Positions 1 to 33,016 of a stretch of 33,016 nucleotides of DNA are shown one piece after another; positions within the stretch are counted from its first letter, which is position 1; the number at the start of each line of letters is the position of its first letter. The stretch lies in the NCBI RefSeq assembly GCF_003334385.1, contig NZ_QOWN01000050.1. The stretch is one strand, 5' to 3'. The notes below the pieces were generated by a model. It saw nothing but the letters and a program-made list of their open reading frames with translations. It ran no database searches and was not told where the DNA came from. A program made the position numbers and the translations under genes. This stretch comes from Escherichia coli. Its GTDB lineage: Bacteria; Pseudomonadota; Gammaproteobacteria; Enterobacterales; Enterobacteriaceae.

Positions 1-2
1 GA

Positions 3-77
3 TGGCTGGGGTACCTGGATTCGAACCAGGGAATGCCGGTATCAAAAACCGGTGCCTTACCGCTTGGCGATACCCCA
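3..77 (-). tRNA. glnU: tRNA-Gln (anticodon UUG), third gene of the metT operon
   Basis: Reverse complement of 3..77 matches the E. coli tRNA-Gln sequence I recall, ending in CCA, with anticodon loop TTTTGAT (UUG). Its position after leuW in transcription order fits glnU. Confidence 0.9.
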
Positions 78-100
78 TCCGTACAACGCTTTCTGGTGAA

Positions 101-185
101 TGGTGCGGGAGGCGAGACTTGAACTCGCACACCTTGCGGCGCCAGAACCTAAATCTGGTGCGTCTACCAATTTCGCCACTCCCGC
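101..185 (-). tRNA. leuW: tRNA-Leu (anticodon UAG), 85 nt with long variable arm
   Basis: Reverse complement reads GCGGGAGTGGCGAAATTGGTAGACGCACCAGATTTAGGTTCTGG...CACCA, with anticodon UAG in a 7-nt loop. Confidence 0.9.
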
Positions 186-194
186 AAAAAAAGA

Positions 195-271
195 TGGTGG
201 CTACGACGGGATTCGAACCTGTGACCCCATCATTATGAGTGATGTGCTCTAACCAACTGAGCTACGTAGCC
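195..271 (-). tRNA. metT: elongator tRNA-Met (anticodon CAU)
   Basis: Reverse complement reads GGCTACGTAGCTCAGTTGGTTAGAGCACATCACTCATAATGATGG...GTAGCCACCA; first gene of the tRNA operon. Confidence 0.9.
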
Positions 272-304
272 ATCTTTTTTTTCGCGATACCTTATCGGCG
301 TTGC

Positions 305-345
305 GGGGCGCATTATGCGTATAGAGCCTTGCAGCGTCAACCTCT
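305..345 (-). promoter_or_regulatory. candidate sigma70 promoter of the metT tRNA operon with GC-rich discriminator
   Basis: On the minus strand: TTGACG (-35, + strand 335..340), a roughly 17-bp spacer, a CATAAT-like -10 (+ strand about 311..317), then GCGCCCCGC. An A/T-rich stretch lies upstream. This is the architecture typical of stringently controlled stable-RNA promoters. Confidence 0.5.
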
Positions 346-511
346 TTTTCAAGGAAAATTGCTCGAAAGTGACTGTTTGGTTAGGTTGCGAACAGCGTGG
401 CGCTATATTCGTCAATTATTGTTTACTTTGTGTTTTTTCCCACCCTACAGCCATTCTTTTGTCATACAGGATGAAATTCGGAATTTAACAATAGTGGTGG
501 GAAATTAATCT

Positions 512-613
512 ATGAAATACTGGCCTACAGTGATGAGTTGTCAAACAGTGATGTGGCAAACCCGGAACATTTCCTTACTGCATATCAGAATCAACAAGCA
601 CCTCAATAACTGA
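512..613 (+). other. candidate small ORF (33 codons) ending just before a terminator hairpin
   Basis: ATG at 512 is preceded by GGTGGG about 10 nt upstream; in-frame TGA at 611..613. Too short for the ORF track, and I do not recognise the product. Confidence 0.15.
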
Positions 614-615
614 AA

Positions 616-645
616 CAGCCCCGGATTTCACCGGGGCTGTTTCGC
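616..645. terminator. bidirectional rho-independent terminator downstream of asnB
   Basis: Perfect stem CAGCCCCGG / CCGGGGCTG with a 4-nt loop, flanked by A/T runs on both sides. Confidence 0.7.
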
Positions 646-650
646 ATTTC

Positions 651-2315
651 TTACTTATACGCCGACTGGTGAACACCAACCGCGCGACCAGACGGATCGT
701 CCATTTTCTTGAACGCTTCATCCCATTCGATCGCTTTAGCGGAAGAACAAGCGACGGAAGGACCGCCCGGCACGCACTCAGCGGCGCTCGGAAGCGGGAA
801 TAGTTCTTCAAAGATCTCCCGATACAAGTACGCTTCTTTAGAGGTTGGCGTGTTGTACGGGAAGCGGAAGCGGGCAGTTTCCAGTTGCTGATCAGAAACC
901 TGCTGCGCAGCCACTTCTTTCAGGGTGTCGATCCAACTGTAACCGACGCCATCGGAGAACTGCTCTTTCTGCCGCCAGGCCACGCTTGCAGGCAGATACG
1001 CTTCAAAACATTCACGCAGGATGTGTTTTTCCATTTTGCCGTTACCGCACATTTTATCCTGTGGGTTAATACGCATCGCCACATCAAGGAATTTTTTGTC
1101 GAGGAACGGAACGCGTGCTTCCACGCCCCAGGCTGACATCGCTTTGTTGGCACGCGCGCAGTCATACATATGCAGGGCCAGCAGTTTACGCACCGTCTCT
1201 TCATGCAGTTCTTTGGCATTCGGTGCTTTGTGGAAGTAAAGATAACCGCCGAACACTTCATCAGAACCTTCACCGGACAGCACCATTTTAATGCCCATCG
1301 CCTTGATCTTACGCGACATTAAATACATCGGTGTTGAAGCGCGAATAGTGGTCACATCATAAGTTTCGATGTGGTAAATCACGTCGCGGATGGCATCCAG
1401 ACCTTCCTGTACAGTGAAGTGAATTTCGTGATGCACCGTGCCCAGATGGTTTGCCACTTCCTGGGCTGCTTTCAGATCCGGTGAACCCGGCAGACCTACA
1501 GCAAAGGAGTGTAACTGCGGCCACCAGGCTTCAGAGCGTTCCTGATCTTCCACGCGACGGGCTGCGTATTTCTTGGTGATAGCGGAAATAATTGAGGAAT
1601 CCAGACCACCAGAAAGCAGCACACCGTAAGGCACATCAGACATCAGATGGCTTTTAACTGAATCTTCCAGTGCCTGACGCAGCTCGTTTTTGTCGGTCAC
1701 GTTATCTTTCACCGCATCGTAGTCGAACCAGTCGCGATGATAGTAAGAACGGATTTCGCCGTCCTGGCTCCACAAATAGCTCCCCGCCGGGAACTCTTTA
1801 ATCGTGCGGCAAACTGGCACCAGCGCTTTCATTTCTGAGGCCACATACAGCTGACCGTGTTCGTCATACCCCATATACAGTGGGATGATCCCCAGATGGT
1901 CGCGACCAATCAGGTAGGCATCTTTTTCGCTGTCGTACAGTGCAAAGGCAAACATGCCCTGCAAGTCGTCGAGAAATTCCGGCCCTTTTTCCTGATACAG
2001 CGCGAGGATCACTTCACAGTCAGACCCGGTCTGGAACTGGTAACGATCGCCATATTCGGCGCGCAATGCCTGGTGGTTGTAGATTTCACCGTTTACCGCC
2101 AGTACGTGGGTTTTTTGTTGGTTGTAGAGAGGTTGCGCCCCCGCGTTAACGTCAACAATTGACAGACGTTCGTGGGCGAGAATGGCGTTATCGCTGGCAT
2201 AAATACCGGACCAGTCCGGGCCACGATGACGCATCAGGCGTGACAGCTCGAGGGCTTTCTTACGCAGCTCAACTGCGTCTGTTTTGATATCGAATACGCC
2301 AAAAATTGAACACAT
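651..2315 (-). CDS. asnB: asparagine synthetase B (glutamine-hydrolysing), 554 aa
   Basis: The track ORF 651..2396 contains MCSIFGVFDIK from internal Met 28, which is the known AsnB N-terminus with the catalytic Cys2. ATG at 2313..2315. Confidence 0.95.
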   Translation of the reverse strand: MCSIFGVFDIKTDAVELRKKALELSRLMRHRGPDWSGIYASDNAILAHERLSIVDVNAGAQPLYNQQKTHVLAVNGEIYNHQALRAEYGDRYQFQTGSDCEVILALYQEKGPEFLDDLQGMFAFALYDSEKDAYLIGRDHLGIIPLYMGYDEHGQLYVASEMKALVPVCRTIKEFPAGSYLWSQDGEIRSYYHRDWFDYDAVKDNVTDKNELRQALEDSVKSHLMSDVPYGVLLSGGLDSSIISAITKKYAARRVEDQERSEAWWPQLHSFAVGLPGSPDLKAAQEVANHLGTVHHEIHFTVQEGLDAIRDVIYHIETYDVTTIRASTPMYLMSRKIKAMGIKMVLSGEGSDEVFGGYLYFHKAPNAKELHEETVRKLLALHMYDCARANKAMSAWGVEARVPFLDKKFLDVAMRINPQDKMCGNGKMEKHILRECFEAYLPASVAWRQKEQFSDGVGYSWIDTLKEVAAQQVSDQQLETARFRFPYNTPTSKEAYLYREIFEELFPLPSAAECVPGGPSVACSSAKAIEWDEAFKKMDDPSGRAVGVHQSAYK

Positions 2316-2562
2316 AACCTTCTCCGTTAACCTGGTATTTGTTGCTTGTTGTGTTTGCTTGTTTAAAAAAATGCCGCAAAGCAGCACTGTGCGCAAGCGA
2401 TTTGGCGGTGAAAAAATAAAAAACGTAATGGTGATTGTCGATTGGTGAAAAAAGGTCTGGTGTGAGGATATATTTATTGATGAATCGATAATTTTTAGCG
2501 GGTTTTATTGAATGTTTATATTTTACGGGGGCCAAATTGCTGACAAAGTGCGATTTGTTCAT

Positions 2563-2661
2563 GCCGGATGCGGCGTGAACGCCTTATCCGGCCTACAAAA
2601 GCATGAAAATTCAATATATTGCAGGAGCTGCGTAGGCCTGATAAGCGTAGCGCATCAGGCA
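2563..2661. repeat. RIP/BIME-type element (two inverted REP units around a central linker)
   Basis: GCCGGATGCGGCGTGAACGCCTTATCCGGCCTAC ... GCAATATATTG ... GTAGGCCTGATAAGCGTAGCGCATCAGGCA. Same family as the elements at 10974..11073 and 18401..18500, in inverted orientation. Confidence 0.8.
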
Positions 2662-2711
2662 GTTTGGCGTTTGTCATCAGAGCCAACCACGTCCGCAGAC
2701 GTGGTTGCTAT

Positions 2712-3464
2712 TCAGATAACGTCGATTTCAGCGACTGACGGGTAAATCCAGCTGGGGCGGAAAGGCATACTGTCGATATCGTCGAGCGACGAAACACCAG
2801 AAAGCACCAGAATCGTCTCCAGACCTGCCTGGAAGCCGGCCAGAATATCGGTACGCAGGTTATCGCCGACAATCACCGTTTCTTCCGAATGCGCCTGCAT
2901 TTTGTTTAATGCTGCGCGGATGATCCACGGGCTGGGCTTACCAACATAGAACGGTTTGCGCCCGGAGATTTTCTCAATCCCTGCACACAACGCGCCACAA
3001 GCGGGATAAAAACCGCGCCCGTGGGTGTCCGGATTGGTGGCGATAAAACGTGCACCGTTAGCGACGAAATAGGCTGCTTTATGCATCATGTCCCAGTTGT
3101 AGGAACGCGTTTCGCCAACAATCACGAAATCAGGGTTCACATCGGTAATAGTGAAACCGGCTTTGTACAGTTCATGAATCAGTGCGCCTTCGCCCACCAC
3201 ATACGCTTTCTTGCCTTCCTGGCGACGCAGGAAATCGGCAGTCGCCATCGCAGAGGTATAAAACACGCTGTCAGGTACATCGACACCTGCGGTGGCAAAG
3301 CGGTTCGCCAGATCTTGCCCAGTCTGCGAAGGATAGTTGGTCAGCAACACCAGCGGCAGGCCTTTATCCATAATCCCGTGCAAAAATTCCGCTGCACCCG
3401 GTACGGCGACGTTATCGTGCATCAGCACGCCGTCGATATCGCAAATTACATTTTTAATGGTCAT
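2712..3464 (-). CDS. nagD: HAD-family UMP/ribonucleotide phosphatase NagD/UmpH, 250 aa
   Basis: Full-length ORF beginning MTIKNVICDIDGVLMHDN, the HAD motif I (DxDGV); last gene of the nagBACD cluster. Confidence 0.9.
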   Translation of the reverse strand: MTIKNVICDIDGVLMHDNVAVPGAAEFLHGIMDKGLPLVLLTNYPSQTGQDLANRFATAGVDVPDSVFYTSAMATADFLRRQEGKKAYVVGEGALIHELYKAGFTITDVNPDFVIVGETRSYNWDMMHKAAYFVANGARFIATNPDTHGRGFYPACGALCAGIEKISGRKPFYVGKPSPWIIRAALNKMQAHSEETVIVGDNLRTDILAGFQAGLETILVLSGVSSLDDIDSMPFRPSWIYPSVAEIDVI

Positions 3465-3511
3465 GGACTACCCAGAATATTGACAACAATAAGCGCCACT
3501 ATAAAAGCACA

Positions 3512-4732
3512 TTAATTTTCCAGCAAATGCTGGAGCAAAATACCGTTGAGCATGGCGCGTTTTACCAGCGCAAAAGCGCCGATTGCCGAGCGGTGATCCA
3601 GCTCAGAACGTACCACCGGCAGATTAGTGCGAAACGCCTTCAGCGCCTGGGTATTAATGCAGCTTTCAATAGCAGGGAGCAGCACTTTATCGGCTTCGGT
3701 GATTTCACCGGCAATAACAATTTTTTGCGGATTAAATAAGTTGATAGCAATGGCGATGGTTTTACCCAGATGACGACCGACATACTCAATTACTTCCGAC
3801 GCCAGACTATCGCCTTTGTTCGCGGCTTTGCAGATAGTTTTGATGGTGCAGTCGTCCAGCGGCACGCGGCTCTGGTAGCCCTGCTTTAACAGATTCAACA
3901 CCCGTTGTTCAATGGCAGCGTTGGCAGCGATAGTTTCCAGGCAGCCAAAGTTGCCGCAGTGGCAGCGTTCACCCAGCGGTTCGACCTGAATATGGCCAAT
4001 TTCACCGACGTTGCCGTTGCGGCCAATAAAAATGCGCCCGTTAGAGATAATCCCGGCCCCGGTTCCGCGATGGACACGCACCAGAATGGAGTCTTCGCAA
4101 TCCTGACTTGCACCGAAGTAGTGCTCCGCCAGCGCCAGACTACGGATATCGTGACCAACGAAACAGGTCACTTTAAAACGTTCTTCCAGAGCTTCTACCA
4201 GCCCCCAGTTTTCTACCTGAATATGCGGCATGTAATGAATTTTGCCGCTGTCCGGGTCAACAAGCCCTGGCAGGATCACCGAAATCGCGATCAGCTCGCG
4301 CAGTTTGCGCTGGTAGCTATCAATAAACTGAGCAATGGCATTCAACAGGGCATGTTCCAGCGTTTGCTGGGTACGTTCCGGCAGCGGGTAATGTTCTTCT
4401 GCCAGCACTTTGCTGCTGAGATCAAACAGAGTGATGGTGGCGTCATGACGACCAAGCCGTACGCCGATTGCGTGGAAATTGCGGGTTTCGGTGACGATGG
4501 AGATAGCGCGGCGGCCCCCGGTGGAGGCCTGCTGATCAACTTCTTTGATCAGCCCGCGTTCGATAAGCTGACGCGTAATTTTGGTTACGCTGGCGGGGGC
4601 AAGCTGGCTTTGCTCGGCAATCTGAATCCGCGAGATTGGCCCGTACTGGTCAATCAGGCGATAAACCGCCGCGCTGTTAAGCTGTTTTACGAGATCAACA
4701 TTACCTATCTGAGCTTGTCCGCCTGGTGTCAT
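3512..4732 (-). CDS. nagC: ROK-family transcriptional repressor NagC, 406 aa
   Basis: 406-aa ORF with an N-terminal helix-turn-helix and the ROK sugar-kinase-like fold including the CHCGNFGC zinc motif; ATG at 4730..4732. Confidence 0.95.
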   Translation of the reverse strand: MTPGGQAQIGNVDLVKQLNSAAVYRLIDQYGPISRIQIAEQSQLAPASVTKITRQLIERGLIKEVDQQASTGGRRAISIVTETRNFHAIGVRLGRHDATITLFDLSSKVLAEEHYPLPERTQQTLEHALLNAIAQFIDSYQRKLRELIAISVILPGLVDPDSGKIHYMPHIQVENWGLVEALEERFKVTCFVGHDIRSLALAEHYFGASQDCEDSILVRVHRGTGAGIISNGRIFIGRNGNVGEIGHIQVEPLGERCHCGNFGCLETIAANAAIEQRVLNLLKQGYQSRVPLDDCTIKTICKAANKGDSLASEVIEYVGRHLGKTIAIAINLFNPQKIVIAGEITEADKVLLPAIESCINTQALKAFRTNLPVVRSELDHRSAIGAFALVKRAMLNGILLQHLLEN

Positions 4733-4740
4733 ACTTTCTC

Positions 4741-6749
<2,009 letters not shown>

Positions 6750-7081
6750 TATTCACCTCAATAAGTAAAATGTAAGCCGTTGGCGGATTAGGCATCTTTA
6801 AGCGTAACCTGGATTTGCGCAGACAGGCGTCAATCCGACCTGATTTTTTGAATGATAAAATAAGTTTTCTGGTTTAGCCAGTAAAAGGGAGTGATGATAA
6901 CGATATTTGGTGACAAAACTCACAAAAGACACGCGTTTAATTTGCGATACGAATTAAATTTTCACACACTCTGTAGCAGATGATCTAACAATCTGATTAC
7001 AGAACATCGGCAGTACAATTTGCAGCAAAATAAAAATACGGCTTGAAACGAGCCAAATAGGGTTCTCGTAGGGGGAATAAG
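6750..7081. promoter_or_regulatory. divergent nagB / nagE promoter-operator region
   Basis: A 332-bp AT-rich intergenic region between divergently transcribed nagB and nagE. From established knowledge it carries two NagC operators and a CRP site; I cannot place the exact sites by eye. Confidence 0.6.
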
Positions 7082-9028
7082 ATGAATATTTTAGGTTTTT
7101 TCCAGCGACTCGGTAGGGCGTTACAGCTCCCTATCGCGGTGCTGCCGGTGGCGGCACTGTTGCTGCGATTCGGTCAGCCAGATTTACTTAACGTTGCGTT
7201 TATTGCCCAGGCGGGCGGTGCGATTTTTGATAACCTCGCATTAATCTTCGCCATCGGTGTGGCATCCAGCTGGTCGAAAGACAGCGCTGGTGCGGCGGCG
7301 CTGGCGGGTGCGGTAGGTTACTTTGTGTTAACCAAAGCGATGGTGACCATCAACCCAGAAATTAACATGGGTGTACTGGCGGGTATCATTACCGGTCTGG
7401 TTGGTGGCGCAGCCTATAACCGTTGGTCCGATATTAAACTGCCGGACTTCCTGAGCTTCTTCGGCGGCAAACGCTTTGTGCCGATTGCCACCGGATTCTT
7501 CTGCCTGGTGCTGGCGGCCATTTTTGGTTACGTCTGGCCGCCGGTACAGCACGCTATCCATGCAGGCGGCGAGTGGATCGTTTCTGCGGGCGCGCTGGGT
7601 TCCGGTATCTTTGGTTTCATCAACCGTCTGCTGATCCCAACCGGTCTGCATCAGGTACTGAACACCATCGCCTGGTTCCAGATTGGTGAATTCACCAACG
7701 CGGCGGGTACGGTTTTCCACGGTGACATTAACCGCTTCTATGCCGGTGACGGCACCGCGGGGATGTTCATGTCCGGCTTCTTCCCGATCATGATGTTCGG
7801 TCTGCCGGGTGCGGCGCTGGCGATGTACTTCGCAGCACCGAAAGAGCGTCGTCCGATGGTTGGCGGTATGCTGCTTTCTGTTGCTGTTACTGCGTTCCTG
7901 ACCGGTGTGACTGAGCCGCTGGAATTCCTGTTCATGTTCCTTGCTCCGCTGCTGTACCTCCTGCACGCACTGCTGACCGGTATCAGCCTGTTTGTGGCAA
8001 CGCTGCTGGGTATCCACGCGGGCTTCTCTTTCTCTGCGGGGGCTATCGACTACGCGTTGATGTATAACCTGCCGGCCGCCAGCCAGAACGTCTGGATGCT
8101 GCTGGTGATGGGCGTTATCTTCTTCGCTATCTACTTCGTGGTGTTCAGTTTGGTTATCCGCATGTTCAACCTGAAAACGCCGGGTCGTGAAGATAAAGAA
8201 GACGAGATCGTTACTGAAGAAGCCAACAGCAACACTGAAGAAGGTCTGACTCAACTGGCAACCAACTATATTGCTGCGGTTGGCGGCACTGACAACCTGA
8301 AAGCGATTGACGCCTGTATCACCCGTCTGCGCCTTACAGTGGCTGACTCTGCCCGCGTTAACGATACGATGTGTAAACGTCTGGGTGCTTCTGGGGTAGT
8401 GAAACTGAACAAACAGACTATTCAGGTGATTGTTGGCGCGAAAGCAGAATCCATCGGCGATGCGATGAAGAAAGTCGTTGCCCGTGGTCCGGTAGCCGCT
8501 GCGTCAGCTGAAGCAACTCCGGCAACTGCCGCGCCTGTAGCAAAACCGCAGGCTGTACCAAACGCGGTATCTATCGCGGAGCTGGTATCGCCGATTACCG
8601 GTGATGTCGTGGCACTGGATCAGGTTCCTGACGAAGCATTCGCCAGCAAAGCGGTGGGTGACGGTGTGGCGGTGAAACCGACAGATAAAATCGTCGTATC
8701 ACCAGCCGCAGGGACAATCGTGAAAATCTTCAACACCAACCACGCGTTCTGCCTGGAAACCGAAAAAGGCGCGGAGATCGTCGTCCATATGGGTATCGAC
8801 ACCGTAGCGCTGGAAGGTAAAGGCTTTAAACGTCTGGTGGAAGAGGGTGCGCAGGTAAGCGCAGGGCAACCGATTCTGGAAATGGATCTGGATTACCTGA
8901 ACGCTAACGCCCGCTCGATGATTAGCCCGGTGGTTTGCAGCAATATCGACGATTTCAGTGGCTTGATCATTAAAGCTCAGGGCCATGTTGTGGCGGGTCA
9001 AACACCGCTGTATGAAATCAAAAAGTAA
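7082..9028 (+). CDS. nagE: PTS N-acetylglucosamine-specific EIICBA component, 648 aa
   Basis: 648-aa ORF with an N-terminal multi-span membrane domain, a central EIIB motif and a C-terminal EIIA-Glc-like domain. Confidence 0.95.
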   Translation: MNILGFFQRLGRALQLPIAVLPVAALLLRFGQPDLLNVAFIAQAGGAIFDNLALIFAIGVASSWSKDSAGAAALAGAVGYFVLTKAMVTINPEINMGVLAGIITGLVGGAAYNRWSDIKLPDFLSFFGGKRFVPIATGFFCLVLAAIFGYVWPPVQHAIHAGGEWIVSAGALGSGIFGFINRLLIPTGLHQVLNTIAWFQIGEFTNAAGTVFHGDINRFYAGDGTAGMFMSGFFPIMMFGLPGAALAMYFAAPKERRPMVGGMLLSVAVTAFLTGVTEPLEFLFMFLAPLLYLLHALLTGISLFVATLLGIHAGFSFSAGAIDYALMYNLPAASQNVWMLLVMGVIFFAIYFVVFSLVIRMFNLKTPGREDKEDEIVTEEANSNTEEGLTQLATNYIAAVGGTDNLKAIDACITRLRLTVADSARVNDTMCKRLGASGVVKLNKQTIQVIVGAKAESIGDAMKKVVARGPVAAASAEATPATAAPVAKPQAVPNAVSIAELVSPITGDVVALDQVPDEAFASKAVGDGVAVKPTDKIVVSPAAGTIVKIFNTNHAFCLETEKGAEIVVHMGIDTVALEGKGFKRLVEEGAQVSAGQPILEMDLDYLNANARSMISPVVCSNIDDFSGLIIKAQGHVVAGQTPLYEIKK

Positions 9029-9076
9029 TCTGCTTTATGCCTGATGCGACGCTTGAGCGTCGCATCCAACAATGAC

Positions 9077-9110
9077 AAGCGGTGGAGATCTTCTCTGCCG
9101 CTTTTTTTTT
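9077..9110 (+). terminator. rho-independent terminator after nagE
   Basis: Imperfect GC stem AGCGGTGG...CTGCCGCT followed by T9 (9101..9110). Confidence 0.6.
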
Positions 9111-9230
9111 CATCAATCATCCCCATAATCCTTGTTAGATTATCAATTTTAAAAAACTAACAGTTGTCAGCCTGTCCCGCTTATAAGATCATACGCCGTT
9201 ATACGTTGTTTACGCTTTGAGGAATCCACG

Positions 9231-10895
9231 ATGAGTGAGGCAGAAGCCCGCCCGACTAACTTTATCCGTCAGATCATCGATGAAGATCTGGCCAGTGGTA
9301 AGCACACCACAGTACACACCCGTTTCCCGCCGGAGCCGAATGGCTATCTGCATATTGGCCATGCGAAATCTATCTGCCTGAACTTCGGGATCGCCCAGGA
9401 CTATAAAGGCCAGTGCAACCTGCGTTTCGACGACACTAACCCGGTAAAAGAAGATATCGAGTATGTTGAGTCGATCAAAAACGACGTAGAGTGGTTAGGT
9501 TTTCACTGGTCTGGTAACGTCCGTTACTCCTCCGATTATTTTGATCAGCTCCACGCCTATGCGATCGAACTGATCAATAAAGGCCTGGCGTACGTTGATG
9601 AACTGACGCCGGAACAGATCCGCGAATACCGCGGCACCCTGACGCAACCGGGTAAAAACAGCCCGTACCGCGACCGCAGCGTTGAAGAGAACCTGGCGCT
9701 GTTCGAAAAAATGCGTGCCGGTGGTTTTGAAGAAGGTAAAGCCTGCCTGCGTGCGAAAATCGACATGGCTTCACCGTTTATCGTGATGCGCGATCCGGTG
9801 CTGTACCGTATTAAATTTGCTGAACACCACCAGACTGGCAACAAGTGGTGCATCTACCCGATGTACGACTTCACCCACTGCATCAGCGATGCCCTGGAAG
9901 GTATTACGCACTCTCTGTGTACGCTTGAGTTCCAGGACAACCGTCGTCTGTACGACTGGGTACTGGACAACATCACGATTCCTGTTCACCCGCGCCAGTA
10001 TGAGTTCTCGCGCCTGAATCTGGAATACACCGTGATGTCCAAGCGTAAGTTGAACCTGCTGGTGACCGACAAGCACGTTGAAGGCTGGGATGACCCGCGT
10101 ATGCCGACCATTTCCGGTCTGCGTCGTCGTGGTTACACTGCGGCTTCTATTCGTGAGTTCTGCAAACGCATCGGCGTGACCAAGCAGGACAACACCATTG
10201 AGATGGCGTCGCTGGAATCCTGCATCCGTGAAGATCTCAACGAAAATGCGCCGCGCGCAATGGCGGTTATCGATCCGGTGAAACTGGTTATCGAAAACTA
10301 TCAGGGCGAAGGCGAAATGGTTACCATGCCGAACCATCCGAACAAACCGGAAATGGGCAGCCGTCAGGTGCCGTTTAGCGGTGAGATTTGGATTGATCGC
10401 GCCGATTTCCGCGAAGAAGCTAACAAGCAGTACAAACGTCTGGTGCTGGGTAAAGAAGTGCGTCTGCGTAATGCTTATGTGATTAAGGCAGAACGCGTCG
10501 AGAAAGATGCCGAAGGTAATATCACCACCATCTTCTGTACTTATGACGCCGATACCTTAAGCAAAGATCCGGCAGATGGTCGTAAAGTCAAAGGTGTTAT
10601 TCACTGGGTGAGCGCGGCACATGCGCTGCCGGTTGAAATCCGTTTGTATGACCGTCTGTTCAGCGTGCCTAACCCAGGTGCTGCGGATGATTTCCTGTCG
10701 GTGATTAACCCGGAATCGCTGGTGATCAAACAGGGCTTTGCTGAACCGTCGCTGAAAGATGCGGTTGCGGGTAAAGCATTCCAGTTTGAGCGTGAAGGTT
10801 ACTTCTGCCTCGATAGCCGCCATTCTACGGCGGAAAAACCGGTATTTAACCGCACCGTTGGGCTGCGTGATACCTGGGCGAAAGTAGGCGAGTAA
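9231..10895 (+). CDS. glnS: glutaminyl-tRNA synthetase, 554 aa
   Basis: Begins [20 protein letters not shown]; class I HIGH motif ([14 protein letters not shown]) and a VMSKR variant of KMSKS. Confidence 0.95.
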
Positions 10896-10911
10896 TTTTA
10901 AGTTTCGCTAT

Positions 10912-10942
10912 GCCGGATGGGGCGTTTACGTCGCATCCGGCA
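10912..10942. repeat. single REP unit
   Basis: GCCGGATGGGGCGTTTACGTCGCATCCGGCA immediately after the glnS stop. Confidence 0.7.
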
Positions 10943-10973
10943 AGGAACAGACAAACAGTTTCAAACGCTAAAT

Positions 10974-11073
10974 TGCCTGATGCGCTACGCTTATCAGGCC
11001 TACATGATCTCTGCAATATATTGAGTTTGCGTGCTTTTGTAGGCCGGATAAGGCGTTCACGCCGCATCCGGCA
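10974..11073. repeat. RIP/BIME-type element
   Basis: TGCCTGATGCGCTACGCTTATCAGGCCTAC ... GCAATATATTGAG ... GTAGGCCGGATAAGGCGTTCACGCCGCATCCGGCA. Confidence 0.8.
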
Positions 11074-11093
11074 AGAAACAGCAAACAATCCAA

Positions 11094-11119
11094 AACGCCG
11101 CGTTCAGCGGCGTTTTTTC
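11094..11119 (+). terminator. rho-independent terminator at the end of the glnS transcript
   Basis: AACGCCGCGTTCAGCGGCGTT hairpin followed by TTTTTT. Confidence 0.7.
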
Positions 11120-11451
11120 TGCTTTTCTTCGCGAATTAATTCCGCTTCGCAATTTATCCATAAAATAAATTTAAAATAACAAAACATAATTAAATAAAAT
11201 GTAACCGCTTTCATCTTGCTGGAATTTCACGCTTTTATTCTTCTGCAAGCCTTTCAACCGCAAACTTAAGCCTTGTAACAAAAATCATCAAAATATGTGC
11301 GGTTGCTCATGTTCTTACATTCTGGTTACAGAAAGAGATTGATAATTCGCGTCGCGAAAAATAGTCTGTTCCTGTAGTCAGCGAGACTTTTCTCAACGCT
11401 ACTTTTTTAATTTTTATTTTTTCGCTGTTCACCTTTGGTGCAGCAATTTAT

Positions 11452-11464
11452 ACGTCAAAGAGGA
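11452..11464 (+). promoter_or_regulatory. ChiX sRNA pairing site overlapping the chiP Shine-Dalgarno
   Basis: ACGTCAAAGAGGA lies 8 nt upstream of the chiP ATG and is complementary to the UCCUCUUUGACG core of ChiX as I recall it. Confidence 0.5.
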
Positions 11465-11471
11465 TTAACCC

Positions 11472-12878
11472 ATGCGTACGTTTAGTGGCAAACGTAGTAC
11501 GCTGGCGCTGGCTATCGCCGGTGTTACAGCAATGTCGGGCTTTATGGCAATGCCGGAGGCTCGCGCCGAAGGATTCATCGACGATTCAACCTTAACCGGC
11601 GGTATCTATTACTGGCAGCGTGAACGCGACCGTAAAGATGTTACCGACGGCGACAAATACAAAACCAACCTTTCTCACTCCACCTGGAATGCCAACCTCG
11701 ATTTTCAGTCCGGTTATGCTGCTGATATGTTCGGCCTTGATATTGCTGCGTTTACGGCGATTGAAATGGCGGAAAACGGCGACAGCTCCCACCCGAACGA
11801 AATCGCGTTTTCAAAAAGTAATAAAGCCTATGACGAAGACTGGTCCGGCGACAAAAGCGGTATAAGCCTGTATAAAGCTGCGGCCAAATTTAAATACGGT
11901 CCGGTTTGGGCGAGGGCAGGTTACATTCAGCCAACTGGTCAAACGCTGTTAGCGCCGCACTGGAGCTTTATGCCAGGTACTTATCAGGGGGCGGAAGCCG
12001 GGGCGAATTTTGATTACGGCGATGCTGGTGCGTTGAGTTTCTCCTACATGTGGACCAACGAATACAAAGCGCCGTGGCATCTGGAAATGGATGAGTTTTA
12101 TCAGAACGATAAAACCACCAAAGTTGATTATCTGCACTCCTTTGGGGCGAAATACGACTTCAAAAATAACTTCGTACTGGAAGCGGCATTTGGTCAGGCG
12201 GAAGGGTATATCGGTCAATATTTTGCCAAAGCCAGCTACAAATTTGATATCGCCGGTAGCCCGTTAACCACCAGCTACCAGTTCTACGGTACCCGAGATA
12301 AAGTTGACGATCGCAGCGTCAACGACCTTTATGACGGCACCGCCTGGCTGCAAGCGTTGACCTTTGGTTACCGGGCGGCTGACGTAGTGGATTTGCGCCT
12401 CGAAGGCACCTGGGTTAAGGCTGACGGTCAGCAGGGATACTTCCTGCAACGTATGACTCCAACCTACGCTTCCTCAAACGGTCGCCTGGATATCTGGTGG
12501 GATAACCGTTCTGACTTCAACGCCAACGGCGAAAAAGCGGTCTTCTTCGGTGCGATGTATGACCTGAAAAACTGGAATCTTCCAGGCTTCGCCATCGGCG
12601 CTTCCTACGTTTACGCATGGGATGCTAAACTTGCGACCTGGCAGAGCAATCCGGATGCGTACTACGACAAAAACCGGACTATTGAAGAGTCTGCCTACAG
12701 CCTAGATGCGGTCTATACCATTCAGGACGGTCGCGCCAAAGGCACGATGTTCAAACTGCATTTCACCGAATACGACAACCACTCCGACATCCCAAGCTGG
12801 GGCGGTGGTTACGGCAACATCTTCCAGGATGAGCGTGACGTGAAATTTATGGTAATCGCACCATTCACCATCTTCTGA
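11472..12878 (+). CDS. chiP: chitoporin, OprD-family outer-membrane porin, 468 aa
   Basis: 468-aa ORF with a signal peptide ([32 protein letters not shown]) and a C-terminal aromatic residue (..FTIF), typical of a beta-barrel. Confidence 0.9.
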
Positions 12879-12927
12879 TGCCCGACGCGGCAGGTTTTGT
12901 GCCTGCCGCACGTTTGAGGAATTTGCT

Positions 12928-13254
12928 ATGAAAAAACTGATTCTCATCGCCATAATGGCATCGGGGCTGGTAGCTTGTGCGCAATCAACCGCGCCACAGG
13001 AAGACAGTCGTCTGAAAGAGGCATACAGCGCCTGTATCAACACCGCACAAGGTTCGCCAGAAAAAATTGAAGCCTGCCAGAGCGTGTTAAACGTGCTGAA
13101 GAAAGAGAAACAACATCAGCAGTTTGCCGACCAGGAAAGTGTACGCGTACTGGATTATCAGCAGTGTCTGCGTGCAACGCAAACCGGAAATGATCAGGCG
13201 GTGAAAGCCGATTGTGATAAAGTCTGGCAGGAAATACGCAGTAATAACAAATAA
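12928..13254 (+). CDS. chiQ: small lipoprotein ChiQ, 108 aa
   Basis: Lipobox LVAC in MKKLILIAIMASGLVACAQ; 49 bp downstream of chiP. Confidence 0.85.
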   Translation: MKKLILIAIMASGLVACAQSTAPQEDSRLKEAYSACINTAQGSPEKIEACQSVLNVLKKEKQHQQFADQESVRVLDYQQCLRATQTGNDQAVKADCDKVWQEIRSNNK

Positions 13255-13294
13255 GTGAGAGCTGTAACTCTCGCTTTTCTTATTTCCCTTGCAT

Positions 13295-13325
13295 AAAAAA
13301 GCCAACCCGCAGGTTGGCTTTTCTC
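13295..13325. terminator. bidirectional rho-independent terminator between convergent chiQ and fur
   Basis: AAAAAA-GCCAACC-CGCA-GGTTGGC-TTTTCT: perfect 7-bp stem with an A-run upstream and a T-run downstream. Confidence 0.8.
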
Positions 13326-13337
13326 GTTCAGGCTGGC

Positions 13338-13784
13338 TTATTTGCCTTCGTGCGCATGTTCATCTTCGCGGCAATCGCCTTCGGCACAGTGACCGTAAAG
13401 ATAGAGACTGTGGTTAGTCAGGCGAATGCCATGTTTTGCGGCAATTTCACGCTGACGCGCTTCGATGGAATCATCACTAAATTCGATAACCTTGCCGCAG
13501 TCGAGGCAGATCAGGTGATCGTGGTGATGTTGCTGTGTCAGTTCAAATACGGATTTACCGCCTTCAAAATTGTGGCGGGTGACGATACCAGCGTCGTCAA
13601 ACTGGTTCAGTACGCGATATACCGTAGCCAGACCAATTTCTTCACCCATATCGATCAGACGTTTGTATAAATCTTCCGCACTGACGTGATGGTTGTCCGG
13701 CTCCTGAAGAACTTCCAGGATTTTTAAACGAGGAAGCGTTACTTTCAGGCCAGCTTTCTTTAGGGCGGTATTGTTATCAGTCAT
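13338..13784 (-). CDS. fur: ferric uptake regulator Fur, 148 aa
   Basis: MTDNNTALKKAGLKVTLPRLKILEVLQEP... with the HHHDH metal-site motif. Confidence 0.95.
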   Translation of the reverse strand: MTDNNTALKKAGLKVTLPRLKILEVLQEPDNHHVSAEDLYKRLIDMGEEIGLATVYRVLNQFDDAGIVTRHNFEGGKSVFELTQQHHHDHLICLDCGKVIEFSDDSIEARQREIAAKHGIRLTNHSLYLYGHCAEGDCREDEHAHEGK

Positions 13785-13863
13785 GCGGAATCTGTCCTGT
13801 TACTAAGCGGTTCACTTCATTAGAAGAAGTGACAGAATTTGCTCTTGAGATAATGCGTATCAT
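13777..13863 (-). CDS. uof: uof, 28-codon upstream ORF translationally coupled to fur
   Basis: MIRIISRANSVTSSNEVNRLVTGQIPHD matches the published uof peptide; its stop overlaps the fur ATG by 8 nt. Confidence 0.75.
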   Translation of the reverse strand: MIRIISRANSVTSSNEVNRLVTGQIPHD

Positions 13864-13868
13864 TATAG
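13847..13868. promoter_or_regulatory. Fur-box-like motif overlapping the uof start
   Basis: GAGATAATGCGTATCATTATAG resembles the Fur box consensus GATAATGATAATCATTATC. Confidence 0.4.
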
Positions 13869-14041
13869 AATTGCCACGCCTAAATGAAAACCACAAGTCC
13901 CTGGCAAATATTGTTAATAAAAACGTGGCACAGCTTACATTTACAACGGCAAGGCCACTTGAACACCGGGACATTGTACAGGTACAACAGCAAAAGTTAC
14001 AAATTTGTAGCAATTATTTTGATTGGCATTATCTATTAATA

Positions 14042-14066
14042 CGGCGTAGACATGAGTCTACGCCGC
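14042..14066 (-). terminator. stem-loop just downstream of the fldA stop
   Basis: CGGCGTAGAC-ATGA-GTCTACGCCG, a perfect 10-bp stem. The downstream T-tract on the minus strand is weak, so this may be a partial terminator or RNA-processing structure. Confidence 0.4.
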
Positions 14067-14072
14067 ATCACA

Positions 14073-14603
14073 TCAGGCATTGAGAATTTCGTCGAGATGC
14101 AACTCTTCAGAAATCTGTTTAACCCATTTTTCTACACGTTCAGCGGTCAGTTCCGGCTGACGGTCTTCGTCGATAGCCAGACCGACAAAGTGGTCGTCAT
14201 CTGCCAGACCTTTTGATGCTTCGAAATGATAGCCCGCAGTTGGCCAGTGACCAACGATGGTTGCACCGCGCGGTTCAATGATGTCGCGGATGGTGCCCAA
14301 TGCGTCGCAGAAATATTCGGCGTAATCTTCCTGGTCACCACAACCAAACAGCGCAACCAGTTTGCCGTTGAAATCAATCTCTTCGAGAGTCGGGAAGAAG
14401 TCATCCCAGTCACACTGCGCTTCGCCGTAATACCAGGTTGGGATGCCCAGCAGCAGAATGTCATAAGCTTCCAGATCTTCTTTGCTGCTTTTTGCAATGT
14501 CATGGACATCGGCAACGTCTTTACCAAGCTGTTTTTGAATCATTTTTGCGATATTTTCGGTATTACCGGTGTCGCTGCCGAAAAAGATGCCAGTGATAGC
14601 CAT
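14073..14603 (-). CDS. fldA: flavodoxin 1, 176 aa
   Basis: Internal Met 40 of the track ORF gives [23 protein letters not shown], the flavodoxin FMN-binding loop. Confidence 0.95.
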
Positions 14604-14742
14604 GAGTGAAATAACCTCTTGAAACTTATTGAAATGGGGGTGGAAAATTGCCCACGGATAAAGGCAATCATAGCAGAACAGGCAGTCTTGCGGAATCAGC
14701 AAACGAGCAGGACTGCACACTGTGCTACATGAAAGTGGAAAT

Positions 14743-15036
14743 TTAAACGATGCCCTGACTACGCAGCGCCGCCAGTTGCTGCATTAACATCTCTTCGATC
14801 AGTTCGCTACGGCTCATATTGCGCGACTCCGCCAGCTCGTTCAGCGCCTCGACAGCTTCCGCGTTCAGCTTCAGTTCGACACGCTTAAGGCCACGTACTT
14901 TGTCGCGTTTTAGCTGGTTGCGTTTATTAATACGCAGCTGTTCATCGCGCGAAAGCGGATTAGTTTTCGGTCGTCCCGGTCGACGCTCGTGCGCGAACAG
15001 ATCTAATGTCGTACGGTCCGTTTGTTCTTTGGCCAT
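14743..15036 (-). CDS. ybfE: LexA-regulated small protein YbfE, 97 aa
   Basis: Internal Met gives [28 protein letters not shown]... Confidence 0.8.
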
Positions 15037-15152
15037 GATCTTGGTGACTTCGGGGGAAACAATCAGCCAGGCCTCTGCCCGGATGGATAGCGCGCCATAA
15101 TACATCAGCGCGATGAGTCACGCCAACGCCCACGCGCGGAAAGCGACGCGGA

Positions 15153-15172
15153 CGCTGGGTTTTTAATCAGTT
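15153..15172. promoter_or_regulatory. candidate LexA (SOS) box upstream of ybfE
   Basis: CGCTGGGTTTTTAATCAGTT has the form CTG-N10-CAG with an AT-rich centre; about 120 bp upstream of the ybfE ATG. Confidence 0.4.
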
Positions 15173-15175
15173 GCG

Positions 15176-15940
15176 TTAATCATTGAGATAGCGACGGATA
15201 GCGCGTAATACCGCATCCGGTTTTTCAGCATGGACCCAGTGACCCGCGCCTGCAATCACATGCGCCCGTGCCTGTGGAAATTGAGCCAGTAAATCATCAC
15301 GGTACTGCTCGCTAACATACGGAGAATTGCCGCCAGGGATAAACAGGGCAGGGTGATCCCATGCCGGGATTTTCTCCCAACCTACAATATGCGGATACTG
15401 ATCCCACAATACCGGCACGTTAAAGCGCCACTCCCCGTCAACAAAAGATTTCAGCAGAAACTGAATCACCCCTTCTTCATTAAGATGCTGGCGCATTATT
15501 GCTGCTGCTTGCTGGCGAGTTTGTGCGTCCGATTCACTGACCGCGTTGATAGCCGCAAAAATCTCATCATGACGGCGTACGTGATAGTCGACCGGCGCGA
15601 TATCGATCGCTACCAGTTTATCGATGCGATCGGAGGCTAGTGCAGTAAGTGCCATTACCGCTTTACCGCCCATGGAGTGACCGATAAATGTTGCTTTGTC
15701 GATCTGCTGTGCATCCAGAGTATCAACAAGATCCTGCGCCATCGCCGGGTAATTCATTACCGGATCTCTCGGTGAAAGACCGTGGTTACGCATATCAACC
15801 TGGATGATATTGTGATCGTTTACCAGATCGCGAGCCAGTACGCCAAGGTTGTCGAGGCTGCCAAACAGACCGTGGACAAGAACGATGGGAGAATTATTGT
15901 GCTGGTTTTGTGCAGTTTGCGCGCGGATATTCAATTTCAT
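15176..15940 (-). CDS. ybfF: alpha/beta-hydrolase esterase YbfF, 254 aa
   Basis: Nucleophile elbow GHSMGG and length match YbfF. Confidence 0.9.
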   Translation of the reverse strand: MKLNIRAQTAQNQHNNSPIVLVHGLFGSLDNLGVLARDLVNDHNIIQVDMRNHGLSPRDPVMNYPAMAQDLVDTLDAQQIDKATFIGHSMGGKAVMALTALASDRIDKLVAIDIAPVDYHVRRHDEIFAAINAVSESDAQTRQQAAAIMRQHLNEEGVIQFLLKSFVDGEWRFNVPVLWDQYPHIVGWEKIPAWDHPALFIPGGNSPYVSEQYRDDLLAQFPQARAHVIAGAGHWVHAEKPDAVLRAIRRYLND

Positions 15941-16124
15941 GGCAAAGTTCTTTTTTTCGCGTTGTCGGGTTAGGGTATTATGTTGACCATTGTGCCACAG
16001 GGCTGCAACAAATAAGGTTTATTCCGAGTTTTTCTGCAAGCCAGGCTTGACGCTATCCGCTGCCGGGATTTATTCATATACTCCTGGCGACTTGTATTCA
16101 GCTAAGACACTGCACTGGATTAAG

Positions 16125-16670
16125 ATGAAAACGATTGAAGTTGATGATGAACTCTACAGCTATATTGCCAGCCACACTAAGCATATCGGCGAGAGCGCAT
16201 CCGACATTTTACGGCGTATGTTGAAATTTTCCGCCGCATCACAGCCTGCTGCTCCGGTGACGAAAGAGGTTCGCGTTGCGTCACCTGCTATCGTCGAAGC
16301 GAAGCCGGTCAAAACGATTAAAGACAAGGTTCGCGCAATGCGTGAACTTCTGCTTTCGGATGAATACGCAGAGCAAAAGCGAGCGGTCAATCGCTTTATG
16401 CTGCTGTTGTCTACACTATATTCTCTTGACGCCCAGGCGTTTGCCGAAGCAACGGAATCGTTGCACGGTCGTACACGCGTTTACTTTGCGGCAGATGAAC
16501 AAACGCTGCTGAAAAATGGTAATCAGACCAAGCCGAAACATGTGCCAGGCACGCCGTATTGGGTGATCACCAACACCAACACCGGCCGTAAATGCAGCAT
16601 GATCGAACACATCATGCAGTCGATGCAATTCCCGGCGGAATTGATTGAGAAGGTTTGCGGAACTATCTAA
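16125..16670 (+). CDS. seqA: replication-initiation negative regulator SeqA, 181 aa
   Basis: Internal Met gives [35 protein letters not shown]. Confidence 0.95.
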
Positions 16671-16695
16671 AACGTTGCAGACAAAGGACAAAGCA

Positions 16696-18336
16696 ATGGC
16701 AATCCACAATCGTGCAGGCCAACCTGCACAACAGAGTGATTTGATTAACGTCGCCCAACTGACGGCGCAATATTATGTACTGAAACCAGAAGCAGGGAAT
16801 GCGGAGCACGCGGTGAAATTCGGTACTTCCGGTCACCGTGGCAGTGCAGCGCGCCACAGCTTTAACGAGCCGCACATTCTGGCGATCGCTCAGGCAATTG
16901 CTGAAGAACGTGCGAAAAACGGCATCACTGGCCCTTGCTATGTGGGTAAAGATACTCACGCCCTGTCCGAACCTGCATTCATTTCCGTTCTGGAAGTGCT
17001 GGCAGCGAACGGCGTTGATGTCATTGTGCAGGAAAACAATGGCTTCACCCCGACGCCTGCCGTTTCCAATGCCATCCTGGTTCACAATAAAAAAGGTGGC
17101 CCGCTGGCAGACGGTATCGTGATTACACCGTCCCATAACCCGCCGGAAGATGGTGGAATCAAATACAATCCGCCAAATGGTGGCCCGGCTGATACCAACG
17201 TCACTAAAGTGGTGGAAGACAGGGCCAACGCACTGCTGGCCGATGGCCTGAAAGGCGTGAAGCGTATCTCCCTCGACGAAGCGATGGCATCCGGTCATGT
17301 GAAAGAGCAGGATCTGGTGCAGCCGTTCGTGGAAGGTCTGGCCGATATCGTTGATATGGCCGCGATTCAGAAAGCGGGCCTGACGCTGGGCGTTGATCCG
17401 CTGGGCGGTTCCGGTATCGAATACTGGAAGCGTATTGGCGAGTATTACAACCTCAACCTGACTATCGTTAACGATCAGGTCGATCAAACCTTCCGCTTTA
17501 TGCACCTTGATAAAGACGGCGCGATCCGTATGGACTGCTCCTCCGAGTGTGCGATGGCGGGCCTGCTGGCACTGCGTGATAAGTTCGATCTGGCGTTTGC
17601 TAACGACCCGGATTATGACCGTCACGGTATCGTCACTCCGGCAGGTTTGATGAATCCGAACCACTACCTGGCGGTGGCAATCAATTACCTGTTCCAGCAT
17701 CGTCCGCAGTGGGGCAAAGATGTTGCCGTCGGTAAAACGCTGGTTTCATCTGCGATGATCGACCGTGTGGTCAACGACTTGGGCCGTAAACTGGTAGAAG
17801 TCCCGGTAGGTTTCAAATGGTTTGTCGATGGTCTGTTCGACGGCAGCTTCGGCTTTGGCGGCGAAGAGAGTGCAGGGGCTTCCTTCCTGCGTTTCGACGG
17901 CACGCCGTGGTCCACCGACAAAGACGGCATCATCATGTGTCTGCTGGCGGCGGAAATCACCGCTGTCACCGGTAAGAACCCGCAGGAACACTACAACGAA
18001 CTGGCAAAACGCTTTGGTGCGCCGAGCTACAACCGTTTGCAGGCAGCTGCGACTTCCGCACAAAAAGCGGCGCTGTCTAAGCTGTCTCCGGAAATGGTGA
18101 GCGCCAGCACCCTGGCAGGTGACCCGATCACCGCGCGCCTGACTGCTGCTCCGGGCAACGGTGCTTCTATTGGCGGTCTGAAAGTGATGACTGACAACGG
18201 CTGGTTCGCCGCGCGTCCGTCAGGCACGGAAGACGCATATAAGATCTACTGCGAAAGCTTCCTCGGTGAAGAACATCGCAAGCAGATTGAGAAAGAAGCG
18301 GTTGAGATTGTTAGCGAAGTTCTGAAAAACGCGTAA
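16696..18336 (+). CDS. pgm: phosphoglucomutase, 546 aa
   Basis: [16 protein letters not shown]... with the phosphoserine loop TPSHNP; 25 bp downstream of seqA. Confidence 0.95.
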
Positions 18337-18353
18337 ACACATTTAATAAAAAA

Positions 18354-18380
18354 AGGGCGGTCGCAAGATCGCCCTTTTTT
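18354..18380 (+). terminator. rho-independent terminator after pgm
   Basis: AAAGGGCG-GTCGCAAGAT-CGCCCTTT followed by a T-run. Confidence 0.75.
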
Positions 18381-18400
18381 ACGTATGACAAACACAGAAT

Positions 18401-18500
18401 TGCCTGATGCGCTACGCTTATCAGGCCTACGAGGATGGTGCAATATATTGAATTTAAGCGATTTTGTAGGCCGGATAAGGCGTTCACGCCGCATCCGGCA
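18401..18500. repeat. RIP/BIME-type element
   Basis: TGCCTGATGCGCTACGCTTATCAGGCCTAC ... GCAATATATTGAAT ... GTAGGCCGGATAAGGCGTTCACGCCGCATCCGGCA. Confidence 0.8.
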
Positions 18501-18549
18501 AAAACAACGAACACTTTGTCAACAAACTGAGTAGCTCAAGGAAATCCCA

Positions 18550-19044
18550 ATGAAGACCAACAGGAGTCTGGTCGTCATAGTGTCACTAATTACCGCCACA
18601 TTACTGCTGACTGCATGCGCCCAACCTGAACAATCATCATTAGCTGGCGACTGGTTACTGACCCCTAAAGATAAAACCAGAGGATTAACGGGTAGCATTG
18701 CGGTAAATATTGCACCTTTCCGGTGTAAGACAAATTGCCGTGGTGATAACTTACCTGATAATACCCGCCGCTGGCAGTTGTCAGGCGGGAACGAAAAAGA
18801 ACTTACTTATCTTCATAATATGTCAGCACAAGAAAAGGTCGGTTTAAATCCCGGTTGGCAATGCTACACCTCATTTTTTATGCGGGTTTGCCAGGGCAAG
18901 CCCGGCACTCGACCGATAGTCAATGAGGATTATGTCAGCGAAAGCGGATTTTTTGGCTCGATGATGCATGTCGGGATTATTGAGTTACGACGCTGCCAGT
19001 CAGAAAATTGCCAGCAAGAATTGAAAGCGATAAATACACATTAA
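18550..19044 (+). CDS. ybfP: lipoprotein YbfP, 164 aa
   Basis: Signal peptide with lipobox LTAC (MKTNRSLVVIVSLITATLLLTACAQ). Confidence 0.8.
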   Translation: MKTNRSLVVIVSLITATLLLTACAQPEQSSLAGDWLLTPKDKTRGLTGSIAVNIAPFRCKTNCRGDNLPDNTRRWQLSGGNEKELTYLHNMSAQEKVGLNPGWQCYTSFFMRVCQGKPGTRPIVNEDYVSESGFFGSMMHVGIIELRRCQSENCQQELKAINTH

Positions 19045-19084
19045 AATAGTGAGTCCGGGAATGAAACCCGGACCTGAACATGTC

Positions 19085-19735
19085 TTATTGCGTGAATGTT
19101 TCTTTCATTTGATACTGCATTTCCCAGAGTTCAGTAAGCGAAATAACTTTTCTTGTTCTTGCTTCTTCACTTTGTACCCATAAGAAAGGGTAGAACGTGA
19201 AGGCTTCCGTTGCCGATAATTTTATTACGTCTTCTCGCCATTGCTGCCATCGTACATTTTCATAGAAGGTATCTAAATCACCGGATAATGCCCACTGAAG
19301 AAACTCAGAATATCCAACTTCCAGACTTTCCCAATTCAGCGTATCTGGCGCAAAATAATAAACGCAGCCAGTATCTTCCCCAAGATCGCCACCATTAAGA
19401 GCAAAAATTCCCCCTGCGACATCGTCAGCGATGGGTAAAGCCCGCACGCCTGCGAATTCAGGGCGTTGTGTCCAACTTACTGGATCTCGTGGCAACCGGG
19501 GGTGACCAGATCCTGCTATGCGTAACCAACCATTATCAATCAGCAGACCTCCGGAGCCATAGACAAGCGCACCCATCGGTGATTTTGTTGTCACCTGTAA
19601 TTGATAAAGTGCGGTTTCGGCTAAATCTTTATTAACCGGTAAGAGTTCGGTATGGTTTGTGGCGTCTTTTAACCAGTTCTGGATTATTGGCCAGGCTGAA
19701 TCTTCAGTATTTACTAACTGATTCATTTCACGCAT
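19085..19735 (-). CDS. ybfG: uncharacterised protein YbfG (I recall DUF2625 family), intact here, about 216 aa
   Basis: The track ORF runs 19085..19843; I place the start at the internal ATG (19733..19735), which has AAGGAG 9 nt upstream. Confidence 0.6.
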   Translation of the reverse strand: MREMNQLVNTEDSAWPIIQNWLKDATNHTELLPVNKDLAETALYQLQVTTKSPMGALVYGSGGLLIDNGWLRIAGSGHPRLPRDPVSWTQRPEFAGVRALPIADDVAGGIFALNGGDLGEDTGCVYYFAPDTLNWESLEVGYSEFLQWALSGDLDTFYENVRWQQWREDVIKLSATEAFTFYPFLWVQSEEARTRKVISLTELWEMQYQMKETFTQ

Positions 19736-19856
19736 CGCTACTTGCTCCTTGTGTGCTACGGTGTCATTTATGATGAGGAATTGTATGGAACATTTTTTAA
19801 ATATTAAGTTCCTTATATTTGAATAAAAAATGACTTTATCCATACATTGCCACTTT

Positions 19857-19989
19857 TTTCAAAGCATAAACCGATACCCAATACCGGTTTCAGTAATAAA
19901 ATGGCGAGGCCGGGCCGGATCCTGTTCCAGTTTTTGTCGCAGATGCCCCATATAATTACGCAAATAGTTGCTGTGTTCGATCGCGTTTA
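19857..19989 (-). pseudogene. 3' remnant of a kdpE-like response regulator (C-terminal winged-helix, about 44 codons)
   Basis: About 90 percent nucleotide identity to the 3' end of kdpE at 24195..24330, same orientation, in frame, with the stop conserved: LNAIEHSNYLRNYMGHLRQKLEQDPARPRHFITETGIGYRFML. No N-terminal receiver domain or start codon. I think K-12 annotates this as pseudogene ybfI but am not certain. Confidence 0.6.
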
Positions 19990-20044
19990 GACCCTACATC
20001 TGCCGGATGCGGCATAAATAACGAACTATTTGCCAACAAACAGA

Positions 20045-20075
20045 AAGGGCGATCATTCAATCGCCCTTTTTTACT
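20045..20075. terminator. rho-independent terminator downstream of potE
   Basis: GGGCGAT-CATTCA-ATCGCCC hairpin with T-rich flanks on both strands. Confidence 0.75.
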
Positions 20076-20083
20076 TTGTTTTA

Positions 20084-21404
20084 TTAACCGTGTTTATTTT
20101 TCAGTTCAAAGCGTGGTGATACCAGACCATACAGTGTCCAACCAAGGAAGGTCACGATGGAACCGTACAGCATGGCTTCTTCCCCGGATGAGTACAGCGC
20201 ATAAAAGCTATACATCGCGCCAACAAAAGCAACAAAGTTTGCAACTTTCGCTTTTGAGGGGGGCACATTAGCGACCTTCTGAATAATGACTAATGCCGCC
20301 ATTGACAGAATATACGGAATGATATTGGTCACCACGGCCAGGTTAACCAGCACGTTGAACTGACTGTTTAGCGACGGGCTAATGGTCATCAGTGCCAATC
20401 CACTCTGAATAATCACAATGGTCAACATTCCCTGCACCGGTGCATCCACTTTGGTTACACGGGAGAAAATTTTAGGGAAGTAGCCTTCATCAGATGAAGA
20501 TTTAAACACCTGGGCAATGGTGAACTGCCAGCCAAGTAGCGAACCGCAGCAGGACATCACCATCAGCGCCATAATGACTTTACCCACTTCCGGCGTGAAC
20601 ATCTGCGCGAAGGCCAGACCAAATGGTGCCGTTGAATTTGCCAGCTCCATATTTGGCACAATCCCGGCAATCACGTTGGTGGAGACGATATAAATCACCG
20701 CCGCACCTAACGTACCGCCGAGTACCGCGATTGGCACATTACGTTCCGGGTTTTCCACTACATCAGTATTCGCACACGCAGACTCCAGACCAAGAAAAGC
20801 TCACAGCGTCATAGCGATGGAAGAAACCTACCGCACTGAAGAACGGTGCATGATGCGGATTCCAGGAATCAACGTACAGCGTCGGGCTAAACCAGAACCA
20901 GCCAATAATGCACAGACCGACGACCGGAATAATGACCCCCCACACGGTAATGCTACTGATTTGCCCGGTAATGCGCGCACCACCAAAGTTAGCCACGGTA
21001 CAAATCCACAGCACCCCGATGGTCGCAAGACCAATCTGCACTGGCGACAAACTCGCGCCGAGCAGTTCGGTGCCGTAACCAACCGCCGAAATAGCAATCG
21101 CGACGTTAGCAATCAGCAGTGAGACGCCGTAGGTATAGTTCGCCATAAAGTTACCGGATTTACCGAAAGCATACTCGGCATAACCGCCCATACCGCCTGA
21201 TTTACGGCTGAACATACCGCATTTTGCGAATGCCCATGCCAGTGCCATTGAGCCTACGGCTGTCACCAGCCAGGAGATAATTGAGATTGTCCCGACTTCG
21301 GCAAGCTTTGTCGGCAGCATGATGATACCGGAGCCCATCATGTTGACCATCGTCAGTATGGTTAACTGAACGACGCCCATTTTGTTCGATTTAGCCTGAC
21401 TCAT
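20084..21404 (-). pseudogene. potE: putrescine-ornithine antiporter PotE, reading frame disrupted
   Basis: Two track ORFs in different frames (20763..21404 and 20084..20758) together cover the 439-aa PotE. The frame breaks after ..FFSAVG by one extra T in a T-run (+ strand AAA at 20824..20826), and the restored frame reads SSIAMTL-stop-AFLGLESACANTDVVENPERNV, with TGA (+ strand 20801..20803) where Trp is expected. Confidence 0.8.

Positions 21405-33016: not shown

Follow-up and report, generated by a model that had tools for sequence, protein, structure and literature searches.

Which promoter drives the metT-leuW-glnU tRNA operon of Escherichia coli, and does it belong with the stable-RNA promoters, as a sequence-only reading had proposed when it predicted stringent and growth-rate control from a GC-rich discriminator? 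The element in question sits between asnB and the operon on the E. coli chromosome, in a window of 33,016 nt, by which we mean the whole stretch of DNA analysed. The window aligned with NC_000913.3 from 696863 to 729878 at 99.94% identity. Bases 1-4829 were identical to K-12 MG1655, and in this part window position x corresponds to MG1655 position x + 696862; the first difference was found at 4830, with 18 mismatches and 2 single-base gaps across the 33 kb. Of 5426 complete E. coli genomes, 5425 matched bases 1-900, with asnB, tRNA-Met, tRNA-Leu and tRNA-Gln annotated there, and several strains, including the K-12 derivative J53, were 100% identical over this segment. Locus and sequence are the same as those of the known promoter of the metT operon, once called the supB-E tRNA operon, of E. 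coli, and no difference was found. The RefSeq annotation holds no promoter feature at the metT upstream match.

Three tRNA genes of the operon were identified in the window (Table 1), and the rest of the seven-tRNA operon (glnW, metU, glnV and glnX) lies beyond the window start. All seven tRNAs have been reported on one full-length transcript that carries a 5' leader (PMC2241853). The entire elongator tRNA-Met of the cell, its sole tRNA-Leu(UAG) and the complete set of four tRNA-Gln genes depend on this one promoter, and its coupling to growth rate and starvation would therefore matter for translation capacity. Among transcription units, this one is also predicted to encode essential tRNAs (PMC11480407). 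On the other side of the intergenic region, a terminator scan detected a hairpin just 3' of the asnB stop, which is probably the asnB terminator and would insulate the tRNA operon from read-through.

The minus strand upstream of metT reads GAAAAAGAGG TTGACG CTGCAAGGCTCTATACG CATAAT GCGCCCCGC AACGCCGATAAGGTATCGCGAAAAAAAAGAT, then GGCTACG of metT. Over the window span 363-272, TTGACG is preceded by AGCAATTTTCCTTGAAAAAGAGG, the same TTGACG-to-AACGCCGATAAGGTATCGCGAAAAAAAAGAT stretch follows, and GGCTACGTAGC comes directly after. The string TTGACG, spacer, CATAAT and GCGCCCCGC named by the sequence-only reading is thus present letter for letter (340-335, 334-318, 317-312 and 311-303). Its distance of 30 to 40 nt upstream of metT also holds, as the mature tRNA begins 40 nt after the end of CATAAT and 31 nt after the end of GCGCCCCGC. 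The hexamers are near the sigma-70 sequences TTGACA and TATAAT and are spaced within 16-18 bp.

A promoter scan, by which the reading could be checked, gave a consensus score of 10/12 and no other site of such quality in the first 3 kb. Sites with at least 10/12 occurred 3 times on both strands of the window, compared with 4.5 ± 2.2 times in 200 dinucleotide shuffles, and a hexamer match at this level is by itself not beyond chance. When eight G/C bases were also required after a match of at least 10/12, shuffling gave just 0.02 sites per window, and GCGCCCCGC itself occurs a single time in the window. The position of the site, immediately before the first tRNA gene of the operon, lends it further weight. 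An extended -10 is absent, the bases at -15/-14 being AC. Another TTGACG at 415-410 was considered as a second promoter and rejected, as it has no -10 partner at 16-18 bp.

Table 1. Features at the metT promoter region. Coordinates refer to the window; identity is to the E. coli base among 112 distinct Enterobacterales upstream sequences.
Feature	Coordinates	Strand	Sequence and remarks	Identity
Hairpin just 3' of asnB stop	611..644	- (scan reported + strand)	14-bp stem; terminator scan; asnB end = 651	
Candidate Fis site	379..393	-	GTTCGCAACCTAACC; matches GNNYRNNWNNYRNNC; centre 386 = -82 from G304	
UP-element-like segment, A/T-rich	342..363	-	AGCAATTTTCCTTGAAAAAGAG; -59..-38; includes A5 tract and T tract	
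T tract	358-355	-		75-94%
A tract	349-345	-	A5	96-100%
G341 + TTGACG	341-335	-		96-100%
-35 hexamer	335..340	-	TTGACG; 5/6 vs TTGACA	
Spacer	318..334	-	CTGCAAGGCTCTATACG; 17 bp, optimal length; sequence varies among species	
Most of spacer	334-322	-		23-84%
-10 hexamer	312..317	-	CATAAT; 5/6 vs TATAAT	96-100%
Segment directly after CATAAT	303..311	-	GCGCCCCGC	
Discriminator, G+C-rich	305..311	-	GCGCCCC; C at second position after -10	96-100%
Discriminator and early leader	311-296	-	GCGCCCCGCAACGCCG	93-100%
Transcription start	304..305	-	G304, second mapped position C305; dRNA-seq Class I site (PMC4681348)	
5' leader	272..304	-	GCAACGCCGAUAAGGUAUCGCGAAAAAAAAGAU; 33 nt	
metT, tRNA-Met(CAU)	195..271	-	ARAGORN and Rfam	
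leuW, tRNA-Leu(UAG)	101..185	-	Operon gene 2; ARAGORN and Rfam	
glnU, tRNA-Gln(UUG)	3..77	-	Operon gene 3; ARAGORN and Rfam	

The start of transcription was taken from the dRNA-seq table of Romero et al. (PMC4681348; reference U00096.2), in which Class I denotes a TAP-enriched site at a leading edge of transcription. Its sole Class I entry for the interval from metT to asnB is on the reverse strand at 696390-696391. Coordinates were calibrated with the ompA and tyrT starts of the same table, both on the reverse strand, which showed that table positions equal NC_000913.3 positions minus 776. The classical 5' ends of both transcripts served as the reference for this purpose. The 133-nt 5' UTR of ompA, beginning with GCCAGGGG, corresponds to NC_000913.3 position 1020186 and to 1019410 in the table, and the tyrT precursor, beginning with pppGCUUCCCGAUAAG, corresponds to 1287665 and to 1286889-1286890 in the table. 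After calibration, the metT site fell at 697166-697167, equivalent to G304 and C305 of the window, 8 and 7 nt downstream of CATAAT. The start is therefore provisionally placed at G304 (and C305), within the 6-9 nt past the -10 expected of a primary sigma-70 5' end, from one dataset and a 1-nt calibration via the classical ompA and tyrT ends. A mapped start inconsistent with this -10 element had been named as grounds for rejecting the promoter; the calibrated Class I start, 7-8 nt after CATAAT, agrees with the -10 element.

No coordinate near 697166 occurs in the Cappable-seq supplement of PMC4782308, and no metT start entry in the supplements of PMC3415461 and PMC6131387; the primer extension in PMC2241853 maps the secG-leuU start, not that of metT. 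A Class II site (TAP-enriched, without leading edge) at U00096.2 position 696311 corresponds to about window position 225, near position 47 of the metT tRNA, and is probably an artefact of a stable or modified tRNA rather than a start.

Transcription from G304 yields a short leader, and leader length was 27-34 nt in 51 of 52 distinct leaders. Precursors recognised by a probe to the 5' non-coding part build up in the RNase P mutant rnpA49, and RNase P cuts the 5' leader and the inter-tRNA spacers of the polycistronic precursor (PMC2241853). A sigma-70-type promoter with a mapped start drives the polycistronic tRNA precursor.

Out of 5426 complete E. coli genomes, 5425 contained the 129 nt upstream of metT, nearly always as a single copy (5428 places in total), and identity was 99% or higher in 4873. 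Beyond the species, metT-leuW junctions were scanned in species-representative genomes, and 120 loci were obtained from more than 30 Enterobacterales genera. These covered Enterobacteriaceae (including Escherichia, Salmonella, Citrobacter, Klebsiella and Enterobacter), other families (Serratia, Rahnella, Hafnia, Edwardsiella, Proteus, Morganella, Budvicia and Tatumella) and insect symbionts (Sodalis, Hamiltonella and Fukatsuia). Identity to the E. coli base was counted in the 112 distinct upstream sequences, which are related and do not represent independent events; the variable spacer served as an internal control for divergence. The hexamers were conserved at 96-100%, whereas most of the spacer fell to 23-84%, indicating purifying selection on the elements relative to the spacer. 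Exceptions within the spacer were T321 (100%) and C319/G318 (92-97%). The -35/-10 distance was within 16-18 bp, the range accepted by the anchoring pattern, in 112 of 112 distinct sequences. Invariant hexamers around a free-running spacer are the footprint expected of a sigma-70 promoter.

The sequence-only reading had also placed an A/T-rich element upstream of the -35. The segment 363-342 has an A+T content of 68%, compared with 49% in the window, and, read in the canonical register, agrees with the UP consensus at 11 of the 14 positions that the consensus specifies, a score that ranks it in the top 0.05% of window positions. The proposed upstream element was thus confirmed in composition and in register. 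Farther upstream, we found a candidate Fis site. The Fis consensus GNNYRNNWNNYRNNC is degenerate and matches the window 52 times. In 97 of the 112 distinct Enterobacterales sequences, the spacing between a match and TTGAC was unchanged, the 15-mers at this conserved position differed (GGTTATAAGCCAGAC, GTTCACAACCCAGAC, GATTATTATGCAGGC and others), and no other offset reached 8 Fis-consensus matches among the 112 sequences. A Fis site centred near -71 is typical of rrnB P1 and tyrT (Fis site I in tyrT), and the candidate centre at metT, -82, lies one helical turn beyond this position. A Fis-binding site approximately 70 nt upstream of the metT start has been stated (PMC9122604).

For comparison, the tyrT, rrnB P1, leuQ and argX promoters were read from MG1655. 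The metT promoter combines TTGACG, a 17-bp spacer and CATAAT with the discriminator GCGCCCCG; tyrT has TTTACA, 16 bp, TATGAT and likewise GCGCCCCG; rrnB P1 has TTGTCA, 16 bp, TATAAT and GCGCCACC; leuQ has TTGACG, 16 bp, TAGAAT and GCGCCTCC; and argX has TAGACA, 17 bp, TATTAT and CCACCCCC. With tyrT, metT shares an identical 11-nt block, ATGCGCCCCGC, extending from the end of the -10 through the discriminator. The tyrT start is at the same G with a preceding C in the same dRNA-seq table (PMC4681348). Additionally, the early tyrT leader carries the CCGATAAGG of the metT leader, and both promoters have A/T-rich upstream DNA, whereas the leaders differ in length (43 nt in tyrT, 33 nt in metT). Like metT, rrnB P1 has near-consensus hexamers, a C at the second position after the -10 and A/T-rich UP DNA adjoining the -35; its discriminator is close to that of metT, and its UP element is stronger. 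Transcription of rrnB P1 starts at an A, 9 nt after the -10. A second promoter and an antitermination leader lie downstream of rrnB P1; at metT, neither was seen.

The promoters of the tRNA operons argX-hisR-leuT-proM (pArgX) and leuQPV resemble metT in their G/C-rich discriminators, CCACCCCC and GCGCCTCC, but differ in details of the -35 and -10. Specifically, the leuQ -35 is the TTGACG of metT, and the upstream region (GCAATTTATTTAAAAAGGGAC) and early transcript (GCAACGGCGCTAAG) of argX resemble those of metT. At pArgX, DksA stimulates transcription without ppGpp (PMC5137449). The metT promoter drives a tRNA operon, has a GCGCC.CC-type discriminator and carries A/T-rich UP-like DNA at -40 to -60; by sequence, it clearly belongs with the stable-RNA group. 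The proposal of a stable-RNA-type promoter for the metT operon was accordingly upheld by the mapped start, the conserved footprint and a discriminator identical to that of tyrT and near those of rrnB P1 and leuQ.

Published data on regulation point in the same direction. In a regulator table, Fis is given as activator of metT-leuW-glnUW-metU-glnVX, and Lrp and ppGpp as negative effectors (PMC10100675). G/C-rich discriminators have been linked to supercoiling sensitivity and stringent control (PMC8422995). The single-strand-specific deaminase A3A acts in vivo on the GCG-CCC-CGC cytosines at metT (PMC9122604); deamination of these cytosines implies single-stranded DNA, which fits promoter melting at this place. 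A hairpin of the non-template strand around GCG-CCC-CGC is drawn in that work, and in our DNA folding this structure was not significant.

Conservation did not end at the start site. It ran past +1 through a nearly invariant GCAACGCCGAT(G)AAGG, and the first ~16 nt of the leader (GCAACGCCGAU(G)AAGG) were as conserved across Enterobacterales as the promoter. Parts of this sequence recur elsewhere, CCGATAAGG in the tyrT leader (L123, 2124-2166) and GCAACGnCGnTAAG in the argX leader (L127). In most species, single-sequence folding predicted a small hairpin that begins with the 5' nucleotide, and some loci (L005, L041 and L068) showed compensatory variants. RNAalifold returned no consensus structure for the leaders, and the E. 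coli leader fold was not better than shuffles (z = -0.9). These first ~16 nt might conceivably be a separate functional element of several enterobacterial tRNA-operon leaders, one that tunes promoter escape, pausing, protection of the 5' end or the kinetics of RNase P, an idea that we put forward as a long shot.

Considering these data, we are highly confident that the element is a stable-RNA sigma-70 promoter with its start at G304/C305, UP-like and candidate Fis elements and predicted rrnB-P1-like control. A real promoter with another mode of control, governed mainly by Fis and supercoiling, or by promoter-specific action of DksA/ppGpp as at pArgX, and with a G+C-rich discriminator that does not confer classical stringent or growth-rate control, seems unlikely to us. 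Such control would fit the dual role of DksA at the tRNA promoter pArgX (PMC5137449) and the initial transcribed sequence of metT, which resembles that of argX. It would also fit the finding that discriminator G/C content alone predicts supercoiling sensitivity, but the same work, with tyrT as its worked example, describes stable-RNA promoters as both supercoiling-sensitive and stringently controlled (PMC8422995), and metT has exactly the discriminator of tyrT. The listing of ppGpp as a negative effector of the operon (PMC10100675) also argues for rrnB-P1-like control. We infer stringent and growth-rate control of the metT promoter by analogy with other stable-RNA promoters, a well-founded view that agrees with PMC10100675 and PMC8422995. 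Much less work has been done on tRNA promoters than on rrnB P1, and, as pArgX illustrates, they need not copy it in every detail (PMC5137449).

The invariant block 311-289 could instead be conserved mainly for a 5' hairpin of the leader RNA or for a protein site acting in processing, stability or pausing, rather than as a discriminator. The extent of conservation well beyond +1, through GCAACGCCGAT.AAGG, speaks for this explanation, as do the sharing of CCGATAAGG with the tyrT leader and of GCAACGnCGnTAAG with the argX leader, and the 5'-terminal hairpin predicted in most species with its occasional compensatory variants; it is weakened by the missing RNAalifold consensus and the unremarkable z-score of the E. 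coli fold. Moreover, an RNA role cannot explain positions 311-305, because they precede the transcript, and we consider this account improbable. A chance match of the hexamers, with transcription of the operon coming instead from asnB read-through or a more distant upstream promoter, draws on the observation that matches of at least 10/12 are equally frequent in shuffled sequence. However, a shuffled window is expected to contain just 0.02 such sites with an all-G/C discriminator, the hexamers are conserved at 96-100% around a variable spacer, a hairpin follows asnB, and the sole Class I start mapped as far as asnB lies 7-8 nt past the -10. An origin of operon transcription in read-through or chance is effectively refuted, and we assign it next to no probability.

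For the stable-RNA promoter with rrnB-P1-like control, a working model can be outlined. By sequence, conservation and literature, the A/T-rich DNA from -59 to -38 would act as an UP element for the alpha C-terminal domains of RNA polymerase, and Fis near -82 would activate the promoter at high growth rate. By analogy with rrnB P1 and tyrT, on which established work is summarised in PMC8422995 and PMC5137449, GCGCCCC should be hard to melt, and the C at the second position after the -10 should contact sigma region 1.2 poorly. Because melting of the discriminator is costly and the sigma 1.2 contact weak, the open complex would be short-lived and, as at these two promoters, would depend on negative supercoiling and the initiating GTP. 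At high growth rate, the UP element and Fis might compensate by faster recruitment. On the same analogy, ppGpp/DksA is expected to inhibit the metT promoter selectively, and this inhibition would couple the output of tRNA-Met, tRNA-Leu(UAG) and tRNA-Gln to growth rate and amino-acid supply. The promoter was already known and its architecture is standard for stable-RNA promoters; our modest additions are the Enterobacterales footprint, the position-conserved Fis-consensus site at -82 and an early leader conserved like the promoter.

Several loci deviated from the common pattern. In the reduced genome of the secondary endosymbiont of Ctenarytaina eucalypti (L087), TTGACG, a 17-bp spacer and TAAAAT precede metT, the discriminator is A/T-richer (GCCAAGTC) and the leader is unrelated; a stringent-type discriminator may have been lost here naturally. 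In Enterobacter mori LMG 25706 (L063), the -10 reads CATAAG; the change affects the most critical base of the hexamer and reflects either a sequencing error or a down-mutation. Candidatus Fukatsuia symbiotica (L068) carries one extra T between CATAAT and GCGCTCCGC. Budvicia diplopodorum (L011) has two metT-leuW copies, each with its own promoter, and the discriminator of the second is GCGCTGCGC. An exact enterobacterial metT-leuW junction was also found in a contig labelled Chryseobacterium sp. 18061 (L102; Bacteroidota), which is probably a contamination of the assembly.

Elsewhere in the window, a repeat of 120-140 nt was present in three copies (2537-2677, 10962-11087 and 18385-18525), 85-91% identical and in mixed orientation. 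They occupy the intergenic regions asnB-umpH, glnS-chiZ and pgm-ybfP and look like ERIC/IRU elements; the first contains a match to Rfam ES036 (CssrF) at 2597-2639. Additionally, the annotated ybfI pseudogene (19858-20002) is approximately 90% identical to the 3' part of kdpE (24194-24338) and is a duplicated gene fragment about 4 kb from its source.

Follow-up and report, generated by a model that had tools for sequence, protein, structure and literature searches.

The three repeats at 2562-2661 (inverted), 10974-11073 and 18401-18500 of the window, by which we mean the whole stretch of 33,016 nucleotides of Escherichia coli DNA analyzed here, belong with high confidence to the BIME-1 family (also RIP or RIB), a small non-autonomous repeat of Escherichia and its close relatives and not a gene. 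The names reportedly go back to Gilson, Bachellier and Hofnung (BIME-1), to Boccard and Prentki in 1993 (RIB), and to Oppenheim, Rudd and colleagues in 1993 (RIP). As copies of a long-described E. coli repeat, the three elements are already known and of low interest. Each of them is an insertion/deletion polymorphism within E. coli, and family members typically have a direct copy of the terminator hairpin of their locus on either side. One tentative reading makes BIME-1 a MITE-like element of 152 bp whose integration is specific to hairpins of the intrinsic-terminator type and duplicates the whole hairpin.

The window is E. coli DNA with 99.94% identity to K-12 MG1655, and none of the 20 differences between the two falls inside the repeats. 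In MG1655 the three linkers correspond to about 699,459-699,493, 707,866-707,900, and 715,293-715,327; the RefSeq tables of MG1655 and W3110 show no repeat features at the three loci. The first-pass annotation had described three copies of the same repeat of RIP/BIME type, with inverted REP arms and a conserved centre, and had located them to within 1 nt (features in Table 1). A three-way alignment bears out this description: each element consists of a 30-nt z1 REP, a 35-nt L linker, and a 35-nt y REP, both REP arms are 100% identical across the copies, TGCAATATATTGA is invariant in the linker centre, and mean column identity is 88% over ~120 nt. The same alignment served as the check for unrelated centres; beyond the invariant TGCAATATATTGA that the centres share, the linkers are pairwise identical at 23-25 of 35 positions, and at 27-28 of 35 to a consensus from other genomes. 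The window contains exactly seven complete REPs (one z1 and one y in each of the three elements, plus a single y-type REP), and every element holds one TCAATATATTGCA, for a window total of exactly three; when up to 2 mismatches were allowed, 6 matches were obtained versus 0.85 expected, and no shuffle out of 100 gave as many as 6. There is one unit per locus and no tandem arrays. Folding Z-scores for the three elements are -6.5, -3.8, and -6.0.

The length of the unit had been misjudged, as the proposed ~100 bp is too short. With its flank motifs included, the full unit measures ~152 bp (a 23-nt terminal motif, the z1 REP, the 35-bp L linker, the y REP, and a 29-nt terminal motif) and forms an imperfect palindrome with imperfect terminal inverted repeats, GAGACTGATGACAAA and CAGATTGCTGACAAA; matches to other copies span 145-155 bp. 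Both flank motifs are recognizable in copy 1, whose fold pairs the two with each other, and in copy 3, whereas copy 2 scores only partially (left 13/24, right 8/30), with no right-flank motif after its y REP.

Table 1. Repeat, terminator and candidate IHF-site features at the three loci (window positions; consensus refers to the BIME-1 family, H' to the IHF site of lambda attP)
Feature	Positions	Strand	Evidence
Copy 1 right-flank (terminal) motif, TGAACAAATCGCACTTTGTCAGCAATTTGG	2532-2561	-	27/30 identical to consensus
Copy 1 y REP, GTAGGCCGGATAAGGCGTTCACGCCGCATCCGGCA on - strand	2562-2596	-	exact match; same sequence in all three copies
Copy 1 L linker	2597-2631	-	27/35 identical to consensus
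Copy 1 IHF-type site, core ATTCAATATATTG	A-tract 2597-2600, core 2609-2621	+	21/38 identical to H', in register
Copy 1 z1 REP, TGCCTGATGCGCTACGCTTATCAGGCCTAC on - strand	2632-2661	-	exact match
Copy 1 left-flank (terminal) motif, CTCTGATGACAAACGCCAAAC	2662-2683	-	19/24 identical to consensus
GC-rich hairpin past nagD/umpH stop codon, abutting copy 1	2684-2707	-	fold; unduplicated at the nagD locus
Single y-type REP past glnS stop codon	10911-10942	+	86% identical over 42 nt to 11040-11081 (y arm and downstream spacer)
Spacer duplicating spacer 11074-11099, then short left-flank remnant CAAACGCTAAAT	10943-10973	+	pairwise alignment; remnant 13/24
Copy 2 z1 REP	10974-11003	+	exact match
Copy 2 L linker	11004-11038	+	28/35 identical to consensus
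Copy 2 IHF-type core, ACTCAATATATTG	11014-11026	-	23/38 identical to H'
Copy 2 y REP	11039-11073	+	exact match
glnS intrinsic terminator, AAAACGCCGCGTTCAGCGGCGTTTT and T-run	11092-11123	+	terminator scan, fold
pgm terminator hairpin and T-run	18349-18382	+	direct repeat with 20044-20074; left copy of duplicated hairpin
Copy 3 truncated left-flank motif, GTATGACAAACACAGAAT	18383-18400	+	17/24 identical to consensus
Copy 3 z1 REP	18401-18430	+	exact match
Copy 3 L linker	18431-18465	+	28/35 identical to consensus
Copy 3 IHF-type core, ATTCAATATATTG	18441-18453	-	21/38 identical to H'
Copy 3 y REP	18466-18500	+	exact match
Copy 3 right-flank (terminal) motif, AAAACAACGAACACTTTGTCAACAAACTG	18501-18529	+	23/30 identical to consensus
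y-REP head fragment and second right-flank motif	20001-20043	+	far end of the 1.5-kb ybfP-ybfG-ybfI segment
Second pgm/potE terminator hairpin (right copy of copy 3 target duplication)	20044-20074	+	81% identical to 18352-18382

The arrangement of one z1 and one y REP in inverse orientation, in single copy and around a long conserved linker, corresponds to the published definition of BIME-1, which also places an IHF site in the linker (PMC3333891); elsewhere BIME-1 is given as Y + Z1 with a size of ~140 bp (PMC1187871), and RIP is characterized by a REP element with an IHF site inside it (PMC2892488). The two REPs of every window copy stand tail to tail with CTAC and GTAG facing the linker, the conserved linker of ~35 bp carries a candidate IHF-type site, and each locus has a single copy. 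The likeness extends to a position at the 3' ends of transcription units, a size of ~140-150 bp including the flank motifs, and presence or absence among isolates; the only deviations are those of copy 2 (no right-flank motif) and copy 3 (truncated left flank). The same architecture was found in E. albertii, E. coli, E. whittamii, Pseudocitrobacter, and Citrobacter (one genome per species, at least 120 loci), with a linker of 35 nt in 81 of the 130 matches listed. The 35-nt linker consensus, AAGGTTTCTGCAATATATTGAATTTGCACGATTTT, derives from 78 copies from other genomes, and the full-unit consensus with flank motifs was built from 105 copies. A 52-nt consensus centred on L is present in all 5426 complete E. 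coli genomes, at a median of at least 32 places per genome.

Related repeat classes share parts of this design. BIME-2 (REP325) has the y REP in common with the window elements and differs in having z2 for z1, short linkers without an IHF site, tandem arrays, and strong gyrase binding, none of which apply to the window copies. Against the Rfam naRNA4 model, the y arm aligns with the y half, while the other arm falls 7 nt short of the z2 half and is thus of the short z type. Membership in naRNA4 (RF02564, a BIME-2 RNA) was rejected, as the best scores on the y arms are 42.5 and 41.5 bits against a gathering score of 59.5 and the y half alone aligns. REPINs (Bertels and Rainey), for which RAYT (TnpA-REP) has been proposed as the mover, are likewise inverted REP pairs that form a long imperfect palindrome and are non-autonomous, found in dozens per genome, and strain-polymorphic, but BIME-1 differs from them in its two REP types (z1 and y), its long linker with an IHF-type site, and its outer terminal motifs. 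No RAYT (tnpA-REP) gene lies within the window.

The first-pass annotation had also suggested that the conserved centre could be an IHF site, a suggestion with which the sequence is consistent. The linker reads A[T/C]TCAATATATTG together with an A-tract, at the spacing seen in the H' IHF site of lambda attP, so that the A-tract, TCAA, and TTG(CA) fall at identical distances. The core TCAA-N4-TTG with its upstream A-tract is present in all three centres, and their identities to H' (Table 1) are among the 6 best of ~66,000 window positions. Against the strict 13-nt consensus WATCAANNNNTTR, the centres are off by one base at position 2, where they have T or C instead of A; no exact WATCAANNNNTTR occurs in the three centres, and its 2 matches elsewhere in the window are at chance level. 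The context also differs from H', being a repeat and not a recombination site. Conservation across the family supports a candidate site: TCAA-N4-TTR was found on the y-to-z1 strand of 87 of 127 linkers versus 1.2 expected from shuffles, and in the 78 copies from other genomes conservation of the linker peaks at the A-tract, TCAA, and TTG. Judged by its sequence, the L linker offers a predicted IHF site, an A-tract plus (A/C)TTCAA-N4-TTG on the y-to-z1 strand. According to papers that cite them, Boccard and Prentki (1993) and Oppenheim et al. (1993) published IHF binding for the family; the text of the IHF ChIP-seq paper by Prieto et al. makes no mention of REPs. If bound at the three copies, IHF would bend the DNA sharply in the middle of the unit and bring the REP arms and both ends together.

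All three copies lie, as had been proposed, in 3' intergenic regions, downstream of nagD/umpH (copy 1), glnS (copy 2), and pgm (copy 3). A crude survey of gene context placed 72 of 73 family copies downstream of at least one gene, with 40 of these 73 classifiable copies between convergent, 32 between tandem, and 1 between divergent gene pairs. The further proposal that each copy sits beside a terminator applies to glnS and pgm, each of which has a hairpin followed by a T-run, and fails for copy 1, where no terminator was called in the scan and the hairpin at 2684-2707 lacks a T-run. The extra single REP noted near the glnS element is real and y-type. As the glnS terminator is downstream of both, the glnS 3' UTR takes in this single REP and copy 2. 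A unit within a transcript adds stable REP hairpins to the 3' UTR, which is shown for copy 2 alone, placed as it is after the glnS stop codon and before the terminator; going by reports on the family, such a unit may also stabilize the upstream mRNA and attenuate transcription. An mRNA role is doubtful for copies 1 and 3, because copy 3 follows the pgm terminator and copy 1 follows the nagD 3' hairpin.

The presence or absence of the units was then compared across 5426 complete E. coli genomes, of which 2280, 2457, and 2087 carry copies 1, 2, and 3, respectively. Each copy is therefore absent from 55-62% of the genomes, with the flanking genes intact. At nagD, the segment 2526-2685 containing copy 1 is missing from O157:H7 and M-17, and the hairpin at 2684-2707 is kept in the empty alleles. 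At glnS, the short allele (L002, L003, and L005), found in ~55% of E. coli genomes, has the single y-type REP at 10911-10942 as its sole REP, and at pgm the terminator hairpin is single-copy in O157 and Nissle. As a separate matter, no evidence emerged for targeting of RIPs by IS1: the E308 insertion is between copy 3 and ybfP, and the NT1F25 insertion is past the glnS terminator (as estimated from annotated coordinates).

These distributions bear on whether the elements are host modules selected at nagD, glnS, and pgm, acting as 3'-UTR stabilizers, attenuators, or supercoil barriers, and not mobile or selfish DNA. The placement of copy 2 and the single REP upstream of the glnS terminator and the strong bias of the family towards gene 3' ends fit such a role, and the reported activities of the family include mRNA stabilization, transcription attenuation, and binding of IHF, gyrase, and Pol I (PMC3333891; PMC3184786; PMC9023263). 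However, since more than half of E. coli genomes do without each copy, none of the three is needed by its flanking genes, and copy 3 is outside the pgm transcript altogether. The arms are also 100% identical between copies while the surrounding intergenic DNA has diverged between strains, which fits recent spread or homogenization and not locus-specific selection. We thus regard selection as host modules as unlikely.

An indication of how the units may spread comes from their surroundings. Of 103 family copies from Enterobacteriaceae, 23 have the unit set between direct repeats of a terminator-like hairpin whose sequence is specific to the locus, a pattern absent from ~500 permuted controls. 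Among the 32 copies with any non-REP flanking direct repeat, the distance from the end of the left hairpin to z1 is exactly 23 nt in 18, and that from y to the start of the right hairpin is exactly 29 nt in 20. The duplications are 16 to 39 nt long and coincide with whole hairpins. Three pairs of filled and empty E. coli alleles confirm the duplication, namely pgm-potE (the copy 3 locus), fdnI-yddM, and uvrB-yvcK. At the first of these, a 1.5-kb ybfP-ybfG-ybfI segment separates copy 3 from its second hairpin, whereas in E. coli E69, whose pgm locus is the only ortholog of a window locus among the other-genome loci listed, the second hairpin directly follows the right flank of the element. Copies 1 and 2 are without a clean hairpin duplication. 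A snap-back (palindromic) origin of the flanking hairpins was rejected because direct scores exceed inverted scores in 18 of the 23 cases and all copies show the same asymmetry of z1 and y and of left and right flank; the possibility that the hairpins are part of the mobile unit was likewise rejected, because their sequences are locus-specific. The BIME and REP literature that we searched, which the BIME papers of the 1990s lie outside, makes no mention of the flanking hairpin duplication.

These observations suggest a possible route for the movement of BIME-1. Hairpins in 3' intergenic regions may have been the sites where the copies integrated in a transposition-like manner, with nicks at both feet of the hairpin or cruciform, one per strand, so that the duplication would be a variable-length, structure-defined target-site duplication, and the central IHF bend would serve to join the two element ends. 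Recombination between the two duplicated hairpins could remove a copy again and produce the clean 'excisions' seen between strains. Going by the literature, a REP-associated tyrosine transposase (TnpA-REP or RAYT) might move the copies, as BIMEs serve as in vitro substrates for cleavage and recombination by RAYT (PMC3333891), although IS200/IS605-type Y1 transposases are not known to make direct target duplications (PMC2817692), and the authors of the RAYT structure call the spread of REP doublets unclear (PMC3479197). On another view, a conventional (DDE) transposase supplied in trans would recognize the terminal inverted repeats of ~15 bp and mobilize the element as a MITE, with neither the REP arms nor RAYT as movers. 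The imperfect repeats at the unit ends and the direct target duplications around it, a classical MITE signature, agree with such a mechanism; but a DDE transposase gives a fixed stagger and not whole hairpins of varying length, and together with the in vitro activity of RAYT this makes a DDE mover improbable.

A likeness to a known MITE family is apparent. Correia (NEMIS) elements of Neisseria are MITEs of ~150 bp with terminal inverted repeats that are intergenic, often co-transcribed, and flanked by a fixed TA target duplication. They also have a central IHF site (PMC3184786). BIME-1 resembles them in size, terminal inverted repeats, a candidate IHF site in the middle, intergenic location, and target duplication, and differs in that its duplication is a whole hairpin of 16-39 nt, that there is no sequence similarity, and that Correia elements are without REP arms.

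Finally, it is very unlikely that the centres are small-RNA genes of Rfam ES036 (CssrF), with the repeat mattering as a transcript with its own fold, since the 43-nt ES036 model amounts to the L linker with the REP tail and thus matches any BIME-1. The model (RF02751) does score 41.1 bits on copy 1 (2597-2639), above its gathering score of 37.6, and in Shigella, Northern blotting detected CssrF as an RNA of ~290 nt, located between dacB and yhbZ (PMC3071730); copies 2 (28.9 bits, - strand) and 3 (24.7 bits) are both below the gathering score. In each of the three copies the match runs antisense to the gene upstream, three scans found no promoter-like site facing the matching strand, and the only two promoter-like matches that read on it, ~150 nt from the centres of copies 1 and 2, each occur at chance rate. 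Conserved RNA structure of the linker was also rejected: over 79 distinct linkers, each of the five core pairs of the ES036 hairpin is broken in 8-20 sequences and compensated in 1-3, and for 105 copies RNAalifold returned -0.1 as the covariation term, with only invariant inter-arm pairs.

Taken at the level of strains, the length differences in the intergenic DNA of nagD-asnB, glnS-chiP, and pgm-potE are BIME-1 gains or losses. Rfam ES036 matches in enterobacterial intergenic DNA, in turn, are BIME-1 linkers and not sRNA genes. For the family as a whole, the hairpin duplication hints at the way BIME-1 moves, and if such a duplication does bound BIME-1 units, it would constrain models of their movement to a hairpin as the target, cut at both of its feet.

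The three repeats proposed in the first-pass annotation were found within 1 nt of the positions claimed for them (see the table), with copy 1 on the strand opposite to copies 2 and 3. Each contains, in order, a z1 REP TGCCTGATGCGCTACGCTTATCAGGCCTAC (30 nt), a 35-nt linker and a y REP GTAGGCCGGATAAGGCGTTCACGCCGCATCCGGCA (35 nt). By aligning them, we found no difference between the three copies in the common REP arms and an invariant TGCAATATATTGA in the linker; the linkers are 23–25/35 identical pairwise. The window contains TCAATATATTGCA exactly three times, and its near-match count was reached by no shuffle. The additional single REP expected downstream of glnS is present and of y type, and the window holds seven complete REPs and no other complete ones. 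The length given as ~100 bp was an underestimate, with matches to other E. coli copies spanning 145–155 bp. Conserved flank motifs, (T)GAGACTGATGACAAACGCAAAAT on the left and nGAACAAnGCGCACTTTGTCAGCAATCTG(A) on the right, were recovered from an alignment of 105 copies; each is an imperfect inverted repeat of the other, and the two pair in predicted folds. Both motifs are kept in copy 1 (left 19/24, right 27/30 versus consensus) and in copy 3 (17/24 and 23/30, the left one truncated), and copy 2 has a left remnant only and no right motif (13/24 and 8/30).

Features of the window, with the number of E. coli genomes carrying the K-12-type allele
Feature	Coordinates	Strand	Context	K-12-type allele
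Three tRNA genes	6-77, 104-185, 198-271	-	part of metT-leuW-glnUW-metU-glnVX cluster	
Copy 1	2562-2661	-	nagD-asnB	2280/5426
Degenerate REP-like hairpin TGCCTGATGCGACGCTTGAGCGTCGCATCC	9036-9068		directly after nagE stop codon	
Terminator-like hairpin and T-run	~9078-9112		next after REP-like hairpin	
Single y REP	10911-10942		glnS 3'	
Copy 2	10974-11073	+	glnS 3'	2457/5426
Intrinsic terminator	11092-11123		glnS	
Terminator	18349-18382		pgm	
Copy 3	18401-18500	+	pgm-ybfP	2087/5426
Open 252-aa ORF	19085-19843		ybfG pseudogene in MG1655 annotation	
145-nt direct repeat, 90% identity	19858-20002, 24194-24338			
Second right flank	20001-20043		far end of ybfP-ybfI segment	
Second terminator	20044-20074		far end of ybfP-ybfI segment	

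The window covers the asnB-nag-glnS-chiP-fur-pgm-potE-speF-kdp region and aligns over its full length with K-12 MG1655 (NC_000913.3, ~696,863–729,878; 99.94% identity), and none of the 20 differences lies inside the repeats. Two of the 20, at 19410 and 19527, both fall within the open 252-aa ORF, indicating a strain near K-12 MG1655 and not identical to it. In the 145-nt direct repeat (see the table), the ybfI pseudogene fragment copies the kdpE 3' end.

The label 'RIP/BIME-type' was well chosen, as the anatomy is that of the published BIME-1 definition (PMC3333891; PMC1187871). BIME-1 is a single-copy element in which a single z1 REP and a single y REP, inversely oriented, flank a long, well-conserved linker L, often with an IHF site (PMC3333891); its composition is given as Y + Z1 and its size as ~140 bp (PMC1187871). 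Scanning one genome per species for two REP tails 25–50 nt apart matched at least 120 loci. Among the matches listed, the z1-L-y architecture occurs in E. albertii, E. coli, E. whittamii, two Pseudocitrobacter species and Citrobacter, and the linker is 35 nt long in 81 of 130. The consensus of 78 such 35-nt linkers from other genomes, AAGGTTTCTGCAATATATTGAATTTGCACGATTTT, is matched by the window linkers at 27–28/35 positions, and across the 5426 complete E. coli genomes an L-centred 52-nt consensus has a median of at least 32 matches each. Against the Rfam naRNA4 model, the y arm corresponds to the y half, and the remaining arm falls short of the z2 half in length and is thus of the short z type. 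Identity with BIME-2 and with naRNA4 was ruled out. By REP arrangement, linker length and conservation, and single-unit occurrence, the three elements are BIME-1/RIP/RIB copies, an already known kind of repeat, RIB reportedly being the term of Boccard and Prentki.

Three BIME-1-like units stand in tandem in E. albertii (L013, 6973–7479; starts 6973, 7120 and 7415), compared with the single copy described for BIME-1 (PMC3333891). Typical BIME-1 sequences were also seen on 262–720 bp contigs of Desulfosporosinus sp. OT (L036) and Alkalicoccobacillus porphyridii (L098 and L099, both with a coverage of ~1), most likely from enterobacterial contamination of the assemblies.

The suggestion that the centres could be IHF sites gained support from three lines of evidence. 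A motif scan for the strict 13-nt IHF consensus WATCAANNNNTTR gave an exact match in none of the three centres, which read A[T/C]TCAATATATTG on the y-to-z1 strand, with one mismatch at position 2. On that strand, the core TCAA-N4-TTR is present in 87 of 127 family linkers versus 1.2 expected from shuffles, and conservation within the linker is highest at the A-tract adjoining the y REP, TCAA and TTG. The H' site of lambda attP, taken from the lambda record, has the A-tract, TCAA and TTG at identical spacing; in-register identity to H' is 21, 23 and 21 of 38 positions for copies 1, 2 and 3, and the three centres rank within the six best of ~66,000 window positions. On the core excess, the column conservation and the H' spacing, an IHF site is the best reading of these sequences, and IHF binding is reported in the literature for the BIME-1 family. 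We also considered the centres as RNA genes, since the Rfam model ES036 (RF02751, CssrF) passes its threshold at the centre of copy 1 (2597–2639) and gives sub-threshold matches at copies 2 and 3. This 43-nt model is in effect the linker L of BIME-1 plus a REP tail, and so will match BIME-1 copies across enterobacterial genomes generally. In each of the three copies the strand that matches runs antisense to the upstream gene, scans of the three copies found no promoter-like site facing it, the model hairpin is broken rather than compensated across 79 linkers, and RNAalifold found no covariation in 105 copies; the RNA-gene reading was rejected on this strand, promoter and hairpin evidence.

Placement beside a terminator, as claimed for all three copies, holds at glnS and pgm and fails for copy 1, which lies upstream of asnB and follows a GC-rich hairpin that lacks a T-run, at the 3' end of nagD/umpH. 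Both copy 2 and the single REP follow the glnS stop codon (10895) and precede the glnS terminator, which places them in the glnS 3' UTR, and copy 3 directly follows the pgm terminator, before ybfP. In a crude ORF-based survey, the gene context of family copies was convergent in 40, tandem in 32 and divergent in 1, a strong positional bias towards gene 3' ends. Relative to the upstream gene, the orientation is z1-L-y in all three window copies; tandem contexts in the same kind of survey (L010–L129, window copies counted) gave 22 z1-first versus 10 y-first, a marginal orientation bias.

Each of the three copies is polymorphic within E. coli, and presence/absence of BIME-1 between isolates has already been published (PMC1187871). 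In the empty allele of copy 1 (O157:H7 and strain M-17), 19 unrelated bases replace 2526–2685. The alternative allele of copy 2, present in the remaining genomes, is 131 bp shorter and consists of glnS, one y REP, spacer and terminator. Since the two direct y REPs at glnS are also 131 bp apart, the K-12 allele has 'y REP plus spacer' duplicated around z1-L. Three allele types exist at the copy 3 locus: O157:H7 and Nissle have one bidirectional terminator common to pgm and potE; E. coli E69 (L103) has terminator, BIME-1 and terminator without the ybfP-ybfI genes; and in the window the right flank of copy 3 is followed by an extra 1.5-kb ybfP-ybfG-ybfI segment, ending in a second right flank and terminator. 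The 1692 bp between the two pgm/potE terminators (18383–20074; copy 3, ybfP, ybfG and ybfI) are absent in O157:H7 and Nissle. In a few strains, IS1 lies near two of the three loci, downstream of glnS beyond the terminator in NT1F25 (L132; estimated from annotated coordinates) and between copy 3 and ybfP in E308 (L133). In O157:H7 TR01 (L004, 301–603), glnS is followed by an unusual chimeric allele with the order REP, terminator, z1 and L fragment, repeated glnS 3' end, REP, terminator, which may reflect either a rearrangement or an assembly error.

Prompted by the pair of terminators flanking copy 3, we tested the flanks family-wide by local alignment of 110 nt left versus 110 nt right of each copy. 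Direct-repeat scores of at least 18 were obtained for 23 of 103 copies versus 0.7% of permuted pairs. With tandem arrays and REPs excluded, a locus-specific direct repeat was left in 32 copies and adjoins the unit in 23 of them; in 18/32 the left repeat copy stops exactly 23 nt short of z1, and in 20/32 the right one begins exactly 29 nt past y. All 23 abutting repeats (16–39 nt, median 22) fold into a GC-rich hairpin, most with the A-run, stem, loop, stem and T-run of a bidirectional terminator, and 18 of them score higher as direct than as inverted repeats. A position-anchored test (at least 14/16 identity) identified 21 of 105 copies versus 0 of ~500 permuted pairs. Comparing alleles at fdnI-yddM (L109/L138 versus L134/L135), we found one hairpin in JJ1886 and E24377A, and AAAATGGCGCCTTTTACAGCGCCATTT both left and right of the element in E69 and O157:H7; likewise, uvrB-yvcK (L102 versus L137) has one hairpin in N4220121 and two in E69. 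Such duplications occur in Escherichia and Pseudocitrobacter (e.g. L081, L053, L112, L046, L049, L052 and L121), and the hairpin sequences vary by locus, so they are target-derived and not part of BIME-1. Intact duplications are commonest in Pseudocitrobacter (12/35 copies) and rarer in E. coli, which fits younger copies in Pseudocitrobacter. Copy 1 has a hairpin on one side only, and copy 2 has REP and spacer duplicated and the right flank missing, neither with a clean duplication; the form of copy 2 could have arisen by deletion at a later stage or through recombination with the REP already present there. In E. coli GPT24-01 (L136), IS200C lies directly at the left foot of the fdnI-yddM hairpin that other strains carry on either side of BIME-1, and there the hairpin stays single.

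The above analyses confirm the original observation and support its interpretation. Judging from the literature, IHF would bind L with a sharp bend, REP hairpins within the transcript may slow 3' decay or attenuate transcription, and RAYT/TnpA-REP may act on BIMEs. Both cleavage and recombination of BIMEs by this protein are reported for single-stranded DNA (PMC3333891; PMC3479197), and the mechanism of REP propagation has been called unclear (PMC3479197). We suggest that BIME-1 may integrate at hairpins with both hairpin feet cut, so that the hairpin would determine how long the duplication is; the IHF bend at the centre would draw the two ends of the 152-bp unit close to each other, and recombination between the two hairpin copies could restore the empty site. 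Hairpin duplication goes unmentioned in PMC3333891, PMC2817692, PMC3733652, PMC1187871 and PMC3479197. Observed within the family and at the pgm locus, the duplication is a by-product of this analysis and a lead rather than a discovery, and one worth comparing with the older literature.

Follow-up and report, generated by a model that had tools for sequence, protein, structure and literature searches.

ChiX target site in the leader of the chiPQ operon in a K-12-like Escherichia coli sequence

The window, by which we mean the whole stretch of 33,016 nt analysed here, carries the chiPQ operon of Escherichia coli together with its promoter region and leader (Table 1). The first gene encodes the chitoporin ChiP, which scores 843 bits against the NF047822 'chitoporin ChiP' model (cutoff 750) and differs from the K-12 protein by two substitutions, D248G and P387L. 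The second gene, chiQ, begins 49 nt after chiP; its product matched no NCBIfam model at E ≤ 1e-5 and was identified as ChiQ because of its 100% identity to the K-12 protein. Both coding sequences are uninterrupted, as had been claimed from the sequence alone, and 5425 of the 5426 complete E. coli genomes have the chiP–chiQ locus with no less than 95% identity, annotated there as chitoporin ChiP and the ChiQ/YbfN lipoprotein. The terminator-like hairpin that follows chiQ is probably the end of the operon.

Table 1. Positions of the chiPQ features in the window
Feature	Coordinates	Strand	Description and basis
Putative chiP/chiZ promoter	11339-11367	+	-35 TTGATA 11339-11344; 17-nt spacer; -10 TAGTCT 11362-11367
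NagC operator GATAATTCGCGTCGCGAAAAATA	11341-11363		Equals the 'ybfM proximal' NagC site, FITBAR Table 1 (PMC3098098)
chiP 5' UTR = sRNA ChiZ (b4808), ChiX sponge	11374-11471	+	98/98 nt identical to NC_000913.3 chiZ 708236-708333
Single-stranded U-rich tract, candidate Hfq rim contact	11403-11423	+	Unpaired in MFE and centroid folds
ChiX pairing site CGUCAAAGAGGA	11453-11464	+	12 bp with ChiX U45-G56; spans -19 to -8, counted from the ATG
Shine-Dalgarno core GAGG	11460-11463	+	Read from the sequence; wholly within the ChiX duplex; 8 nt before the ATG
chiP CDS, chitoporin	11472-12878	+	468 aa, intact; ORF, RefSeq annotation, NCBIfam equivalog NF047822
C-rich, G-poor stretch, candidate rut	11604-11743	+	C 30-34%, G 15-17%; highest C-minus-G in the chiP transcript
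chiQ CDS, lipoprotein	12928-13254	+	108 aa; identical to K-12 ChiQ
Terminator-like hairpin and T-rich tail	13253-13286	+	After chiQ; 9-bp stem with 4 G-C pairs; consensus scan

The window is collinear with positions 696863–729878 of E. coli K-12 MG1655 and, up to about 20.8 kb, a window coordinate equals the MG1655 coordinate minus 696862. The two sequences differ by 18 substitutions, 17 of which are transitions, and by two 1-nt indels, namely an insertion at 20824 and the loss of one A from the kdpF–ybfA spacer (between 32044 and 32045). The sequence is K-12-like, with a transition-and-indel spectrum reminiscent of a mismatch-repair-deficient or mutagenised lineage. The insertion at 20824 falls in potE (20084–21404, − strand), where GAAGAAACC replaces the GAAGAACC of MG1655; the frame shifts after about residue 193 and a stop is reached about 19 codons further on. 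The 61-mer that carries this insertion occurs in none of the 2643 matching complete E. coli genomes, and the frameshift represents either a pseudogene private to this sequence or a sequencing error in a homopolymer. The window also contains intergenic copies of a repeat of about 120–140 nt (10962–11087, 2537–2677 and 18385–18525; 85–91% identity, some copies inverted), the first of which lies between glnS and the chiP promoter and the second of which includes an Rfam ES036/CssrF match (2597–2639). A further pair of segments of about 145 nt, 90% identical and in direct orientation, is found at 19858–20002 and 24194–24338, one overlapping the pseudogene ybfI and the other kdpE at its 3' end.

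The promoter given in Table 1 for chiP/chiZ is a putative one, positioned by eye from the annotated 5' end (11374), which lies 7 nt further downstream. A consensus promoter scan did not report a chiP promoter, and the proposed −10 hexamer matches TATAAT at three of six positions. The NagC operator overlaps the proposed −35 and the start of the −10, and a perfect palindrome within it, TTCGCG-T-CGCGAA, lies between the two hexamers. Repression of chiP by NagC has been reported (PMC4098024). The nagC gene is itself in the window (3512–4732, − strand), as is the nagE–nagB operator TTTAATTTGCGATACGAATTAAA from the same published list of sites (PMC3098098), which is present in the nagB–nagE spacer.

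The whole 5' untranslated region of chiP coincides with the sRNA ChiZ. As an sRNA, ChiZ would be a discrete transcript of about 90 nt that is ended by Rho at the first codon of chiP; northern blots of it have been reported, and the Term-seq 3' end mapped at MG1655 708334 (PMC7815308) corresponds to window position 11472, at that codon. The leader is predicted to fold into hairpins at 11374–11402 and 11424–11444, with a U-rich single strand between them and an unpaired 3' tail in which the ChiX site is found. We note that the U-rich tract is a candidate contact for the rim of Hfq, which binds the targets of class II sRNAs such as ChiX (PMC5606850). The T run at 11413–11422 is mostly 71–92% conserved, with positions 11416–11417 at 44–52%, against a mean of 59% for the leader.

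In the 3' tail of ChiZ, the 13-mer ACGTCAAAGAGGA is read at 11452–11464 on the + strand and is separated from the chiP ATG at 11472 by the 7-nt spacer TTAACCC (11465–11471). This 13-mer had been described as complementary to the core of ChiX, given as UCCUCUUUGACG, and as lying immediately upstream of the chiP ATG. That core proved to be right, as it equals nt 45–56 of the 84-nt sRNA gene defined both by the Rfam sroB family and by the published transcript. The complementarity holds for 12 of the 13 bases (11453–11464), but A11452 faces G57 and is left unpaired; likewise, the placement upstream of the ATG at the ribosome-binding site stands, although the 7-nt spacer makes the wording 'immediately' slightly loose.

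ChiX, RybC, MicM and SroB are four names for one sRNA (PMC4098024). A ChiX sequence was used as a probe only, and of the 5426 complete E. coli genomes searched with it 5423 gave one match each, in the ybaK–ybaP spacer. The 84-nt gene in this spacer (locus L001, 1501–1584) matches the Rfam sroB model (RF00368) over its full length, scoring 82.1 bits where the gathering threshold is 44, and agrees in every letter with the ChiX transcript given in PMC5606850. Its seed is single-stranded in the predicted fold of ChiX itself as well as in the consensus structure of Rfam, and AAAUUCCUCUUUGAC is invariant in the sroB consensus. The chiX gene is absent from the 33-kb window, in which an Rfam scan returned three tRNAs and one ES036 match only; its presence in the source genome, at a locus about 200 kb away, may be assumed from its near-universality in E. 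coli.

Full-length ChiX was folded jointly with leader fragments of several lengths, and the opening energies of both partners were calculated. At every fragment length the cofold contained 12 consecutive Watson–Crick pairs between 11453–11464 and ChiX 45–56, an uninterrupted complementarity to the ChiX seed (UCCUCUUUGAC[G]), and with the longest fragment (11350–11550) five extra pairs were predicted beside the 12. The net gain of the cofold was −17 to −20 kcal/mol, with −18.6 kcal/mol for the helix alone, and the opening costs were 0.9 kcal/mol for ChiX and 1.7–2.6 kcal/mol for chiP; in these models the pairing sites of both partners are predicted to be accessible, that is single-stranded. 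The duplex between ChiX and 11440–11480, which had been set beforehand as the test of the complementarity, was predicted to be stable and to consist of exactly the expected pairs. Hybrid-only calculations on long targets returned 'duplexes' of −38 to −46 kcal/mol that involve the whole sRNA and very large loops; these are artefacts and were discarded because intramolecular structure is ignored.

Within the window there is a single exact copy of the ChiX-complementary 12-mer, and nowhere else on the two strands of the 33 kb does a 12-mer complement any part of ChiX. The calculated chance expectation for an exact match to this 12-mer is about 0.004 in 66 kb. When up to two mismatches are allowed there are four matches against 2.5 expected, and only the exact match is therefore notable. 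With the ChiX seed the leader has a hybrid energy of −21.0 kcal/mol, whereas 2000 dinucleotide-shuffled leaders gave −9.7 ± 2.3 kcal/mol (z = −4.9) and only one of them was as good; shuffling the seed instead of the leader gave z = −4.5.

We conclude, with a probability of about 0.97, that ChiX (SroB/MicM/RybC) targets the leader of the E. coli chiPQ operon at 11453–11464. In this work the sequence was confirmed, and the specific duplex, the accessibility of both partners, the conservation of the site and its identity with K-12 were computed; nothing contradicts this reading. The view that the site serves to silence the chitoporin, also put forward in the sequence-only reading, is supported by a leader 100% identical to that of K-12, where both the pairing and the effect of a chiX deletion are published. 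Pairing at this site has been documented by compensatory mutations, as stated in PMC7815308, which cites Figueroa-Bossi 2009 and Overgaard 2009, and the activity of chiP reporters in E. coli goes up 30- to 74-fold when chiX is deleted (bioRxiv 10.1101/2021.05.11.443692). In vitro, ChiX, chiP RNA and Hfq form a ternary complex within 20 s (PMC5606850), and the chiP RNA annealed in that study is identical to window positions 11374–11489.

The site is taken to work in the way documented for K-12, the Hfq dependence, translational repression, decay, Rho polarity, decoy and ChiZ function all being taken from the literature. ChiX would be made constitutively from its distant locus, and Hfq would help the single-stranded seed (nt 45–56) to anneal to the leader across the Shine-Dalgarno GAGG. 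The duplex would block 30S binding, chiP would remain untranslated and its mRNA would decay, in keeping with reports that ChiX at the chiP ribosome-binding site inhibits translation and triggers decay (PMC6582626; PMC4098024). The untranslated transcript would also bare a C-rich stretch early in chiP, on which Rho could load and terminate transcription, leaving chiQ silent as well; it has been described that the loss of ribosomes bares an intragenic rut, that Rho terminates inside chiP and that chiQ is silenced by polarity (PMC6582626). A candidate for this rut, from its base composition, is the stretch at 11604–11743, which is closely followed by the Rho termination region listed at MG1655 708624, or window 11762 (PMC7815308 Supplementary file 2). 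The arrangement here is one of a C-rich stretch early in the reading frame, upstream of the mapped Rho region, with a promoter-less gene downstream. When chitosugars are available the chb operon is induced, and pairing with the chbBC spacer of its transcript leads to the destruction of ChiX (PMC6582626; PMC4098024); under these conditions, with ChiX removed and NagC repression lifted, chiP would be expressed. The same leader, when it ends at the ATG, is ChiZ, of about 98 nt, which would sponge ChiX through this site.

Another possibility is that 11453–11464 is mainly the active part of the ChiZ sponge, which titrates and destabilises ChiX, and not a site for the repression of chiP. The leader is the annotated chiZ and includes the site, ChiZ is associated with Hfq, and overexpressing it gives more chiP mRNA and less ChiX, an effect that depends on chiX (PMC7815308); moreover, a fragment of the chiP ribosome-binding site is Hfq-bound and accumulates without PNPase (PMC7145675). 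However, a sponge role is complementary to repression and does not exclude it, ChiZ is most abundant when ChiX is absent (PMC7815308), and the extent to which chiP is derepressed on deletion of chiX implies that repression is dominant under standard conditions. We therefore consider it unlikely that sponging is the main function of the site.

The conservation of the ChiX target site was computed over 75 distinct leaders from 80 species-level loci in about 20 genera of Enterobacteriaceae; these loci were retrieved by a ChiP protein query and hence were unselected on the motif. GTCAAAGAGGA (11454–11464) is 98% conserved; the figure is 59% for what remains of the leader and 53% for the spacer that separates the site from the ATG. 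The GAGG core is invariant or nearly so in the 80 species, and GTCAA, the 5 nt upstream of what a Shine-Dalgarno sequence needs, is 93–100% conserved; in this sample the site is conserved across the Enterobacteriaceae beyond the Shine-Dalgarno requirement. The edges of the conserved block coincide with the invariant ChiX seed, U45–C55. The full 12-mer is found in 49 of the 80 loci, 6–8 nt from the ATG, and the 41 nt around the site are identical in 4791 of 5412 E. coli genomes.

It could be argued that this block is conserved for translation alone, as a Shine-Dalgarno sequence with an enhancer or standby element, and that it matches ChiX by coincidence. AGAGGA, which forms the 3' half of the site, is a Shine-Dalgarno sequence, and such sequences are conserved anyway; in addition, the helix is without covariation proof. 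Against this, the conservation takes in GTCAA and has the same limits as the invariant ChiX seed, and both the rarity of a perfect 12-nt match and the shuffle test speak for a true pairing. The compensatory-mutation proof cited in PMC7815308 means that published genetics in effect refutes a role in translation alone, which we regard as very improbable.

The question of covariation centres on position 11453, which is C in 51, A in 16 and T in 8 of the 75 distinct leaders and whose partner, ChiX position 56, is the sole seed-adjacent base that is variable in Rfam. The chiX genes of other genera were fetched through the neighbouring gene ybaK, and those of Superficieibacter sp. 1612_C1, Kluyvera and Buttiauxella contain GACGGGCC, that is G56. 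No covariation between 11453 and ChiX 56 was seen, as Superficieibacter sp. 1612_C1 (the genome of chiP locus L008) and Kluyvera have A in the leader and keep G56. The ChiX seeds of Escherichia, Kluyvera, Superficieibacter and Buttiauxella are identical, and across these genera the terminator stem is identical too and the 5' hairpin drifts. The seed does not vary among the genera sampled, and the lack of covariation support for the helix is thus uninformative and not counter-evidence to ChiX targeting. The conserved interaction is 11 bp, with a twelfth pair, C–G, added in Escherichia and Salmonella and in most Citrobacter, Klebsiella, Enterobacter and Buttiauxella.

With G56 invariant, a C at 11453 gives 12 bp, a T gives 11 bp and a possible G–U, and an A gives 11 bp. 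Perhaps the duplex edge is an evolutionary dial by which ChiX silencing of the chitoporin is tuned, and partly lost, lineage by lineage, a suggestion that we make tentatively from these differences and from those described next; it concerns other genera, and the site in the E. coli window itself is canonical. At the opposite edge, where many genera gain pairs, the equivalent of 11465 is A, not T, in 26 of the 75 distinct leaders (among L040–L073), which would lengthen the pairing by 1–3 bp to ChiX U44 and often A43; in E. coli this position is a U–U mismatch.

Divergent cores (CGTCCAGAAGGA, CGTCTAGAAGGA, CGTCAATAAGGA and CGTCAATGAGGA) were observed in six Kosakonia loci (L045, L052, L056, L057, L067 and L081) and in Leclercia sp. 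UBA7405 (L048), with the changes, two to three in Kosakonia, falling within the ChiX core that is invariant elsewhere, between 19 and 8 nt ahead of the chiP start codon. When computed against the E. coli type of ChiX, the duplexes of the five Kosakonia leaders with CAGAAGGA or TAGAAGGA cores are weakened to −13 to −14 kcal/mol, the median being −21, and those of L081 and L048 are predicted at −17.0 and −19.8 kcal/mol respectively. There was no Kosakonia YbaK among the 120 homologues listed, and Kosakonia chiX was not retrieved by that route. If the Kosakonia seed is unchanged, control of chiP would be weakened or lost; if it is UCCUUCUGGACG, this would be a case of true compensatory evolution. 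The existence of three different Kosakonia site variants argues against a single compensated ChiX.

A second ChiX target at 31749–31779 on the + strand, which would pair with ChiX nt 36–58 and has a slightly better crude hybrid energy (−22.9 to −24.6 kcal/mol against −21.0 for chiP), was rejected as most likely a chance match and hardly credible as a target, as its helix is broken by a 7-nt bulge, its net gain in full context is −12.0 kcal/mol against −19.6 for chiP, and it lies antisense to kdpA (30197–31870, − strand), where no mRNA is expected.

The chiPQ operon of the window carries the full canonical regulatory set, with the NagC operator, the ChiZ leader, the ChiX site, the candidate rut stretch and intact coding sequences. 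The sequence-only account of the leader had recognised the ChiX site but had omitted ChiZ, the Rho termination with chiQ polarity and the NagC operator. The ChiX–chiP–chbBC–ChiZ circuit is a textbook model for occlusion of a ribosome-binding site by an sRNA, for target-mimic decoys, for sRNA-triggered Rho polarity and for sponges derived from 5' UTRs. The ChiX–chiP site described here is the canonical, experimentally characterised and already known one, in a sequence nearly identical to K-12. An intact circuit is what is expected of an E. coli K-12-like sequence, and the value of the analysis lies in correct annotation and not in new biology.

Among known systems, the site is the same element as that of ChiX (MicM/SroB/RybC) and chiP (ybfM) in E. 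coli K-12 and Salmonella, the leader being that of K-12 throughout with the same 12-nt site and seed; the regulatory region is without difference from K-12, the two substitutions noted above being in the ChiP protein. The 7-nt spacing to the start codon is also that of Salmonella enterica diarizonae (L012). The same leader is exactly the chiZ described by Adams et al. (2021; PMC7815308; b4808), in which the regulation is reversed and the leader acts on the sRNA. The chbBC intergenic decoy, which belongs to the chb operon and lies outside the window, likewise pairs with ChiX in a target-mimic-like manner, but pairing with chbBC destroys ChiX whereas pairing with chiP silences the mRNA. Finally, Spot 42 and galK resemble ChiX and chiP in that an sRNA-imposed translation block bares a Rho site and leads to polarity in the operon (PMC6582626); they differ in the sRNA and operon concerned and in the position of the site, which is internal to the operon for Spot 42 and in the leader for chiP.

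Follow-up and report, generated by a model that had tools for sequence, protein, structure and literature searches.

Fur is the master iron regulator of enterobacteria, and the control of its own dosage is well studied: it combines transcriptional autoregulation, input from OxyR and SoxS, and post-transcriptional control through RyhB and uof. The closest described counterparts of the locus analyzed here are the two features of the Escherichia coli fur region itself, the Fur operator of the fur promoter (de Lorenzo 1988; furPa/furPb in RegulonDB/EcoCyc) and the RyhB-regulated leader peptide uof (Vecerek, Moll and Blasi 2007). Autoregulation of fur is described in the literature as moderate or slight. 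Pfur, the promoter of fur, is located within the uof open reading frame, with a separate promoter, Puof, farther upstream (PMC6191717, PMC7867234), and the Fur box overlaps the –10 element of Pfur-a (PMC7867234). According to summaries of Vecerek 2007 given in PMC12683245 and PMC11550727, fur translation is coupled to that of uof, and this coupling is reduced by RyhB. More distant points of comparison are the strong Fur operators (fepA-fes, entC, fhuA, ryhB, cirA, fecI), in which overlapping 19-bp sites lie 6 bp apart over a core promoter, and translationally coupled overlapping gene pairs (ATGA or longer), in which the upstream stop codon falls inside the downstream start region and the downstream Shine-Dalgarno sequence is weak. 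The fur locus resembles both classes in these respects.

The stretch analyzed here in full, 33,016 nucleotides of E. coli DNA (the window), matches E. coli K-12 MG1655 at 100% identity, such that a window coordinate plus 696,862 gives the coordinate in NC_000913.3. RefSeq annotates fldA, uof (as ‘fur leader peptide’) and fur at the locus, with fur at 710200–710646 and uof (b4637) at 710639–710725 of NC_000913.3, both on the minus strand. The 1.4 kb around fur and uof, 100% identical to MG1655, is found in 5425 of 5426 complete E. coli genomes, and the 131 bp that comprise the promoter and uof are conserved at an identity of at least 99% in 5097 genomes. The translation of uof (13863..13777, minus strand) is MIRIISRANSVTSSNEVNRLVTGQIPHD, 28 codons followed by TGA, and scores 85.2 bits against the NCBIfam equivalog model NF011344 ‘fur leader peptide’ (cutoff 71). 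It is thus an open frame whose stop codon overlaps the start of the downstream gene, identical to the published 28-residue ORF with its 8-nt overlap. The operator likewise is the same element as that described previously, with a sequence identical to that in MG1655, and differs from it in nothing; what the present analysis adds is its weak matrix score and the lineage-restricted occurrence of its right half. The Fur operator and the uof leader are therefore already known, and nothing new was found; the refinements are that the operator is weak, that it acts on the –10 element and start of Pfur, and that the main fur transcript is devoid of the uof start codon. With a probability of roughly 90%, we take the region to be the known fur regulatory region of E. 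coli K-12, with a weak Fur operator over Pfur and uof coupling on upstream transcripts. Coordinates of the individual features are collected in Table 1.

Table 1. Features of the fur–uof region in window coordinates.
Feature	Position	Strand	Basis and remarks
fur coding sequence, 148 aa	13338..13784	-	ORF list and annotation; ATG at 13784..13782
uof, 28-codon fur leader ORF, b4637	13777..13863	-	Translation; RefSeq/NC_000913.3 annotation; NCBIfam NF011344
uof/fur overlap, 8 nt, ATGACTGA	13777..13784	-	Read off the sequence; fur ATG plus uof TGA
Stem-loop TCACTTC-N7-GAAGTGA in the fur 5′ UTR, inside uof	13812..13832	-	MFE fold; –48..–28 from the fur ATG
Published Fur DNase I footprint, fur promoter	13846..13875		PMC2189734 coordinates (NC_000913.2) converted to the window
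Classical 19-bp Fur box TATAATGATACGCATTATC, 16/19 to consensus	13849..13867	-	Consensus scan; used for EMSA in PMC10318462
Main fur transcription start, 70-nt 5′ UTR	13854	-	Kim 2012; the G of the uof AUG lies 7 nt upstream
Pfur –10 hexamer TATAAT	13862..13867	-	Promoter scan; ends in the A and U of the uof AUG
Pfur –35-like hexamer TTTTCA, within conserved GTTTTCATTT	13885..13890	-	Promoter scan and conservation
Puof TTGTAA-18-TACAAT, start 13966; further minor start 13997	13966..14002	-	Promoter scan and Kim 2012

The element that drew attention to the locus is a 22-mer that reads GAGATAATGCGTATCATTATAG on the plus strand at 13847..13868 and contains a perfect inverted repeat with 6-nt arms, ATAATG and CATTAT (13850–13855 and 13861–13866), separated by a 5-nt gap. 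Such repeats are common, and the palindrome alone was rejected as evidence for a Fur site. The 19-mer TATAATGATACGCATTATC within it matches the Fur consensus GATAATGATAATCATTATC at 16 of 19 positions and is the sole match with three or fewer mismatches in the 33-kb window, where shuffled sequences lead one to expect 0.02. It is the consensus match of the Fur box, and not its small palindrome, that exceeds chance.

Matrix scores draw a more reserved picture. Using an independent palindromic single-dimer position weight matrix (PWM) trained on 15 footprinted or gel-shifted sites from which fur was left out, two registers are found at the fur site, at 13852..13870 (8.7 bits) and 13846..13864 (6.5 bits). 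Proven Fur sites scored by leave-one-out range from 9.5 (tonB) to 28 bits, with the strong operators named above at 19–28 bits; the fur site falls below all but one of the leave-one-out scores and is comparable only to tonB. Nor does either single score stand out from chance in 33 kb, for which the simulated maximum is 11.9 ± 2.4. The composite of the two registers, which lie 6 bp apart, reaches 15.2 bits and ranks first in the window, a value attained by 21% of simulated sequences. By way of comparison, a published model, in which fur was among the training sites, gave a strongest score of 12.3 bits for the fur site (PMC2189734). The initial annotation had proposed a sequence resembling a Fur box at 13847..13868, to be checked by a PWM scan; the resemblance holds by consensus, and the scan places the composite at the top of the window while leaving the single sites within chance. 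The best single PWM match in the window lies elsewhere, at 24181..24199 (ATTAAAATTAATATTCAAA; 11.1 bits), at the 3′ end of kdpE and upstream of speFL; it was rejected as a Fur site because its score is within chance expectation.

Published binding data locate Fur at the same place. Chen 2007 (PMC2189734, Table 3), drawing on de Lorenzo 1988, gives the part of the fur promoter that Fur protects from DNase I as NC_000913 709931–709960, with two predicted sites that cover 83% of it. These coordinates were converted by a shift of +777 between genome versions followed by the window offset; the shift reproduces the fepA site at –172 and the gpmA site at –35 exactly on the current annotation, and the older numbering is also that in which Kim 2012 gives fur as 709423–709869. 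The converted footprint encloses the 22-mer and spans –21 to +9 relative to the Pfur start, including TATAAT, and our two PWM registers together cover 25 of its 30 bp (83%), in agreement with the tabulated value. A 110-bp fragment corresponding to window 13775..13884, which carries the same 19-mer, was gel-shifted by [2Fe-2S]-Fur and not by apo-Fur (PMC10318462). In strain KO11FL, a ChIP-exo peak obtained under iron-replete conditions was assigned to uof,fur; the ChIP-exo supplements of PMC10164565 hold no MG1655 coordinate near fur among the entries listed. The footprint thus lies over the proposed element and not elsewhere, and together with the gel shift it supports the suggestion that the box serves autoregulation of fur. 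We conclude that Fur has a genuine operator here, albeit a weak one, in keeping with the moderate autoregulation that others have described.

The transcript starts mapped by Kim 2012 (PMC3415461) establish which RNA each of these elements belongs to. The main start, 709939 on the minus strand (window 13854; 46 reads; upstream 51-mer ending in TATAATGATACGCA), follows a promoter, TTTTCA-17-TATAAT at 13890..13862, that agrees with the consensus at 10 of 12 positions and is the best sigma-70 match found by the promoter scan in the intergenic region. Two weaker starts, 710051 (window 13966; 8 reads) and 710082 (window 13997; 5 reads), were assigned to uof, and the promoter TTGTAA-18-TACAAT fits the former. 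Farther upstream, fldA ends in a strong terminator with its stem at 14042–14065 and a Term-seq 3′ end at 710897 (window 14035). The uof AUG is therefore present only on minor transcripts, namely those that start at 13966 and 13997 and those that read through from fldA, and it is absent from the RNA that starts at 13854, downstream of it; the major fur mRNA lacks that AUG. Because the uof start codon lies in the –10 element of the main promoter, models that invoke uof coupling must name the transcript that they mean.

These positions also bear on the proposal that the box covers the uof initiation region. The uof ATG (13863..13861) does lie inside CTATAATGATACGCATTATCTC, the reverse complement of the 22-mer; the box nonetheless matters through the –10 element and start of Pfur, and the uof AUG falls on the operator only because the –10 hexamer ends in the A and U of that codon (TATAATG). 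Similarly, comparison with the mapped fur starts places the footprint over the Pfur start, as expected of an autoregulatory site, and at the same time places that start downstream of the uof AUG. The first nucleotide of the main Pfur transcript is also the first of uof codon 4 (AUU AUC UCA...), so that the RNA opens in the uof frame; this is probably a coincidence, as AUU is a poor leaderless start codon.

The anticipated overlap between the uof stop and the fur ATG is present as described, 8 nt shared at 13777..13784 (ATGACTGA), and the proposal that it supports translational coupling matches the uof–fur coupling reported in the summaries in PMC12683245 and PMC11550727. Since the major fur mRNA is devoid of the uof AUG, coupling would be confined to a minority of transcripts, those with an upstream start, a restriction that we infer from the mapped starts. 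uof departs from typical coupled gene pairs in that it has no Shine-Dalgarno sequence of its own at a usable spacing and the most abundant transcript does not include its start codon. The initial annotation omitted the start of the principal Pfur transcript inside uof. The computed Shine-Dalgarno energies of uof and fur, –3.6 and –4.0 kcal/mol, are good for neither, as compared with –6.5 kcal/mol for fldA. Sinha et al. (PMC6191717) report a decrease under RyhB for the short fur mRNA but none for the uof-fur mRNA, an effect that sits awkwardly with a purely uof-mediated model. In a duplex scan of the RyhB core (nt 31–66) against 13740..13990, the best site reached –15 kcal/mol and the best within uof –12.9 kcal/mol, with a mean of –16.9 kcal/mol for shuffled targets; the predicted duplexes are no better than those with shuffled sequence and single out no RyhB pairing site. 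The published interaction of RyhB with the fur leader has been found not to be predictable computationally (PMC3018821).

In order to place the locus in its family, fur loci of 80 Enterobacterales species representatives were compared, with counts of upstream ORFs (uORFs) taken over 81 sequences. The promoter core, consisting of GTTTTCATTT, a 17-nt spacer and TATAATGAGACGCA, is near-invariant in the 80 loci, including those of Erwinia, Pantoea, Dickeya, Pectobacterium and Hafnia, and TATAAT is unchanged in nearly all of them. Of the two halves of the Fur box, the right one, CATTATC, persists mainly in Escherichia, Citrobacter, Salmonella, Enterobacter and their close relatives and degenerates outside this group, whereas the left one coincides with the invariant –10 element. 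The resemblance to a Fur box is therefore in part promoter sequence; the median PWM score of orthologous fur promoters is 6.4 bits.

Unlike the promoter core, the uof frame is restricted to certain lineages. A uORF that begins at the ATG of TATAATG ends at +5 of fur, with the 8-nt overlap and 28–30 codons, in 37 of the 81 sequences and at +1, with an ATGA overlap in the other frame, in seven; it stops upstream of fur in 24 (after 16 codons in Salmonella arizonae and 14 in Klebsiella) and has no stop codon within the stretch examined in five. Among the lineages in which the frame is broken, missing or shortened are Salmonella arizonae, Klebsiella, Raoultella and Atlantibacter. The uORFs with an ATGA overlap (loci L032, L037, L040, L059, L064, L066 and L075 of our set), located about 60–80 nt upstream of fur, belong to Mangrovibacter, Cedecea, some Buttiauxella and one genome labelled Citrobacter. 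At the other end of the frame, the codons ACT GAY at the start of fur are near-invariant in the 80 Enterobacterales, with TGA at this position in 77, and ATGACTGA contains a stop codon for each of the two non-fur frames, irrespective of the sequence ahead of it. Among 22 distinct 28-codon uof sequences, variable sites number 13, 11 and 13 of 27 at codon positions 1, 2 and 3, with no excess at the third position; judged by these counts, the amino acid sequence of uof is under no detectable constraint. Of the 54 loci whose uORF is in a non-fur frame, 45 have no stop codon ahead of the fur start, as compared with 4 of 19 for the fur frame. These numbers ignore phylogeny; they may point to selection for uORFs that terminate at the fur AUG.

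Taken together, these data suggest a model for the regulation of fur at this locus. Holo-Fur would bind a weak operator composed of two overlapping sites 6 bp apart, at 13846..13870 and inside the footprint, such that the –10 TATAAT and the start at 13854 of the sigma-70 promoter Pfur would be covered. An operator so placed suggests that Fur excludes RNA polymerase, giving modest negative autoregulation, and promoter occlusion, as the simplest mechanism, is the mode of repression that we infer. Translation of uof would take place only from the longer and scarcer transcripts, those from Puof (13966), from the start at 13997 and from fldA read-through, and on these RNAs ribosomes that end uof at the TGA inside ATGACTGA would be placed on the weakly Shine-Dalgarno-led fur AUG.

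Three other readings of the locus deserve consideration. The look of a Fur box could be mostly a by-product of the sequence of the Pfur –10 element and start, with Fur binding physiologically too weak to matter. The near invariance of TATAATGAGACGCA and GTTTTCATTT even in Erwinia, Dickeya, Pectobacterium and Hafnia, alongside a degenerating CATTATC, would fit such a view, as would single-site scores within chance, the low median of the orthologues, autoregulation that is at most moderate, and the lack of an MG1655 ChIP-exo coordinate near fur among the entries listed in PMC10164565. It has to contend, however, with a DNase I footprint exactly at this position (PMC2189734), a gel shift with active Fur (PMC10318462), a 16/19 consensus match of which 0.02 are expected per window, a 6-bp spacing that is the same as in proven clusters and yields the best composite in the window, and the KO11FL ChIP-exo peak at uof,fur, and we therefore consider it quite improbable. 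A reading that moves the palindrome from DNA to RNA, as a hairpin or protein site acting at uof initiation and not as a DNA operator, can point to the fact that the repeat spans the uof start codon and that its 6-nt arms could pair in upstream transcripts. Arms of only 6 nt that are rich in A and U, a major mRNA that starts inside the palindrome, the protection of the DNA by Fur and the lack of a matching Rfam family make this reading scarcely credible.

The remaining reading concerns uof rather than the operator, and holds that uof is no functional coupling device for most fur expression: the overlap would follow from the codons ATG ACT GAY that encode the Fur N-terminus, and the uof ATG would be the tail of TATAAT plus a G. 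The main start at 13854, which excludes the uof AUG, and the lack of a usably spaced Shine-Dalgarno sequence are in keeping with this proposal, and so are the even spread of variable sites over codon positions, the broken frames in Salmonella arizonae, Klebsiella, Raoultella, Atlantibacter and others, the ability of ATGACTGA to stop both non-fur frames regardless of upstream sequence, and the selective effect of RyhB on the short mRNA (PMC6191717). Against it are the genetic evidence for coupling published in Vecerek 2007, as relayed by PMC12683245 and PMC11550727, the predominance of open uORFs in the non-fur frames (45/54 versus 4/19, phylogeny being ignored), the existence of upstream starts that include the uof AUG, and the curation of uof as an equivalog family; we regard it as unlikely. 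The combination of a weak Fur operator over Pfur and uof coupling on upstream transcripts remains our preferred account.

The leader of the short fur mRNA has conserved features of its own. A per-sequence hairpin search finds a counterpart of the stem-loop listed in Table 1, at an unchanged position, in 68 distinct Enterobacterales leaders. The 5′ arm takes 36 different forms, and the pairs include CACTTC/GAAGTG, ACTTCC/GGAAGT, TTGCTCC/GGAGCGA, CGCTCA/TGAGCG and AGGCT/AGCCT; a constant position with many different stem sequences indicates compensatory change. A stem of at least 6 bp is present in 47 of the 68 sequences, as compared with 31% of shuffles. As indels put the hairpin out of register in a MAFFT alignment of 32 leaders, RNAalifold returned no more than a trivial 3-bp helix, and a search of 13300..14700 against Rfam gave no meaningful match, leaving the hairpin without an Rfam family. 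Downstream of the hairpin, AACAGGAC (13791..13800), followed by 9 nt and then CCGCATGAC, is almost invariant in the 80 loci. The conservation of AACAGGAC goes well beyond the need of a weak Shine-Dalgarno sequence, and the ACAGGA core of this region bears a possible resemblance to a GGA motif of the CsrA type.

Two RNA ends fall near this segment. Term-seq detected a very abundant 3′ end at 710645 (window 13783), the second nucleotide of the fur AUG, which was flagged ‘uORF’ and has low terminator and Rho scores (Adams 2021). Kim 2012 (PMC3415461) reported a 5′ end at 709876 (window 13791; minus strand; 28 reads), 7 nt upstream of the fur ATG, that is possibly a processed end. The ends at 13783 and 13791 suggest processing at the uof stop and fur start, or a stable RNA derived from the leader. 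A more far-reaching interpretation is that the ancestral, conserved regulators of fur in Enterobacterales are the invariant Pfur core, the hairpin at –48..–28 and the invariant AACAGGAC-N9-ATG arrangement, that the Fur box and uof frame of E. coli are overlays of its lineage, and that RyhB and iron, given a dominant mRNA devoid of the uof AUG, act mainly on the short leader directly and not by way of uof translation; we offer this tentatively and consider it doubtful on balance. If true, it would call for revision of the accepted uof-coupling model.

Returning to the weak Fur operator over Pfur as the preferred reading, the PWM scan also marked a second cluster in the same intergenic region, at 14012..14036, between the fldA terminator, which it closely follows, and Puof. 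Its two sites, with 7.0 and 6.8 bits, lie 6 bp apart and form the second-best composite in the window. This palindrome could be a second Fur site or a site for another regulator. An orthologous palindrome, ATTGATAGNTAWWASCAAT, occurs at –245..–267; its score rises to 17.4 bits in Cedecea and to 13.4 bits in Buttiauxella and Entomohabitans.

Follow-up and report, generated by a model that had tools for sequence, protein, structure and literature searches.

The segment 15153-15172 is the known LexA box of ybfE, an element published in 2000, and it is a composite: the TGA of its CTGA is the ancestral stop codon of ybfF, its A-tract is invariant, and its right arm supplies the 5' base of a covarying hairpin (CCAGCG/CGTTGG). 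We favour, with a probability of roughly 0.55, the explanation that it is a weak, lineage-specific LexA site, built from sequence that is conserved otherwise, with a modest regulatory effect. What is new for this box is that it overlaps the hairpin and the ancestral stop of ybfF, that it is predicted to lie at -72 and that it is restricted to three genera.

The ybfE box, its locus and its score

The window (the whole stretch of DNA that was analysed, 33,016 nucleotides of Escherichia coli) carries a fur-fldA-ybfE-ybfF region like that of E. coli K-12: a 701-bp query around the box matched 5425 of the 5426 complete E. coli genomes and was 100% identical to K-12 MG1655. Along the minus strand ybfF (15940-15176) is followed by ybfE (15036-14743), fldA, uof and fur, with seqA and pgm diverging on the plus strand, and according to RNA-seq data ybfE, fldA, uof and fur form one operon, whose ybfE promoter works in log phase and is silent in stationary phase (PMC4161252). 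The relevant features are the following.

14743-15036, minus strand: ybfE coding sequence, 97 aa, ribbon-helix-helix protein of the CopG family (RHH_1, E = 2.9e-10), 'LexA regulated protein'
15097-15126, minus strand: sigma-70 promoter of ybfE, TTGGCG-N18-TATTAT, with the -35 at 15126-15121 and the -10 at 15102-15097; predicted start at about 15090
15123-15158, minus strand: GC-rich hairpin of the sense strand; its 5' base CCAGCG is the right arm of the box, its 3' base CGTTGG overlaps the -35
15153-15172, minus strand: LexA (SOS) box of ybfE, 20-mer, assigned by its heterology index (HI) of 10.82 and its identity with the published box
15160-15164, minus strand: A5 tract (TTTTT on the plus strand), AT-rich core of the box
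15167-15169, minus strand: TGA of the left box arm, in the ybfF reading frame; the ybfF stop in most Enterobacteriaceae
15176-15940, minus strand: ybfF coding sequence (esterase), whose stop lies 3 nt upstream of the 20-mer

Elsewhere in the window, the matches at the Rfam gathering threshold were three tRNA genes at its very beginning (6-271, -) and a single ES036 (CssrF) sRNA (2597-2639, +).

The interval 15153-15172 is exactly the 20-mer frame of LexA boxes and reads CGCTGGGTTTTTAATCAGTT on the plus strand and AACTGATTAAAAACCCAGCG on the minus strand of the gene. Its CTG-N10-CAG core, CTGGGTTTTTAATCAG, occupies 15155-15170 (+), with CTG at 15155-15157 and CAG at 15168-15170; the arms are inverted and separated by exactly 10 bp, eight of which are A or T. 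Downstream of the ybfF TAA (15178-15176) the 20-mer begins 3 nt later and the 16-mer 5 nt later, and the 20-mer stands 117-136 nt ahead of the ybfE ATG (15036), from which the near edge of the 16-mer is 119 nt and the box centre about 126 nt away. A sequence-only reading had described these arms with their AT-rich core between the ybfF stop and the ybfE promoter, about 120 bp from the ATG, and both the coordinates and the distance are confirmed by our measurements.

The box was scored with a Lewis-type HI, whose matrix was computed from the 18 LexA boxes of E. coli that PMC3009722 gives in its Table 4. In gene orientation the HI is 10.82; the training sites span 0.3-9.3, and the customary cut-off for LexA boxes is 15. 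Besides its AT-rich spacer the box thus has a similarity to the consensus that keeps it under about 15, with 11 of 20 positions agreeing with TACTG(TA)5CAGTA. No other position of the window scores lower on either strand; among the sites whose two arms are intact the runner-up has an HI of 13.0, and the HI scan found no other site below 15 in 14600-15300. A high HI, or a mapped LexA site elsewhere in the region, had been named by the sequence-only reading as evidence that would count against the box; the value is 10.8 here and about 11 in the literature, both under 15, and no better LexA-like site lies near ybfE. The second-best score in the window (HI 11.28) belongs to CACGGTACAAATCCACAGCA at 20994-21013 (+), which has CGG and not CTG as left arm and is probably a chance match.

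For ybfE the literature gives the 16-mer CTGATTAAAAACCCAG as LexA motif and cites Fernandez de Henestrosa et al. 2000 for its validation (PMC2585105); an HI of 11, which goes back to Courcelle et al. 2001, is tabulated for the gene (PMC11228462), and our 10.82 equals it within rounding. Sequence, gene, locus and HI are those of the published E. coli K-12 ybfE box; nothing differs, and we are dealing with one element. The earlier proposal of an SOS box candidate for ybfE is therefore borne out by the published box (PMC2585105), and the statement that the gene is reported to be LexA-regulated agrees with both this motif and the RefSeq product name of ybfE, 'LexA regulated protein'. Reviews also count ybfE among the LexA-regulated or SOS genes. 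It should be emphasized that the reading as a candidate or known LexA box is supported, while its function as an SOS operator is uncertain.

The ybfE box shares the CTG-N10-CAG arms and the AT-rich spacer with the canonical boxes of the gammaproteobacteria (recA, umuDC, sulA, dinI), and like these it would be expected to bind a LexA dimer and to be relieved via RecA-stimulated self-cleavage. It differs from them in having CTGA/CCAG instead of CTGT/ACAG, in its HI (10.8 against 0.3-5 in strong boxes), in lying upstream of the -35, where canonical boxes overlap the -35, the -10 or +1, and in arms that are unconserved across Enterobacteriaceae. At operator residue 15 the bases favoured by LexA are A and C, and at residue 14 the favoured base is T (PMC5999292). 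In the right half-site, CCCAG, C15 is acceptable and C14 is suboptimal, and the left half-site, CTGAT, amounts to T, a disfavoured base, at the symmetry-related residue 15'. Since the left half-site is disfavoured and the right one acceptable, a LexA dimer would be predicted to bind the box weakly and to dissociate from it fast.

Conservation of the box and of the elements inside it

The orthologous region was aligned from 80 species, and the columns of the 20-mer were counted over 75 Enterobacteriaceae species. Invariant are T4, G5, T8, A9-A12 and C19, and G20 is kept in 72 of the 75, while the bases critical for LexA are kept in 65% (C3), 75% (C16), 68% (A17) and 59% (G18) of the species. 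CTG is present in 49 and CAG in 23 of the 75; the two co-occur in 15 species, where 15.0 would be expected if they were independent (phylogenetic relatedness being ignored), and all 15 belong to Escherichia (HI 10.8), Citrobacter (13.5) or Yokenella (15.1). Joint conservation of CTG and CAG at the orthologous position was consequently not found across the 75 species. In Salmonella enterica the site, AACTGATTAAAAACTCATCG, has CAT for CAG and an HI of 17.1, which agrees with the reported absence of an SOS box at Salmonella ybfE, a gene that is yet upregulated by nalidixic acid (PMC8072944). No consistent compensating LexA box was found elsewhere upstream of ybfE in other genera, most of the best sites there having an HI above 15. 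Within Escherichia the 20-mer is identical in three divergent E. coli lineages and in E. albertii, and the flanking bases vary; this constancy is weak evidence of constraint, which the roles of the stop, the A-tract and the hairpin would explain equally well.

A LexA-like motif of a different place was observed in the fldA-fur spacer of several other genera, where CTGTACA...CAG shares bases with TACAAT, the -10 of the uof-fur promoter, and has an HI of 11-13 (loci L002, L065, L069, L071, L073, L077, L079 and L080 of our set, at about 2543-2568). The orthologous sequence in the window, ACCTGTACAATGTCCCGGTG at 13964-13983 (-), has CGG for CAG and an HI of 17.8, and it is not LexA-like.

The first of the elements that share the box is the end of ybfF. 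T4-G5-A6 of the 20-mer is the ybfF stop TGA in 49 of the 71 species with an assignable stop, and in another 17 of them the stop overlaps the 20-mer at some other place; Escherichia ybfF ends at an earlier in-frame TAA/TAG, three codons upstream of the TGA, which is an acquired change. The second element is the A-tract, in which columns 9-12 are invariantly A and column 13 is A in 66 of the 75 species, so that it is better conserved than the LexA-critical bases. As a further observation, the C-terminus and stop of ybfF shift between species over the equivalent of 15163-15178 (-) (at about 1360-1385 in loci L002-L081), in 11 species a TAA or TGA precedes the 20-mer by 1 nt and in six there is a TAA at offset 7, and TAACTGATTAA contains stop codons in each of the three frames in many species.

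The third element is the GC-rich hairpin, located between the ybfF stop and the ybfE -35, with the TTGG of the -35 in its 3' arm. The 81 nt of 15105-15185 fold with -31.9 kcal/mol on the sense strand (z = -2.7) and with -25.1 kcal/mol on the antisense strand (z = -0.5), and the corresponding values of the 47-nt hairpin segment are -27.9 versus -16.0 kcal/mol; the hairpin relies on G-U pairs that are found only on the sense strand, and no U-tract follows it. Folding species by species revealed a comparable hairpin in most of the 34 species. In the named structure 69.6% of the cells are paired (31-54% in slid controls), seven pairs show double changes, and the covariation of 0.216 exceeds the controls (at most 0.138) and was reached by none of 500 shuffles. 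RNAalifold on plain MAFFT alignments gave no useful consensus of the hairpin because the variable loop is misaligned, and no Rfam family was detected in 14950-15250 even at E <= 1. The hairpin could be a stabiliser of the ybfF 3' end or an atypical terminator.

Promoter geometry

TTGGCG-N18-TATTAT was the only promoter-like site that the promoter scan returned in 14650-15350; RpoD genomic SELEX assigns identical hexamers to ybfE (PMC3946193), and the promoter is nearly invariant, TTGGCG ... TAT(G/T)AT, among 80 loci of Enterobacteriaceae and Erwiniaceae. The ybfE start at about 15090 was deduced from these conserved hexamers, about 7 nt past the -10. Relative to this predicted start the box is found at about -63 to -82, with its centre at about -72 and 27 bp upstream of the -35, and it neither overlaps nor abuts the -35, the -10 or +1. 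The LexA operator of recA is situated between the -35 and the -10 (PMC5999292), and all 18 boxes of PMC3009722 Table 4 are within 100 nt of the start codon. Given the predicted start, the ybfE box is outside the usual LexA occlusion zone.

An extra promoter overlapping the box, if real, would bring back the classical mechanism, and the prediction tool used by Culyba et al. gives no sigma-70 promoter for ybfE at all (PMC5999292). Our promoter scan of 14650-15350 called no second promoter over the box on either strand, and the -10-like hexamers in the box (TAAAAA, TTTAAT), inspected by eye, do not have the key A2 or T6 and are not accompanied by a usable -35. A sigma-54 promoter, an IHF site and repeated CTGATT as YbfE autoregulatory sites were also considered by eye and rejected, as either the spacing did not fit or the motif was unconserved.

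Two observations concern the surroundings of the -10 and the leader. The longest ybfE ORF has 120 aa, and its ATG at 15103-15105 (-) abuts the -10 and lies ahead of the predicted start, therefore the annotation of ybfE with 97 aa is sound; many metagenome calls of ybfE have extended starts, this ATG included, giving proteins of 119-136 aa, and these are probably over-extended. The predicted 54-nt leader of ybfE contains a terminator-like stem-loop at 15067-15082 (-), CCGGGCAGAGGCCTGG followed by CTGATTGTTT. A stem stands at the same place in other genera with different sequences (e.g. CGCCC...GGGCG in Enterobacter), RNAalifold on a MAFFT alignment of the leader yielded no useful consensus structure, and the element may serve to attenuate transcription in the leader or to stabilise the RNA.

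Explanations of the box and the place of ybfE in the SOS regulon

The box might be a classical SOS operator: ybfE would be repressed mainly by LexA bound at 15153-15172 and would be induced after DNA damage when RecA stimulates LexA to cleave itself. The publication of the box as validated (PMC2585105), the inclusion of ybfE among LexA-regulated genes in reviews, the annotation, which implies such control, an HI below 15 and the constancy of the 20-mer next to variable flanks within Escherichia are all in line with this. UV furthermore induced a GFP reporter that contains all of the ybfF-ybfE intergenic region and with it the box, although with an atypical late down-regulation; its authors excluded it from their analysis on the grounds that their tool predicted no sigma-70 promoter (PMC5999292). 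The geometry points the other way: the box is centred some 72 bp ahead of the predicted start and misses the -35, the -10 and +1, and at 117-136 nt from the start codon it is farther away than any of the 18 boxes of PMC3009722 Table 4 (<= 100 nt). The responses to other damaging agents do not fit such an operator either. Under AZT ybfE rose 4-fold in RNA-seq, and this induction was not reduced in lexA3 (0.74-fold) but was cut 2.9-fold by the loss of SspA (PMC11228462). Ciprofloxacin did not induce ybfE mRNA in an E. coli K-12 time course, and no ybfE response is listed in a dataset from ciprofloxacin-treated EHEC. Finally, the arms are unconserved, their co-occurrence over 75 species (15) being that expected (15.0), and Salmonella, with CAT, an HI of 17.1 and no SOS box, still induces ybfE with nalidixic acid. 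Altogether we consider a classical operator unlikely.

Published data on the expression of ybfE are mixed. Fernandez de Henestrosa and colleagues reportedly saw lexA-dependent Northern signals for ybfE in 2000; if these hold, the repression of ybfE by LexA may exceed the strength that we propose.

At the other extreme the LexA likeness could be a chance match, so that only a ybfF 3' end module would lie near the ybfE promoter, LexA would not occupy it in vivo, and the damage response would come about via SspA, growth-phase control or the like. In first-order Markov random sequences that use the dinucleotide transitions of the window, 0.3 sites per 33 kb reach an HI of 10.82 or lower and 27% of the random windows have one; taken as a sequence the box is suggestive but not decisive, and it could have arisen by chance. 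The window has 18 copies of bare CTG-N10-CAG where shuffles predict 6.6, and as the count is above expectation the pattern itself carries little information; we infer that the excess reflects the commonness of CTG and CAG codons. A chance match would also be consistent with a conservation that fits a stop codon, an A-tract and a hairpin and not a LexA operator, with the lexA-independent induction by AZT, with the silence of the promoter in stationary phase, and with Salmonella ybfE, which is not induced by the mutagen MX (PMC2225428). It is opposed by the citation of the site as validated (PMC2585105), by the UV-inducible reporter and by the fact that accepted LexA targets have a similar or worse HI (polB about 13, dinB 9.4), and it appears to us clearly improbable.

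It is highly improbable that the hairpin together with T5 of the plus strand (GGGTTTTTAATC) ends an antisense transcript, or that the A-tract and the hairpin form a one-sided ybfF terminator, with the likeness to LexA boxes being irrelevant: TTTTT does directly follow the hairpin on the plus strand, the A-tract is invariant in the 75 species and the hairpin covaries, but the plus-strand fold is weak in E. coli (81 nt at -25.1 kcal/mol, z = -0.5; segment at -16.0 versus -27.9 kcal/mol for sense), the terminator scan called none on either strand, no plus-strand gene or Rfam RNA ends there, and the sense strand has no U-tract after the hairpin.

We return to the weak, lineage-specific LexA site as the preferred explanation. 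The ybfE box is comparable in HI to the weak LexA sites of polB (about 13), dinB (9.4), ftsK (9.2) and yoaA (13), and from weak sites of high HI, as from the ybfE box, small induction ratios are expected; it differs from them in that lexA dependence after AZT was 3.1-fold for polB, 6.9-fold for dinB and 1.7-fold for ftsK and was not seen for ybfE (PMC11228462). Because the box is outside the core footprint of RNA polymerase, LexA bound there might exert a modest, condition-dependent repression at most, possibly by hindering upstream alpha-CTD contacts or by blocking read-through from ybfF. A large part of the induction of ybfE by DNA damage would not depend on LexA. A box that is weak, lies at a non-classical position and is unconserved as a LexA site fits the inconsistent expression data.

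The importance of these findings is small beyond annotation hygiene, although the box gave ybfE its product name. Caution is due where ybfE is used to report the SOS response or to train a LexA motif: it is a marginal case, since its box is weak, has a non-classical position, overlaps elements that are conserved otherwise and is unconserved as a LexA site. Tentatively, and with somewhat less than even confidence, we suggest that the ybfE 'SOS box' is an evolutionary by-product, and that ybfE either joined the LexA regulon very recently and weakly or escapes LexA control altogether. If this is true, the induction of ybfE by damage would be LexA-independent (SspA-dependent in E. coli, and taking place without the box in Salmonella), and the textbook place of ybfE in the core SOS regulon would need revision.

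Follow-up and report, generated by a model that had tools for sequence, protein, structure and literature searches.

The ybfG locus of Escherichia coli K-12 holds a dead gene, whereas in the DNA studied here its reading frame is open. Is this open frame a working gene, at which codon does it begin, and what might its protein do? We addressed these questions in a window of 33,016 nt, i.e., the whole stretch of DNA that was analyzed, which is a piece of E. coli chromosome carrying asnB, nag, glnS, chiP, fur, fldA, seqA, pgm, ybfP, ybfG, potE, speF, the kdp operon, ybfA and the start of rhsC. Over these 33 kb, the window differs from K-12 MG1655 by 18 substitutions and 2 indels and is therefore not reference K-12; with respect to the closest complete genomes, 5 transitions and 2 homopolymer indels are private to it. 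Our main reading, which we hold at a probability of about 0.9, is that the ybfG allele in the window is wild-type and functional, equipped with a ribosome-binding site of its own, a promoter motif of the sigma-E type and a probable terminator shared with ybfP. This probability covers the structural and allelic statement on ybfG and not the immunity function considered further below.

The initial annotation had described ybfG as a single uninterrupted frame of 252 codons, 216 of them counted from an ATG with a Shine-Dalgarno sequence, and both descriptions hold. The listing of open reading frames gives an ATG-initiated frame of 252 codons at 19085..19843 (the end coordinate includes the stop) and also supplies the minus strand, which the annotation had left out. 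The expected number of chance frames of at least 252 codons is ~0.03 (six frames, 33 kb, base composition of the window). Within this frame, an in-frame ATG at 19735 is preceded by AAGGAG at 19750-19745. The real ybfG gene is the 216-codon form that starts at ATG 19735, since profile models, homologue starts, GC content and Shine-Dalgarno sequence, RefSeq length and promoter position all agree. Thus, the Pfam and NCBIfam models begin at residues 37-40 of the long frame, 39 of 39 aligned homologues (from Enterobacterales, Burkholderiales and Bacteroidota) start at its Met37, and the RefSeq annotation of ybfG measures 651 nt in M505, SCU-104 and ML35. The upstream extension of 36 codons is, judging from its sequence, most likely untranslated leader and promoter DNA and not coding. 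That the true coding sequence is instead the full 252-codon frame from ATG 19843 is barely credible: the frame is open throughout, and at least one UniProt entry from E. coli (A0A854BGV6) is 252 aa long, but no homologue aligns to the first 36 residues, the family models start only after them, and the sigma-E promoter motif lies downstream of ATG 19843. The GC content of the extension and the lack of a Shine-Dalgarno sequence ahead of its ATG (Table 1) weigh against the long form as well, as does the 651-nt length annotated by RefSeq.

Table 1. The ybfG locus and its immediate neighbors, in window coordinates
Feature	Position	Strand	Description
ybfG coding sequence	19085..19735	-	216 codons and a stop codon; encodes a DUF2625 protein with the same sequence as RefSeq WP_001208814.1
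Shine-Dalgarno sequence AAGGAG	19745..19750	-	9 nt upstream of ATG 19735
In-frame upstream extension of 36 codons	19736..19843	-	GC 30.6%; no Shine-Dalgarno sequence before ATG 19843
Sigma-E-type promoter motif GGAACTT-N16-TCCATA	19784..19812	-	pattern match; within the 36-codon extension
GC-rich hairpin	19052..19074	-	between the convergent ybfP and ybfG, after the ybfG stop; consensus scan only
ybfG codon 70	19526..19528	-	TGG (Trp) here, TAG stop in K-12; base 19527 C versus T
ybfG codon 109	19409..19411	-	GGA (Gly) here, GTA (Val) in K-12; base 19410 C versus A
ybfP	18550..19044	+	164-aa lipoprotein gene, convergent with ybfG, in the same low-GC variable segment
ybfI	19858..20002	-	145 bp derived from the 3' end of kdpE; ~90% identity to the genuine kdpE end (24194-24338)

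The sigma-E-type motif lies 49 nt upstream of ATG 19735. In K-12, RACE identified 28 sigma-E promoters, one of which is that of ybfG (PMC1312014), and we infer that GGAACTT-N16-TCCATA in the window is this mapped promoter. When sigma-E was overproduced in K-12, the entry "ybfH ybfG" rose 3.9-fold and 25.2-fold, and among the induction values listed in the available part of that study only the value for degP exceeds the 25.2-fold of ybfG (PMC2731931). ybfG therefore belongs to the sigma-E regulon, the motif being present in the window and both the induction and the RACE promoter having been measured in K-12. In Shigella flexneri, ybfG has also been counted among the PhoP-dependent genes (PMC5775216). 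At the other end of the gene, the hairpin that follows the stop codon probably acts as a terminator common to ybfP and ybfG.

The initial annotation had suggested, with some uncertainty, that the locus is split or a pseudogene in certain reference genomes, and had proposed that the window would then carry the intact form and differ from such a reference. The suggestion was right, and so was the proposal: in NC_000913.3 (K-12 MG1655), b0691 is a pseudogene at 715947-716597, and the window reads TGG where K-12 reads TAG at codon 70. Reference genomes with one intact frame, which the annotation had expected to speak against this, do exist, but only outside K-12 (M505, SCU-104 and ML35 have the intact frame, K-12 does not); this agrees with the claim that just some references are split. 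The K-12 gene (b0691; formerly ybfH b0690 plus ybfG b0691) occupies the same locus, has the same length of 651 nt, is flanked likewise by ybfP, the kdpE fragment ybfI and potE, and is identical to the window gene at 649 of 651 nt. What separates the two alleles is that K-12 has TAG70 and GTA109 and is dead, whereas the window has TGG70 (positions 19528-19526) and GGA109 and is intact, so that it is not a pseudogene of the K-12 type. In contrast, the 651-nt coding sequence behind WP_001208814.1 in M505, SCU-104 and ML35 is the same as that in the window with nothing different, and a comparison with the SCU-104 allele gave 0 nucleotide differences.

Both positions altered in K-12 are conserved in an alignment of 40 homologues, in at least 90% of them for Trp70 and in every one for Gly109. 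At the level of sequence, the comparison directly shows the loss of ybfG in K-12, through a change of Trp70 to an amber codon and of Gly109, at an invariant position, to Val. It is on account of these changes that the reference annotates ybfG as a pseudogene and once split it into ybfH and ybfG. The older literature accordingly names two genes ("ybfH ybfG, b0691-0" in PMC2731931), a Keio delta-ybfH::kan strain is on record (PMC4759930), RefSeq flags the same locus in a K-12 derivative with "internal stop", and a recent preprint made ybfG its neutral pseudogene control (bioRxiv 10.1101/2022.09.01.506172). How wild-type ybfG differs from the pseudogene of K-12 is already documented in public annotation. 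Compared with the window, SCU-104 and ML35, K-12 has 6 private substitutions (at 6896, 8987, 19410, 19527, 22384 and 31051), 2 of which fall inside the 651 bp of ybfG, where ~0.12 would be expected from its length. These two changes fit relaxed constraint after inactivation. We also considered whether the intact frame might be a sequencing error, given the homopolymer indels elsewhere in the window, and rejected this idea since many independent genomes match the ybfG region at 100% identity.

The window is thereby confirmed as non-K-12 DNA that bears the ancestral working allele of a gene used as a "neutral pseudogene" control. It also follows that, going by the induction values in the available part of the K-12 study, a transcript among those most strongly induced by sigma-E in K-12 (25-fold) comes from a dead gene. 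Since ybfG is dead in K-12, work on the biology of YbfG calls for non-K-12 strains or for a K-12 in which the gene has been repaired.

Intact ybfG is the normal, common wild-type state and not a rarity. The 61-mer around codon 70 has exact matches to its window form in 1277 of the 5426 complete E. coli genomes, and exact matches to its K-12 form in 364. The 14 exact matches listed for the K-12 form look like laboratory derivatives of K-12, either by name (MG1655, MC4100, ER1709, AML002 and others) or by a K-12-like genome size, and BL21(DE3) is one base off the K-12 61-mer. It seems that the amber codon is peculiar to the K-12 lineage. To gauge selection on the gene, the window allele was set against a natural allele of 96% identity from strain 2021CK-00607, which gave 10 synonymous changes (143 synonymous sites) and 10 replacements (505 non-synonymous sites), i.e., a ratio of ~0.28. 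None of the 10 replacements falls on an invariant column, whereas both K-12 changes are on conserved columns. The ratio, together with the sparing of the invariant columns, indicates that ybfG is under purifying selection where it is kept.

ybfG is nonetheless an accessory gene and part of a hypervariable, GC-poor segment that separates pgm from kdpE (GC is 44.4% for ybfG and 45.5% for ybfP, against 51% for the window). At least 80% of a 1151-bp query that spans ybfG and its flanks (18950-20100) was found in 1774 of 5426 E. coli genomes, and ybfG is missing from about two thirds of them; potE is present in 4146 genomes, compared to about 1650-1774 for ybfG. The pgm-kdpE interval has at least four arrangements among E. 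coli genomes: pgm-ybfP-ybfG-ybfI-potE-speF-kdpE in the window and in K-12, pgm-potE-speF-kdpE in O157:H7, pgm-ybfP-kdpE in TUM14759, and a form in which ybfG is broken, by a frameshift or deletion in strain 200177 and by an IS1 insertion in VL7S7. Another reading would make ybfG in the window a still-open relic from which selection has gone, its intactness being an accident of time. The gene is dispensable and absent from most E. coli, it has been inactivated independently by the K-12 amber codon and in strains 200177 and VL7S7, and two other genes of the window, potE and kdpC, carry inactivating changes that are private to it. However, the dN/dS of ~0.28 against the divergent natural allele with every invariant residue kept, the annotation of an identical protein in at least three unrelated genomes, the exact 61-mer in 1277 genomes, and the intact promoter motif and Shine-Dalgarno sequence make a relic very improbable, and we retain the reading of ybfG as a wild-type, functional allele.

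Both neighbors of ybfG belong to this changeable stretch. ybfP matched no Pfam domain except a marginal lipobox, and neither PADLOC nor PHROGs returned a match for it; its presence varies among E. coli, in that O157:H7 lacks it and TUM14759 has it but not ybfG. A toxin-immunity pair formed by ybfP and ybfG was considered but is unsupported, as the two genes converge and the searches showed no toxin domain. An origin of YbfG and YbfP from a defence system or a phage was likewise dropped because PADLOC and PHROGs gave no match. On the other side, the translation of the ybfI pseudogene ends in ...HFITETGIGYRFML*, directly upstream of the long ybfG frame and in the same frame. Because this copy of the kdpE end is located in the gap from ybfG to potE, the speFL-speF-potE block has a direct repeat of the kdpE end on either side, namely ybfI (19858-20002) and kdpE itself (24194-24338). 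Between ybfI and potE there is also a REP-like GCCGGATGCGGC element at ~20001-20015, and a perfect bidirectional terminator-like hairpin, AAAGGGCGAT...ATCGCCCTTT, lies at 20042-20071, just downstream of potE.

Several further changes were noted elsewhere in the window. In potE (minus strand), a one-base insertion at 20824 (GAAGAACC to GAAGAAACC), with a substitution 23 bp off at 20801, splits the gene into frames at 20084..20758 and 20763..21404 (213 and 224 aa). The changes at 20801 and 20824 were found in 0 of 5426 complete E. coli genomes, where the best identity is 97.8%, in 4146 genomes; they represent either a genuine loss of the putrescine-ornithine antiporter that is private to this DNA or a sequencing error in a homopolymer. 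In kdpC (minus strand), a private TGG-to-TAG change at 28012 turns Trp36 into a stop at codon 36, leaving a longest frame of 149 aa (27546..27995); the 61-mer at 28012 has no exact match in complete E. coli genomes (best identity 98.4%, in 1811 genomes). Upstream of kdpF, at 32045, the T-run of ...TTTATACTTTTTTTACACCCCGCC... has 6 T here compared to 7 in K-12, SCU-104 and ML35, in a T-rich stretch that we take to lie within or beside the region of the kdpFABC promoter to which KdpE binds. The kdpC amber codon and the shortened T-run suggest either that the Kdp system is decaying here or that homopolymer errors are present. A substitution at 27551, in the overlap of kdpC and kdpD, changes KdpC Glu190 to Lys and the annotated kdpD start from ATG to ATA; it is shared with SCU-104, in which RefSeq keeps the kdpD start at that position. 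Lastly, chiP has two private changes: Asp248 to Gly at codon 248 (12214), relative to K-12, SCU-104 and ML35, and a synonymous CTG-to-CTA change at 12704.

The protein encoded by ybfG is a full-length member of the DUF2625 family, matching Pfam DUF2625 (PF10946) above the curated cut-off at an E-value of ~1e-87 (1.5e-87 to 2.7e-87) over model positions 1-206 of 207. With the NCBIfam model NF008494 (PRK11408.1-1), it scored 512 bits against a cut-off of 278 (E 1e-154, positions 1-216 of 216). The family comprises 1473 clusters at 50% identity (E 1e-3 or better), is spread over Proteobacteria, Bacteroidota, Firmicutes and others, and consists nearly always of single-domain proteins of 210-250 aa. 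Identity between the E. coli and Bacteroidota members is 45-55%. In the 40-sequence alignment, 27 columns are invariant, including T50, S52, D67, R72, R83, D104, D105 and N114, and the conserved motifs are QVTTRSPMGA, D-x-GWLR-x-LGSG, ADD-x-x-GGFFA-x-NGG and YYFAPD. YbfG itself is cytoplasmic-looking, its location being judged from the N-terminal sequence alone, and looks to be single-domain.

Searches of the PDB with the single protein and with the 40-sequence profile gave no meaningful sequence match, and we therefore turned to a predicted structure. The AlphaFold2 model built from the 40-sequence alignment is confident (pLDDT 90.5, pTM 0.88), and the fold that it predicts is the SUKH fold. 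Its structural matches, with the score of each, were 8g0k_D (Tdi1, a DUF1851 type VI secretion immunity protein from Bacteroides; 12.4), 6itw_A (Atu4351, a "type VI immunity protein" from Agrobacterium; 11.1), 2icg_A (Lin2918; 10.3), 2prv_B (YobK; 9.3), 3d5p_B (BF1740, SMI1/KNR4 family; 8.3), 9kbf_C (FBXO3; 7.5), 5j1b_A (Knr4; 7.2), 2pag_A (PSPTO_5518; 7.2), 3ffv_B (Syd; 5.4) and 8bd1_B (an RhsPI immunity protein; 5.1). Foldseek with the model returned the same set of SUKH-fold structures, while against AFDB50 the best 50 matches were DUF2625 proteins only and added no functional annotation. At the sequence level, SMI1_KNR4 matched YbfG marginally (E 0.14-0.19) at residues 98-137, i.e., the region of ADD-x-x-GG-x-FA-x-NGG...YYFAPD, and 0 of 40 DUF2625 members matched SMI1_KNR4 at an E-value of 0.1 or better. 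In one homologue that is considered below (P0166), the same region of its DUF2625 part matched SUKH_6 at a marginal E of 0.11. The searchable literature holds no mention of DUF2625 or PF10946, nor a proposal of a SUKH fold or of immunity for this family.

What such a fold might mean for function can be framed by analogy with its relatives. Like other SUKH proteins, YbfG would bind a partner protein tightly and block it; the likeliest partner would be an incoming nuclease-type toxin of a competitor, and YbfG would then act as an orphan immunity protein of Tdi or Imm-SUKH type, whose expression would rise on envelope damage, when sigma-E is active. The SUKH proteins considered here for which a mechanism is documented work by binding another protein. 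Tdi, for instance, inserts into the nuclease core of Ntox15 and splits the nuclease, and orphan copies of Tdi protect against Ntox15 effectors (PMC10470768). We see an orphan immunity function of YbfG through partner blocking as possible, though at somewhat less than an even chance. A more specific proposal, drawn from the predicted fold and a few examples of gene context, would make DUF2625 a new branch of SUKH immunity proteins and YbfG a sigma-E-switched orphan against Ntox15-type or similar nuclease effectors, the protection having been lost in K-12; this we put forward tentatively, as rather unlikely. If it were true, K-12 would have given up the protection by YbfG through the Trp70 amber codon, and if the SUKH/Tdi-like fold reflects immunity, ybfG would stand for stress-induced orphan immunity in E. 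coli. The fold of DUF2625 and the immunity idea would together be a modest addition to a well-known superfamily.

The genomic surroundings of DUF2625 genes bear on this proposal. In one homologue (P0166), DUF2625 (residues 7-209) is fused to a genuine SMI1_KNR4 domain (245-383, E 2.4e-7), with another SMI1_KNR4 gene 2 kb away; a second homologue (P0152) is a tandem DUF2625 protein; and on a Flavobacterium contig (L009), a DUF2625 gene is followed after 20 bp by a DUF2314 gene, with a SUFU-family gene three genes away from it. DUF2314 is Imm34 and SUFU is Imm-SuFu, both of them parts of "heterogeneous polyimmunity loci" (Zhang et al. 2012, PMC3482391). The array (L009), the fusion (P0166) and the duplication (P0152) are single examples, and the majority of homologues stand alone. 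Further copies from Bacteroidota are found among small unannotated genes arrayed on the same strand or next to genes of conjugative elements, and a Yersinia copy sits on a mobile island that also carries CbtA/CbeA, antirestriction, IS110 and Mrr genes; the proteobacterial copies inspected were otherwise solitary. As a separate observation, in Pantoea phytobeneficialis a gene with Sde182_NH-like and Sde0182_C domains (L007 4438-5970) stands directly upstream of the DUF2625 gene, and a like gene (L025 42-1661) is found ~4 kb upstream in the genome with the DUF2625-SUKH fusion, which may be coincidence or weak linkage. With regard to toxins, none of the 10 neighborhoods inspected had a toxin domain beside the DUF2625 homologue, and no toxin gene lies beside ybfG in the window, where the neighbors are ybfP and the kdpE fragment. 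YbfG is not next to a toxin gene and could at most be an orphan immunity protein.

Conservation and distribution of the gene also count here. The 27 invariant columns and the 45-55% identity across phyla weigh against immunity, since conservation of DUF2625 is unusually high for an immunity protein and could instead reflect a conserved ligand or enzymatic site. The dispensability of ybfG, with about two thirds of genomes lacking it and several independent inactivations, counts against immunity as well. That DUF2625 is an enzyme or a small-molecule-binding protein on a SUKH-like scaffold would account for invariant residues that recur across several phyla, are in many cases polar or charged and sit in motifs, as well as for the identity between E. 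coli and Bacteroidota members. However, no enzyme structure scored above the SUKH set, no catalytic Pfam or NCBIfam family matched, and a conserved metabolic operon context was not found in the inspected loci; we consider this reading quite doubtful.

SUKH-fold proteins are also known in roles other than immunity, among them Syd, Knr4 and FBXO3, and Syd binds SecY. By analogy with Syd, YbfG might not serve immunity at all but have a housekeeping-type role in the envelope-stress response, as a SUKH protein that binds a partner and works on the cytoplasmic face of the envelope-biogenesis machinery while sigma-E is active. In line with such a role are the RACE-identified sigma-E promoter of ybfG and its 25-fold induction, the presence of Syd and Knr4 among the structural matches, the stand-alone occurrence of most DUF2625 homologues without a toxin partner, and strong conservation across phyla. 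We regard this role as unlikely, if less so than that of an enzyme or ligand-binding protein.

The closest structural relatives are the DUF1851-type proteins Tdi1 and Tdi2 (PDB 8g0k and 8fzz) and Atu4351 (6itw), which neutralize Ntox15 DNase effectors. The likeness of YbfG to them, as seen in the model, is structural only: identity is just 11-12%, and YbfG has neither a match to the Pfam DUF1851 profile nor an adjacent Tde/Ntox15 gene, which places it outside the Tdi/DUF1851 group. The second point of comparison is formed by the SUKH-1 (SMI1/KNR4) immunity proteins, which include YobK, Lin2918 and RhsPI (Zhang et al. 2011, PMC3113570). With no significant sequence similarity to SUKH-1, DUF2625 forms a Pfam family of its own and, unlike SUKH-1, it has an extra N-terminal helical part and a much stronger conservation across phyla.

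Follow-up and report, generated by a model that had tools for sequence, protein, structure and literature searches.

The last 48 codons and the stop codon of kdpE are matched twice in a 33,016-nt stretch of Escherichia coli DNA (NCBI RefSeq assembly GCF_003334385.1, contig NZ_QOWN01000050.1; hereafter, the window), once by the 3' end of the functional gene itself and once, 4.3 kb away, by a dead fragment. This fragment is the already annotated non-functional pseudogene ybfI, and it very probably represents the decaying tail of an Escherichia-lineage kdpE, located at the edge of a variable block and retaining nothing more than passive homology to its parent. Patterns in other E. coli genomes suggest that the two copies occasionally exchange sequence and that, on rare occasions, the genes between them are lost while kdpE stays intact.

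The ybfI fragment and its parent gene

BLAST comparison of the window with itself and with K-12 pairs positions 19858-20002 (the ybfI' pseudogene) with positions 24194-24338 (the parent-type copy at the functional kdpE 3' end; kdpE coding sequence, 24195-24872) as a 145-bp repeat without gaps, in which 131 of the 145 positions are identical (90.3%, 14 mismatches, E = 1e-49). Both copies lie on the minus strand, which confirms the proposal of an initial annotation of this DNA that the kdpE 3' end is repeated nearby in the same orientation at about 90% identity. Over the narrower interval considered there, a MAFFT alignment yields 93% identity, and the similarity is not shorter than had been claimed; the 44 open codons and TGA stop given there also hold, but the end point does not, as the similarity continues for about 13 bp to position 20002. 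Between the copies lies a 4.3-kb unit formed by potE, speF and speFL (20084-23961, minus strand), so that the gene order is ybfG, fragment, potE, speF, speFL, kdpE. Within this unit, potE (20084-21404, minus strand) carries one extra A at position 20824 relative to K-12 (GGAAGAAACC versus GGAAGAACC), which splits it into two ORFs in different frames and reflects either a genuine frameshift of this strain or a sequencing error.

Translated in the kdpE frame, the fragment consists of the 44 open codons followed by the TGA stop (19859-19861). At the 45th codon counted back from the end, the fragment reads TAG (19994-19996) and kdpE TGG; beyond it come three further homologous codons and then a partial REP. 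Upstream of the point where the homology starts, 48 codons before the stop, only REP and terminator sequences are found. As the initial annotation had stated, the receiver domain (Pfam Response_reg) is absent from the fragment, and its translation revealed neither an ATG in the homologous part nor a ribosome-binding site. The Pfam Trans_reg_C model is matched at positions 42-77 of 77 only, corresponding to KdpE residues 182-225; thus, a complete winged-helix DNA-binding domain is absent and only its C-terminal half is represented. Over its last 30 codons, the fragment differs from K-12 kdpE at synonymous sites only. In K-12 MG1655 the element is annotated as pseudogene ybfI (b4636; NC_000913.3, 716721-716870, minus strand), between ybfG and potE, and over 12 kb the window and K-12 share 99.93% identity, rising to 100% in the 145-bp fragment. 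In other strains, PGAP labels it as a 'winged helix-turn-helix domain-containing protein, incomplete, missing N-terminus'. A literature search for the E. coli ybfI element (b4636; ybfG/ybfP/kdpE context) returned no paper.

No sign of a function beyond passive homology was found in the sequence. One could imagine that the fragment has been kept for a role, either as part of the 5' leader or promoter region of ybfG, whose start (19735) lies 123 bp downstream on the same strand, or as a source of a small protein. Weak promoter-like hexamers overlap the stop codon of the fragment, which is retained across deep lineages, and where its TAG is replaced by CAG, a 65-aa 'hypothetical protein' ORF (P0001; the equivalent of window positions 19859-20056, minus strand) is called on 452 contigs. 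However, promoter-like sites are at the level of shuffled sequence (5 versus 3.8 expected), an Rfam scan found no family at threshold, and the divergence of the fragment between lineages corresponds to the neutral rate. The ORF, in turn, starts inside the loop of the potE terminator, lacks a ribosome-binding site, is affected by a 1-bp deletion in one lineage and by the TAG in the window, and is probably an annotation artefact. With ybfG itself being a pseudogene in K-12, a retained role is hardly credible, and the fragment is best regarded as a relic.

The variable pgm-potE block and the ancestral gene order

The fragment belongs to a 1.66-kb variable block between pgm and potE (18383-20043, break points obtained by BLAST against NZ_CP031293), which comprises a BIME, ybfP, ybfG and ybfI' and is absent from the pgm-potE allele. 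In this empty allele, nothing but one 56-bp terminator lies between pgm and potE, and potE-speF-speFL are still next to kdpE. With two different queries, 1824 or 1845 of 5426 complete E. coli genomes (~34%) were positive for the block or fragment. The only genes in the block are ybfP, which encodes a lipoprotein (18550-19044, plus strand), and ybfG (DUF2625; 19085-19735, minus strand); a search of the block for a transposase or integrase was negative, and neither YbfP nor YbfG gave a PADLOC hit to known defence families. At positions 19410 and 19527 of ybfG, the window has C and C instead of the A and T of K-12, leaving here an intact gene of 216 codons. Between two deep lineages, dN/dS is ~0.21 for ybfP and ~0.27 for ybfG, and weak purifying selection on these uncharacterised accessory genes is indicated. 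The spacer between ybfG and ybfI is a recurrent site of IS1 insertion, in at least 13 genomes among those listed, including a K-12 MG1655 derivative (e.g., locus L024, positions 701-1398, NZ_CP010440; locus L004), and in one strain IS1 removed the segment from ybfI through part of kdpD.

Two short direct repeats flank the block, but their order is swapped between the sides. On the left, a copy of the pgm/potE terminator hairpin (18352-18382, plus strand) is followed, upstream of ybfP, by a REP end with its tail (18488-18530, plus strand). On the right, the REP end with tail comes first (20002-20044, plus strand; 43 nt, 81% identical to the left copy), joined to the truncated 5' end of the fragment, and the terminator hairpin copy follows directly downstream of potE (20044-20074, plus strand; 31 nt, 81% identical to the left copy). 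Specifically, the partial REP CCGGATGCGGCA at 20003-20014 is succeeded by a 30-nt tail and by the potE terminator hairpin (20042-20075), in agreement with the earlier description of this flank as abutting a partial REP and the terminator. The REP remnant, TGCCGGATGCGGCA at 20001-20014, retains 12-13 nt of the ~35-nt REP consensus palindrome and is 89% complementary to the full REP at 18483-18500; the left REP (18469-18533) gives a sub-threshold match to Rfam naRNA4. The 30-nt tail has no further copy in the window (0 expected by chance) and is found at one locus per E. coli genome, on which ground the possibility that it belongs to a dispersed, REP-adjacent repeat family was rejected. Terminal inverted repeats with a short target duplication were not found, the flanks being instead the 31- and 43-nt direct repeats (~81% identical), and the inverted matches at the block edges are the palindromic terminator and REP themselves. 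The intergenic regions of outgroups are not alignable with those of E. coli and were set aside as a means to decide which terminator copy is the original. Elsewhere in the window, BIME-like copies at 2537-2677 and 10962-11087 are 85-88% identical to the pgm-ybfP BIME (18401-18501).

In Salmonella enterica, Citrobacter koseri and C. amalonaticus, the genes are arranged as kdpD-kdpE-speFL-speF-potE-(0 or 1 gene)-pgm-seqA, and the order kdpE-speFL-speF-potE-pgm is also found in most E. coli. Because this order is common to Salmonella, the two Citrobacter species and most E. coli, the position of speF-potE between kdpE and pgm is ancestral; the lineage-specific part is the ybfP-ybfG-ybfI' block and not speF-potE.

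This bears on the history originally proposed for the fragment, namely that an old duplication or rearrangement placed speF-potE and ybfG between it and the kdp operon. The idea of a non-coding, kdpE-derived scar stands, whereas the part in which speF-potE is the newcomer is unsupported: the comparison of synteny with the outgroups shows speF-potE in place there, and ybfG lies on the other side of the fragment, not between it and kdp. In its strongest form, this proposal would have speF-potE inserted or duplicated between the kdp operon and a kdpE end already in place, with the fragment being that original end. Two genomes in which ybfG is directly downstream of a full-length kdpE lend it some substance: the observed structure would result if a speF-potE segment with a kdpE 3' end attached were integrated into such an allele, and an intermediate allele of this type followed by re-entry of speF-potE may be the route. 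However, these two genomes carry kdpE-type rather than ybfI-type sequence, and their flanks are almost identical to those of block-carrying strains, for which reasons they look like recent deletion products and not like ancestors; the view that they preserve the ancestral source allele was rejected as the main reading on the same evidence. Together with the gene order common to Salmonella and Citrobacter, this makes a late arrival of speF-potE unlikely.

Other E. coli alleles without speF-potE exist (loci L016, NZ_CP069882; L017, NZ_LR882990; and L018, NZ_CP007392), with the arrangements pgm-ybfP-BIME-kdpE, pgm-BIME-kdpE and pgm-IS200-BIME-kdpE. In each of them, a REP lies 10 nt from the kdpE stop, which has changed from TGA to TAG, and even-step sampling suggests that each is present in a few percent of genomes. 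These BIME-kdpE alleles are not simple derivatives of the fragment, and they show the interval to be a rearrangement hotspot.

Origin and age of the fragment

Among the kdpE alleles compared, the fragment is closest to those of E. coli (86-90.5% identity), followed by those of Citrobacter (79-82%) and Salmonella (77%). At most of the positions where it differs synonymously from K-12 kdpE, the kdpE alleles of E. coli themselves vary, and changes seen in ybfI alone are for the most part nonsense or nonsynonymous. For these reasons, decay of a kdpE end of the Escherichia lineage fits the sequence better than import from a distant species. An import would mean that the end of another species' kdpE arrived by horizontal transfer together with ybfP-ybfG, and that the 10% divergence reflects the distance between species instead of decay. 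Several observations could be read in this way. The stop codon marks the exact end of the homology, and the sequence downstream of it bears no relation to the E. coli kdpE flank, which would fit import from another genomic context and counts against the preferred explanation. Likewise, the block genes may be foreign, in that all close relatives of YbfG and YbfP are named as E. coli or Escherichia and the next YbfG homologs, from Pantoea, Kosakonia and Erwinia, are ~54-57% identical. Finally, the differences confined to synonymous sites in the last 30 codons might point to a foreign ortholog; this reading of the synonymous excess was nevertheless rejected, as E. coli kdpE alleles vary at most of the sites concerned and the live kdpE adds only synonymous changes anyway. 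In addition, YbfG searches found no donor outside E. coli with kdpE next to ybfG; a scan of species-representative genomes for YbfG yielded nothing beyond two Paenibacillus loci and a MAG contig contaminated with E. coli, with no outgroup context, and a protein search with a 52-aa reconstructed peptide retrieved short fragments only, with no full-length KdpE and no donor lineage named. Import is thus improbable, and decay of an Escherichia-lineage kdpE tail remains the preferred account.

The age of the decay can be approached through a second deep E. coli lineage, whose YbfG is ~88% identical to that of the window and in which the region is ~96-97% identical overall. Its orthologous fragment shares the TAG, the H>N change and the I>N change with that of the window and has, in addition, a 1-bp deletion of its own. 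Between the two lineages, ybfI has diverged by ~8%, and dS of the neighbouring genes is 0.07-0.20. The match between these values, together with the shared TAG, H>N and I>N changes, implies that the fragment was dead before the lineages split and has drifted neutrally since; it encodes nothing of use.

As to how the fragment arose, its fusion to the partial REP, with a possible 2-nt overlap, suggests illegitimate joining. The last 48 codons and stop of an Escherichia-lineage kdpE would thus have been severed at an illegitimate junction with a REP, leaving the fragment at the potE-proximal edge of what appears to be an E. coli-specific accessory block, ybfP-ybfG-ybfI', in the pgm-potE interval. 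Two routes are plausible. The fragment could have arisen by recombination of the ancestral pgm-potE-speF-kdpE allele with one that had ybfG abutting kdpE. Alternatively, a segment could have been duplicated locally and one of the copies then replaced, the break being sealed at the REP. The swapped order of the flanking repeats is predicted by no simple one-step model.

Exchange between the fragment and kdpE, and related systems

The 145-bp direct repeats around speFL-speF-potE would support occasional gene conversion in both directions. In the direction from kdpE to ybfI, the ybfI of one draft genome (L009; GCA_036599325.1) is 100% identical to the kdpE end of the window over all 145 bp, with flanks 99.84% identical to the window, and in a metagenome contig only the 5' half of ybfI has been converted to kdpE sequence. 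Fully converted ybfI was found in 0 of the 5426 complete genomes, and full conversion rests on short-read draft data. Given that the evidence comes from one short-read draft and one metagenome contig, the fully converted ybfI may be an assembly chimera. In the opposite direction, kdpE of strain 504239 (L001) has three clustered silent sites of the ybfI type. This three-site allele occurs in 36 of 5426 complete genomes, 34 of which also hold ybfI, and it could be an old polymorphism instead of a conversion. In the same strain, an unrelated segment with an extra annotated small ORF takes the place of the speFL-kdpE intergenic region (L001 12041-12587 versus window 23740-24193; 546 versus 453 bp), and this segment adjoins the kdpE allele with the ybfI-type patch.

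The repeats would also allow a rare deletion of 4.3 kb that leaves kdpE intact. CUWW10 and GF4-3 (2 of 5426 complete genomes) lack speFL-speF-potE, and in them ybfG and the downstream flank of ybfI are joined to a full-length, intact kdpE. Only a single repeat copy is present, with flanks 98.6-99.2% identical to the window, the structure that a crossover between the two copies is expected to leave. It is tempting to speculate, although only tentatively, that the dead fragment acts as a recombination handle, seeding silent variation in kdpE and making the acid-inducible speFL-speF-potE unit precisely excisable with no damage to kdpE, thus adding to the presence/absence polymorphism of these genes.

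For gene function, the fragment has little consequence, being an annotated pseudogene with no sign of action. Its interest lies in the pgm-kdpE interval as a hotspot, for which at least six structural alleles exist in E. coli, and in the apparent capacity of a 145-bp relic, 10% diverged, to still exchange sequence with its parent gene and to mediate the loss of a 4.3-kb operon, which would make it a clear natural case of conversion between a bacterial pseudogene and a live gene. Caution is therefore advisable when typing kdpE or speF-potE alleles, or when reading short-read assemblies, at this locus. The ybfI pseudogene was already known; the evidence for recombination with kdpE is a small addition.

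Several known systems can be compared with this locus. With regard to ybfI (b4636) of K-12, the element itself is identical, having the same position, strand and sequence, but the K-12 annotation is silent on how it arose, how it is distributed in the population and how it recombines with kdpE. KdpE, an OmpR/PhoB-family response regulator (PDB 4KNY, 4KFC and 3ZQ7), aligns with the fragment over residues 182-225, with 40 of 44 residues identical; unlike functional KdpE, the fragment is devoid of a receiver domain, of a start codon and of the first half of the DNA-binding domain, contains an in-frame stop and is not a functional member of the family. The fusion of its truncated end directly to a partial REP, with the possible 2-nt overlap (TG), likewise resembles rearrangement junctions associated with REP and BIME elements. 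In Salmonella, REP sequences were reportedly identified by Shyamala, Schneider and Ames (1990) where the ends of tandem duplications join. The present locus differs from a REP-joined tandem duplication in that it repeats three distinct short segments, in swapped order on the two sides. Finally, gene conversion from pseudogene to gene and deletion between short, diverged direct repeats, as expected from RecA-dependent ectopic recombination, find a parallel here in the mosaics in both directions and in the precise 4.3-kb deletion. Compared with RecA-dependent ectopic recombination in general, the events at this locus are rare (36, 0 and 2 of 5426 complete genomes) and are deduced from sequence patterns alone.

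Follow-up and report, generated by a model that had tools for sequence, protein, structure and literature searches.

The DNA analysed here, a stretch of 33,016 nucleotides that we refer to as the window, is a segment of the Escherichia coli chromosome with the gene order asnB-nag-glnS-chiP-fur-pgm-potE-speF-kdp-ybfA. When aligned by BLAST with K-12 MG1655 over 32.9 kb, the window is 99.94% identical, differing by 18 substitutions and two single-base indels. The complete genome closest to it is that of SCU-104.

The potE locus and its two lesions

We are concerned here with potE, on the minus strand at 20084..21404, the gene for the putrescine-ornithine antiporter. Its identity as the orthologue of K-12 b0692 is clear: it is 99.8% identical to K-12 potE, it has the same neighbours, it overlaps speF, and its position downstream of speF matches both K-12 and SCU-104. 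That is, locus, synteny and sequence are all like those of potE in the K-12 speFL-speF-potE operon, with 1319 of the 1320 K-12 bases kept and one base inserted. The gene for the inducible ornithine decarboxylase, speF, is intact (21401..23599, minus strand, 732 aa) and carries N406D relative to K-12, a replacement also present in SCU-104; the speFL leader peptide ORF (23857..23961, minus strand) is intact and identical to that of K-12. Thus the operon is otherwise intact, as a preliminary description of this DNA had held, since speF is full-length, speFL is undamaged and potE has no further differences from K-12.

Aligning the window with K-12 b0692 yields exactly two differences within potE, and both are lesions. 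The first is a nonsense mutation: position 20801 has T against C in K-12, so that codon 201 changes from TGG to TGA on the coding strand and Trp201 becomes a stop (minus strand, 20801..20803; the plus strand reads TCA). The second is a +1 insertion at 20824..20826, also on the minus strand, where the plus strand has AAA and the wild type AA (coding TT>TTT). As a result the coding strand reads GGT TTC TTC instead of GGT TCT TCC, and the frame shifts after Gly193. The stop lies eight codons beyond Gly193 in the original potE frame, and in the window allele it is out of frame owing to the upstream insertion.

In place of an uninterrupted frame of 439 codons, the window therefore holds two remnants. 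The N-terminal ORF (20763..21404, minus strand) encodes 213 aa, of which 193 are native and 20 frameshifted, and ends in TGA at 20763-20765. The C-terminal one, as given by the list of open reading frames (20084..20758, minus strand), encodes 224 aa from a GTG start at Val216 to Gly439. Residues 194-215, W201 and E207 included, are encoded by neither. With a frameshift after G193 and TGA at W201, unlike in K-12, a full-length product is impossible; reverting both lesions would be predicted to give the 439-aa K-12 PotE protein. The preliminary description had already placed two separate lesions eight codons apart and a potE split into two ORFs at the coordinates that the K-12 alignment supports. 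It had also stated that either lesion alone truncates the protein at about residue 215 of 439. We agree that each alone destroys the transporter, but native sequence ends at residue 193 with the frameshift or at residue 200 with the stop; the frameshifted ORF is 213 aa long.

Several features of the surrounding sequence deserve mention. Directly downstream of potE lies a 145-bp copy of the 3' end of kdpE (19858-20002, against 24194-24338), 90% identical, which the K-12 annotation treats as a partial winged-helix pseudogene. A DUF2625 gene (19085-19735, minus strand) is intact, with TGG where K-12 has an internal TAG, and also differs by V109G; since the gene is intact here and a pseudogene in K-12, the K-12 state is the derived one. 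An intergenic repeat of some 120-140 bp, presumably an element of the REP/BIME type, occurs in three copies (2537-2677, 10962-11087 and 18385-18525) that are 85-91% identical, one of them in the opposite orientation.

Private changes in the clone and the reality of the lesions

We call a change private if it is absent from both K-12 and SCU-104. There are six such changes: the +1 insertion in potE, two substitutions in chiP, two in the kdp genes, and the loss of one T from an operator. In chiP, D248G at 12214 alters the A of a GATC site (GATC>GGTC), and a synonymous change at 12704 falls in a Dcm site (CCTGG>CCTAG). In kdpD we find Q510R (26025), and in kdpC W36* (TGG>TAG; 28011-28013, minus strand), which is due to C>T at the inner cytosine of a Dcm sequence (CCAGG>CTAGG). 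The kdpC stop is absent from K-12, from SCU-104 and from L011, a public contig discussed below, and a contig from the Logan assemblies has kdpC called as pieces of 35 and 142 aa; as a K+ pump, Kdp is probably non-functional in this clone. The sixth change lies upstream of kdpF in the KdpE operator, TTTATA-CTTT-TTTACA (32043-32058, minus strand), whose T run at 32046-32051 has six bases as opposed to seven in K-12. The spacer between the half-sites TTTATA and TTTACA is accordingly 4 bp and not 5 bp, at a site that lies outside the independent assemblies compared. A 5-bp spacer between KdpE half-sites is conserved (PMC3264566).

Apart from these changes, the kdpD start codon (27551-27553, minus strand) is ATA rather than ATG, which corresponds to E190K in the overlapping kdpC. 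This ATA is common to SCU-104, where RefSeq places kdpD at the same coordinates, and the call in the Logan contig starts one codon longer (895 aa).

All six private changes fall within three loci, chiP, potE and kdp, that together cover 32% of the window (P ~1e-3, for a grouping chosen post hoc). Such clustering is expected from purifying selection elsewhere combined with relaxed selection on genes that are dispensable or dead, and it supports ordinary decay of potE. As for the spectrum, the four private substitutions comprise transitions only, and two of them affect Dcm 5-methylcytosines (P = 2e-4 for at least two of four). The inner C of CCWGG is the classical hotspot of C>T change by 5-methylcytosine deamination; the spectrum is deamination- or mutator-like.

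The same spectrum raises the question of whether the lesions are sequencing or assembly errors, a homopolymer miscall joined to a base-call error. One lesion is indeed a length change in a run of bases, and three of the other private changes sit on Dam- or Dcm-methylated bases (GATC>GGTC, CCTGG>CCTAG, CCAGG>CTAGG), where errors are a familiar pattern of nanopore base-calling. Against this stand the independent assemblies. An exact look-up of the 213-aa product of the double lesion in the protein collection returned two Logan contigs only. One of these, ERR1948963_157, the same contig in six samples, shows 100% identity with the window from 18481 to 31404, both lesions included, and crosses the site unbranched. 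The NCBI assembly GCA_012738655.1 (contig DABDAA010000011.1, 119 kb), which may come from the same reads as the ERR1948963 contig, matches the window at 100% over 1472..22878, potE included; we reached this assembly, and a second ERR1948963 contig (L015), by way of the window's own ChiP variant. Thus NCBI and Logan assemblies agree with the window base for base over 12.9-21.4 kb. Moreover, the stop is present in dozens of unrelated assemblies, and the run grows by only a single base, from two to three. We conclude from the agreement between assemblies that both lesions are real and reproducible, and that the artefact which the preliminary description had allowed for is highly improbable. For the same reason, identity at 100% with NCBI and Logan assemblies in several samples, we dropped the broader notion of a nanopore-type artefact that would account jointly for the methylated-base substitutions and the two run-length indels.

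Distribution and history of the two changes

Neither lesion occurs among the 4,769 complete genomes of E. coli searched: for a 96-nt query covering both sites, the best match, at 94 of 96 positions, is wild type at both, and in a search with full-length potE the top matches likewise differ by these two changes. A reference potE with the window's nucleotides at these positions, which the preliminary description had named as evidence against its claim, is thus found in none of them. All 4,769 have the wild-type sequence at both sites, and the lesions are private or rare. A permissive pattern for the lesions also gave no match in a collection of species-representative genomes, although that pattern fits wild-type potE too, so the scan is uninformative; E. 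coli is expected in the collection, and the scan may mishandle IUPAC codes and a variable gap. A literature search returned no paper on PotE Trp201 or on ERR1948963.

The two lesions differ sharply in their distribution beyond the complete genomes. The product of the stop alone (200 aa, ending in AMTL) is present in 63 contigs (89 index blocks) drawn from NCBI, ENA and Logan, and the stop-only allele is found in a metagenome assembly as well. Among its carriers, besides SRR3290151, are SRR5296381, SRR23750850, ERR3905568, SRR29313680, GCA_050023015.1 and GCA_053257735.1. In L011 (SRR3290151), the same TGA stands on a sequence in which, across 18481..24515, some 6 kb, the absence of the extra base is the sole departure from the window; three polymorphisms in kdp also distinguish L011 from the window. 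By contrast, the product of the frameshift alone was not found in a collection of 15 billion proteins, nor was the frameshift pattern found in the 4,769 complete genomes or in JGI metagenomes.

Since the stop-only allele exists and the frameshift-only allele is found nowhere, the parsimonious order is nonsense first and frameshift second, and on these sequence comparisons it is the likeliest one. In the first step, a G>A change on the coding strand would have turned the TGG of Trp201 into TGA, cutting the 12-helix LeuT-fold antiporter within helix 6; we infer that the TGA of the window is identical by descent with that of L011. In the second step, slippage in a short run of T, 23 nt upstream, would have added one base, and the insertion would have been retained in a gene already dead and unselected, where a further lesion should be neutral. 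We therefore regard potE as probably a true pseudogene without function, in which two spontaneous mutations of an ordinary kind occurred one after the other.

More broadly, codon 201 reads TGA, TAG or TAA across E. coli backgrounds (loci L004-L013), TAA being two steps from TGG. TGA occurs on two potE haplotypes, that of the window and L011 and that of L005 and L009, and TAG on the K-12-like haplotype, which indicates that the mutation recurs or, for TGA, that it moves by recombination. In another lineage, TGA (L005 and L009) and TAA (L004 and L010) share one potE haplotype, which is a second case of a further hit following a first nonsense mutation. The Logan contigs L012 and L013 end exactly at codon 201, which suggests mixed alleles in those samples.

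How surprising is the closeness of the two lesions? At the observed density of six private changes per 33 kb, potE is expected to receive about 0.24 of them; once a hit does land there, it falls within 23 nt of the stop with a probability of ~0.035, a mild coincidence that was noticed post hoc. Among seven changes in 33 kb, 0.03 pairs as close as 23 nt are expected. One complex event, such as an error-prone repair patch or a template switch, could have made both changes; they are indeed closer together than chance would place them (P ~0.03), and the frameshift has never been seen without the stop. Yet the identical TGA occurs alone on the identical 6-kb haplotype of L011, and also in the truncated contigs L012 and L013, the sequence between and around the two sites is otherwise unchanged, and no nearby repeat could have served as a template. 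We therefore find a single event very unlikely.

Deliberate engineering of a potE knock-out, which the preliminary description had also entertained, would account for a pair of inactivating changes set close together in a gene otherwise identical to that of K-12. The background, however, is not K-12: the window has 18 further differences, among them the intact DUF2625 gene. What is present is one transition and one inserted base, with no cassette, no FRT or lox scar and no designed array of stop codons; the stop is a natural allele of other isolates and of a metagenome assembly, and the carriers resemble ordinary isolate or surveillance assemblies. The chance that potE was engineered strikes us as close to negligible.

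It remains to weigh selection for the loss of PotE. Suppose that potE is disfavoured in the niche of this clone. The second lesion could then have been favoured because it removes a leaky activity due to read-through of UGA, whereby Trp would be put back and wild-type protein made; as the frameshift precedes the UGA, no such read-through product can form. Consistent with this scenario, W201 nonsense mutations have arisen in three or more backgrounds (two haplotypes carry TGA, and the K-12-like one TAG), many other truncations of potE circulate, and speF and speFL remain intact.

To compare W201* with other nonsense alleles, we counted exact truncated products in the protein collection, a crude measure that includes clonal expansions and proteins cut at contig ends. 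By this measure W201* is found in 63 contigs, and each of the ten other transition-type truncations of PotE that were looked up also exists in public data, in 35-237 contigs each (W57*, W133*, Q148*, W155*, W169*, W171*, W181*, Q267*, W292* and W422*). The corresponding counts are 170 and 50 for nagE W152* and W198*, 58 and 29 for kdpA W167* and W176*, 17 and 27 for asnB W182* and W196*, and zero for pgm W244*. In the essential gene glnS, truncations at W93, W206 and W243 occur in 2, 19 and 15 contigs, and this range of 2-19 gives the noise floor of such look-ups, made up of contig ends, errors and mixtures. The counts for potE resemble those for nagE and kdpA, which are dispensable, and exceed those for glnS; potE bears no sign of exceptional selection for loss. 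These counts also led us to reject W201 as a mutational or selective hotspot, an idea raised by the TGA, TAG and TAA codons on different backgrounds.

The ordinary nonsense counts thus speak against adaptive loss. So does the absence of W201* from all 4,769 complete genomes, which implies that no successful lineage has been built on it, and so do the lesions in kdpC, the kdp operator and chiP of the same clone, which point to relaxed selection in general. We consider adaptive loss unlikely; and selection against function, which the preliminary description had proposed, is not needed to explain the data, for the stop occurs alone elsewhere, the frameshift never does, the second hit would be neutral, and the nonsense counts are ordinary. 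A wider reading is quite unlikely as well: an adaptive loss locked in by the lesion that kills read-through, and/or a natural mutator clone defective in mismatch repair or Vsr, in which a private spectrum of transitions only, two of the four on Dcm 5-methylcytosines, together with two run-length indels, would make pseudogenes quickly. The two spontaneous mutations that we favour fit the whole of the clone, whose multiple hits in kdp too are consistent with relaxed selection on dispensable genes rather than with a cause specific to potE.

Functional consequence and comparison with known systems

In order to place the lesions in the fold of the protein, we compared PotE with its closest solved homologue, the arginine/agmatine antiporter AdiC (PDB 3ncy, 3l1l and others), which differs in its substrate pair and served only this purpose. 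The two proteins align end to end (E = 3e-77), and W201 of PotE aligns with W202 of AdiC, in the helix 6 motif TLW(A/S)F(L/I)G(L/V)E. The N-terminal remnant stops before helix 6, and the C-terminal remnant begins after it. Since residues 194-215 are present in neither remnant, transport activity should be nil, and the sequence predicts a loss of PotE function. The clone probably lacks putrescine/ornithine exchange through PotE while keeping speF, so that ornithine decarboxylase would be uncoupled from its antiporter.

We take this to be an ordinary pseudogene in a dispensable gene, with no new mechanism, and one that matters little beyond annotation. It does carry a caution, however. A pair of lesions this close looks striking, whereas population data show the stop alone elsewhere and the frameshift never without the stop; and, for a dispensable gene of E. 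coli, essentially every nonsense allele that a transition can create is already present somewhere in public data.

Three comparisons with known systems put the locus in perspective. The first is with programmed +1 frameshifting, as in prfB or in eukaryotic antizyme, which is polyamine-sensing. There is a likeness, in that the reading frame of potE, too, would be restored by a +1 shift and the operon is concerned with polyamines. However, no known shifty motif is present at the potE site, and once back in frame the ribosome would meet the TGA, which it would also have to read through. We rejected programmed ribosomal frameshifting or other recoding as an explanation, for the site is not conserved: it is wild type in the 4,769 genomes, and the insertion occurs in no other genome or metagenome contig.

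The second comparison is with the natural nonsense alleles of potE in E. coli and Shigella, that is, W201* and the ten listed above. The TGA at W201 in the window belongs among them, and only in this clone has an upstream +1 frameshift been added.

The third is with the multi-hit pseudogenes of Shigella and of host-restricted Salmonella, lineages in which such genes accumulate under relaxed selection. There, as here, several lesions are found per gene or operon: in this clone two in potE and three in kdp (the operator deletion, kdpC W36* and kdpD Q510R). Unlike those lineages, the clone has a K-12-like, commensal-type E. coli background.
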